DNA of 50,873 bases, taken from positions 1 through 50,873 of the forward strand of contig JAAPAO010000224.1 of NCBI GenBank assembly GCA_013115145.1. Direction: 5' to 3'. This document shows, in pieces, positions 1 through 50,873 of this stretch (position 1 is the stretch's first letter; the number at the start of each line of letters is the position of its first letter). This stretch comes from Perkinsus chesapeaki ATCC PRA-425. Its lineage: Eukaryota > Protista > Perkinsozoa. The translations under genes and the position numbers were made by a program. The notes under the pieces were generated by a model that worked only from the letters and a program-made list of their open reading frames with translations, had not been told where the DNA came from and did no database searches.

Positions 1-19
1 GTAGCCATCTTGGCTCAAG
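1..19 (+). other. Spliced-leader (SL) sequence, genomic relic; 5' end cut by window edge
   Basis: GTAGCCATCTTGGCTCAAG equals the 3' 19 nt of the Perkinsus SL ACCGTAGCCATCTTGGCTCAAG. It is followed by TTC, not a GT donor. Confidence 0.85.
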
Positions 20-147
20 TTCAATTCTTGTGTTACGCTAGTAACAAATGGCGACGTCGGGCGCGGAGTTAGCATCCAACAGCGCTCGAGAATTTACCTT
101 CTTGCCATTTCCTTCTTAAACCAATCTGTCTCATCGTTCTCTGTTGT

Positions 148-858
148 ATGCCTCACCATCCTCCCGAGCTTGATATCAGCTTGAAAGGCTTACCACAAAA
201 ACAAGTGACTGAAATCAATGCATTTTGCCAGTTCAGTCTCGAAGGTGTTCTTAATTGTTTCGTCGAAAGATTCAATACTCCCATATATGCTTTTGAGTAC
301 TCTGCTAAATACGAAGGTGATCCTGGCACACCACCGATATCAACAACGCGAGAATGCTCATTACACTTAATACCAAATAGTATAGAACAAGTTGATGACT
401 TTACAGAAGTACGAAAGCTAAAACCAGAGTACATCGCTTACAGTGAGACCATGGCGATGGCACCGGGGATCTGCCGAGGGGCTTATGAATACGCAAAGGT
501 TGAAACGGAGCTCAGAGTTGTCAATCGTGACATGTTAGTCGGGCAATACAGCCGGATGGAGAAGATACCCCAATCGATGGCCGAAGATGGAATCTTGGTA
601 ACAGGTTCGAGGAGTCACTATTTTTCGGATAAGCCCTCAATTGACGTTATAATTGAACGGTCCCGTGAAGGTCACTATCTTCTGACACACATAGAAGACG
701 GGGTTGAGATCAGTAAATCACCTCTTAAGTGGATACCGATGAAAGAAGGGCAATCTTACAAGATAGAAATCGATAAGACACGATACGGTATAATAGTCTG
801 GTATTATATGTTCATTATTCACAAGCATACCGGCAAAACCGTAGTTCTGCGTCCGTAA
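148..858 (+). CDS. Hypothetical protein, intronless, 236 aa
   Basis: Uninterrupted ORF downstream of the SL relic; no family recognised. An upstream out-of-frame ATG at 48 opens a 23-codon ORF. Confidence 0.55.
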   Translation: MPHHPPELDISLKGLPQKQVTEINAFCQFSLEGVLNCFVERFNTPIYAFEYSAKYEGDPGTPPISTTRECSLHLIPNSIEQVDDFTEVRKLKPEYIAYSETMAMAPGICRGAYEYAKVETELRVVNRDMLVGQYSRMEKIPQSMAEDGILVTGSRSHYFSDKPSIDVIIERSREGHYLLTHIEDGVEISKSPLKWIPMKEGQSYKIEIDKTRYGIIVWYYMFIIHKHTGKTVVLRP

Positions 859-1327
859 TAAGATTTCATCTGTCCCCGATTGTGTGACACATGTATCCTT
901 CTCAGGAACGGCGTGAAGGAACAACCCAAGAGCATTAAGTAAGTCATCTTCTGTCCTTATTTTTAAATATCCCTTATCAGGTTTTTCGACTCCACCATTC
1001 CCGGGTAAAGTATCCGCAAAACCGCGTCTTCATCTTCTTTGACTTCAGGCTATCACCAATACAGAATGTCACCGGTCGTTTAATTGAATGCTGTCCAAGG
1101 CAGGTTTTACACCATTTCTACCGAATAACTCCTTCACCTTAAGGTACGCGGCGTCCGAGTTGTTTTCGAAACCAATATGCATTTTATCGGAGGGAGAGGA
1201 TCTGGTGTAGACCATAATTGTGTTGTCCACGTTGTTGTTTTCATCGAGACCTATGTGTATGTGACCATCAGCCTTTTCTTGTATCCTCGTTAATAATGGT
1301 CCTTACAAGTATCCTAGTTGTTTTATA

Positions 1328-2074
1328 ATGCCTGGTACCTTTTCGCTCGTTTTAGCGTCAGTGTCCGTCGTCAACGTTGTGCTCAGCATCCCGCTGTTAG
1401 AGCAACGCTCAAGCATCTTTTGTCGATCCAGCAGCGCCAGATCAGAGATGTGCGGGATGGAGTTCCAATCAACCCAGACTATGCCTATGTTCCTTCTAAA
1501 TTACCCAACAATTGGTGGGGTAAATGTAAGAACGATGCAACCAGAAGAAAGCATACTATCAGACTTAACCATAACCGAAAGAACGAGCCGGTACACTAAG
1601 CCCAGGATGGAAGTGTCCGAAGGCGACCCTTTCGTCTGGATGGCTAATGTGAGAATTCCGCGAGGAACAACTCCGAAAGGCCTCCCTCGCCACATTAACG
1701 ACACCGTCATCCATGTGGATGCCTCCCACTGGGCATTCGCTTCTAAACCCACTCCGGACCAATTCTTTACTAAAAAGCAAAAACTGAGTTTTGAAAGAAT
1801 GTCCGAGATGAGCAAAGGCGAGGTATTGCACTACTACAGTAACAACCCAAACGACGGAGGTTTTATCGTTAAGGATGGTGAAGTTAAGAAAGTGATTGAC
1901 CAAACAAAAAAGATATTCTCTACGCCTTTCGTATGGGATGTTGACCGGTCACATGCGGTTCAAAACTCACCGGGCAATAAGATAAGCATTGTCGTGTTCT
2001 TGCCTTATTTTCTGATTCATATCGGCCAAAATTCAGAGGGAGATTTGGTGGATTTACAAGCCTATAGATGGTAA
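1328..2074 (+). CDS. Hypothetical secreted protein, intronless
   Basis: 248-aa ORF with hydrophobic signal-peptide-like N-terminus (MPGTFSLVLASVSVVNVVLSIPL). Confidence 0.6.
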   Translation: MPGTFSLVLASVSVVNVVLSIPLLEQRSSIFCRSSSARSEMCGMEFQSTQTMPMFLLNYPTIGGVNVRTMQPEESILSDLTITERTSRYTKPRMEVSEGDPFVWMANVRIPRGTTPKGLPRHINDTVIHVDASHWAFASKPTPDQFFTKKQKLSFERMSEMSKGEVLHYYSNNPNDGGFIVKDGEVKKVIDQTKKIFSTPFVWDVDRSHAVQNSPGNKISIVVFLPYFLIHIGQNSEGDLVDLQAYRW

Positions 2075-2943
2075 AGATGGTATTGTGTAACGCTCGTGAT
2101 GGGTATTCATTTTAGGGGAGGTCCTCTTCAAACTACGAAGTGGAAGATTCCGTAAGTGTCATCCTCAAGCCAAGCTTTATCTCTCATTTTGCCCTCTTCA
2201 GGTTCTTCCTTCTACCGATACCAAAGTGAAATTAATGCGCAGTTTTATAATTATGCATTTTCTAGGTTCATCGATGAGCCTGACTCGGTACCTAATTCTC
2301 CGCCGCCGCCGAGGTGAGCGGAGAGTGTCGGATTCTTTTTCACGACTTCTCAGTTACGCTGAAGCCACACGACCAAGAATCCCCCGACGGGCTGGCGGCC
2401 TTTCTCGCCCAGCTAGTAAGGGGCTATTAAATACACTGGTGTGATACATGTATTGTGATGTTATATGTTAACCTATTTCCCCCCCACTGTTTTGTTACTC
2501 ATACTGGCTTACTTATCAAATACGTTGCTCTTGGTTGGTTCTGCGTTCTATACAAAGGAACGGGGAACCTTTGAAAGCTTCTATTAGCCTCATTGAGAAT
2601 GATAACAATAATAGTATAGGACAGAATTCTGAGAGATGAAACAAGGATGCATTCTTGGTCAACTCGACACACTAAACACTCGAGATGATTCGTTCGATGA
2701 CGACCGTTAGCGTTCATTTCAAGAACTAAGGCATTCACCGTGGCTGCCATACCGTAGATCACCTACGTATCTCAGGCCGCATCCCTCATTCGACAGTATA
2801 CTCAGAGTTTGATATAGTAATTCAGCAACAGATTCGCAGCTTTGGACTCTGGAAAGAAGCCCTTTCCAAGGAGCCTCTGTAGTGATTGCCTTTCCTCAAC
2901 CTATCTGTTTCAAGTAAAGTATTTTGTTGTTAATACGGGGTTC

Positions 2944-3615
2944 ATGCCAACAGCTTTAAAGTTGCTATTCTCTCCTATGCACATTGGTGCTTACGTGACG
3001 TTCGCGGCTTTTAATGTTGCCGCTGGTGAATCAGCGTATGAATGTTTCTGCAGGGACTCTGGAAAGCATTCCTCTAGGAAGGAGTGCTTTCTGGAAGAGG
3101 ATGAGAAACCAACGAAAGCTTTCTTCTACGAAATACTCAGAGATGATGATGGCTTCAACTCGGCGAGAACGAAGTACTGTGACTTGGAGCCGGCCGGCGA
3201 GGATGGAATCAAACCTCTGCAAGGATGCACACTTGACCATTTTAAAGACAAGGGAACAGTGTATACGTACAGGGAATACATAAAGGGAGAACGCACCTTG
3301 AATCAAGATCATAGGCACACATTCACTAAACTGAAGAAAGTCCCTAAGAAAGAGCTGAAAAAGGAATACAAACGCGAATTATTGAAATTCGTCTCCCGTG
3401 ACCCAGGCGGCAGGCTGTTCGTTACAAGTAAGGGAGAAATACAGTGGCAGAAGGATGGTAACCACATCGAGGAGGGTCTATGGTCCAAAAAGGCTCGGAA
3501 TGTCCCCAAGTCGGAGAGGAAGAGTCACTTCACCTTCCCTAGTGGCACAGTTGGATATTTCTCTGAAGGCATTGCCATCATATTGAAGCCAACGCTCATT
3601 GTTCTCGTTAAGTAA
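2944..3615 (+). CDS. Hypothetical, possibly secreted protein, intronless
   Basis: Open from 2842; first ATG at 2944 followed by a hydrophobic stretch (HIGAYVTFAAFNVAAG). Confidence 0.55.
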   Translation: MPTALKLLFSPMHIGAYVTFAAFNVAAGESAYECFCRDSGKHSSRKECFLEEDEKPTKAFFYEILRDDDGFNSARTKYCDLEPAGEDGIKPLQGCTLDHFKDKGTVYTYREYIKGERTLNQDHRHTFTKLKKVPKKELKKEYKRELLKFVSRDPGGRLFVTSKGEIQWQKDGNHIEEGLWSKKARNVPKSERKSHFTFPSGTVGYFSEGIAIILKPTLIVLVK

Positions 3616-4323
3616 AAACAAAAGCTGCTAGTCCGGGGTCATAGTCATTCCATTTCAGGGAGGATCTTCCATTAGCTGCTGCTGTTCCAGATGCAAGGTA
3701 AGCTATCGGACATGTCAGTCACAGGTTTAATTTACAGGCACCCTGATTCTCCACATTCCTCCGAGGATGAGGAACCACCAAGGTGACTAAAGCCATGTCA
3801 GGCTCCTAGGATCCCCTTCAAATTAGTTACGATGAGTATGCTAGATCGTCCCGGCCCCGTCAACATCGACAGGGAAGGTGAGAACAAGGAGAGAGTGACA
3901 TATCATGCTTTGTGCTGTTGATGTTGTTGTTGATGTTGTTGATGTGGTGTTGAATAGTGCCGTTGTTGTTTCATAACCCTGGCGATCTTGTAGCATTCAA
4001 CATGCTTTATAGTGCAGATTCGTAGAGTTTAGCACTACAGGAGGCTTGCTAGCTGATGGCTTCACTGTATCCTCCACAAGGTGACCAGGGAGATTCAATC
4101 ATCATGGTTGTGGTATCAACATGTCAGCATTTAATGTTTTATTGGAAGTATAATATCAACGAAGAGTCCCTGCTAATAACAAGTTACGTGATGATGTATA
4201 GTTCATGCTAGTGTTTACCGCGTTAATCCGTCCTTCTACTTACAACGCGATGAATGATAGAATTGTGGTGAAACTCCAGCAGTATAATGATAAGGGTTGT
4301 AATGTTACATTTTCAGATGCCAT

Positions 4324-5919
4324 TTACTGACAGTCTTTGACAAAATAGACAACACTTGAAGAGCTCATTGAATCTACCGATGAACTCGCTAAGGACTCGG
4401 CTTGTCGCATATCAGCTGTCAACGCAACCTTCCATCCTTGCTTATCCATTGCCTCAACAATCCCTATTATCATCTTCGATGCGCTCAATGCTACTCGTCT
4501 GTTGACATCCTCACCGAAAGGAGACTTCCTCAGACGAATGCCTACAGAGTGATGGCTGTAATCGACCTTATCGGTGACAACTTCACGATGGCTCCACAAC
4601 GGCGACCCTCGAAGGTCATTCAATGACCGTATAATGGTCTCTGCAGCTTTAGACAGGCTGTGGCAATCGGAAGATACTATCAAAAACTCTCTGGTGCTTA
4701 CCATGGTCATCGCCATTACCTTAGCCCGACGAGGTGACGACGGAGCGGTATTAGGTGACTGACTCTGTGGACGAGTGAGTACAATCAACGAAGCATCGGG
4801 AACACGATCACAGCAGTTTATGGAGGCCAGGGGGTCGAAATGACGCTCATACAGAATAACAATAATGCGAATAAGCAATAGTAGGCCCTGGGCCTTAAGG
4901 GCAGGGGAAGAGCTGCTCCACGGTTGACCAACAAGCTGCCAATGATAAGACCCTCCGTCAAAGTATTCATTCTTGGATCCATCACACCACTTCTCATCGA
5001 CAAGGTTACGAACGGCTTCGACATCATCACGATTATTCAGACCATCTTGAGGCACTATTACCCGAAGCTCTGACTGACCGGAGATTCCAAGGCCAATATA
5101 AGCAGTCGAGGTGGTGGCATCATCATCATCTCCATTTTCTCTCGTACGAAATGTTAATGTCGATTTAGCGTCAATGTGACGGTCGGCCAAAGTCGAGTTA
5201 ACCAGCTTGTAACCGCTACTGTTGTCCAAGTCGACCAAAGTATTTATTATGGTCTCTTGGGCCATACAGAGGCGGTGACCAGAAGCCTGCCAAGGCTGAC
5301 CCGTTAGCTCTATAGTGTGAAGTCCTGGACAATCGTCACGCTCCTTGGCGACAACCCACGAGGTCTCGATGCCTCTCTTGGCCGAGTCGATGAACTCATC
5401 CAGGTCATCACGGTCATCGCAGGCCAAAAGCATGTCACCAGCACCCAGCAGAGACATCACTGTCGGAGGGCCAGGCTCGAAAGCTATCCTTGCTGATGAC
5501 CGATGGAGCAACCAAACTTCCAAAAGATCATCTGGAGATACCTCAAATCGGCCGATCACAGGCCAGCCATGGTCCTGTAATGTTGTCACCAATTCACCGA
5601 TCAAGCAGTAGGCCTCCTTCGCCTCGCCGGGCGTCTCGGTCTTCCACGGTGCACCGTGGAGTTGGAACTTGAACAGGCCTTCATCCGGAGCTACATTACG
5701 CCACCGTCGATGAAACGGTCCATTGTCGAGGTTAGTCGTAGCGTCCTCGGCGATGCCTTGTGGCCACTTCAATAGCAATACGTCTCTTATAAGGTTAACC
5801 AGTGACTCTGGAGAGCTATTAGAGAGGTAAATATTATTTGACTTTGACAAAATAAGCGGGTAAAAATCTTTTTCAGAATTCGCTTCTGCGGGCATTATTT
5901 TAGACGGTTGAGAACCCAT
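4324..5919 (-). CDS. Intronless 531-aa protein with ~4 internal repeats (W..G...F.L.G.PW) and predicted N-myristoylation
   Basis: MGSQPSK fits MGxxxS. Repeats: KWPQG..FKFQLHGAPW, TSW..TIELTGQPW, KWCDG..HWQLVGQPW, and degenerate PLW..IRLRKSPF. Confidence 0.8.
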   Translation of the reverse strand: MGSQPSKIMPAEANSEKDFYPLILSKSNNIYLSNSSPESLVNLIRDVLLLKWPQGIAEDATTNLDNGPFHRRWRNVAPDEGLFKFQLHGAPWKTETPGEAKEAYCLIGELVTTLQDHGWPVIGRFEVSPDDLLEVWLLHRSSARIAFEPGPPTVMSLLGAGDMLLACDDRDDLDEFIDSAKRGIETSWVVAKERDDCPGLHTIELTGQPWQASGHRLCMAQETIINTLVDLDNSSGYKLVNSTLADRHIDAKSTLTFRTRENGDDDDATTSTAYIGLGISGQSELRVIVPQDGLNNRDDVEAVRNLVDEKWCDGSKNEYFDGGSYHWQLVGQPWSSSSPALKAQGLLLLIRIIVILYERHFDPLASINCCDRVPDASLIVLTRPQSQSPNTAPSSPRRAKVMAMTMVSTREFLIVSSDCHSLSKAAETIIRSLNDLRGSPLWSHREVVTDKVDYSHHSVGIRLRKSPFGEDVNRRVALSASKMIIGIVEAMDKQGWKVALTADMRQAESLASSSVDSMSSSSVVYFVKDCQ

Positions 5920-5985
5920 AATAGATCAGATAATAGAAAAACTTGGGACAATCCTTGGCTACCAAACGCAAGTCCAATAACACGC

Positions 5986-8220
5986 TCAGAAACCTTCCTC
6001 TTTCACTTGGGTTTCATCCCCGACCGGCGTAGTCGCCGAGATCAGTTGTTCCGGCGATCCGGTGATAAATCTTATCAATTCGCGTGCAGCATTAAATTTG
6101 GCTTCCTGAAAAACAAGCGTCGCAACCGAGGATCAAACCTGCCTTACCTTGCCCACGGAAGCTTCTCCGACAAAGGCTCGACCAGCGAGGCAGTCCGCTT
6201 GCAGAAAAGCTTTGTAACTCGGCGGTGAAGCGTTCTGACAAAGCCAGCAGCAATTTCGGAATCCCTGCGGACCTGGAGGCCCTCCGGGCTACGGAAAGCG
6301 TGACGAGTGTCTTCTGCGACCACAGTGAGGAGAGAACGATTAAACTCAGATTCGCAACATACTCTTCCGACGTAATAAAGTCTCATAGTTTCCCACTTTA
6401 TCTATTTCAGTTCGCCAGGTGAACTTTCCCGGTGGCATCCCCATCCTCTGCAGTAGCGTGTTGGCCTCCCCTATAGGGTTTGTCCGGCTCTCCTCAATAG
6501 CCTTCTCGACGCACCTTCCTGCACTAACTCTTTCTTCATCAGCAAGCGCGATGGAGAACTCACGTTCATTTGCTGGCAGTTGAAGATCGATGCTTTCCAG
6601 AACAAGTTTAGCGCACGCTTTCTGAGCGTCCTTCTTGCGCAACACCCACGGGCCACGGAAGCCCTTCTCGTTCCCCTTTAAAGGAAATGTCGCCATGGCC
6701 GAAAACTTAAAGAATCGCTTCGCTCCGCTGAAGGTGCAGAAACTCACCAACGGGCGAGGAATCTCCCTGGGTTTCATTTCTATAAACTGCCACGTAATTC
6801 TTCGAGACTCGTCATCTGTACCTCCGTACGTTTCCACGGTCCTAAAAATCCCTTACTTCAAGATACATTCCAATACAGCGATAAACAACAGCACTGACTA
6901 ACTCATTTGAGCTCCTCGGAATGCCTCCATCGAAAGGGGACGACAGGTCCGCTACCTTTGCTGGGAAGTACAGAAATTCGAAAAGATTTCCTTTACTGGT
7001 CAGCATGGTAGCTATCGCATTCGAAGTTCTATTGAGGAGCATAATAGATCGAACTATTCCTTGGGGCTCTTGCAGCAGCCCTTGACACTCATCCCCTTGA
7101 GTAAGAATGCCAGTATTGAGACTACCAACTTTACCTGTCTAAAAGCTGCAAGTAGGGCGTCTTGTCTTTCTTGGGCCATTCAATGACTTCCTCTCTATGC
7201 GTTCCCACGGTGACAAATTGTTTTCCAGTTTCTTCAGTGTAAGGCTCAGTTTTAGCCACACTTCGCGTGCTGACAGCTCTCATCGGGCCAATAGCCTAAC
7301 CGTTGAGTAGTTATACTTAACCACAGAAGAGGAGCCAGGCAAGAATCCGGCACTCGTAATCAACTCACCGGTTTTTTGCTCCTCCTTGGCCGACAAAGCT
7401 GTTTGAACCTGAATTTTTAAGACTAAGAATCGGATCAGAAAGTCAGATTTCAAATTGGACATTTTCCGTCCAGAACCAATTCCGCCACTGCCGACCAACC
7501 ATTAAGGCGTCTCTGTCATCCGCTAATGCACCGAAAAACGCTCAGCTTTGATTTTCCGGAAACACCGATTCATCTAATCGTTGATGAAGACGTGGCAACT
7601 TGAGATTGCAGAATTGCAGGTGAATCCTCTTACCTCCATCATCAACCCAACTGGCAATCCTAGAGGTATCCAAGACTTATAGTTTGATTCGAGCAAAGCC
7701 TCTCGAGAAGATAATGCATTCGTTACGAGACAGTCGGTTACCTAAAAAAGTTAAATACATTTTGAACCTCGCGATCTATTATTCAGTGCTGAAATGAGCG
7801 AAGATACTCGCCAACATGCCGAGGGAAAGTCCGGAAAATTTCCAGATTTTCCAGTACTGAACAGCGTCCATTAATGAAGTTGTGTCTCCTAACTGGCAGT
7901 CGACACTTACCCGCGAGATTTCTCCATTGGAGCGTCCTCGTGCTCGCATCCTCTCGGACACAGCCTCCATCACTTCACCGCCGCCGCGCTCGGCTGTATC
8001 ATCATCATCCTCTAACATTCAAAATCAACTGCAAACATCAGTTCATGACATCGATGGGAGATTGTGCCGTCACAGTTTCATTCATATTCCCAAACATCTT
8101 CAGCACTCGTTGAAAAAACTCGTGACGTTTTGGAATTATACAATGTAAAATTGACTTGTTTTTCCATTCCAACACTTCGGATGTACTAGTCTCCGTAAAG
8201 GTGTAGTATTTCTGTATCAT
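5986..8220 (-). CDS. Multi-exon dsRNA-binding-domain (dsRBD) protein; 5' exons uncertain
   Basis: dsRBD1 end FRGPWVLRKKDAQKACAKLVLE. Spliced dsRBD2 NPIGEANTLLQR..K|PGGPPGPQGF..AFVGEASVGK|EAKFNAARELI. Stop at 5986. Confidence 0.65.
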
Positions 8221-8408
8221 CTTCCAACCTCCCGGCTGCTGTGTTGTCCTTGACCATTGGTTCACCTCCTCGTGCACGCAACAACGCAATTCAACGGTCA
8301 ATTCGATAAACATCAATTCGCTAATGCCGCGAGAAGAAATGAATACACAGTAGAAACTTCAAGGCAGTATCTTGCCTCCGACTATACATATGCACGCACG
8401 CGCAATTA

Positions 8409-10350
8409 TCACTGTTTGGCGGCAATTATGCGACTCATCAGGTCTGCCACCCCAGGAAGGAGTGCGTGGTCATTAGAGTTCACTTTCAGTCTGCCGAGAC
8501 TCTGAAGGAATCAGCTTTAATTTCCAGGCGCGCGACAAAATTACTTTAATTTCGGTCATAGCGTTGCCCATAACGACTGGGACGTCTGCGTTCTGTAACA
8601 TCTCTCTGTCGTTCATTGCATCGCCGATACAAGCGACCGTATTATCTGCATCCACAGCCACTGTTTTTACACGTGTTAAAACGTTAGAAACTTACAGCCA
8701 AGTCGTTCTTTAAGGACACGGATGCCGTATCCTTTATTGGCTGTCTGCGGTATAATGTCGCAGAGGAAAGATAATGACTGAGCAGCTGCACATCCATTGG
8801 ACCTAAATGCGGTTAGAAATACACCTATGCGATCACAAAAACGCCCAGCAACTGTACTACTCATCATCCTAACCAGTGATTTAGATATTACCGGCCGAAC
8901 GGATTACAGACTTTCCAATCGGAGCCACACTTTCCCGAAATTCCAACACTCTTCAAGCTCATAAGGTAACGTTGACCAAGGTACTTACTTTGCGAATGCC
9001 TTCAAACGATCGACAACTTGGGTTTTCATATATTGCGGGTCAGGAGTTATGACGTGAACCTGGCGGAAGGAATGATAATAGATACCTGCTATCAACGAAA
9101 AGGGAAAACAGCATCAACAGCGGTCAGAGATGGAGGTTAGTCACTGCGATCTGTCCAAATTCTCAAACTCATGTGTGAAGGGTGATGAGAGGCAGGCATG
9201 GAAAATGAAGGATATAGTGTCGTCCACAGCAGAGGCATCTTTCCTACCATATGAACAGGAATGGCTTCATCCCGAACTCTCTCAAGTAGGCCATCATAAC
9301 CACCACAGTCCTCAGGAGAAGGATCATCGAACCTGTTGAACCGAGAATTAATCAACGCAAGGATCTCTCAACGTTACATTCTCTCCATGCATCTGACAAA
9401 GTCGTTCGTGAACGGTGCCAAAACTCTGTCGCCACTGCAGATAAGGGGTATAACTGTATCTTGGCGCCGCAGACCGTTCACCAAATCACAAACCTACAGC
9501 AACAACACGATCCTAGTACAGCGCCTGGAAACCGACTCAAATATTAAATTAAAGGTTGCGGTATGAACTCCTTGAGTTGTCAAATCGTTCTAGCTCGGGA
9601 GTGTGGTGATCCAAGAATCATCGTACAATTAAAGTGAATTAATTAAAGTCCGAGTTCACCGTACTTATTACAGTAGTAGGTAAGTTACTCGGAATAATGA
9701 CTAAGTGATACTCACTACAACTCACACTAAACAATGCCGCCCTCGAGTTGACAAGCCCCGGGACGGGTAAGGAAGTCGTAAGAATGTTCAACCGCAACCA
9801 GCAACTCCTAAGATATTCTCCGAACGGCACAAGGTTATCCAAATTCGAATGGTCGTGCCCATTTTGGAGATCAGCCCTTTATAGTCCAACACTAGCTCGC
9901 TACTTACTATTTGATAATCCAGAACAACGTTGGATGCCACTTGACCATGTTCATCGTATACAACACAACCATTCAAGTAAACACCTGGAAGGGAGTACCT
10001 ACGAACAGAACCATCCTACTGACATCCGGCAGAGATGCTCAAGTCAACTTACAAATCGATTCCTCCCTTAGAAAAGCATTTCGCCGCGGACATCCGACAT
10101 CGACCAGTCGCTGGTATAACAGCACCTGAGACCATCCCCTCCCACTCGGCCATCTGGAGAGCGACTCACATCCGAGCTCCCGGGCCTTGTGGATCATCTC
10201 GAATGTGATACCATGGATGTTATGATCGGGTCCGAGGACAGTCCCATCCATATCCGTACAGACCAATTCTACAGGGCGAAGAAAATCCTTCTCAACATTG
10301 GGAAGGGCGCATGCAGTAGTGGCCTCTACTGTGGGAGTTAGACTTGGCAT
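8409..10350 (-). CDS. Cof-type HAD-superfamily (IIB) hydrolase, multi-exon
   Basis: Motif I LVCTDMDGTVL, VIPATGR, PGVYLNGCVVY, DIIPQTANKGYGI, motif IV CIGDAMNDREML. Confidence 0.9.
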
Positions 10351-11839
10351 AGGGCGAGGAAAAAGAAAAGAGAAACAGTAAACACTGAAATGTATCGAGA
10401 ATATGGTACAGAATAAAATGTATGTATTCACAAAGTGATGGGTGACTACTTAGTGAGAAGACTGTTATACTTGCATGGCGGCGATAATACCGACAAATTA
10501 AAACTAGGAAGTTTAGAAACAAGTGTGCAGATTTGGTAAATAAGCACAAGTCTTGAGTCACACGTAACTGAAGCAACCAATACAGACGACCACTCAAGCC
10601 TAGAAGTTCCTTCGAACAAAAGGTTGTACAAATTAGAAATGACCCCTTCACACAACACAAGTATTATAATAAATATTATTCCCTCCTACTTCCCCAGTAT
10701 CCCGGTGCAGAAGGCGGCCCGGAAGGATGAACTTCGTTACTATTCTCTTCTTGCTGTATGGCAAGGTTTGCAGCTGCCTCACCAGCCTCAGTCGCACGAT
10801 TTAACAATACAGGAGTATCATGTTGAAAGGGATCGTTCAGCGGTGGTGGTCCCTAATAAGCCAATGTGGTGCTACGCTTACTGCCCCAAAGGACCCCTCA
10901 CCTGGCTGGGAGGCATCCATTTCCGACAATCCACTATTTCCGTTTTCGAATTCCCAATGCTAGGACTGCTGTCGTTCCGTCTCAGTCTAACTCGCTTGTG
11001 TGGAGGACCCCGATAGTGATTTGATTGGTGGTGATGGAAACTTCTGGAACCAAAACTTTCGCCAGACCATTTATTGTATCCACTCTAAAAGTAACGTTCT
11101 ACAAAAAATACCAATTCGTATACCGATACGTGAATTTTCTGTGTCTCGAGCAGCTCCTTACCACACCTCTACGGTGCTGCAGGAGAAGTTCATCGATAGA
11201 TTCCCGCTGGACAGTTTTCGTCGAGCTGCCTTACGGTGTAGGACTTTTTAATACCGTGAGCGGTATAATGCAGTTGTGGGATTAAGTGTTGAATAGATTC
11301 GACCTTGTAAACTCCTGCAGCCGATCCCTTACCTTAAACTGTCCATCAGTATCCTTCCTTCCCGCATGCATTGTAGCCCCTCTACTCCAATGATGCTGCG
11401 ATGACTGGGTATCACTGGGTCGATAATGATGATGGAAAGTGTCTGGTCGCTGGATGGGAGAATCGGTAAAATTCTAAAAGTGAATAATGCTATATAATTG
11501 TTATTATTATCATCACATAATATATCTTAATATATGACTAGTTATTATAAATTAATAACAGCTTCTCAAGTCCGGTCTTAATCCTATTGAAACCACAACC
11601 TTACACTTCAATATATATCATTACTGATTAATATCAACTATAATAATATACTAATACGGTAATCTAATGGTTAACTAGTCCAACTCGCATGTCTAGGTAA
11701 TGTCGGCCTAAAGGCTTCGATGAGGGGCATGCAACAACCCCTCAACATTTCCCCCACACACCACTAGCTCACCACAGCCTCATTTTCCATCGCTCCATCC
11801 ATCAACGGAAGCGACGATTCTTCCGTGAAATCTCCGTTC

Positions 11840-13400
11840 ACCGAGGGCTCCTCTCTCGAATCCGCTGGAGCCTATAACCATGCCTATCAGCAGGGAGCGC
11901 GCTACGCACTTCACAACCAACCTCAGATCCTCTGTCACCCGGCTGCTTGAACCCAGCTGCTGAGGCTGCTCGTCTGAGCTCTAACAACAGTCCAACAGGT
12001 AAATTAAGTGTAAGCCACGTCTCTTGTGAGATATCCAAAATGTTGGACGGCGAATCCAAAAGGTTCTCTCGCATGATGGTCAGAATCTACGTCTATCCAA
12101 AATATATTTGTCTTTTCTGACACCTCTAGCTACCTTTTGAATTTCTGCATCGCTGCGTCCTCTTTTCCGTAGTGATTCCCTTGCGTGGAAGATAACTTGA
12201 AAACCAGCATCGTTATTGAGAGCCATTAAACCGCATAAATGACAAAAGTCCAACTTAATGAATACGGCCTATTATAATGCTGCTGTCGAACACGAAGAGT
12301 ATTTGTGTTTTCAAGAAATTGGCTAATACGAACTAGTATGGTCGGAATGTGCTCCCTCCTTGAGGATAGTATTGCTGAGATTGAGGATGATACCTGCAAT
12401 AATGCAAATCGATCATGCAATCGATTTTTCGATCAAGCAATAAAGTCGGCATAAATATCCCTTGAAGGTTATCGCATGTCGTTGTCCATTTGCTAGCCAG
12501 GCCAAACAAAATGAATCCCTTCTCCCACCAATTTATCAACTTCTCGCTGGGACATATTGGCCACAATTTCAGAGTTGAGGCAAAGCAATATTTCGACAAT
12601 CGAAACATTTCATTCAGGATACGTTAAATACAGAAGTACTAAACGAATGGTCGTAATAGTATATCATCCCACCCTGGAGGGCCTCCATAAACCGGCCTTG
12701 GCTGCTGCTGTTGTTGTTGATCGTATCCACTGCCATACCTACTGCTGCTGCTTGTTGACCCCATACTGTACCGTCTACCATCCACCGTCCCAACACCACC
12801 AGTGTACCTATTCAAGGGAAATGGCGTACCAACTTCTCATACCATTTAGCATTAATCTTCAACGCTCGATTCCTCATATGATTTATATTCTCATCGCCAT
12901 CACGTATCTTTACTCACCCGAAAGATTCTGCGGGATAAGGCATGCCAGGATACTCCTGTTGCTGATGTTGGTGATGTGATTGTTGCATATAGCCAAAACT
13001 CGCATAATTGTTTGGACCAGACGGGGGCGGCCGCGGTGCTTCAAACCGGAGCCCTTCTCCTCCGCATCCAGGGACATAGTTGTACTCAACCGACCTCATC
13101 ATGTATCTTTCACCCTTCGAGCTTGGATACCCAGCCATTACTCTACTCGGCATCGGCTGAGCATCAAGAGGCATCTGATTCACCGGGCTCGGCATTTCCC
13201 GGTGGTGTTCTCCTCCGAAGTATCGTCCGCCTTTACCGCCGCCGCCGCTTGTTCGCGCATACGGTCCACTAGCGTACTGAGAGCCACCTTTTCTACCTGA
13301 TAATACAGATTAACGCGAAATCGATCACTTGATCGATTATCTATCATAGAACCTTTATACACCTTCAACGAATACAAAGTGTACTCTCTGTCCGAAGTCC
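11840..13400 (-). CDS. Hypothetical multi-exon protein (boundaries approximate)
   Basis: Coding-like fragments (VEKVALSTLVDRMREQAAAA; PMAGYPSSKGERYMMRS) separated by GT..AG segments; no family recognised. Confidence 0.35.
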
Positions 13401-13411
13401 AGTTTGACTCA

Positions 13412-13450
<39 letters not shown>
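13412..13450 (+). repeat. (ATG)13 microsatellite
   Basis: Perfect trinucleotide run. Confidence 0.95.
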
Positions 13451-13699
13451 CTCAATTGAGAAGCAACGACAAGCACAGCAAACCCTTCCTCTCTCAACCG
13501 CGTAAGATTTATATTTTTGGAACCCCTTCACCGACAATCGATCGAATAAAACACTTTCAGAAAACACCCATAGTTTATAGAATTATACTTTCCACTTCCT
13601 GCCTTCCAGCCAACAATAACTAACCGTTGAAATGCCAAATATCCAATTCCCTACACCCCCAAATCCTCACCGCTGCCTCCTCCTCCTCCACCCTTCCCC

Positions 13700-16100
13700 G
13701 ATAATGAGCTCTTCCGTCTACTAGTATCATTGGCCTGCGGTACTCCAATGGAATCGAGATAAGCTGCCAATTTGAAACAAGCATCATTTTGGGAATCCTA
13801 CATCAGATACGAAAAGATATCAAAACCTAAGCGGAGCGAAGCTCACTTTTTTGCAATTTTGCCAGTCCGAAACGAATTCCTTGCCCAATTGGGGGACTGT
13901 CACCGACGACTGCCACAACCCAACTTCATCCTCGGGCCGAACTCCAGGGCCGCTCTGGGACTCCGCGTTTTTTTCTGATGATGATGATCCTTCTGGACTT
14001 TCCTCTTCTTCTTCCTGAACATTAAAAGGCTAATCTTCCTTTGATTATCTTTAGCATCGGTACAGGTGTTCATGCCAGGTAGAGCGGAGTTGTGGAAGAA
14101 GAGGAATATCTTACTTTGCTGCAAACATGTTTCCATTCCATTACAGTAGCCCCTGCTTTATGCAGACTCTGTCCAAAATATCTCTGCAATCGTATATGCG
14201 CACTCTGTAGGATATTTGCGTTCGGGTCGCCACCTAGCCGGAATATCGATCCCCACCAACAAAAATAAAAGCTCTTCGTTTATCTTCCAGCAAGACGCAA
14301 TTTCATCAATTTTCTATACAAAACATTTCTACTTAACTTTTTTGCCTCTGTCGGAGAAAATTTCCAAAACCCGGGAAAATCGACAAAATTTTCCCGACCA
14401 TCTAATCCCGTTTACCATGTCTCGCGATCAAATCTCCAACATCGAGCTTCAACGTCTCGATGACGTTCCTTGCCGCCTCTCGCTGAGATATTTTTTTCAT
14501 GGGATGCCAGCATCCCATAAATTTCATCACCCGTGGAGGAGACTCTTCTTCCGGTGCGTCCAACCGGAAGGAGACCGTCGCTCGGTGCTGAACACCGAAA
14601 CCGATCTTCGTCTGTCTTCCCTATTCGACGACCATCAACAATTACCTCTAAACGCTCACCACCAGAGCCCACCATCCTCGACTCGTACTCCCACTGGAAC
14701 AGGCCGACCCCGGGAGCAGTATTACGATTTGTTACTCTTTGTACTGCCCTGAAAGCCACTTGCAGCTTTAATATCTTTCTTCGGGAAATTCTTTTCCCGA
14801 AGATTTGCCTTCTGACGGCTACCGCCTGCTTTTGTCAGAAATTTCACTGGATTCTCCCCGAGAGTAATCTCTCACGGAGCAGACAGAATGACGGAAAAAT
14901 CACCCCGCTAAGCTCCATTAAAGTCACTTTAATCCCATCACCGTCCTCATCAAATTTGACCCAACAAATATCCCAAATTTCAATCAAATTTTCAAATCAA
15001 TCAATATCAAATTTTACCGGAAAACCTCAGAAGGATCTCCGCCAACCCCCTGATGAACTTAATCCATATTACTCTTGCAGCACAGCCACCCAAGAGACAT
15101 GTGAATCGCCCATCTGCCTCAACGTATATGGCACAACTTCAAACTTGCTTAAACTTTCCAGGATGCCGGGATCGATCCGAGGACCTCTCTCTTCATGAAC
15201 TGCCTCCTTAACCTCCCCACCACTCGGTCTACGTTTCTCTTCTCCCCTTCTAGCTGCCTCCTGCCGTCGACGCTCCCATTCCTGAACGTACGAATATCAC
15301 CAAATCGACAAGCTGGACGAGCGATATCGAACCCATCTCCTCCACACCTCTGTGGTCAGTGCCGGCTCCAGTTTACCGTCGGTGGCCGCCTCTGATTGGC
15401 AATTATTTGAAGGCTGAAAAATAAGAAAAAAAACGATAAGTTTTAATACAAAAAAGAACAAAAGTTTATCAACGAAATATGGTAGAAAGTTCCCCGTCAT
15501 TAAGAAAACAAAAAATGACACTTTTATCCCCAAAAAGTTAGGCTCTACTCGACCAGAGACCATTAAACTATTTCAACTCCCCTTTGCCTCAAATTACTCA
15601 TTGGTTCAGCAAGAATGGTACGAAAAGTAGTAATTGCGTTCTATGAACGGCAATAAGGATGAATCCAGTGAATTCGTTGAGCCGCCTCCTGCTGCTGCCA
15701 GTCCATTTTCCATCACATATTTCATCAGTAATAACTACTACTACGATTTACTACCGAAAATAGCCGATCCCATAATAAAAAACCGTCCACCATTGCCCTC
15801 TACTACCTTCCCGTCTCCTTCTTCATCACCATCCAATCCAATCTCCTTTCTAACAGCCTCCATAACATGCTTCGGCAAACACAAGGCATCCCAGATATCT
15901 GGTGTAGTTGCTGCAAACGATGCGACATTGTCAAAGTAATTCTCCTCTAGAATCCGGTTAACCTGAAAAATAAGCTTATTCTTGTCATATCAGAGCAGGA
16001 CACTTTTCTGGGGAAGAGAGTGAGTGTTATACAATGATTTTTTATCGTAAAAAGTTCTAACCACGAAATTTCCGACCGATCCCAGAAGGCTTCATGGCCG
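13700..16100 (-). CDS. Hypothetical multi-exon protein, possible SAM-like helical segment (boundaries approximate)
   Basis: Exon-like fragments ILEENYFDNVASFAATTPDIWDALCLPKHVMEAVRKEI, QEWERRRQEAARRGEEKRR and basic FRKKKRKVQK. Confidence 0.35.
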
Positions 16101-16510
16101 AGAGACGCGATATCAATCCCAAAACAGTTGAAAAATATAGTCATCTTAGGTCAAGTTGATATACTGTGTCCCCATCAATAAAAATGCTGTTCTCCCCCTC
16201 CCTCCATTACTACCCTCATTATCTCCACATCTGGCTCTCCTGAGTCCCTCATATTCTCAAATACGACTTCCATAAAGTTCACATCTCCCTTTGACGAACG
16301 ATCGGGGTAGAGCCGCCCTCGAACTGCTGGCATAACAGCAACAACAATAACCGAGAGCTAAACGCAACGCGCCACTAAATAACCCCCTGAACGCTACACT
16401 GTGTCGCACTGTAAAGAATTCTTTCTAAGAAGAGACCGACGCGGATGGTTAGATACTGGGTATATTGACAACAAATTGAAGTCGAATCGATGTCGACGGA
16501 GTAAAAAGCT

Positions 16511-17769
16511 TCAGCGATCCAACTTCAAACTATCTCTTACCTGATCAAGATTCACTACCCAAATATATCATTGCCGAACACTAAATGAAGAATGTATCAT
16601 ATATATATTAACCTCTCCAACAGTATATAATAAAGTATTTCCTGTATTATTCCTCCAGTATGAAAAACTAAATCGTAATTTAACTCATGATACAGCTTTT
16701 ACAGTATATAAGATAATTCTTTCATTAATTATTACACATTCATTTCGTAAATGATCATCATCATCACATAGCCCCTTCCCCTTTCATCATCCAACTATTA
16801 CCTCCATTATAATCTTTCCAAGGTTATTCCTGCCTTTTCCACTCCGCAAAGATACCCCCCAAAAATTATCATTCCAACTATTCCCTTCAACCAATTCTCG
16901 TTCACCTGTAGCCTTCAATTTATCCCTCAATTCCTCGGACCCTTGTGTGAATTTTGCCTCGATAACTTCCCGCATCACATCAACTCTTATAGCGTCCCAC
17001 CCTGCCCTCAAAGGGCCAACCCGTCTTCCCCAGGCTTTAGCCTGACAGAAAGGGGAAAAGTAGAAATTCAAAACAGTAGGAATGTTTTGTATACCAGCTC
17101 AGACTTTAGCCGCGACATTGCAAGAACAACCATTATTGGTCTAAGACATCATCATCATCATCACCCTTTTACAGTTAAGCATATCCTATTGGCTAGTAGT
17201 TCGAATATGCCCCTATTACTTCAACCAACTTTACTAATCACAACAACAACACACCCTTCACGAATATTTATTATATTATTTTCAACGCAATGATAGTGTT
17301 GAAATTTCCCTAATTCCCTAATTTAATTTCCTATCAGGATAGCAATCACATAACGCAATAACTGAGGAATGCAAATATGCAATATTACACTTGCCGCTCT
17401 TCAAATCATTTATCGAGAATCATTCGGAGATGTTGCCAAGATACCACACCGCTGCTGCCTTGGAACCATAAAACGCTTGCCCCGTCAGTCTCCCAGGCGA
17501 GCCCCCCTTCCCCGTATACTATTACCGATGCTGGAGTGTCGCATGTTTTAACCATCCTTTTTCGTTCTTCAATATCGAGAATTTTCTGAGCTTGGAAAGC
17601 ATGCTCACCAGTTGGGTATAAAATACCTGCTCGACTGCAGTAATTTCGCGGCGTGTGACGCAATACTCCTACCGTCTTTCATTTTGACTGGATATGGACT
17701 GAAGTTTGATAGAAAATAAAACTCTCCACGGAAAGTTGTGATTGCGTCTGATGAAGCTCGGGGAATCAT
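16511..17769 (-). CDS. NADAR / YbiA-family protein, 4 exons
   Basis: Spliced product ITTFRGEFYFLSNFSPYPV..|GILYPTGEHAFQAQK..PAS|AKAWGR..KFTQ..LVEGNSWNDNFWGV..GKGRNNLGKIIME|VRDSL carries the NADAR motifs. Start codon provisional. Confidence 0.9.
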
Positions 17770-17793
17770 CGGAAAAACGATGAGCAAGTTGAG

Positions 17794-17839
17794 CTATTCT
17801 GTATTTTGCACTCTCAACCTCAGGAATCCTTAACTAAAC
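17794..17839 (-). repeat. Dispersed intron-like element, copy A (46 nt, GT..AG)
   Basis: gtttagttaaggattcctgaggttgagagtgcaaaatacagaatag; 40/46 identical to copy B. Confidence 0.75.
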
Positions 17840-18253
17840 ACCAATTTAATTTAGTCCACTCTTGGAGGAAAATTGGAAATCTCCAACCAATACAAACGAG
17901 CTGTCTTTCACGAGGAGTCATTTCCAATATCATCATCTCTTGGCATACTATCTCATAGAAGTGTAGGTTCTGTAAGGGAGCAAGTTCAACGACCGGCATA
18001 CGCAAAGTCGGTTGGCGCGCGCCTCGGCGGTCGACGAGGTTGACTAGCCTCGAGGTTGCCATAAGTACAAGACAGCGGTACGGGCGTCTTGTCGAATGGG
18101 GTGCCTGAAATCGGTGGCCTCCGGTCACTGTCGGGCTGACTATGCCTGTGTTTTGGGCTCACTACGTGTATTTTTTTTTTTGAAGTATATATGTGCAGGG
18201 GCCCTCGCTCAATGTTGTATGGTGTATGGTCTCAGACATCTGCATCATTTGCT

Positions 18254-18294
18254 GGTATGTAAGGTGGTGGGCCACCACTGGTGGCTTACATACC
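18254..18294. repeat. 41-bp hairpin with perfect 10-bp terminal inverted repeats
   Basis: GGTATGTAAG-gtggtgggccaccactggtgg-CTTACATACC. Confidence 0.85.
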
Positions 18295-18466
18295 TTTAGC
18301 AGATAGACCATTCACTCACAACGGTTGAGGGCGACAGGGAGCTGCCTCCGTTTACAAGGATTCCGGCAGCTACCCTGCCAACCACCCAAACCGCTGCACA
18401 AATATATATATACATGGTATGAGTTTGACGTTAGAAGGGAGTTGACCGAAAGATACACGACTCGAC

Positions 18467-18512
18467 CTATTCTGTATCTTGCACGCTCAACCTCAAGATA
18501 CCCTAACTAAAC
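18467..18512 (-). repeat. Dispersed intron-like element, copy B (46 nt, GT..AG)
   Basis: gtttagttagggtatcttgaggttgagcgtgcaagatacagaatag, with internal 8-bp inverted repeat GTATCTTG/CAAGATAC. Confidence 0.75.
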
Positions 18513-18569
18513 GCATTATTAGCTTTGAAATCTGCTAGCAATATAATTAACAGTACTTCCTTTACTATC

Positions 18570-21500
18570 TTACCAGCTCTTCGCATGGTAGATAGTAAAG
18601 GTAGGTGTGAACCCTCCAGTAAGCGTTGACCTTCTCATCGAAGGTAGACTATTAATCTTTATTTCCTCCGACCCTCCTATCTCAACATCACCATCGTCAC
18701 ATCTCGGTCTTGTCGGATCACTAAGATTCTCTACATCCAAATCAATAGGAAATATCCTATCAATAAGCCTCGAGAAAGCTCCTCTCTTTTCCTTCGGCAA
18801 TACCGGATAATATAAAGCCATACATACAGCCAAGTGAATCACACACAACGGTATGAGCGATAATGGATGGGCCTCGCTGACCAGCTCCACACAAACGTTA
18901 AAGATGGACCAGAACGCTACAAATACAAAAAACACAATCCTTCTACCCACAGTTGACGTTTTCTCAACGGCTCTCGCTCCAGTAAGGATAATAAATATAT
19001 AAAGTGGCATTCTAGTGAAGGCTAATAGAACTTGTGGAAGGAAACATATTAAGGCCCAAAGGGGACCCCAGAAGATGGCATCCGGAGCAATGAAACATAC
19101 TGCTAGGTTTATATAGACCGTTGATAATAGAATAACCTAAAAGGAGAAAATTAGTGAAAGTAGTTAAAATAAAAAATGATATAATACGCTAAAATAACTA
19201 AATACACTGTAATATACTATATAGTATTCAATAATAGTATATAATATATAGTATATACCTTTATACTACTATTAATAATATACACTATGAGGACCTTTAT
19301 AATACAGTCCTCCAAACTAACTTAGAATATCACGTTTTTGTGACTATTCTCTGCCAGATTTGCGACTCTATGCCCAAAACTCAGAGAGCCTCGTTCTAAC
19401 ATAGCCTTCAATATACCACCGAAGTTTCAGCGCCTAACACTCACTGGTTATTGAGAACTGAGGAATCGGCACGGAAAAGTTGCCAAATTGACTTAGAATA
19501 CACACCTTAATTTTGGTCCAAAAATCACGATTTTTCTTAAGGAAGTACCTCGAGATAGAACAGTTCGATTATAACTCTCGTAGTACTTGAAACCTATCAT
19601 ATACGGTGCTCACCCCTTAAAGTTTCATTGAGCAGTCGGAAGTAGTTGAGGATAATACTAATAATATACACTATAAGGACCTTTATAAAACTATTAATAA
19701 TATACACTATAAGAAGCTTTATAATACTATCAATAATAGTCTATTAATAGTATACACTATAAGGGCCCTTCCCATACTATTGTTCATACCGTTCCCTTAT
19801 TATTACGTATTTAAATGGTATGGTACCCCTACGGATCCCCAATGCCTGTCTAGCTTCCCTTCCAACATCTGTTCTAACAATCCTTTCAAATGCCAGTAAA
19901 TCACCGTCATACATATCTGATATATTCTGCATCACATACCTAATAACAACAACAAATCGTCACTGCGCCACAAAAATAAACACTTACTCTCGATCACTCT
20001 CTACTGTACACTTTGTGTTGTCCATTTCAAAAGTTTTGATTTGATTTACCAGCGCGTCTGAGTCTTGAACGTATCTCAACGCAAATGGACATAACACTGC
20101 CGCGAGTAGCAACCCTTCTGGTATGGCACAGATAAATCTAGCTTTAAGACTGGCACTGAATGACCCGACGAATGCCTGAACAAAAACGCGCTAAGGAATG
20201 GGACACTTTCAGGGGAGGGAGGTCGAAGCGGATATCAACAGTCCATATTATTAGATAGACCTTACGTATACGATTATTATTACATAACCCCAAGAAGACT
20301 AACGAGGCCTTCACAATTTGAAGCGAAAACACAAAAAGAAAGGACTTAGTAAATCTGTGCGAACCAAGTACCAATAAAGATATGCATCAAGGTAGAATAT
20401 ATGATATACAACAAAGCATTGATCATGTTGGTAATTTAGACGTTCACAGGTGGTGAAGCATAAGTCTAAATGTTACTCGGTATACAGGTTGATATGTGGA
20501 TAATTATAGCCCTTATTGTTATTACCACTTCAACGCTTAATAAAACGTTGCCAAAGAATCCCACCAATGTAAAGGCAAATACGAATTTAAGTAATGGTAG
20601 AGAAACAAATTGAACTTTATCAGTCCAATTGCTACCAAACATGAACCTAATAATACACAGATAAATAACACATCATTCATACACTAACGTTAGTAGCACG
20701 AAATCCTAGAAGGCAGTAAAGTCTTTGAAGGCCGTCCAGCTTGATGGTTTCCGGCAAAGCTCCCCATCTCATCGACGGGTATGAATTAGTTAGATTTCAA
20801 ACTAACGGAGATGCAGAAATCACGGACATTTCCCAACCAACCCCTCCACCACCGCCTGGTAATGAGTCAAGTGATTACTTCCTCCTTTCCCCGTCCCTTT
20901 TATTACTCTCGTATTCCTTTTGCAATCCTACAAAACTGCTCTCCGCAAGCATTAGATGAGACTTGGCTTTCAGCAGCAGCAACACGTCTGCCGACTGCTT
21001 TTTTATAGCTCATGAATGCAGCCAACTCATAGACGCACCAAAGACGCTCAAAATAGCAATTGGACCACATAACAATCATTGAGGATGACCGAGACAAGCA
21101 TGAACCAAGGGAACGGATGCCAACCTCCTTCATTACAGGCTAATCAAAATATACAATCAATAATTATAGAACTGATGATATCATCATTCAACTCTGGCTT
21201 ATATTTCAAGTGATATATGATGTTAGGGGCGGCGCCTCTATCATAACAAATAACTAACAACATGACTTCCCTTTATAGTATACATTCCATTATACTTGCT
21301 AATCGTTCCTCTTTGCTTTAACCACCCCTTTACCTCATAATGCTATCTATCCAACCCTTATTACATCATCCTGTGGTATACAACAATTATCCACAAATAG
21401 TTTATAACTGCTCCTGGCTAACTGGACATTTGGTAATAGAAGTATGATTACAAATACACCAGTACCTACCAATAACCACCAGCAGAATAAGATACTTCAT

Positions 21501-22688
21501 AACATTCTATTTCTAATAACACTGATAATAATAATAAGAAAAGCACGACGGTCTTGTGTGTTTTTAATGCAGAAAGAAGCGGTTGAAAAACTTCTATTAC
21601 TTAGCCAATTTTTGTTATAAAGTACTAAAATTCATCTGCATTTTCACACAGGAGTTTTCCATATAGCAAATCAGTAAAGTGTGATTCTGTTAGTAACTTA
21701 TTTCTCCACGTTACTTGGATACCGCACCAATGCCCAGGAGGTATCCCTCGAATGTAAGTATGATGATAACTAATGTCATTTAAGAGCATAATACTCTACT
21801 ATAATACAATGACTACCTCCTCCCATTATTACTAATACAAGCTAATAAATGAGCAGTTGGTATGTTATCTTCATCATATACACTTTGGTAATAATAAACA
21901 TACAAAACTATCAATACTTCAATTATTGCTGTTAATATAGCCAACCAAGATGCTCTTTGATAATTAAATATATAGCACAATGACAGGACTCTGAAAAAAG
22001 GGAAATCCTGCAATCTCAACAGAACATCTTTGAATCAACATGGCTCAATCGCCTAACCATCGCCAAATGCTCCTACACACGCAATACACAAGATTTACCA
22101 AGTTTAATAGCGTCGGTCATAAAGTAAGTTTACGGCAAGCGCAAGGGTGAGAGTGCATCCAACTATTCCTCCTATAGTTCACTACCGCCGAATTAGCCCC
22201 CCCAGCTCGTAGTTATAAACCTACACTGGTGAACATGATCATATTAATAACGTATACAATGTGATGCCCAGTAACCCTCTTATTATTATTACTTCTCCCA
22301 CCATGGAGCACTCCACGAATGGCTGACAAAAAAGTCTAGATGGGCGACATTAACGGAATTGGAGTATCCCTTCCGTATCGAGTGGGCGGCATCACCACCT
22401 TGATTAAAGGGGTTTCCTAAACCAGGATTTGAACCCGAGTCGTCTGCATTAAAGCCCACCTATCCATCTCATTAGTCTGTTGGCAGGTACCCCTCTCAGT
22501 GCTAAACTCCAGGAATCGTCCCCGTCAGCCAGCTCAACAGCAGCAGCAGCACCCGATCCCTCTATACCAGATGGTACCGTCATTTCTGATACCATTATTT
22601 TCCGAGTTCCCAAGCGACCCAAATTACCTTCGCCATTTGCGTTTTCCGGTTCTCCTTTTTCTGGTACTTCAATCACATTCGCTGCCAT
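18570..22688 (-). CDS. Multi-pass membrane protein with split TIR/HET-like domain, many exons
   Basis: LDFFVSHSWSAPWWEK|VLSLCYIFN, then hydrophobic helices, LFVDNCCIPQDD, GIRSLGSCLSRSSSMIVMWSNCYFERLWCVYELAAF, then further hydrophobic exons. Confidence 0.75.
19269..19770 (+). repeat. AT-rich ~36-bp minisatellite (4 copies) interrupted by a ~350-bp insert, intronic
   Basis: Unit ctattaataatatacactataaggacctttataata at about 19269, 19658, 19691 and 19741. Confidence 0.8.
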
Positions 22689-22984
22689 ATGACAGGCAAA
22701 TCAGAGTCGCATCAACTGCAAACCCAAAGGTCCCCGGTTCGACCCCCACTCCCGTTGATTTAACCATCACTTTTACCAAACAACGACCAGAGCTCTCAAG
22801 TCAACACCTCAATGTCGTACATGACCCACCAACGTTGCGGAAATGCAAGATCCGCAAGAAGAGCAAGATTTTATAAATATGCCACAAAGGCGAAATATGT
22901 AGAAATATTACAGAACAGAAATTTGGCAAAAAGAAACATAAACGGCAAGATCGAAGGATAGTTTTGTGGCGCGTGAGAACGCAG

Positions 22985-25900
22985 TCAAAAAAGAAGTCCG
23001 TCGGCTTTGGGTGCTACATCACGGTTGAACTGCATCAGACAACCGAACAGAGAATCGCTGACAGAAAGGAAAAGCCTCGTAGAATCTGGGCTGAACCCTA
23101 GGCCCGCAACGTTGCCAAAGATATCGATCACCTGATCGATTTCATCTCATTACGCTACACTATTATTATATTACCTGTTCGCTCGTAAAGTTAGACTCGG
23201 TATCCACAACATGTACTAAATCCGCTGGCTCAGCAAATGCAAGAAATCTGCATGAAAATTCCCGACCACCTATCCCTTCTTCCCAATCCAAGTGGTATTA
23301 CTTTCCATCCTTTGAGAAATGACACGTCCTTACCGCTCCAAGGACTGTCCCCAAGGAGCAAAGAGGCGCATCCGACTTTAGATTACGAATATCCCATACA
23401 CGACAGGTACCATCCTAAAGGACGAAGAAGATGACGAATCAACCTGTTGGGTATCTTGCTAGCGAAGAGCTTTGGTATTGGAGCGGCCATCCGTAAAATA
23501 ATTCAAAACGGTTGAGGAAGATCCTAAGCTCAGTTTAAGTCTCGGACACTAAACGAGCTTGAGCCTCCAGTCCTCCTCCCTACTACCTGATTTCCTGTAG
23601 CAAGCATATTACCATCAGGATGCCATGTAGAGCAGAATCCATAATCCAAATGCCCTTTCAATACCAATGCCTTCTGTAATCTAGACCAATCCCTTCTATC
23701 AGATAATACAACAGCTCTATCATCTCCAGAGGCACATAGTATATGAGAGTCACGAGGATTAACCGATACATGGTTTACAGACCATGAATACCTGACCCAT
23801 TTTATCAACACTCCACCAACCCCGACCTATTTCCTGCATTCTACTGCCAGAGTTGTACCTCTCTTTCAAAAAAATTTTAGATTTTTTCACCAAGTTCCCC
23901 TTCCCTGGTCATAGAAATTTCTTTGCCTTCTTGTTAGAGCAGCGATGTCCCACCACGCTCCTCCTCCCTCTTACGTAGCCTCCGAAACAATCGCTCCGCC
24001 ATGTGTGACATCGACATCCCGAAGAATCTTGTCATTGTTAGCCACAACAAGGTGAAGAGGATCACACCCCATTCGATGGAATTCCTGTTCCTCGTTAAAT
24101 TGTGAAGAAAACTGACACAAAATGCCCATCGAACGAATCGAACCAGATACCAACCGATGGACAGACGTGCCCCACACCCTTACGTTATTTGGGAACCTCC
24201 TCAAGCAATGATCTTCAAAAATACTGCCTTCCAGTCCCATCCTAGGAAAACTGCCCCTCCTTCTCCTCCTGCTGCTGTTGTAGCTATCTTCATCCTCGTA
24301 AGGTGTCATAAACGCATCCCCGAATTCGCTGCAACTTTCACCAGTCTCGCTCGAGTTCGAATGATACGCCTCCGTCATACTACCCATAATCCGCCTGACA
24401 TCATCCGTCACTGCGCCACAAAATTACTCAATCTCACCGTTTAGGAGGCTTCTCGTTTTCTGGTACACGTGGCGAAAGATATCCATTCGTTGGAAGTATC
24501 AATGAGTAGTTTGTTATATTATTGGTAGCTACACTCATCCTGGAATTCAATACCTGATAATAATAGTTATTATTATAACCAAGGATATAAGATGGCTCAT
24601 TACAACAACAACACCAAGTCTTGGAAAATTCTACTACTTCTGCTACTACAAATCCGATTGAAAGATGATTTAAATTATAGGACACACCATCATTTGCCGA
24701 ATCATGGGGTTACGCATGTTCCCCGGACAACATTATCTAATTAAATGGGGTTACGCATGTTCCCCGGACAACATTATCTAATTAAACGGGAAAGTGAGCC
24801 CTAAAAGGGCCATCATTTCTATCAAGGGAACCACCACCACCTGACCCCTGACTATTTTGCCCTATTACTCGAAGCCTCAGTAGGGTAACATAGGTTCAAA
24901 ACTCTACAGCTGCCGATATGTTCTAGTGGGCCGTTAAAAATGCACTAAATGCGTTGAAAAAAAGTTATGAAAAGTTAAAGCGCTGAGAAAAAGAGGAAGT
25001 CCTAAATCCTCAGTCTTGAAGCTAACAACATGTATCCTATCCACAGATTAAAGCGCAATGATAACAGCCCCACCATGGTTCGAACCCGCGTCCATCCTAT
25101 ACCCTAATACCTCATGTGCATCGTGGGTCCTTGTGACTATGACAGTGGAATCAAAGCCACCTGAGACAGCGAATCCCCGATTGACATCGATGCTTGATAA
25201 TGTGTGAACAGGTTGTGAATGCATTGTGGTTGCCTGGCCAGTGAGAGTATCAAATTTATACAAGGTCGAGGAGCAAACAACATAAACAGTATCTGAGGAG
25301 GGGAACTAGATATTCCGGTCAATGGTGAGCTGGTACTGTTAGAAGTGGGTACGGTGAGATGACGGAGCTGGAAGTGATCAACGGTAGGATTGAGCCTCCA
25401 AGTTGGCGGGTCTCCGCGATAGCTGCGGGAAAATCGATAGTAGCACAGGTTAACGCGTTCCATCTGACAATTGAATCAACGTGTTTTATATCTTGCATGC
25501 TCAACCTAAAGATACCTCATTGAGCGCGTCTTTTCGTTTCTTCTCTAAGCTATCATTCCAAGCAACATTATTATAATTGGAAAAATCCTGCACTCTCCGT
25601 TGACGATATTCATGTCGGTTTATCGAGAACCTGCACGCATGTACATCGAACTTGGCCTATTTTGTATCTTTACTACCGTTCCCAGGGTATCCCTTGCGGA
25701 TCCGTTTCGGCTGTGTCGGTCTCAGCCGTCCTCGAGGCCCACTGCACCTCAGCTCCGGTAATGTCCCTTTCCGGTGCGGATGTTTGTGCCATCATCGGTC
25801 GAAGTGATGTCAATAAACTCCGACTTGATTGGATCGAACTCTCCTCTGTTACCCACACACGGCTCCGTGGAATCGGCAATGGGGCATCCCGCTCCACTAT

Positions 25901-26499
25901 AGGCTCCTCCTCGGATTCGATCGACCCGAACTCACTACCGTATTCGCTGGAATCGTCGTCGCTTGGAAACCATTCGCAGCAGCTGACCTCCTCGGCGCTT
26001 TCAAATTCGCTCCATTGTGGGTCCCACGCTTCGGCCCATTTGCCCGTGTCAGTAGGCATCCGTGTGTCCTCCACATCCATACCGTCTTCTTCTATAATGG
26101 CGTCCTCCAAACACGCTGCTGCGACATTGTTGGTCCCTTCTACCGGCCATGAGGAGATATCGTCCTCTTCGACCAAAGGCGCTCGGAGGATCACCTTCAC
26201 GCGTTTGCTGTGTCGGCGAGCTCCTAAAGGCTGGTCACAGAGGCCTAGTTTCGGCCCGCTGTAGCTCGACTCTGATCTGGTTTCGGAAGAGACTCTGGTT
26301 GATGATGATTCATGTGATGCATCGCTTAGGACCATAACAGCATATACGACAGGTCCGACACAGACAAGCCACAACTGAAAGCAAGTGCATCATCTGACGT
26401 ATTTTGTATCTTGCACCCTCGACCCTAAGATATCTCTAGTTAAACCTTTTTAGACCCTAGTCTTCCCTGAGACGGCAGCCATATTCCTCGAGACATCAT
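22985..26499 (-). CDS. WD40-repeat protein, DUF2415-type, multi-exon; start provisional
   Basis: VDHFQLRHL, LVVANNDKILRDVDV, WSVNHVSV, GHLDYGFCSTWHPDGNMLATGNQ|DGTCRVWDIRNL, FLAFAEPADLVHV, VIDIFGNVAGLGFSPDS follow the family motif order. Confidence 0.85.
24704..24785 (+). repeat. Exact 41-bp tandem duplication
   Basis: atggggttacgcatgttccccggacaacattatctaattaa x2. Confidence 0.95.
25464..25515 (-). repeat. Intron carrying the dispersed element, copy D (52 nt)
   Basis: GAG|gtatctttaggttgagcatgcaagatataaaacacg..gtcag|ATG; removal joins KKRKDALNE to MERVNL in frame. Confidence 0.75.
26394..26445 (-). repeat. Intron-like dispersed element, copy C
   Basis: AAG|gtttaactagagatatcttagggtcgagggtgcaagatacaaaatacgtcag; a downstream AG (71-nt intron) gives an in-frame join. 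Confidence 0.7.
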
Positions 26500-26882
26500 T
26501 CGAAATCTAGCAAGCGCGTCTCGGTGTTTTACAGAGTTTCACATCGAGTCTTCCAGAGGAGTAGAGGTGGGGGGAAAGCTTAATCGAAGTTCACGCAAGT
26601 TCAAGGCACGTTCAACTGTTCGTAGATACTCCAGTACTAGATCCGTCGCCGATTAGTTTGGCGCGCGCCACGAAATTCCCAAAGCCACGAGACGAGAAGG
26701 CTAATTGGAATGTTTAGGAGCGTCGCTCGAGAGCCAAGAAGAGTGTGGCGGGTCCGAAGGTACCTTAGGTTAATGAATGCATGCTACTCAAGAGGTCGAG
26801 CTAGTGCGTGTTATTTTACAATCGATCAACTTGAGAATTAGCTACCTTCCCCTATAGTTATATTGTATACTCCTCTTCTTCC

Positions 26883-28097
26883 ATGTCTGATAGCGCTTAC
26901 AACTTTTTCTTCTCTGCCCCCAAGGTAGAGCTGCACATCCACTTTGATGGAGCCTTCGACATGGACCTCCTCTACGAGATTGCTAAGCGTGATCTCGATC
27001 AGCTCCCGGAGACCGTCCCCGCCCCCTGGAACGGCCCCGATGCTACCATTGCCGTCCGCTCTGCTATCGCCGCTTGTAAGAACAAAGAGGACTTTAAGAA
27101 GATAACTTGTCTCGGCCCTGAAGCTGTGGTCTCCAAGCGTTTGCAAACTGGCCAGAAGGGCGCTGGTCTAGCCTGTATGCTTGATTGTTTCGCTATCTTA
27201 ACTCCTGTCGTACAAGGCAAGCGGGACGTCATGGAGGAGATGGCCTTCAAGGTCTGTGAACGTCAGTATCGTGAAAACGTTGTTTACACTGAACTTCGAT
27301 ACAACCCCCATGTGTTAGCTCTCGAGGGTTCTACTCTTCCCGATGCTAGAAGTGTCGTTGAGGCCGTTACTGCTGGTATCGAGCGTGGCAAGAAGGTATT
27401 CGGTATCGATATGAATCAGATCCTATGCTGCATGAATTTGATGCCAGAAGTAAGTGCTGAAGTTGCTCAGCTCGCCATCGAGTTCAAGTCCAAGGGCGTT
27501 GTTGCTATTGATGTCGCTGCTGGCGAGAACCATTTCGAAAATGAAGACCTGAAAAAGGCACACGTTGCCGCTTGCTTGGAGGCTGAGAAGGCCGGTCTGC
27601 GAGTCACTGTACATGGTGCTGAAGACGGTTCTTCAAAGAATTTCTGTTGTGCTGTTCGCGAGTATCACGCCGAGCGTGTTGGTCACGCCTACAAGATCGC
27701 GTCTGACCCGGAGATGTATAAAATGGCTCAAGAGACTCATACCCACATCGAAGCCTGTCCTACTTCTAGCATTTGCACTGAGGCAGTCTGCCTTCCACAG
27801 ATCCATCCTGAGAAGCCTATCCTCGATAGTTTGGATTGGAATAAGCATCCTATTAAGAAGTTTATTGAAGACGGTTTGAGTGTTAGTATCAGTACCGACG
27901 ACCCGACCGTATTTTTAACTCACATCACTGACGAGCTCACAATCCTGGCTGACCGTTTCGGATTTGATGCTCACGAAGTTGGTATGCAAGTGACGATGAA
28001 CGCCATTGACAGGTGCTGGGCGACCGATAAGGAAAAGTCGAAGTATCGCGAGGCGGCCGTCGCTTATTATAAAGGTGCGGAGTCGACCCGCCAGTAG
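26883..28097 (+). CDS. ADA: Adenosine deaminase, copy 1, intronless
   Basis: VELHIHFDG, YTELRYNP, TVHGAE, RVGHA, EACPTSS, STDDP; full metal and catalytic residue set. Confidence 0.93.
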   Translation: MSDSAYNFFFSAPKVELHIHFDGAFDMDLLYEIAKRDLDQLPETVPAPWNGPDATIAVRSAIAACKNKEDFKKITCLGPEAVVSKRLQTGQKGAGLACMLDCFAILTPVVQGKRDVMEEMAFKVCERQYRENVVYTELRYNPHVLALEGSTLPDARSVVEAVTAGIERGKKVFGIDMNQILCCMNLMPEVSAEVAQLAIEFKSKGVVAIDVAAGENHFENEDLKKAHVAACLEAEKAGLRVTVHGAEDGSSKNFCCAVREYHAERVGHAYKIASDPEMYKMAQETHTHIEACPTSSICTEAVCLPQIHPEKPILDSLDWNKHPIKKFIEDGLSVSISTDDPTVFLTHITDELTILADRFGFDAHEVGMQVTMNAIDRCWATDKEKSKYREAAVAYYKGAESTRQ

Positions 28098-28229
28098 GCT
28101 GCAAATGTAATTTATGTTCGCATCTGCTTTGCAAGCACGCACCTGGCTTGTTTATAGTTGTATAGATTTTCTTGTGCGGGACCGTTGCATGTTGTTGAGT
28201 AGGCGAGTCAATTAATCGCTTTGCAGATC

Positions 28230-29989
28230 ATGTCGGGATTCTTCGAAGCTGCTCCTAAGGTGGAGTTGCACAATCATTTGGATGCTTCATTTGATACCGA
28301 GCTCCTTTACGAGATTGCCAAACGTGATTTGGATTCCCTTCCAGAGGAAGTAGGACGATACATTTGCTGACGGGACAGGCCTGATAGGTTCCTGCTCCGT
28401 GGAATGGAGGGAATGTCAGAGTTAAGGAGAAAGTTGCTGCCTGTAGCGATCTGGACGACTTTTCTGCGATTGTCAACATGAGGGCGGAGGAGGTCGTCGT
28501 GGGACAACTCGACCGAGGTAGAGTTGGCGACTCTGTCGTGGAGGACCAGAGCGGACGGTTATCCCTCCGAATACTTGAGGCCCATGGAATATGACGGGTG
28601 TCTTCGACTTATGCCATTGGGGGAGGGAAGGTATTCGAAAGACGTGTCATTTGTTTAGGCAGTCGAGGGGCCGGGCTTGCAGCCATGTTGGACTGTTTTG
28701 CAGTATTCTTGCCGATTGTGAAGGGCAAAAAGGAAGTCCTCGAGGAGATGTCATACCGATTCTGTCGAGACCAAGCAAAGGAAAATGTTATTTATACTGA
28801 AGTGAGGTAGGATCAGTCGTACCTCTATATCGGCTCATAATAAGCATCTACGCTGTGACGTCACCCGACCCTCAACTGGCTGAACCTGCCTCTTCAAAAC
28901 CGCCCCTTGAGTTGGTTCTGAGTTGCCCTCCCAGGTACAACCCTCACATTCTCTCGAAGGAGGGCTCCACTTTGCCAGACTCGAGGACAGTCATAAATAC
29001 CGTTAGTAGGGTTGACGTACTCTAGTCTTTAAAGATACTCTATATGTTAGCTGCTGGTTTGAGGCGTGGATGCCAAGAGTTTGGTATCGATGTAAAGCAG
29101 ATATTGTGCTGTATGAATAGGAATCCAGAAATGAGTGCAGATATAGCTGATCTTGCAATAGAGTAATCTACCTACACCTGTCCAGTTAGTGGGGGGAATA
29201 CACTTCTGGTGAGGCAGTGGGGAAACCAGACGACGACTAGCAGATGTTTTTTAATTGTGTCGAAGTGTCCCCATGGTCATGTCATCTATAGGTTCCACAA
29301 TTCTTCTGGAATTGTCGGAATTGACGTAGCGTCAGGCGAGCTGCACTTTGAGGAGGCGGAACTCGGAAAGGTTCACATAGAAGCTTGTAAGCTCCCTTCC
29401 TCAGAAGAGTAGCGTAGCCCAAGGCAGGTCGCCGGGTTAAATCGACGGGTCTTCATGTTACGGTTCACGCGGCAGAGGATGGACCTGGAAAGAATTTTTG
29501 TTGTGCAGTGACAGAGTAGGACCGCCGCGATGTGATGGGTAAATTCTGTCTGGTCTTAGTTACTTCGCTGAAAGAATCGGCCACGGTTATCGCATTTACG
29601 AGCCTTCCCATGTCGACAATCAACTTTATCAGTTTGCTAAGTCTACCGGAGCGCACATCGAAGCCTGTCCTACTTCTAGCATTTGCACTGAGGCAGTCTG
29701 CCTTCCACAAATCCATCCTGAGAAGCCTATCCTCGATAGTTTGGATTGGAATAAGCATCCTATTAAGAAGTTTATTGAAGACGGTTTGAGTCTTAGTATC
29801 AGTACCGATGGTGGTCCTGTATTCTCGACAACTCTGAGCAAGGAACTCTCCATACTAGTTGATCGTTTTGGCTTTGATGAGAGGGATGTTGGTCGCAGAG
29901 TGACTATGTCGGCAATTGATGGATGTTGGGCAGATGAGTCCTCTAAAGCACGGTATAGGAAGTTGGTCGATGACTACTACACATCTTAA
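28230..29989 (+). CDS. Adenosine deaminase-like, copy 2, intron-rich
   Basis: Spliced exons VELHNHLDA, YTEVR|YNP, TVHAAEDG, RIGHG, EACPTSS, STDGGP. Confidence 0.85.
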
Positions 29990-30150
29990 CATCTACTATA
30001 TGTTTAAAGTAACACTCAATGGAGCTCAAGAACTCAATCATCCGGTTTATGTGTGTTTCTTATCGACATGTCACACTTGAGTAGTAAATCAATAACAAAA
30101 CCAAGAACGACCAACGGGTAGAGCAACTATTACAATCACCGTGAACAACG

Positions 30151-32999
30151 ATGCTGCCATCACGTCGTCCTCCAGTAGCACCATCGTCTTCCATCGCACA
30201 AACTGTAAAAGGCCTTCTTCGCTTCCACGCTATGGACCATGTAATGATGCGATACATATTGGTGTGGTGTTAGAACATTCAGGCGCGGAACCGTCCTAAG
30301 AAGCTACGAGACTATTGCTTTGACATTTTGGCGAAGAACTTCCTCCCCTTAACCCTTGAAAGAGAAGAAAATAAAGGTAACACTATCAATCCACGTTGGG
30401 TGCCCTTCTCTGGCTGCAACCATTACCCTCACACAGATGCCACGAGAGGAGCACCTCCATGGGAGAAACTAACGTCATCAGAGTTGAAAGAGGTTTGTTG
30501 CCAATTGCTGCTTGATTATGCCTAGTATGTTGGTAGGTCTACGATAGACTTAGCCTTCATATACCTTTGCTGGATGCCATACGTTACATACCGGATGAAG
30601 ACTATTGGCGGCGGCGAGTCAATGTAAGAAGAAAGCTTAGCCGTTTTATATTTATAGCTGTTCCCTTAGGCGCAAATATTGACCAACAGCAAGAGTGGAG
30701 CTGCCAGTGAGTTGTTGTTATCACCTTTCTAGTTGATCATACCCTCCAGAGACACCGGACGGTCCGGGAACTGTGGTTCTTCATCACCTAAAGACTCTCG
30801 GAGTTGCCCCTGCCTCGAACGGTCTCGATAGCGGTGATTCGCCTAATGCTAGTAATCCAGCGGTCGCAGCAGTGAACCCTCTCGATCATGGTGGAAGCTG
30901 GAAGCAAGCGTAGGAGCTGCCAGAAGCCTTGTAGCGAGAGCAGCTGTGTCAAGATTTCTCGAATGTTGGGTTCGTAAAGAGATCGTTAACTTGCCGGCCG
31001 AGCCTTCACCAGAACAAATGGAGCAACTCATCGAGGTGATTACACATAGCAGCTCCCCGCTACCATCACTCTCGAGGTTATCAGATCCTTAGAGCAACAA
31101 GCGACTCAGTATTCCGCCTCGAATTCGACGAGCTTCCTTCTCATTTGGATTTATCTTTATTAATCGCGAGGTTGCCATGTTTATCCTCTCTCAAAGTATC
31201 TTTTGGGCGTAGACGAAAGTTAGGTCGGTGGCTGCTGCTGCTTTTCTCCTCGAGGAAGTGGCTGCTACTCAACAGGTATGCAATACGACCGCGCGCTGTT
31301 CGGTATGAAACTCGAAGATGCTATTAATTTATCCCGCGGCGTGAAGTGGGTATGTCCCGTCGGATCATTGCTCATACGATTCCATCAGGCTCACCCAGAC
31401 GCTGCACAAGTTGGCCCTTCCTCATAACCTTATCGACGACGAGCTCATCAAAGCAAGTATCCGCGCTCCCATCGATGATGTCGCATTTCCCTTCATTGTG
31501 GGAATGCTTTCTGTCAATCGTACATATTCCGAAGCATCTTCTAAAAAGGCTATTAGTTTCGCATCCTTTTCGCTTTACTCATTTCGTTCATTGGCGTCTG
31601 TTGTAGATTGAGAGCACTCATTATCACCTCGCATGTGAATGGTTCACGATGTGGTCAGATATTAGTCGCTGGACTACAGAACTGCCACTTCCTAACCGAG
31701 TTGGACCTTTCTCACAACAGAATCTGCGATAGAGTGAGCTGATGGACTCGTACCTCGAAAATATCTCATGAAACCGTCATTCAGGGCGCCCGAAAGATAT
31801 CTTCACTCCTTTCCCCATCAAATGAGATCAGATTGAGCAAACTATCTCTCGCTGATAATAATATTCATGCGAACGGCGCGATGCACATTGGTCGTCACTT
31901 GCCGGATAATGATAGCCTTCAAGTCGGTATCGTCTGACTCCCCCACACATCCTTCGTCGGGAAACTGTTCGGCCGTATTTTTATGAAGAACATTGTACAT
32001 GAATAATTAGATCGCTTGGTCAGTAGCCTCCAGGATCGAGTCTGTCGGTGAGCAGCCCGACAGTTGTGAAATATTGCTTCGAGTGCAGACGTTTGAATTG
32101 GTTCAACATGATTCACTTTTGTTAGGATTTGTCCCTGCGGCTCAATCGATGTGAAGACAACGGGGCGTCACATATTCTACAGAACTTGATGCCAAATTCA
32201 ACACTTAGGAGTTTGGATCTTTCGAGCAATGACATAACAATTCAGACTCTACCGTGAGCTCTGGCCAATGGCATCTTTGGAGATGAGCATATTAAAGATA
32301 CCTTACGTCATGCCTTGCCGAGAACGGTACTTTAGCGTCGCTCAACTTGAGCGCAAATCCTTTGTACACAAATCCCGAGGAGCCTGCAATGGCCAAGGCC
32401 GGTACGTTACAAGTGACTAGTTGAAGTTGGAATGACGAATACAGATGGATTCACACGTAACCCACCATCGAAGAAGAAAGGAAAGACTGCCATTACCGAA
32501 GCCGAGTTCATCACGGTTCCAGTAGCCATTGCTTGCTGAGGTTTTCAGCTTTCATGCTCCTCCAATAGGGCTTTGAGGATCTTCAAATTGAGGACAAAAG
32601 CATTATAGGAGTGCTCATTCAATGCCTAGCGACGAAGAATACCGGACTGCGATACCTTGGCCTCCGCTCTTCCAAGTAAGATCCTCATCCATCATTTCCA
32701 AAAACCCACTATTTCATTACAGGTTTCCCCCGGTGCTAGAGCAACGCATAACGCGCTTGCTTACCCGTCGAGATCTAGAACGGCGTGGGATCAGAGTTGA
32801 CGCGTATGAATGGCCGTGGCCAGAGGAAATCAAGTACATCAATTACCCAGTGAAGTGCGAACGTTTCTGGATGCTCTCAGAGAACCGGAGGAAGTCGGAG
32901 AGGATAGCAACACCGAAGAGCAACCGAAAGAAAGTCCACCGCCACAGGGCAGTGACGACGCCAAGCCCCAGGATGAGTAGGATCGTTTTGGTCACTTAA
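30151..32999 (+). CDS. RNI-like LRR protein resembling dynein regulatory complex subunit 5 (DRC5/TCTE1), multi-exon
   Basis: KLRDYCFDILAKNF, IPLLDAIRYIPDEDYWRRR, LALPHNLIDDELIK|ILVAGLQNCHFLTELDLSHNRICDR|GARKI..LSLADNNIHANGAMHIG. Confidence 0.75.
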
Positions 33000-33369
33000 G
33001 TATCTGCGGGCACGACTTGTTGCATGACGTTGGCTGTTGGAAAAAGCCTCCCCTTTCGATAAAGGATGTTCGTCCTCTCAATATAATACTTGCGTTGTTG
33101 CTCAAGAGGCAATGGGCACCGACTGACACTACTAATCCGATAGGCACTCACTGACACGAGGGCAGGTGGGAGTTATAGAGTTCTAGTTAGGAAATCTTTC
33201 CGCTATCACTGTTCCTCCAATACTGTGAAATGACTCCCGTACTTGTCATGACAACAGACACGCTCTTTTTCGAACAACCCGAATCGTTATCGTTCTGCCT
33301 TGGTGGGCAATAATGATTTGCTGGTTGATCCGCACTGGCGTTATAACAATCGAACACAATCCCAAGTGT

Positions 33370-34166
33370 CTAATAATCGATACTATTGTCAATGGATAAC
33401 GAATCACCATCAAGCGAAGCTGTGGCGTATTCACCACCTGAAAGGGGGGCCAGCCATTGGGTTCCATCCCAACCATCATCGGAGTTAATGCCACCGCTCA
33501 CTATCTCATCATCAATCGACATACCCTCTGGAGGAATGAGACTATCCAGCACATCACCACCACCACCATCCGACTGTCCGCGCTGTTTCTTAGACTGCGG
33601 CAAGAAGGCATCGTTATATCTGTTATCGCTACGAGGGAGGCTCTTGTCCAAGGCAAGTGTGCTAGAAGTCATGGCATCAACTATCTGATAAACCAACATC
33701 ATGCCACACAGTAGCCATTAACAGTTGCTGCTGCTTACATCACCCGAAGGTATCGTGAGGGCGTTCGTTGGGAGAGTCTTTCGTGTGATCAAATGGTCCT
33801 GAACTTCATGGGACAGGAGAGCACACAACAAATCAAGCGCCTGGCAACAACCAGCTTATAATAGAAGCAGCAGTGAAATACCATACCTCCTCAGTGTATT
33901 CATCGACTCCATGAGACTTCAACGATCGTATCACTAAATCCCGTCGCTCCGACTCCGCCGTTTTCATAGTCTAAAATGCACTTATTCAAGGGATCGATGT
34001 CGTTCAGGTTTACCTTGGCACTGTGGACGATCGCCTTCAGTGAGCCAGGCACTGACACTAATATATTTCCACCGCTGCCGCCACCGTGATACCCATGATA
34101 CCGATGACCTGTGCTGGCCGCTGCTGCGGCAGCAGCCGCCGCCGCGGTTATGTTGGCAGATGACAT
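33370..34166 (-). CDS. Hypothetical low-complexity protein (poly-Ala N-terminus, acidic C-terminus)
   Basis: Exon-like ORFs 33900-34166 and 33370-33702. Confidence 0.45.
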
Positions 34167-34991
34167 GCAACAACACAACAAGCTGTCCGCTAATTACAGC
34201 ATACACTGCTTCCGCTTCGGCCCCTATTCCCTCCTTGGTAAATCACAAACACAATTATCCCTCTCTTAGCCGAATCTGATCATGCACCTAACGGGTGTTG
34301 ATCTGTAAAAACTGTTAACTTATCAGGGATAAACTTGCCCTAAGATCAGCTTGGACTCTTACGATCATCTAACATTCGGTAGGACCTGCTCTCTATCCAT
34401 GATCGGATATTGATCAGTCAAGAGGAAGGGTGTGTCTGCCAGTCACTGTGACCGCTCTCACAACAGTATCCTTCCCCAACTATGTTCGCTCAAGGCTCTC
34501 ATCGCCAGCCCTCACTCCGATCTCCTACTCCCTCGAAGTACCACCGCCATCCTCATCGTTTATGGTGCCATCATGGTTTTATCTCCTTGCATACCTTAAC
34601 AATCGGCTGTGACGAAACCTCTTTAACCAGTCAAGGCCTCTAGTCTGACTAATATCGAACACGCTGTTATCATCATCGCTGGTGCTACCATAACTCAGCT
34701 CGCAGGTAACCTAAAGTACATAGCGGCTCCGGGCTGTAGACCCTTCCAATACACTCGATCAAGCATGTTTACATTAACCAAACGAGCTCAGAGATGGCTC
34801 TGCGCAAACCACTATGACCTATGTTACGCTCGCTGCTGCTGCTGCTGCCAGCACCCCAAGTAGATGCCTCAAGTCATTCAATATTATCACCTTCAATTTG
34901 CCCGCTTCATAGTTATACTGCACAACACTGTAGGTTCTTGTGTCATGAAAAGGGTACACGGAAAGACAAACAAATGTACAGCAAGTTTAAG

Positions 34992-37906
34992 TCAGACATT
35001 CCTCGGAGATGGAAAGCAGTTTCTGACGTACCGCAGTAGGGCATTCGCATACCACAGCTCCTCATCAAGTGCCTGACATAATCGTATTAGGAAGGTGTTA
35101 CTCAATAGCGGGGGACGGCTCACCGCCACAAACACAGACGGCTGAGGCTTCACGTCGTCACCAAGTATCTTTCCATAAACTGCTTTCTGCCTCGATTCGA
35201 CCCTCGACGCCAAACATCGGAATCTCTCACGAGCACTCCCCAATGCGGTTTCTTCGCAGACGTTGTTATCATTATCATCCATCTTTGTTCCAGTATGTAT
35301 TCTCATTGCTCGTATGGCGATATCCTGACGAGCTTAAGCCTCGGGTGCGTTCGAACATGACACGTGACTACCTCGGCTTCAGCCTCTACTGCGGTGTAAA
35401 ATGCCCCACCTGCTGCCGAGAGCTCGCTACCAGCGACCGACCACATTGCTTTCCACTGCCAGTCGCTGTCCCCTGCATCCGTCGTGCAACCGTCGCCGCA
35501 TTCTCGGAGCATTTTGATATTAAGAGCCAATGACGTAACAAGAGCACACTGCTCCACATTGGTGAGGATGCTAGGCACCGGTATCGTCTCTAGATTGGGA
35601 GGTGGACACAAAACGAATGCCTGAGGCGGCCCATGACTTACCAAAAAGGTAATTGTATAAATACCTCAAGTTCAGGGTTGATGAGCAATTTCAAGGAATG
35701 GTTGAGGTGCATCCCGCCAGAAGGAACGGCCACCTCGAGCGGGCTACTCTGTACGTGACAAGGCAGCAGCCAGCATCGCAATACATCTTCTTGGATCACT
35801 TCATTCCCATCTTCAGATATCCACCACACCTTCGCTTTAACTACCACTCGTCGTGGGCGGAAATGTTGCTCGAACGGTGGCAGTTTAGGAGTGTCGTTTG
35901 GTGTTCCCTCCAACCAAGGTGGACGTGATGATATCACACAAGACGTCTCCAACTGCCACATTCTTAACCTGTAACCATCGTCGACCTCTTCAACCGTCGA
36001 ACACACTATTGGAAGGCCTGGTTCTCTCAACCATGCGTCCATCCAACCAGCGATCTCGGTAGTTTCCAGCCCAGCAGCGTCTGCCATCGCTCGCCACAGA
36101 TCGGATTTAGTGTACGTGGACTGATTGTGACGCTCAAGAAGTATCCCTGAGGAAATCGCTCAAGAAACCAGTTCGTTGGCAGCAGTGGTTACGAAGGCCT
36201 CGAATGAAGTTGTCATGCCCAACGGCACCGCGGAGCATCCGTAGTACGCAGGCTCCTTTGCCATAGGCAATATTATCAAACAGAACTTCACAGTCTTCGG
36301 CTGGATGCTGCTGCTGCTGCCCTCCTCCAGTTGTTGGCCTATCACAGTTATATTCTATCGGATGCGATCCTGAGAAAGACATGGCGGGAGAGAGTGTGAT
36401 TCGTGTGGTACTCGAGGGTGAGGCGTCGGCGAGCATGGCATCAAATTGCACCTCTGTGAGAAAGTGTTCCCAAACGCGGTCCCCCAGGCATTGGTTCAAC
36501 CTGACAACGATCGCTATTGACCTGTTTACCTTACCAAACAGATGGCCCTACCCCTCCGATTCCATCCAACCTGCCGCGGATGGCTCCTTATTTGGCATCA
36601 AGTCACACATTACAAACTCTAACAACCTGGCCATACCCTCTTTAAGCCAAAGGTCCGCGAAGCTCTCTGGCGTACACATATCTCCGAACCACATGTGAGA
36701 TACTTCATGGCACATCAATCTAACGACCCTTCGCCGCCTCGAAATGAGCTCAGTAAACAACTTCAGCTCTTGCTGGGTCTCCACTGCTTTTCGGTGAACT
36801 TTCCGTCGACACTCTTCCAGCATTCCCAGTGCACTTGGTATGCTGGGAACCATGCAGTATGTGTCCTTCACGGAAATGCAACCAAATGTCTCGAGGCCGA
36901 GCCCACGGTGATGGGGAAGGGCCACTATTCTCAATCTGTCCGGTAGAGCAGGGTAGGGAGCGATGGACCCAAACCATTCGGTCATCTGCTCGAAGGCAAA
37001 CTGCGCGGCATGACCGGCGACCGTGGGGGTCAGCTCCTGGACATTTCGTTTTTGTCTCTGTCGTTTGTCGGGCAGCTCTAGAGTGGATGAATCGGAGAAG
37101 CTGCTGTGCTGTTCTCGAGGGAAATAACAAATGCTGACTTGGGAGCCGAAGTCGTGTTCCGAGAATTGACCGATGAAGATCCCAACCGCATAAGTTGGCA
37201 AACGCACATCTTGAGGCGTTCGAAATTCAATCCAATCACCACTGCTTGCTGCTGCTGGCTTTCGCTCACTTATCGATATCGCTCTCATGTGCTCACCCGT
37301 GGAACACCTCACCGCAAAGGACGCTTTAAATGCGGGGTCATCTACACATGGGAAGACTCTTCTAGCATGTCGAGGCTCGAGACTGGTCCCTATATACATG
37401 TCATCTACAGGCACTCTACACGCGATATGTGACCCCTCCGTATCGCCGGCATCGAGGGTGCTAACCTGTCCAACATCATTACAGTTTCCGGCGAAGAGGC
37501 CTCTTGGAGCGATGATACCATGCCGCGAATGACCACACACTATCAACTGCCCAACATATTCGATATCAACCTCTACAGTCTCTCGATCAGTGCCCGCTTC
37601 AATGACTACAAGACCATGGTCAACCCAGTACCGCCGAGCTGGCAGGCCATCAACCCTCAAGAATGATATTTTTAGACCAACGGCATGCAATGAAATGAGC
37701 TTCCCTTCCCCAGTTATCCTCTTTAGTTTTATCAAAGTTCGCCCTGCGAAAGTTCCTATTTCACAGTTGAAATCCCTCAGAGTTATATCGTATTCAAGCG
37801 GGGCGTATTTCGACCCTGGACGGCCCGCCTCCAGCCAGATGGTGTCATCTAATGTACCTGCTACTGGCTCACCATTCGTATGATCGTGATAGGAGTTGGC
37901 GGTCAT
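34992..37906 (-). CDS. M1-family zinc aminopeptidase with atypical GAMEN motif; 3' end approximate
   Basis: EPRHARRVFPCVDDPAFKASF, HEVSHMWFG..LWLKEG (HExxH-x18-E), FDNIAYGKGACVLRML, WMDAWLREPGLPIV. Confidence 0.9.
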
Positions 37907-38235
37907 TAAGGCTTGAAAAACTGAACAATAGTTGGCAAAGTGCTACTGTTTCAGTGAACATTACGTCACCCGATAGTCGAAAGTTAAGAGTTTTAAAGAT
38001 ACCACCGATGTGGCCAAACTATCCTTGACTTTCAATATTCCCGCCTTCAAAATGAACCGGCCCATTTGGAACCGAGGAAACTATTATTTCACCTTCGCCG
38101 CTCGTCGGCCCATTCGAACATACCTCCCTCGCAACATCGTGAGCCGGTACTTAAACTAAACAACAAATGTGTGAATGAAATTCCCCTTGAAGGCTTAAAT
38201 ATAAATAATGCAATTATGGCCATTCATGGTTGTTA

Positions 38236-38947
<712 letters not shown>

Positions 38948-39201
38948 AACAACGCTTCAACAGTGTTCAACACTACGTAAAAGGACGATGTAAATCGGAG
39001 AGTTGCGTCGTCTGGAGGGGAGATATCGCTACGCCATTCTAATCGATTATCAGCGCATCTTGAATGGGTCGTCGACACTTTCGATTTGGCGGCCACGTTA
39101 TTGCAGTGATGCTGCTGTAGCCGAATGGGCTCGCAATCGAAGCTCAAATGAGCCGACCCCTCCCTTCTCTTAACCCTTCAGCCTCTTCTTAAACCCTCAT
39201 C

Positions 39202-39720
39202 ATGAAGATTCCCTCGTTATGTACTCTTGTTGCCACCACTAACGCTCTGCAACGCCTGGGGTCCTCACTGGCCGATGACCAACCATGGGCAGACGGCCTC
39301 GTAGTTGAACCTACGGTAAGTTCGTATTCCATCTCATCATCGATAGAACTCTTCCCAACACAGGGGCATTGATAATCTTGAGAATTGAGCGAGCCTCTAC
39401 TTGATCCTTACCCTTTCAGACTGATGGTCTCATTTGCCGTCTTGAATCAGCCGGTTATACTCTTGCAATCAGCCTCGATAATGCAAAGGTTCTGGTACAA
39501 GTGCCTGGCCAAACCGAGATTCGGTGAGCATCCTTCACTTTCTTTTCATATGTTCCTGGTCAGCACCGAAGTGGCTTTCCCCGATGACGATCCCAAAGAG
39601 TCAAATGAAGACCGGTGCGTTGATGCCATTAACAACCTTGAGGGTGACATTCTCGAGTCTGATACAATCGAGACGGTCGTACGCACCACGTTTAAGGCTT
39701 TGGCCACGACCATAGTCTGA
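39202..39720 (+). CDS. Small hypothetical, possibly secreted protein, multi-exon
   Basis: MKIPSLCTLVATTNAL start, GT..AG-bounded exons, last exon ending TFKALATTIV. Confidence 0.4.
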
Positions 39721-39848
39721 CCATCATGCTCAACATGTTTAGACGTTATTATGTGCGCTGCCTCATGGCTGCTGCTGTGACTTCTGTTGTTTAATGTGTT
39801 TTTTACTGAGTGACCAATTCCGACCTCGAAAAGTATCTTTGCTAGGTT

Positions 39849-41132
39849 ATGACTATTAGCTATAAGAACACCACACGGAAGCGCACCAGCCCACCGCAAC
39901 TGCCGACATTCAACGATCTGCCTGACCTTGCACTTGCCCTGATATTCGCAATGAGCGGCCAACCTTTAGTCTGCTCCATGCTATCCAAACGAGCTCTTTA
40001 CGTCTGTGACATGTCAACTGCGGACGATCTGTTATGGCGAGGATGCTCCGGAGGTCGACTGGAGTATGCCCGTAGACTCCGCGATCGCAGGAATGCTGTT
40101 GCAAGCAAACTAAGGAAAATGCAACGGAAAGATCTTCTACCAAATTTGCCGAGACAATGCGACTTTCTTCACCTCCACAATTGGAGACTTAACATTCTAG
40201 AAGCTGATGGCCGCGATTGCGGCCCTTTCAAGCACGTTCCCGTCGAGTGGACATTCGAACTCTCTGACCCCGGCCCGTTTGTGGTATCAGCTCCGGGGAC
40301 GGTTTTCCGCCTCACCTTCTCGGTTAACAACAACAAACGCCTCAAATGGGCATCACTCCAGGGTGCCACTTTCACACTGATCGTGAGGTCCGCGGCTTTG
40401 CTCGGGGTCGAGGCTCAAGTGTGCTCCGTTAAGCCTGTTGTCATCAGTGGTATCACAGCAGGGTGTGAAGAGGTGATCCTGGCGTCGGTGGGTCATGTGG
40501 CTGTTGGCGTCTGGTCATCTAGTGCTGACCCCGAGGTTGCTGTTATTTACCTCAACCTATCGTTTTATGATATTGTAAAGGCATTCGGTCTCTCGCCAAA
40601 GCCACCTGCTTATAGATTGAAGGGCATCCCTGATGACCTGGACCCTCTGGCTGGGCTCAAAGGCCTAACTGTGATAGTTGCACTGAGAGACGGAGCAACT
40701 GTTATGTTCAGCAACACTTTCTATCGAGTGGATGCGGAAGAATGCTTCACTGAACTGCCTGAACCCTCTGCGACTTTCCGCGTGCTCAGTGGCCATCGCT
40801 CCGGACAGCCGATCGACTTTCCTATTGACGGCAGTCTGCGACTGGCGTGGAAAACAAGAGCGTTTCGACGTTTCTGGGATGCTGTGACAGTTGACGTTAT
40901 CGTATTCAATGAAGAACAAGAAGTACTGTGGAGCACCAGCGAAGTGGCTGCGCTTCAGTCCCACCCCGAATGGCATGACGATCATGATGCTGCGATAGAT
41001 TTCGACTTGAGTGCTGATGGTGAGTGGAACCATCACTACGTTCGTTTGAGACAGTCTGGTGTTGCTGCCTTCGAGGCCCACGCTGCGGAATCACCAGACG
41101 GAAGGTGGGCGCTGTCCGGTCAATTGGCATGA
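39849..41132 (+). CDS. F-box-like protein, intronless, 427 aa
   Basis: N-terminal LPTFNDLPDLALALIFAM fits the F-box L.DLP..(L)..IF pattern; remainder unrecognised. Confidence 0.6.
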   Translation: MTISYKNTTRKRTSPPQLPTFNDLPDLALALIFAMSGQPLVCSMLSKRALYVCDMSTADDLLWRGCSGGRLEYARRLRDRRNAVASKLRKMQRKDLLPNLPRQCDFLHLHNWRLNILEADGRDCGPFKHVPVEWTFELSDPGPFVVSAPGTVFRLTFSVNNNKRLKWASLQGATFTLIVRSAALLGVEAQVCSVKPVVISGITAGCEEVILASVGHVAVGVWSSSADPEVAVIYLNLSFYDIVKAFGLSPKPPAYRLKGIPDDLDPLAGLKGLTVIVALRDGATVMFSNTFYRVDAEECFTELPEPSATFRVLSGHRSGQPIDFPIDGSLRLAWKTRAFRRFWDAVTVDVIVFNEEQEVLWSTSEVAALQSHPEWHDDHDAAIDFDLSADGEWNHHYVRLRQSGVAAFEAHAAESPDGRWALSGQLA

Positions 41133-41329
41133 CAATTTCGGGTTCGTCAGGTCTTGGCGGCTTAACAGCATCACCATGTTGCTGTCTCTGAAGCACCTGG
41201 ATGACTTCTATGGGACAAGCTACTCACATGACAAGGCTATAGTGGAAGAAATATAATCTCTAATGATTGTGTTCGAGTTTGAAGTCCAACGAAAGCATCA
41301 ACACACTTAACCAGTACAATAACATCACT

Positions 41330-41571
41330 CAACACACCCGCTTCCTTAAACAATAGCGTTAACTACAACAATTAATATTAACTATTCTTTACTGAGCTGC
41401 CCTGTCCAACACAACCGCTTCCTTAAACAATAGCGTTAACTACAACAATTAATATTAACTATTCTTTACTGAGCTGCCCTGTCCAACACACCCGCTTCCT
41501 TAAACAATAGCGTTAACTACGACAATTAATATTAACTATTGTTTACTGAGCTGCCCTGTCCAACTCACCCG
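41330..41571 (+). repeat. 77-bp tandem repeat, ~3.1 copies
   Basis: Units start at 41330, 41407, 41484 and (partial) 41561; nearly identical. Confidence 0.95.
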
Positions 41572-43021
41572 GCGTAATGTCAGAATGGTACCGATGCTAC
41601 TAAGGTACCTGAAGAAACCTCTTCACGCTTTCTCAGATAAGTTGTGAAGGCGGGGTGGCCTCTATCAGATGTTTCACCCTGTAGAGCATCATTATAAAGC
41701 ACGTTATCATATCTCGCTCGATATGCATCATCAAACCCTTTCCCAATGACCTGCAAAAGTGTTGATGATATTAAACCGATGAGTGGGCACCATGGTCCGA
41801 TGACCAATCCTTAACAATCAATAACACTTCGTCACCACATTGAATTGGCTATTGAGGAATAGTACAGGCTTGGGACTTGTAGCCTGAAAGTTCGTGTTGA
41901 AAGGTCTTTGAGGCTGTAGGTGCGGTATGATCGTTGTTTCAGTTTAAAGTCGAGGCCCATTGGGCTTAGTCAGGCTCCAATTCACCGCAGGTTTACCGCG
42001 TTTTCTGTGTTGTGAGCGATGCAACTGTGTACACTGCGATGATAAAATATATGAAAACAACGCTTAGCATCATCACAACGGTCATGTTACAATATTAAAT
42101 GTTATGGTCGGTTCTTGAAGGGTAGGAAGGACTCAAGTGCAGCCCTTTGTTGTGATGCTGCCGCACGTAGAAGAGATAACTGTTCCTTGAATGCTTCATC
42201 GAGGAGTTCATTTACCTACCATAAAACTACTCCCCATTAAAAGAACACATGTTACCATTTCTAAAGGAGACTCTAAAGCATAGGGTTTGTCTGGAAGCAT
42301 CGGTGCTGGTCTGTGGGTGTAGTAGACAACAGGAGGCTGCTGCTGCTGGGGCTGGGGCTGTGAACAACAACAGCATATTCGATTTTGGCACGACGTGACC
42401 GGTGAAGCCGTCTGGTCGCTTATGCCGAGCTCTGGCGGGTCGTATTGTGTACCGATGCTTTGTGGTAGACCGTCAACCTGTACAAAGACCACTGATCGGA
42501 CGATTGCTGTAGTAGCCGACCTGTATGCCGCATTCAAGGGAGTGTCGGACCCTCGGTGTGCTGCCAGAATGCCGCCGCCGACGCGCTGATCTCGGCGTTC
42601 GTAGTGACCGCGGTGTGGGTACTGTCCGCGTAATCGTGACGATGCCATAACGAGCGTTACCTTCCAAAAATGTTTGCGATATCTGCACGGTATCGCTGGA
42701 ATCATCTTTCGGTCGAACGTCATCGACATCCGTCCCCATGGAGGACTCGTCCTCGAACGCGTCGTCAGCATAGCTCCGATGCCTACGGCAGCAGCAGCCT
42801 CGACACAGCCCGAACACCAATGGCCCTACGCTGGAGATATCGCAGAGATGGACTCAGTGAAGTCAGTTTTGCCTTCAACAAGGTCCTCGACGGACTGCCA
42901 AGGGGTGCCTTGCGATCGCCAACTTAATGCCTCACCACAATCCCCTTGGAATCGACCTCTTCCTCTATTGGTGGGGAAGTCGGCCTATGGCGTTCAATGG
43001 CGTTAAATGGTCGAATATTCT

Positions 43022-43960
43022 TTACCGATCATCATCATCGACATCGATGCTATCAATATGCTGCCGATTCCCCTCCGAGCGGTCATCATCAAATTCTTCC
43101 TCGGATGGCAACTCAAGTTCCTCGAATGCCATTATGCGAATTCCGGCGATCGCCGGCGGTGGTTTGGATGATACAGTCGGCTCTCTGAATCCATCCAGGG
43201 TCGAGCGCCACCGCCGCCGCACTGTGTGTTCTTTACTTCTCGTCTAATTCCTCGGTTGTATAGGGGCCAAGCGGGACAGACTGTTCGCTTTGTGACACCG
43301 AGTGCCTGTCGGGAAATTCTGGGATATTCAATGCTGAGGCGTCTCACGGGGAAGGTTGTTCCTCCTCAGATGATTGTTCTCGTGATGAGTTCAAGAAATC
43401 GGAGAACGTCTCGCTGATGTTGTCAGCGATCGGGGCAGAGTAACTGTCCTTTCCCTCGTGCTTCGACGACAAGTTCCCGAGACTCACCGGCGGCCTCGTG
43501 AATGATCGCTCATAGCCGGGCTTGCACTGGCGACCACAATCGGCGATCTTGCCTTCCCTCTAAGGGCGGTATGTCAATTCGTTATAATAAAACTCGTCGT
43601 ACTTGTCCGGGTTGACAGTCGGTCGGACTCCCAGCAGGGAATCGCTACTACCGCGGTGGAGCGATCTCGAACTACTGGAGCTACGCGTTATCGTTACACC
43701 GTAACCACGCGCACTCTGACCGACCCGACTTCCTGGTGTTCGTGTGAGATCGACGGCGTAGGGATCTCCTGAAGACTCGTTGCAGATGACGTCAGAGATT
43801 CAGGGTTACCTTCGCCGTAGCGAGCCGCGAATGGATCGCTAAGGGTTTGGTTGCCGAACGGTGTTGGTGGAGAATAGGAGGGGGATTGGATCGAACCCGA
43901 GTGCCCCATTGGGGATGAGTAAGCCGTAGACGACCGTCCTACCGTTCGAGGCAGTGACAT
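43022..43960 (-). CDS. Hypothetical Ser/Pro-rich protein with acidic tail, multi-exon
   Basis: First exon MSLPRTVGRSSTAYSSP..; last exon EELELPSEEEFDDD. Confidence 0.4.
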
Positions 43961-44253
43961 GGCCCTCAGGAAACGCTGCTGCGGCTGGCCTAGACGAGAC
44001 AGGTAGGTGGTGTCACGTCACCGAGAATAATTTAAATTTTCTCAAGATAAAGCGTCAAAGCGATTGGCAAGAGCTACTCGCTCTTATGCCATGGACATCG
44101 TGATTGGACCTGTAATCAATAGACGAAGGTAAGTGCTCGAGTTTCCTGAGGGATTGGAATGAAACTCGTAAATCTTGCAATCTTGCAAAATCTTGCTTTT
44201 CCTTATAGTCGACACCCCTGTAGCGCATGCGTGCTAATTCTGTGTTCTGACGT

Positions 44254-45597
44254 ATGCGCATACGCATGTCCACATCTATCGACCCCGCGAATCTTACTAT
44301 CGAACATGATGATGGTACTGGTGACGTGAACCAGTCCTTAGATCGCTCTGCATTCGAACCACCAGCTGGTTATGGTGTAGACGAGCCTCGTGACTTGGCC
44401 TCTGGCCCCACAGAAGGGCTTTATCTTCCTGGTAACAGTCTCGATGGTACTGACTTCTTCCCTACCCTTGAAGGTCTTGATGAAGGTGAATCATTCCAGC
44501 CAGCTTCAAAGAGATCAAAGTTGAGCGGCTCTGTTGGGTTTATCGGTCATCAGCTATCCCTCCCTCAGAACGTCTCTGATGCTTCTCTGTCGGACTTGCA
44601 AGAGAACTCGGTGCTCCTTATGAAATTATTATCTTCAACCACCGACGATTCACTTGGTCCTAATCAGGCGATATATTCTGCATTAGTTGGTCTTGCTTCG
44701 GCTGGTGATACTTCTCGACCAACCTCAGGATCATCAAGTACGTCAACAGCCTCTGCCCTACCAACTAACAATAATGCATCTAACCCTCGAAAGCGGCCCT
44801 CACCGAGCAGATCTGGTAGTCAAAGCGGTCCGTCACTTCTACTTGGTCCGGAACTCTTTTCTGCGGTGAACCCTTCTACCAATAATTCGACCTCGCTCGC
44901 GGCGGCAGTGTCGACCCCGACGATCGGGCGCTCAGTGAAGGCAAGTCAGCCGCCCAGCATCCCAACTGGCAAATTCGCCGGAGCTCAGAACATTCCAAAT
45001 GACGATGTAAACGGTCCTGTTAGAGTTGTACGTCGAGTTCATGGATGGGTTACTATATTACGTAACGGTGGAAGACAGGCCACTGGACCATATCGTCAAA
45101 CAGTCCATCAATGTGTTGAGGATCAAAAGGAAGTACATAGACTAAGATCTGAAAGAGGTATGACTAATACAGAGGTTATGCAATTACTGGAACAAATGAA
45201 GCATGTGACTGATCGTCACCCTTCAACACTATTGATAAAAAAGCCAAAGAAGCTGGATTATATTGCTCCAGTTGGTGTTAGAAGAATGCATAAAGGTTTT
45301 AGAGCAAGTGTTAGAGTTAGTGGTAGAGAAGTATATGGTCCATTACGACATGATGTTACTGATGCTTCATGTGATAGACAAGAAATGATGAAATATCGTC
45401 ATGCCGTTGATGCCCCTGGAATGAGAGCCTTTGTGAAGACTCTTCGTGACAGAGTTTATCCTCATCATCTTGGTGGTGAGAATACCAGAGTAATGCCAGC
45501 AGCGCCAGTCCACAATCAAGTATCTGATGATGGTATTCTATCTGGCTTGCCATCGTCAATTGCTAATATGGGCCATTCTCATGCAACACCTTTGTGA
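44254..45597 (+). CDS. Putative DNA-binding protein with two AP2-like segments, intronless
   Basis: VRRVHGWVTILRNGGRQATGPYRQTVHQCVED and GVRRMHKGFRASVRVSGREVYGPLRHDVTDASCDR after a Ser-rich disordered region. Confidence 0.55.
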   Translation: MRIRMSTSIDPANLTIEHDDGTGDVNQSLDRSAFEPPAGYGVDEPRDLASGPTEGLYLPGNSLDGTDFFPTLEGLDEGESFQPASKRSKLSGSVGFIGHQLSLPQNVSDASLSDLQENSVLLMKLLSSTTDDSLGPNQAIYSALVGLASAGDTSRPTSGSSSTSTASALPTNNNASNPRKRPSPSRSGSQSGPSLLLGPELFSAVNPSTNNSTSLAAAVSTPTIGRSVKASQPPSIPTGKFAGAQNIPNDDVNGPVRVVRRVHGWVTILRNGGRQATGPYRQTVHQCVEDQKEVHRLRSERGMTNTEVMQLLEQMKHVTDRHPSTLLIKKPKKLDYIAPVGVRRMHKGFRASVRVSGREVYGPLRHDVTDASCDRQEMMKYRHAVDAPGMRAFVKTLRDRVYPHHLGGENTRVMPAAPVHNQVSDDGILSGLPSSIANMGHSHATPL

Positions 45598-47015
45598 ATG
45601 GCAAGTAACCTTTTTGGTATCTTTAGCACTATAACCTGATAATATCAATCTGTATTGTATCAGATTGTAATCTCTTTATTACATGTATCATTAAAAGGGA
45701 CTTGGCGCCCTAGTGGGATGGTCAAGGTGTATATCAAAGCAGTAGCGTCGTCTCATTTTTGCACGGTTGATGCCCAGTTTTCCGTGTCGTATAATTTCAT
45801 TGCCGTAATAGATAGTAGTAGAGGTACCAGTAGTAGGTTTCCCGCAAGGCTTTTCTACATCAATAACGGCGTCTTTTGAGTTTAACAGTATCGCGGCACA
45901 CGGTATCAGTGGTATACGTTTGTAATGTCAGTACAAAGAGAGGTTACACGTAGAGTTCGCGAACACTTCACAACAGCAACAGCAATTGATGTGGTTGATA
46001 TTGGTGATGAATGCACTGGAGCTAAGGTAAGCTAGGTTGTAGCAATCGACGGTTACAGCTTGTACAGCTACTCGATTAACTTACCGTAGGCCTGTCGTTC
46101 CCCGAAAGTTTGTATTTACTCTTTTTACGAAGTTTGCAATATGTCTACAAAAGGTTTAGCATAGTCCTCGCCAACCAGGGTACAACAAGTTGTACCAAGA
46201 AGGACCATAAGCCTCTTTTGGGTTCATCGACCGACTTACTATTGCGATTTGGAGAACAAATGTCAGAGCATGTCAGCGGGGCAGTTTGGGCCTACTTTTG
46301 TAGTCTTGTTGGGATTCTCTCAGGGAAGTAAATGTTTATAGTAGGCACGTAGTGGCTTAACTACTAGAAAATCATCATCAATGCTTTAGTCATGTAAGAT
46401 TTCACTTCAGCTTCGAAGTTGAGTACATACCAGCGTTCAATGTTAACAGCGCTCGAATCTTCGGAAGCTTTATGCTGTCGAGCTATCTGGACTGCTTCGG
46501 GGGTGATTTCCGGGCGTTAAGTATGCATGAAATCTGATTTCGAAGATGCAGTTAACCTTCTCTTACTAAACCTCCTATTGCATTCATAAATGGTATCCTA
46601 TCTGGGAGTTTGCTATTTCCAATCTAATGCTGATTCCTTTCAGTTGGCGGTTTTGGTAGTCGACCCGATATTCGAAGGAAAACCGGCGATTAAACGTCAA
46701 CGCGAAGTGATAATAAAATAATAAATTAACTTTATTAATCATCGGGCAGGTTCAAGGACTATTGAAAGATCTTTTGGATTCTGGAGAGCTGCATGCGCTG
46801 ACTATGCAGGTGATAGATGGGAAGGGATTGGTTACTGATGCTGCTGCTGCTGTCGGTGCTGCACATTGTTTGTTTAGACTCTTACGCCTTCACAGTGGGA
46901 AAAGAAACAGCACGAAGGAAAATGAAAGGGATGATACAGTGGTTTCCGTATTTATCAATTTAGGATTGGTTTTGGGTTACTGAAGGACTTAGACATTTCA
47001 CAGTTGTTCTTTAAG

Positions 47016-48565
47016 ATGTCAACAATTGTTAATAACACAAAAAGAGACAATTCCGAAACCACGCCGCCGAAGAGCGGGGTTGTCGATTTGCCGCATTTAC
47101 TGTCTGTCTGCGTGAAAGCCGGTCAAGGAGCATCATCGATAATAATGGAGGTTTATCAGAAAGGATCGCTGGGTTTGATTGATAAAGGTTAAATAAGTTT
47201 ATAGTATATTAAATTCTGCAAACGAATCGATTTTAGGCAACGGTATAGACTCGTTTACGGGAAGGCCGATGGATGATCCTCAAACTGAAGCTGATCGGAG
47301 AGCTGAAGCGTTCATTATTAATACTATAAAACATGAAGTAGAAGGGAATATTAAATGTATTACACTTAATAACGAAGATACCAAATCTGGATCCTAAGAG
47401 TTTGATTGGAGAAGAGAGTGAAGAAGGCGAGAGTAAAGATAACAAAAAAGAAGCAGAAGAGGCTGTTCAGAATGCTAATATTGAATCACATCTGGCGGTC
47501 AATGATTGTATATTTTCAAATGAAGTTTTAAAGAAGTGGCCGGATGAATTAAGTAAAGACTCGTATTCATGTTGTACTAATGAATTTGCTTACGTGTCAG
47601 GACTTGTACCGTCGTCATCGATTGCTTTATGGATTGACCCGCTAGATGGTACTGCAGAATTCACTCGAGGGCATTTGGAGAGTGTTACAACATTAATTGG
47701 TAGTTTAATAATAGTAAGATGATAATTATTAATAAGCAAGGTATAAGTATTGATGGTAAATCAACAGCTGGTGTTATTGTGAAGCTAATAGGGAGTGAAA
47801 CATTCCTTGGAGTTGTTGGTGTTGGTGATTTCCACGCAGTTCCTGGACAAGGAAATCTAGAAACGATTAATAGGCCGAAGAGAGCTGAGGAAGATTATCA
47901 AGAAGAAGGTTTAAGAGTTTGTACCACACGGTAACTTGAAGTTAATAATAATTTTATTATTTAATTCATCAGGACTAAAACTGCTCCGGTAGTAGTTGCA
48001 GCATTCGATAATCTGGGCCCAAAGACAGTCACTTTAAAGCACGGTGGGGCCGGCAGGAAATTTTTGGATGTTCTCACTGGCGTGGCCGATGCGTAAGTTG
48101 GTATTGGAAGGTAGGAGAGTGGTTATATTAGATATCTTTATCCAAGACCAGGCACTAAAAGGTGGGACAGTTGTGCTGGTAAGAATATTATAAAAGTGTT
48201 GTTGCCAACACTGATTTTAGGTGAAGCATTGTTAACAGCTATTGGTGGTAATGTTACTGATGCTATTGGGAATAGAATTGAATATAAAATATATTATAAG
48301 AATGACCAGAGACCAGAGGGTCAGCAGGAGCAGCAGCTCACCAATGGTGCTGATTGTGAACATCCTTATTTGAATGGTTATGGTATTGTTGCTAGTATAC
48401 GAGGGTGAGTTATCTATATTATTCATTATTATGCAATATTTTATCAGATCGGACTTCCATTATAATAAGCTCTTACCCGCCGTCTACAAAGCTGTTGCCG
48501 ATTATGCTCCTCAATTCCCATTGTCGGAGGAACGAAAATCAGAAGCATCATCACTCACTGCCTGA
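47016..48565 (+). CDS. 3'(2'),5'-bisphosphate nucleotidase-like / inositol monophosphatase family, multi-exon
   Basis: DPQTEADRRAE, IGEE, WIDPLDGTAEF, GGAGRKFL, WDSCAG|EALLTAIGGNVTD. Confidence 0.88.
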
Positions 48566-50089
48566 TAATGATAATCATCATCTTCAGTCTTCTTAAGACA
48601 CTGTGGTTGTCTAGTGCCAACCTCGTTGCGGAGTGGCCACTATTGCTAGCGTTTCGCTCTACACGACAGCTGTTGTGTTAACATGGTCAACGTTCAAGTG
48701 AGCTCCTACTACTCTAAAAGAAGAAGGATGTTTGCCAAGAAAAACTTTAGCAGGATTTCGTGCCAAACAAACTTCACAAGGAACTCAAACTCACCCCTCT
48801 TCCAAAACAAGTCCGATGGTTGAGGGGAGTAAACGACAACGTAAGAACATCTTGTACAACGAAAGTCACCAGTACATCGTCCCTACAGTGGGACTGAAGA
48901 GAGAACACTCTTATAGGGATATCATGCATTGGGAGAGACGGAGAAGTTCCAGTGTTGCGAAATGACCGGTCTTGAAGTACATTGGCGATCATGGTGGTGT
49001 CAACTCTAAGAGTTCACATAAGAGATACTCCCGTGAGGTGGCAATTTTAGGTTCACGTCAGGTTGTCATCCGTAAAGGGTGCAAAATAAGACAAGTAGAA
49101 CCCGTGATGTGTTGTAAAACCGATGAGTGTGGGAGGGAGTTCTAGATTCCCGTGCCGGTACTAGCGGCCAACTAGCGGATCGTAGTAACAACGACAGGTA
49201 GGACAACTCCTACGTGAAGCAGACGGCAGCCTGGGAGACCTAAGCTCAGGCGTAACCAAACCTAAGTGGCAGCGAGGCACCAACGACAGTGCTTCAATTT
49301 GAATCACTGTCTTTATCCACCGCAAAGTACGTTAGCCACTGTGAGCCATCGCGAAAAAACATTCTTCTGTTCAATGCGTGGGGCATTGGAGCTGTGCTGG
49401 TGTCGCTGGCGTGCCGTTGAGCTAACACGTAGTGACATCAGTACGGGATTTTGGATTTTCGACGTAACCCATGAGCACCAACCAACACAACACGCCGCCC
49501 ATTTCCCTGTGATATCAAACATTGGCGATTCGCGTGGGATGGGGTACTGAGCACCCGGTGAACTGTGATGGAGTATGGGACGCATAATATGCGTAATTTC
49601 GAACTGCATTGATGACACTTCCTTCTCAACGTGTTTTGTAGGCTGCACCTGTTCGGGTAGCATGATTGATTTCCCCAAGTCTTTCAGTACTATTTAAGGC
49701 TGGGATTCGTGAAATGAAATTAGTTTTTCATTGAAACCTACTGGAGGTGCATGGATTCAATTCACATTTTCAGTGAATGAATATCTAATGCTCCTCGTAA
49801 AACTTCCAAATTCGGTTTCCCGTTGATAATAACGACTTTTACTTCGTTTCGAGCTCAACTGAATATCGTCAAGTGAATACGACTATACATTCAAAGTCCA
49901 CCCAATTTCAGTAACCGAAACACAGACTTGAGCAAACTAAGATTAATCATGTTCGATAAATCTTGATAAGTCTTGCAGTCTTGAAATCCCTTGGGACCTG
50001 TGCGTTCCACGTGCATGCGTGCCGCCCTCATTCTACGTTGTCTTGCGTACATTACCGCGCTTATGGTGAGTTCTCCACGCAATCGTAGA

Positions 50090-50873
50090 GACGAAGGGAC
50101 TAAGGGTGGTATTGGTAAAAATAAGCGTCGCTCTCAGAAGTCTATAACTGGGGGTCTTGGTGGGGAAGAATACTTACATGCAAATGGACATAGTTTAAGT
50201 GTCACTGATCTTCCCCCTTCTCTTGGTGGTATTGGTTATGCGGCACCTTTTGAGGTTGTTAATCGATCATTCAATAGAAATGATTGTTTGGATGGTTTCC
50301 TATCAAGAACAATTGATGATAGTTTTGGTATAAGAGATAATGGTGGTCAAACTATACATGGTAAAATTGGTCTGTCATCATCATCAACACCATCATCATC
50401 AAATAACGATGATTCAACTTTATTGATGAGATTACTTTCTTCAGCATCAAATAATGTGAGCTCTGAGATATCTTGTTTAAATAATACAAATCATATTATA
50501 ACAAACTCCTCAATGTGGGGGGATACATCAACATCATCAACAACTAGTCAAACTAGAATACCATTAACAGTACCTGGTTTTATTAATTGTGATGGATTTA
50601 ATTCTACCGGAGGAGGAGGTGGAAATTATCAACTATCAAATCGGATATCAGATTTTAGAGATCAGAATACCAACTTCTCTACACTCTCCACTTCCGTTGG
50701 TTATCATCCTTCATTCAATAATATTTCGGTATTTACACCAACTGTTGGACATCATCATCCTCATCAACAACAGCAACAACCACAGTCAGAAGGTTTGTTG
50801 AATAATAATAATAATATTGTTGTTGGTAGAATAGCATCTGGTCGTAATATTGTAAATGATGATTCTAATGGTC
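50090..50873 (+). CDS. Partial low-complexity Ser/Asn-rich coding region, runs off window
   Basis: Long tca/aat-rich coding-like stretches; frame and splice sites unresolved. Confidence 0.3.

Follow-up and report, generated by a model that had tools for sequence, protein, structure and literature searches.

Introner elements are known in Micromonas, Aureococcus and dinoflagellates, and Perkinsus is the dinoflagellates' sister lineage, with dense tiny introns and spliced-leader trans-splicing. Pairing of the donor with the branch region of yeast introns was reportedly described by Goguel and Rosbash in 1993, by Libri et al. in 1995 and by Charpentier and Rosbash in 1996, and the Ur element of C. 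elegans is said to have been described by Lasda, Allen and Blumenthal in 2010. The Ur element and the trypanosomatid signals direct spliced-leader addition, coupled to 3′-end formation of the upstream gene. Within the relatives of Perkinsus, introners are known in Amoebophrya, where they carry inverted and direct repeats (PMC7789003).

The window analyzed here is the whole 50,873-nt stretch of Perkinsus chesapeaki DNA, for which the original prediction proposed four homologous, intron-sized elements of an introner/MITE-like family: A (17794-17839), B (18467-18512), C (26394-26445) and D (25464-25515). Our analysis points, with a probability of roughly 0.55, to an old, dispersed, strand-specific Perkinsus cassette that is predicted to have a branch-site/acceptor role in RNA, in tiny introns as well as in spliced-leader/5′UTR splicing, and that is not an active intron-generating transposon.

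The four copies are mutually homologous, each being recovered by nhmmer with an HMM built from the four at an E-value of 2e-13 to 2e-16, and all of them lie on the minus strand at the predicted positions and read GT..AG. The 40/46 identity of A and B is likewise borne out. In the sense orientation the cassette spans ~47 nt and is made up of a fixed 28-nt unit and the tail RRAAYAG-GTC, with the unit composed of GTATCTT, a 14-nt loop holding an AGGTTGA core, and AAGATAC. The 5′ limit of homology in A, B and C lies 12 nt upstream of the limit in D, so the GT claimed for each copy falls at unequal element positions among the four. Searched with a covariance model, 136 kb of sequence from three Perkinsus species yields 18 strong copies (E 4e-13 to 4e-6), and the unit is 28 nt long in 13 of the 18 and 27-29 nt long in all of them. 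Against shuffled sequence, the 26-nt core pattern occurs at 3 sites in the window and at none in 100 shuffles, and the GTATCTT/AAGATAC 7-mers are four-fold over expectation (27 versus 7.0 ± 2.3). A search of the window with the four-copy HMM returns, beyond A–D, only two half-copies above noise (25650-25670 and 23436-23459); membership nevertheless exceeds four copies, as a fifth 28-nt unit is present at 13130-13103 in addition to the half-copies. All copies analyzed here fall in one syntenic cluster comprising the TIR, NADAR, HAD-like, WD40 and ADA genes. Contig L007 has no cassette copy, the integrase genes in L004 and L006, within the ~160 kb of Perkinsus DNA covered, show no connection with the cassette, and two metagenome scans using the element patterns gave 0 matches. 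No paper describing the cassette was found.

Copy A (17785-17845, minus strand; nhmmer E 6e-15; covariance model 47 bits) has its unit at 17828-17801, with a degenerate stem as originally noted, and its tail, AGAATAG, reaches to 17794, with the NADAR start codon (17769) following 24 nt downstream. Between this tail and the ATG there is no AG except the tail's own. A reading of A as an intron joining an upstream 112-aa ORF to NADAR was rejected, as the frames are incompatible and the ORF is not conserved. Copy B (18458-18518, minus strand; nhmmer; covariance model 62 bits) has its unit at 18501-18474, with the perfect stem originally reported (GTATCTTG/CAAGATAC, 8 bp), and starts ~60 nt past the stop codon (18573-18571) of a TIR/transmembrane gene; tblastn found no conserved ORF between B and A. 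As for the surrounding genes, a NADAR exon search returned two distant Logan proteins only, representatives of the TIR family are mostly from dinoflagellates and not Perkinsus, and the ORF at 1328-2071, used as a query, gave no match.

Copy C (26390-26450, minus strand), which is recovered by nhmmer and covered by the WD40 alignment, has its unit at 26433-26406, beginning with AT rather than GT. It is located in a divergent intergenic region upstream of the WD40 gene, with a conserved pyrimidine-rich CAG, a candidate acceptor, nearby at 26387-26375. While C was originally taken as the probable first WD40 intron, the conserved WD40 ATG (26335) lies downstream of it, and C is not a coding intron. 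The assignment of copy D (25464-25515, minus strand) as an in-frame WD40 intron is correct: removal of the 52-nt coding intron (25515-25464) puts the WD40 sequence back in frame, and three species share its exon junction. The unit of D (25515-25488) opens with the intron's own GT, and its tail lies 18 nt before the 3′ splice site.

Less complete copies are present as well. In WD40 intron E (25631-25676, minus strand) the cassette is represented by its 3′ half alone (GTAGTA-AAGATACAAAATAGGCCAAG; covariance model E 0.0095), and the intron's sequence is not conserved in the sister species (three-way identity 0.10). A 3′-half copy (GCAAGATACCCAACAGGTTG; 23435-23462, minus strand) sits close to the 3′ end of a longer WD40 intron, the P. 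olseni counterpart of which has a 5′-half copy at its 5′ end (L001:7100-7137). The fifth 28-nt unit (13103-13130, minus strand) has a divergent core (GTATCCAAGCTCGAAGGGTGAAAGATAC), opens a HAD-like gene intron, and is matched by degenerate counterparts in P. olseni and P. marinus. At 14588-14645 (minus strand), a HAD-like gene intron contains a decayed element, and the orthologous introns hold intact copies (P. marinus L003:7203-7249, P. olseni L005:18225-18271). On the plus strand, a weak, decayed copy (26756-26802; E 4.6) lies ~85 nt upstream of the adenosine deaminase (ADA) start codon (26883); this copy is intact in both P. marinus paralogues (L004:6124-6170 and L003:9900-9946; E 1.7e-9 and 4.2e-9). 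Coding introns are limited to D and a few other copies (I, K and J); none of A, B, C or the ADA-upstream copies is one.

Occupancy of the same sites in related species, which the original prediction itself regarded as evidence against its proposal, is what we observe. With conserved exons, stop codons and start codons as position anchors, same-position counterparts of all four copies are present in P. olseni, and those of C and D are present in P. marinus too, where the comparison covers C and D and contig L004 ends inside the TIR gene, before the orthologues of A and B. The P. olseni orthologue of A (L005:15122-15169) lies upstream of NADAR with its stem intact, and that of B (L005:13266-13313) lies ~80 nt past the TIR gene stop. 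Copy C corresponds to L001:9569-9615 in P. olseni and to L004:5770-5815 plus the paralogous L003:9711-9757 in P. marinus, and copy D is found in the same intron in both species (P. olseni L001:8667-8713; P. marinus L004:4832-4878). In a three-way WD40 alignment, the element windows have an exon-like identity of 0.47-0.60, versus 0-0.27 for other intron and intergenic windows, and ordinary neighbouring introns are unalignable between species. The copies scatter around a single consensus and do not cluster by species. Judged by this conservation, the alignments show purifying selection on the cassette, which P. chesapeaki, P. olseni and P. marinus all retain at the same sites. Presence at the same sites in sister species, together with selection, argues for an old cis-element and not a recently mobile introner.

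The introner/MITE-like reading put forward originally, in which a transposable element is still creating introns, can be divided on this evidence into a part that stands and a part that does not. There is indeed a sequence family with an internal inverted repeat, which fills unrelated tiny introns, D among them, and bears a donor GT, and it is true that inverted-repeat introners exist in the related Amoebophrya (PMC7789003). Present mobility, however, does not hold up, as the copies show exon-level conservation and each of those in the window has an orthologous position in sister species whose neutral DNA is saturated. In addition, three of the four copies are not coding introns, and target-site duplications, which the original prediction suggested looking for, were not found. 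The 5′ flanks vary (GGGT, GAGT, GCGT and AAGT) and the AGGT on the 3′ side belongs to the conserved element sequence, so these flanks do not amount to a duplication. The inverted repeat bounds the inner 28 nt of the 47-nt conserved cassette and is thus not terminal, no near-identical young subfamily was found, and introns differing in element content exist in both species with no intron gain seen. We consider continued creation of introns highly improbable, and conclude that the cassette is not a currently active intron-generating transposon; its ancient origin may have been by transposition.

Some similarities within species would fit an introner. P. chesapeaki A and B are 80% identical in the core and 90% identical in a 12-nt 5′ extension, versus 59% between P. 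chesapeaki A and its P. olseni orthologue. A P. olseni intron copy (L005:21962-21988) is near-identical to another one 3.7 kb away, and the orthologous P. chesapeaki intron (10901-10853) has no recognisable copy. Such similarities are, however, also compatible with short-range gene conversion. The 12-nt extension (GTTTAGTTAGGG-like) is common to A, B and C in P. chesapeaki and absent from their P. olseni and P. marinus orthologues, and P. olseni B and C share another, different extension. The shared P. chesapeaki extension and the P. olseni near-duplicate give hints of slow spread, and the within-species homogenisation of P. chesapeaki A, B and C hints at occasional copying. It is possible, if distinctly unlikely, that the cassette is a portable branch-site/acceptor module that spreads slowly by ectopic conversion or by insertion into segments that are already removed. 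Such a module could seed acceptors or introns, and would be a domesticated, selection-maintained relative of introners. Alternatively, the extensions particular to each species could follow a trans-acting RNA that is itself species-specific, for example the spliced-leader RNA intron.

The orientation of the copies and their spacing from splice sites bear directly on function. Every copy is sense to its host or downstream gene, at no fewer than nine (>= 9) independent loci, and the copies upstream of the plus-strand ADA gene, themselves on the plus strand, are included in this. Among the intron copies, seven in number, 11-22 nt separate the tail from the 3′ splice site and the donor distance is 0, 3 or 17 nt, and in coding introns the cassette GT can serve as the donor. 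All 11 upstream copies are sense, and the tail AG is retained in 10 of them. At copy C, a pyrimidine-rich CAG follows the tail by 21-24 nt in all three species, and at the ADA copies a Y-rich CAG is located 38-61 nt downstream of the tail. The cassette is not the branch signal of introns in general, as most window introns are without it. The U12-type intron consensus combines an RTATCCTT donor with a TCCTTAAC branch site, and assignment of the cassette to this class was rejected, as its GTATCTT is one base short of the donor consensus and no copy has a TCCTTAAC-like branch site.

A role in splicing is the most likely one for the cassette, as far as can be read from its sequence context. The cassette appears to occupy parts of the primary transcript whose removal is expected, namely tiny cis-introns (D) and regions just upstream of start codons or between closely spaced genes of the same direction (A, B and C, and the copies upstream of ADA). 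There, it would act in RNA as a branch-site/acceptor-proximal splicing signal, and the upstream copies would mark either spliced-leader trans-splice acceptors or 5′UTR-intron acceptors. The stem may fix the geometry of the signal by placing the donor beside an A-rich branch region, or it may mask the donor. The fallback offered in the original prediction, that A and B may be UTR introns or cis-elements, pointed in the right direction.

The unit ends can pair over 6-8 bp, and 82.6% of the stem cells are paired. The closing pair alternates between GC and AU across loci, and double changes are seen at two pairs (UA/AU and GC/AU/CG) with the inner pairs invariant. Covariation is surpassed in 6-12 of 500 shuffles (score 0.134 versus 0.087 in shuffles, 12 of 500), a level that is reachable by related sequences without structure. 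Among the stem mismatches, A.C (10) outnumber G.U (5), so a strand-specific wobble signal is lacking, and the hairpin energies are no better than those of shuffles (z -1.0 to +1.8). ARAGORN predicts 0 tRNA genes and no A/B-box or tRNA-derived structure was recognised; Rfam gives no match at gathering or E-value thresholds, with no snoRNA or other known RNA. These results bear on the proposal that the excised introns or outrons release a small functional RNA or contain a protein-binding hairpin, as a regulatory RNA or an intron-retention signal and not as a core splicing signal. Sense-only copies in segments that are likely removed would be expected of such an RNA, the AGGTTGA loop core is conserved beyond pairing needs, and a donor GT buried in the stem could restrain splicing of a 52-nt frame-breaking intron. 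Against this, the stem is short and weakly stable, no Rfam or tRNA family is matched, and at ~40 nt the element is smaller than known snoRNA or miRNA precursors. We regard the proposal as very unlikely.

The unremarkable hairpin thermodynamics and the lack of a G.U excess over A.C mismatches would also be expected if the cassette acted as DNA, as an orientation-dependent protein-binding site with inverted half-sites (TATCTT/AAGATA) 14 bp apart and an asymmetric core. Such a site would serve promoter-proximal regulation or chromatin, and its intronic copies would be tolerated. A fixed 28-bp length with palindromic arms is typical of dimeric DNA-binding sites, most copies here are ~25-140 nt upstream of start codons, a back-to-back pair occupies the divergent WD40/ADA intergenic region of P. 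marinus, and a single syntenic cluster holding all copies could mean co-regulation. However, all of the intronic copies (6-7 loci) are sense to their gene, which a DNA site in a gene body need not be, and the GT of the unit is used as a splice donor with the tail at a constant distance from the 3′ splice site. The conserved tail and its AG moreover fall outside the palindrome, and B follows closely on a stop codon and has no conserved gene right after it. We regard a DNA-level site as unlikely and favor the RNA-level splicing cassette.

The spliced leader of this genome (ACCGTAGCCATCTTGGCTCAAG; leader from PMC3101222) is confirmed by a relic at positions 1-19 of the window. For each of 12 copies, the energies of duplexes between the cassette and the spliced-leader RNA are no better than those of shuffles. 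When the copies are compared in sequence with the leader, in sense or antisense, or with the complement of the branch-binding region of U2, the median shuffle p is 0.2-0.55, and the U2 comparison serves as a lead only. The cassette has a short resemblance to the start of the P. marinus spliced-leader RNA intron (GTA.ATATC.AGGTC). P. chesapeaki and P. marinus reportedly have different versions of this intron (PMC3101222), and no P. chesapeaki spliced-leader RNA gene was found in the Perkinsus DNA examined.

If the splicing reading is true, a fixed-length, selected cassette in micro-introns and upstream of start codons would be a cis signal common to cis- and trans-splicing. It would also mean that homologous introns need not imply introner activity, which is relevant to surveys that call introners from sequence families alone. 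Should the occasional copying be real, it would bear on how splice signals and introns spread. For the P. marinus transfection system that is already available, the cassette offers a defined 47-nt target that can be mutated.

Compared with known systems, the cassette resembles introners in that both are repeated families with copies constituting entire short introns of unrelated genes, have an inverted repeat that could form a stem, can supply a splice site, and occur in the same broad lineage (Myzozoa). Unlike introners, it is found at orthologous sites in three species under purifying selection, has no target-site or direct repeats at its borders, uses canonical GT..AG splice sites, is much shorter (28 + ~19 nt) and of fixed length, and has most of its local copies upstream of start codons and not in coding introns. 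In yeast intron pairing, as in the stem proposed here, the neighbourhood of the 5′ splice site is joined to sequence just upstream of the branch region, which brings the reactive sites together. The yeast segments, however, are gene-specific, do not form a dispersed family, and shorten long introns, whereas the Perkinsus intron is already ~50 nt long and has the donor itself inside the stem. The candidate Perkinsus cassette differs from the Ur element in that it lacks significant pairing to the Perkinsus spliced leader and also fills cis-introns. It nevertheless shares with the Ur element and the trypanosomatid intergenic trans-splicing signals a short conserved element, a stem-loop (putative in the cassette) plus motif expected to act in RNA, located between co-directional genes or upstream of start codons, and copy B, as would suit an Ur-like signal, lies 60-80 nt past a stop codon in both species.

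The stretches A (17794-17839), B (18467-18512), C (26394-26445) and D (25464-25515) are minus-strand sequences that agree with the original prediction's transcription, including the 40/46 identity of A and B, the perfect GTATCTTG/CAAGATAC stem of B and the degenerate stem of A. In all, 17-18 copies from three Perkinsus species align readily, giving the consensus gAG-GTATCTT-n-AGGTTGAg-cgtg-c-AAGATAC-rgAAyAG-GTC for a sense-strand cassette of about 47 nt. Measured from GTATCTT through AAGATAC, the unit has a length of 28 nt in 13 of the 18 copies and stays within 27-29 nt throughout. Its ends are able to pair over 6-8 bp around an asymmetric loop, in which a conserved AGGTTGA adjoins the 5' arm and 4-6 bases are variable. 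Conservation also takes in the tail with its AG, beyond the palindrome.

Three sites in the window match a 26-nt core pattern (none in 100 shuffles), and an HMM built from A-D recovers each copy at E-values of 2e-13 to 2e-16, together with half-copies at 23436-23459 and 25650-25670, the latter in the adjacent WD40 intron, E. A scan for two arms at fixed spacing adds a fifth 28-nt unit at 13130-13103. The GTATCTT and AAGATAC 7-mers number 27, against 7.0 +/- 2.3 in shuffles, a four-fold excess that is due in part to lone AAGATAC half motifs. Such lone 3' halves with AGGT-type tails are seen at 39839, 45623 and 12910 (all minus), for example GCAAAGATACTTTTCGAGGTCGG at 39839 and an intron beginning GTGAGTAAAGATAC at 12910. 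Among the ~160 kb of Perkinsus DNA searched, all cassette copies fall within a syntenic TIR-NADAR-HAD-WD40-ADA block; HMM and covariance-model searches found none in the other ~37 kb of the window or in the flanks of the compared loci.

The minus strand of this block carries, in order of transcription, a WD40 gene (conserved ATG at 26335), a TIR-like/transmembrane gene (stop at 18573-18571), a NADAR gene (ATG at 17769) and a HAD-like gene (~16357 down to ~10700). The adenosine deaminase (ADA) gene, encoding 404 aa, is on the plus strand next to the WD40 gene and divergent from it, and its product is 89% identical to the P. olseni and P. marinus proteins. The window copies are mainly upstream of genes. 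A ends 24 nt 5' of the NADAR ATG, and B starts ~60 nt past the TIR stop, with no conserved ORF found in the interval from B to A. D, the only coding intron of the four, is a WD40 intron as predicted; it spans 52 nt (25515..25464), restores the reading frame and has a conserved exon junction. C had been taken as the first intron of the same gene; however, the conserved ATG is 3' of C, so C is not its first coding intron. Each of the five adjacent genes (TIR-like, NADAR, HAD-like phosphatase, WD40 and adenosine deaminase; window 16790-28097) has one or more cassette copies in at least one species. Several of them are tied to NAD, ADP-ribose or adenosine chemistry, and the block may be co-regulated.

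We used HMM and covariance-model searches to look for orthologous copies in the syntenic P. olseni contig (L001 and L005), the true syntenic P. marinus locus (L004) and a paralogous P. marinus ADA locus (L003). D occupies the identical WD40 intron in P. olseni (L001:8667-8713) and P. marinus (L004:4832-4878), and C keeps its upstream position in both (L001:9569-9615 and L004:5770-5815), with a paralogous copy at L003:9711-9757. B and A, compared in P. olseni only, have counterparts ~80 nt past the TIR stop (L005:13266-13313) and 5' of NADAR (L005:15122-15169). In both relatives a HAD-like-gene intron holds an intact element, which in the window (14645-14588) is decayed. Both P. marinus ADA paralogues have a plus-strand copy 55-85 nt 5' of the ATG, which is weak in P. 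olseni and in the window (26756-26802), and P. marinus has a copy in a fourth WD40 intron (L004:4405-4451). In 30-nt windows of the three-species WD40 alignment, C and D show a three-way identity of 0.47-0.60, as in exons, compared with 0-0.27 in other introns and intergenic flanks. The shared sites and exon-level identity indicate that the copies are older than the divergence of the three species and are under purifying selection, and we put the probability that the cassette is ancient and conserved at about 0.9.

The gene arrangement itself differs between species. The P. olseni WD40 and TIR genes are ~9 kb apart, as against ~500 nt in the window, and the intervening DNA (L005:862-10001) has neither called genes nor similarity to the window. 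P. marinus has two ADA loci, of which L004 (GG685288.1) keeps the TIR-WD40-ADA order. At L003 (GG682368.1), ADA and its two upstream cassettes directly adjoin the HAD-like gene and the NADAR-TIR-WD40 block is absent, the outcome of a segmental duplication or rearrangement with a breakpoint just downstream of a C-type cassette. The WD40 intron at ~25110-24555 (minus) is ~500 nt longer in the window than in either relative, and the extra DNA contains a 40-nt sequence duplicated exactly in tandem (24786-24747 and 24745-24706, minus) and a tRNA T-loop-like GGGTTCGAACC at 25087-25077 (minus).

The original prediction of a mobile, introner-like family survives in part: the sequence family does exist and is linked to introns, but present-day mobility finds no support. 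The four copies sit at the same positions in P. olseni, as do C and D in P. marinus, a pattern that the prediction had itself set against mobility. No target-site duplication is present, because the triplet preceding the unit is variable (GGG, GAG, GCG, AAG, GTA) and the AGGT past the tail belongs to the conserved element. The inverted repeat lies within the cassette, and the aligned copies scatter around a single consensus with no grouping by species and no young, near-identical subfamily. Occasional copying is nevertheless suggested by two cases. The P. chesapeaki A matches its neighbor B (core, 80%; a 12-nt 5' extension, 90%) more closely than its P. olseni orthologue (59%), and the extension is also present in C, whereas it is missing from the orthologues in P. 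olseni and P. marinus. This extension (17829-17840, 18502-18513 and 26434-26445, minus) is GTTTAGTTAGGG-like and resembles a TTTAGGG-type telomere repeat. In P. olseni, an intron (L005:21962-21988) contains a near-duplicate of a copy that lies 3.7 kb upstream within that gene, whereas no copy is recognizable in the orthologous intron of P. chesapeaki (10901-10853). Since the intron or site is common to both species in these cases, and no intron gain was seen at these loci, short-range gene conversion would be the simplest reading.

At no fewer than nine independent loci, every copy has the orientation of its host gene or of the gene downstream. The rule extends to the plus-strand copies 5' of the plus-strand ADA and points to a role at the RNA level or coupled to transcription. 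In 7/7 coding introns the tail precedes the 3' splice site by 11-22 nt. The donor distance is 0, 3 or 17 nt, and in D the donor is the unit's own GT. A long WD40 intron has the 3' half at 23436-23459 near its 3' end in P. chesapeaki and a 5' half near its 5' end in P. olseni. The tail AG is retained in 10 of the 11 upstream copies, and C is followed by a pyrimidine-rich CAG 21-24 nt past the tail in all three species, although in none of them does C carry GT at the unit's donor position. The putative acceptors upstream of WD40 and ADA are closely followed by a shared TTGT..CTGT(T) motif (window 26375-26340, minus; L004:6231-6250; L003:9984-10000), as in CAG|TTGTGGCTTGTCTG and CAG|TTGTTATCTGTTC, which may mark a common 5'UTR start. 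The sense orientation, splice geometry and upstream AG/CAG lead us to view the cassette as a branch-site/acceptor-proximal module in RNA that gets removed. Such a module would serve tiny cis-introns as well as outrons or 5'UTR introns preceding start codons, and B could link 3'-end formation at the TIR gene with the processing of downstream RNA. We consider this splicing mechanism, proposed from sequence features, slightly favored over even odds, and a binding site acting at the DNA level is a real rival to it.

A functional stem is plausible but not proven by the alignment. Paired cells make up 82.6% of the total, the closing pair varies between GC, AU and CG among loci, one inner pair changes from UA to AU, and the covariation score is beaten by only 12 of 500 shuffles. 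Against it, the remaining inner pairs are invariant and A.C mismatches (10) outnumber G.U (5); folding energies of the copies are no better than those of shuffles.

The cassette has no match in Rfam or in a tRNA search, and the literature searched on Perkinsus holds nothing on conserved intron or upstream cassettes, nor on introners. Spliced-leader trans-splicing does occur in Perkinsus (PMC3101222, PMC9399869). Window 1-19 (plus), GTAGCCATCTTGGCTCAAG, is a genomic spliced-leader relic that precedes an intronless ORF and is identical to the corresponding part of PmaSL1 (PMC3101222), which confirms the leader sequence for the P. chesapeaki genome. Introners with inverted repeats are known from the related Amoebophrya (PMC7789003); the Perkinsus cassette is best read as an old, selected, sense-strand splicing element.

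Follow-up and report, generated by a model that had tools for sequence, protein, structure and literature searches.

The window, a 50,873-nucleotide stretch of Perkinsus chesapeaki DNA, carries on its minus strand a nine-exon gene with eight GT..AG introns, whose spliced frame encodes 617 amino acids without an internal stop. A sequence-only reading of this DNA had marked out the range 22688-18570, which proves to be the coding sequence, but had overlooked two exons, 20175-19988 and 19939-19807; these encode the final conserved block of the domain described below. The features of the locus are as follows.

22688-18570, minus strand: whole coding sequence, from the ATG at 22688 to the stop ending at 18570; open spliced frame, collinear family-HMM matches, orthologue P0033
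22460..22688, minus strand: exon 1, N-terminal soluble region; family motif LRGVP at 22499-22485
22459-22417, minus strand: intron 1, 43 nt; exact joint in run X2
22293..22416, minus strand: exon 2, first strand (beta-A) of the TIR-like domain, with DFFVSHSW at 22336-22313; family-HMM match
22292-21991, minus strand: intron 2, 302 nt; joint in runs X1 and X2
21833..21990, minus strand: exon 3, transmembrane (TM) helix 1 (21953-21888), with helix 2 beginning after it; hydropathy, P. olseni junction
21365..21465, minus strand: exon 4, from the last part of helix 2 through strand beta-B to the BB loop, with FVDNCCIPQ at 21397-21371
20907..21139, minus strand: exon 5, alpha-B, beta-C (MIVMWS), alpha-C with RLWCVYELAAF (21046-21014) and the start of a lineage-specific insert
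21028-21026, minus strand: codon of Glu242, the Glu of the motif ...MIVMWSNCYFERLWCVYELAAF, aligned with the catalytic Glu of TIR NADases
20906-20647, minus strand: intron 5, 260 nt; joint in run X1
20526..20646, minus strand: exon 6, last part of the insert, then strand beta-D (KVQFVS, 20618-20601) and TM helix 3 (20606-20538)
19988..20175, minus strand: exon 7, TM helix 4 (20145-20077), then beta-E and the first part of alpha-E (with an invariant Cys and Asp)
19987-19940, minus strand: intron 7, 48 nt; joint in a 100%-identical contig
19807..19939, minus strand: exon 8, alpha-E block, in which MYDG..AFE corresponds to the WYGS..F motif of the family; family-HMM match and alignment
19806-19137, minus strand: intron 8, carrying a dispersed repeat copy
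19299..19655, no strand assigned: dispersed repeat copy of about 357 nt inside intron 8, flanked by short repeats of 36-50 nt
18570..19136, minus strand: exon 9, TM helices 5-8 (to about 18795), then a charged tail of 74 residues ending YHAKSW; hydropathy
16790..17793, minus strand: NADAR-domain gene, outside the protein; PF08719, 9.9e-19, 68.6 bits, above cut-off

The locus is a real, spliced and conserved gene. An HMM built from paralogues matches its exons collinearly, with values of 5e-8 for exon 2, 1.2e-5 for exon 4, 5.5e-20 for exon 5, 2.1e-5 for exon 7 and 0.004 for exon 8. The motifs DFFVSHSW, FVDNCCIPQ and RLWCVYE (Glu codon 21026-21028), picked out earlier from the sequence, lie on the minus strand where they had been placed; the collinear matches show that they are not chance strings, and hydropathy bears out the hydrophobic stretches noted between and after them. 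Exact GT..AG joints for four of the eight introns (1, 2, 5 and 7) are present in contigs of the public runs X1 and X2, which we guess to be RNA and most of whose contigs diverge from the window by 5-10%. A genome search found no retrocopy of the spliced gene, which backs the reading of these joints as introns. Six of the eight junctions (introns 1-4, 6 and 7) are common to the annotated P. olseni orthologue, P0033. Exon 9, for which the genome search gave no paralogue match, is kept in P. olseni (L014, 8640-9188), though missing from the annotation there. Over the 425 codons compared, pN is 0.17, far below a saturated pS of 0.82. An alternative intron 5 (20985-20615), preferred by the family HMM, is contradicted by a spliced contig.

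At least 36 other copies of the family are present in the P. chesapeaki genome, a count that the sequence-only reading had proposed making. All of these are intronless and in open frames, mostly of 370-550 amino acids, and the paralogues are arranged in tandem arrays; the 617-residue gene is single-copy, stands outside any such array and is the sole family member in the genome interrupted by stops. This last property, set against 36 other matches in open frames, could suggest that the locus is a pseudogene in decay, or that its motifs line up by chance, and that the frame changes represent damage. We find this hardly credible, because all eight interruptions are GT..AG and keep the frame, four introns are spliced out in public contigs, six junctions are common to the P. 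olseni annotation, the last exon and C terminus are conserved, and pN is far below pS. In a tree the gene groups with P0033 (support 100) and falls outside the main clade of intronless Perkinsus members, and its protein shares 20-26% identity with other family members. It is a divergent, intron-bearing, single-copy member that represents an old conserved lineage of the family. As a conserved single-copy orthologue outside any tandem array, it resembles a rapidly evolving immune receptor less than its paralogues do.

Family relatives are present in dinoflagellates and probably in haptophytes, clusters of which match the whole predicted shape in an Atlas shape search (TM-score 0.78-0.79 over 440-465 residues). 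Exon 5 alone as a query retrieves 574 cluster representatives at E<=1e-3, and a word-based protein search with a 72-sequence profile added no new taxa. The family blocks run in the order F.SH.W, hairpin, F.D..CI.Q...W..Y..RLWC..E, hairpin, C....D...WYG..F and four helices. All are found in this order in the 617-residue protein, with WYGS replaced by MYDG and with a 42-residue insert between alpha-C and beta-D that is specific to this lineage. Across the 72 relatives F.D, Q, R.WC..E (including the Glu) and one later Asp are invariant, and the BB-loop block D..CI.Q is conserved.

Exon 5 matches the Pfam TIR (PF01582) and TIR_2 (PF13676) models below their gathering thresholds (15.9 bits where 21.3 is required, and 14 where 28 is), and five paralogues, at no more than 20.8 bits, also fall below the TIR/TIR_2 cut-offs; one relative, P0025, has a precomputed PF13676 match. 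Among the 72 members, weak Pfam matches are found to TIR_2 in 54 (best 3.4e-6), to TIR in 34 and to HET in 14 (best 0.0022). A Pfam search gave no match for the helices. When exon 5 is compared with PDB sequences, each of the five best matches is a plant TIR; the alignments span beta-C and alpha-C and set Glu242 on the WCLDE Glu of the RPV1, RPP1 and ADR2 TIRs. The Glu of WCxxE is catalytic in plant TIR NADases, and by these alignments the 617-residue protein possesses the alpha-C Glu of such enzymes (WxxxE or WCxxE). Retention of this residue, as proposed earlier, is therefore upheld both by its alignment with plant TIR NADases and by its invariance in the 72 relatives. From these sequence features we infer that the protein may cleave NAD+, although a conserved Glu alone is insufficient as proof of catalysis.

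Of the earlier description of the domain as TIR/HET-like, the TIR part stands and the HET part is weaker. HET domains (PF06985) are built on three blocks, among them hydrophobic-D-x-x-C-I-x-Q and W...E, in a pattern common to the split-TIR family, and we take D..CI.Q and SH.W to be HET-block-like. As judged by profile matches, the HET resemblance is real but weaker than that to TIR. An alternative reading makes the protein a membrane-tethered, fungal-like HET-type domain that would serve in allorecognition or cell death, through self/non-self incompatibility or programmed death, irrespective of its chemistry. Tandem arrays of paralogues and large expanded families are features of HET genes too, and HET is reported to be a remote relative of TIR, with no established activity (PMC10197012). 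However, HET domains are soluble and fungal, TIR models fit the family better and match many more of its members (54 and 34 against 14), PF06985 has no match among the window exons, and the Atlas shape search yields no HET family. The gene is, moreover, single-copy, conserved across species, and neither polymorphic nor expanded. We regard a HET-type role as decidedly improbable.

Structural comparison used AlphaFold models of two stand-ins for the 617-residue protein: one paralogue, and the P. olseni orthologue, whose annotation is imperfect. The AlphaFold model of the paralogue (pLDDT 88.7, pTM 0.87) aligns in VIA-align with the TIR domains of RPP1 (Z 8.6, 134 residues) and SARM1 (Z 8.5, 122 residues) and with about 15 further TIRs over residues 61-347, a range that crosses both hairpins; MyD88 scores Z 7.3. 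For the orthologue model the RPP1 TIR outscores every other match (Z 7.9, 145 of 166 residues), followed by MyD88 (Z 7.4) and SARM1 (Z 7.2). These matches cover 85-90% of each solved TIR (RPP1, SARM1 and MyD88) at Z 7-8.6 over 120-145 residues, a range of VIA scores (Z 7-9) that unrelated best matches can also reach and in which helical membrane proteins score alike. A Foldseek search of the PDB with the full paralogue model returned nothing at E<=0.001, with an RPP1 chain first appearing at rank 26; this failure reflects the split in the domain, for which VIA-align was required. The models place the protein at fold level among the TIRs, with five parallel strands in a flavodoxin-like arrangement superposable on solved TIRs, and they predict that the soluble pieces flanking the TM hairpins assemble into one TIR-fold domain. 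The proposal that a TM bundle is inserted inside a TIR fold thus agrees with the models, where both halves come together to match RPP1, SARM1 and MyD88.

Hydropathy analysis of the 617-residue protein predicts eight TM helices arranged as four hairpins, two of them inserted inside the TIR-like domain and four further helices following it. Because an even number of helices separates the soluble pieces, all of these are predicted to lie on one face of the membrane, and the two halves of the domain, whose sidedness had been left to topology prediction, would share a side. We consider it quite unlikely that this is instead a flavodoxin-like domain with other nucleotide or nucleoside chemistry, or a regulator of an eight-helix transporter or channel. 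Nucleoside 2-deoxyribosyltransferases do match (Z 5.7-6.3), but TIR matches outnumber them, extend over more of their own domains and are in line with the motifs in the sequence. At Z 8-9 the helix bundle is similar to APH-1 and to ABCG-type membrane domains, but helical-bundle matches at that level are expected by chance.

We favour, at somewhat better than even confidence, an intact, transcribed nine-exon gene whose 617-residue, eight-TM product contains one split TIR domain and is a putative membrane-anchored TIR enzyme. Three soluble stretches on one face (beta-A; beta-B to beta-D; beta-E and alpha-E) would pack together, with TM hairpins in place of the connections that alpha-A and alpha-D normally make. 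The domain retains every family-invariant residue, including E242 at the catalytic position of TIR NAD+ glycohydrolases. Such an enzyme may cleave or transform NAD(P)+ to ADP-ribose-type products when triggered by a shape change or clustering of the membrane bundle, giving the family a possible role as a sensor or signal generator.

The split TIR fold might alternatively be a non-catalytic scaffold, like the TIRs of animal TLRs, MyD88 and IL-1R, within a multi-pass receptor or adaptor that works through TIR-TIR contacts. The TIRs of MyD88, IL-18R-beta, IL-1RAcP, TIRAP and TRAM score close to enzymatic TIRs, and the sole match of the family profile to PDB sequences, and hence its best, is the IL1RAPL2 TIR (E 0.12). 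Yet the Glu and R.WC..E are invariant in 72 highly divergent sequences, as would be expected of catalysis rather than of a contact surface, the best PDB matches of exon 5 itself are plant NADase TIRs, and we know of no MyD88-like partners in alveolates. A scaffold is unlikely on balance.

TIR domains are NAD-cleaving alarm enzymes common to bacterial, plant and animal immunity, and to our knowledge those described are all contiguous and soluble. Closest to the putative membrane-anchored enzyme in structure are the plant NADase TIRs (RPP1, RPV1/RUN1 and RPS4; PDB 5teb, 5ku7 and 4c6t; Z 7.0-8.6, 133-145 residues), which are also the only PDB sequence matches of exon 5, its Glu falling on the WCLDE Glu. 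In plants the TIR is an uninterrupted soluble domain of some 170 residues, fused to NB-ARC-LRR or standalone, whereas the domain in the 617-residue protein is cut twice by TM hairpins and has four more helices after it; identity is 10-16%, and Pfam scores lie under cut-off. The SARM1 TIR (PDB 9hq0) matches with Z 8.5 and 7.2 and an rmsd of 3.3-3.5 over 121-122 of 140 residues, and the W-x-x-x-E spacing is equal to that at the SARM1 catalytic Glu. SARM1, however, is a soluble or peripheral protein under the control of ARM and SAM domains, which the 617-residue protein lacks. Toll-like receptors and bacterial TIR-transmembrane effectors likewise combine a membrane anchor with an inner-face TIR, but their helices lie outside an intact TIR, whereas two hairpins pass through the fold here. 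The haptophyte Gephyrocapsa huxleyi has 15 TIR-domain genes that respond to virus infection, and its TIR proteins have the conserved Glu and in some cases several TM helices N-terminal to the TIR (PMC12489294); the domain as described there is unsplit, in contrast to that of the 617-residue protein. A full-text literature search found no paper describing a split TIR. A large protist family with the fold threaded twice through the membrane would represent a new coupling of TIR activity to a membrane event, and would open TIR signalling in alveolates (oyster parasites and coral symbionts) and haptophyte algae to experiment. The 617-residue gene is a good entry point, being single-copy, conserved between Perkinsus species and spliced in public contigs.

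The NADAR-domain gene is co-directional with the split-TIR gene, lies about 0.8 kb downstream of it and is the sole NADAR match in the genome. A NADAR neighbour also adjoins the P. olseni orthologue, but the contig of a sister sequence, P0060, has none, leaving the link without independent support. If the link is real, it suggests a partner enzyme. That the two genes form a conserved NAD/ADP-ribose module, in which a membrane-gated split-TIR enzyme would make an ADP-ribose-derived signal or adduct for NADAR to remove or process, is a long shot; if true, it would be a eukaryotic counterpart, at an alveolate parasite membrane, to bacterial NAD-based conflict systems.

Six of the eight introns have a GTAATAA donor; the minus strand of the window contains 11 such sites in all. 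An introner origin was rejected, because the introns are mutually dissimilar (blastn, word size 7) and only intron 8 recurs in the genome. The repeat of about 357 nt in intron 8 occurs at no fewer than 35 other genomic places, at 70-97% identity.

The gene under study runs along the minus strand (22688-18570), and the three motifs named by the sequence-only reading all lie on that strand, at the positions it assigned:

22336-22313, minus strand: DFFVSHSW
21397-21371, minus strand: FVDNCCIPQ
21046-21014, minus strand: RLWCVYELAAF, with the Glu codon at 21028-21026

These motifs occupy separate short open frames, so that at first sight either introns or decay of the gene is conceivable. Matches of a family HMM to the open segments of the window are collinear, and enumeration of frame-keeping GT..AG pairs, scored against the same HMM, selected eight introns. 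The joined exons comprise 1854 nt and encode 617 amino acids with no internal stops. Six of the eight introns have a donor reading GTAATAA (sites 22292, 21832, 21364, 20906, 20525 and 19806, minus strand), which places stop codons immediately after the exon; the minus strand of the 50.9-kb window has 11 GTAATAA sites in total, including these six.

Exact joints with GT..AG ends are present for introns 1 (43 nt), 2 (302 nt), 5 (260 nt) and 7 (48 nt) in contigs from two small public runs that carry the same species label and that we only guess to be RNA. One joint-bearing contig is identical to the window, and the others are 5-10% different and so derive from a divergent allele or close relative. 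The genome lacks any intron-free version of this gene, which makes spliced RNA the simplest explanation for the joints. All eight introns are mutually unrelated and, with the exception of intron 8, unique in the genome. Much of the 670-nt intron 8 is made up of a repeat, itself flanked by 36-50-nt repeats (19257-19305 and 19643-19777):

19299-19655, inside intron 8: copy of a dispersed repeat of ~357 nt that recurs in at least 35 further places in the genome (70-97% identity)

The P. olseni orthologue (P0033, KAF4686949.1) is the top representative match, and its annotated junctions agree with our gene model for introns 1, 2, 3, 4, 6 and 7. The annotation reads through intron 5, ends inside intron 8 and lacks the last exon. 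The P. olseni contig nevertheless encodes that exon in conserved form, as far as the C-terminal YHA(K/R)SW. Across 425 aligned codons of the two genes pN is 0.17 against a saturated pS of 0.82, indicating purifying selection. Introns 2, 3, 4 and 6, at the same positions in both species, measure ~27-80 nt in P. olseni (contig L014, 6001-9188) versus 225-367 nt in the window gene (22688-18570), and intron 7 measures ~290 nt versus 48 nt.

The sequence-only reading had proposed counting paralogues. The exon 5 translation (78 aa) matches 36 other places in the 41.7-Mb P. chesapeaki assembly, every one inside an open frame free of stops, for the most part 370-550 aa long, with many arranged in tandem; one frame is 100% identical to a P. 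chesapeaki protein. Among 1.84 billion proteins, HMMER with exon 5 alone retrieved 574 cluster representatives (E ≤ 0.001). The closest relatives belong to P. olseni, P. marinus and Symbiodinium species or stem from dinoflagellate transcriptomes. ESM Atlas feature and shape searches added haptophyte-labelled clusters that have the whole predicted shape in common (TM-score 0.78-0.79 over 440-465 residues). Partial likeness to the predicted shape (271 residues aligned) extends to a haptophyte cluster whose 774-aa members carry a heme-NO-binding (HNOB) domain. In the Symbiodinium model P0190 the family module is joined to PI3K/FATC domains. Either combination may represent a sensor fusion or an artefact of the gene model.

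An alignment of 72 diverse members shows no variation at F and D in F.D, at Q in CI.Q, in R.WC..E and at one Asp that follows helix 4; F.SH.W, C-I, W..Y and one Cys are near-invariant. The WCxxE glutamate, which had been read as retained in this gene, belongs to the invariant set. The window protein is 20-26% identical to other family members and forms with P0033 a long, fully supported branch in a tree, to which the sequence P0060 is sister; all three fall outside the main intronless Perkinsus clade. This lineage is set apart by an insert of 42 aa separating alpha-C from beta-D, by a charged tail of 74 aa and by MYDG where the family has WYGS. Exon 9 has no paralogue match anywhere in the genome, and the 50.9-kb window holds no second family member. 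This locus is the conserved, intron-bearing, single-copy lineage of the family.

Pfam TIR_2 matches 54 of the 72 members (best 3.4e-6), TIR 34 and HET 14 (best 0.0022), with all Pfam scores of the window exon and five paralogues below the curated cut-offs. Against all PDB sequences exon 5 has five matches only, all to plant TIR domains (RPV1, RPP1, ADR2); these are weak (E 0.24-1.3) and align beta-C and alpha-C, with the Glu opposite that of WCLDE. On the profile and PDB matches, the family is a strongly diverged offshoot within the TIR/HET group; it is nearer to the TIR profiles, and its D..CI.Q block is HET-like. Of the TIR/HET likeness originally suggested, the TIR part stands and the HET part is the weaker. 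HET has been discussed as a distant relative of TIR with no established activity (PMC10197012). A HET-like death domain is a less likely reading of the protein.

Two stand-ins for the joined window protein were folded:

Intronless paralogue (L008 frame, 496 aa), 72-row alignment: mean pLDDT 88.7, pTM 0.87
P. olseni orthologue (P0033, 483 aa): mean pLDDT 73.9, >85 outside the mis-annotated read-through

In a VIA search, all against representatives, the paralogue model matched the TIR domains of RPP1 (Z 8.6, 134 aa, rmsd 3.9) and SARM1 (Z 8.5, 122/140 aa, rmsd 3.3), middling values similar to those that helical membrane proteins reach, and further those of IL-18R-beta, SpbK, MyD88, RPS4, TRR-2, TIR-1, TIRAP, ThsB, MAL and TRAM. 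The top match overall of the orthologue model is the RPP1 TIR (Z 7.9, 145/166 aa), followed by MyD88 (7.4), SARM1 (7.2) and RPS4 (7.1). Foldseek of the paralogue model against the PDB gave no significant match. Since the Z values are middling, we place weight on the recurrence of TIR matches, the 85-90% coverage of each TIR domain and the accord with the sequence evidence. The paralogue model runs beta-A, a long helix into TM helix 1, helix 2, beta-B, alpha-B, beta-C, alpha-C, beta-D, helices 3 and 4, beta-E, alpha-E and four further helices, and every TIR match spans residues ~60-347, across both hairpins. The models support the predicted TIR-fold domain spanning TM hairpins, as first suggested from sequence.

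Hydropathy places TM helices at residues ~131-152, 163-185, 296-318 and 333-355, plus four between 427 and 543. These eight helices pair up as four hairpins whose outer loops are short, which necessarily puts the N terminus, loop 189-291, loop 357-424 and the tail on one side, the shared face that the split-domain proposal called for. This arrangement is consistent with assembly of the soluble parts into a single domain in the models. Such a domain would probably cleave NAD(P)+ like enzymatic TIRs, and the eight-helix bundle would control cleavage through conformational change or clustering; a non-catalytic scaffold and a soluble domain with other chemistry are less likely readings. In full-text literature searches no paper turned up that describes TM helices splitting a TIR domain. 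Virus-responsive TIR genes of Gephyrocapsa huxleyi, some with several N-terminal helices, were reported in 2025 (PMC12489294) but, unlike the P. chesapeaki protein, are not described there as having a split domain. The predicted membrane-threaded architecture is new; the TIR domain itself is known.

The 41.7-Mb genome has a single NADAR match, and it lies ~0.8 kb downstream of the gene:

16790-17793, minus strand, co-directional: NADAR-domain gene (PF08719, 68.6 bits)

A NADAR gene likewise follows the P. olseni orthologue (L014 11257-12041), and in both species a Hydrolase_3 gene comes after it. NADAR is absent from the contig that carries the sister sequence P0060. Given that absence and the wider synteny, the TIR-NADAR link is a lead, not a finding: the neighbour may reflect a functional link to an NAD-cleaving TIR or merely retained synteny. 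Two further genes were recognized in the window:

26883-28094, plus strand: adenosine deaminase gene (PF00962, 1.7e-60)
36551-37906, minus strand: M1 aminopeptidase fragment
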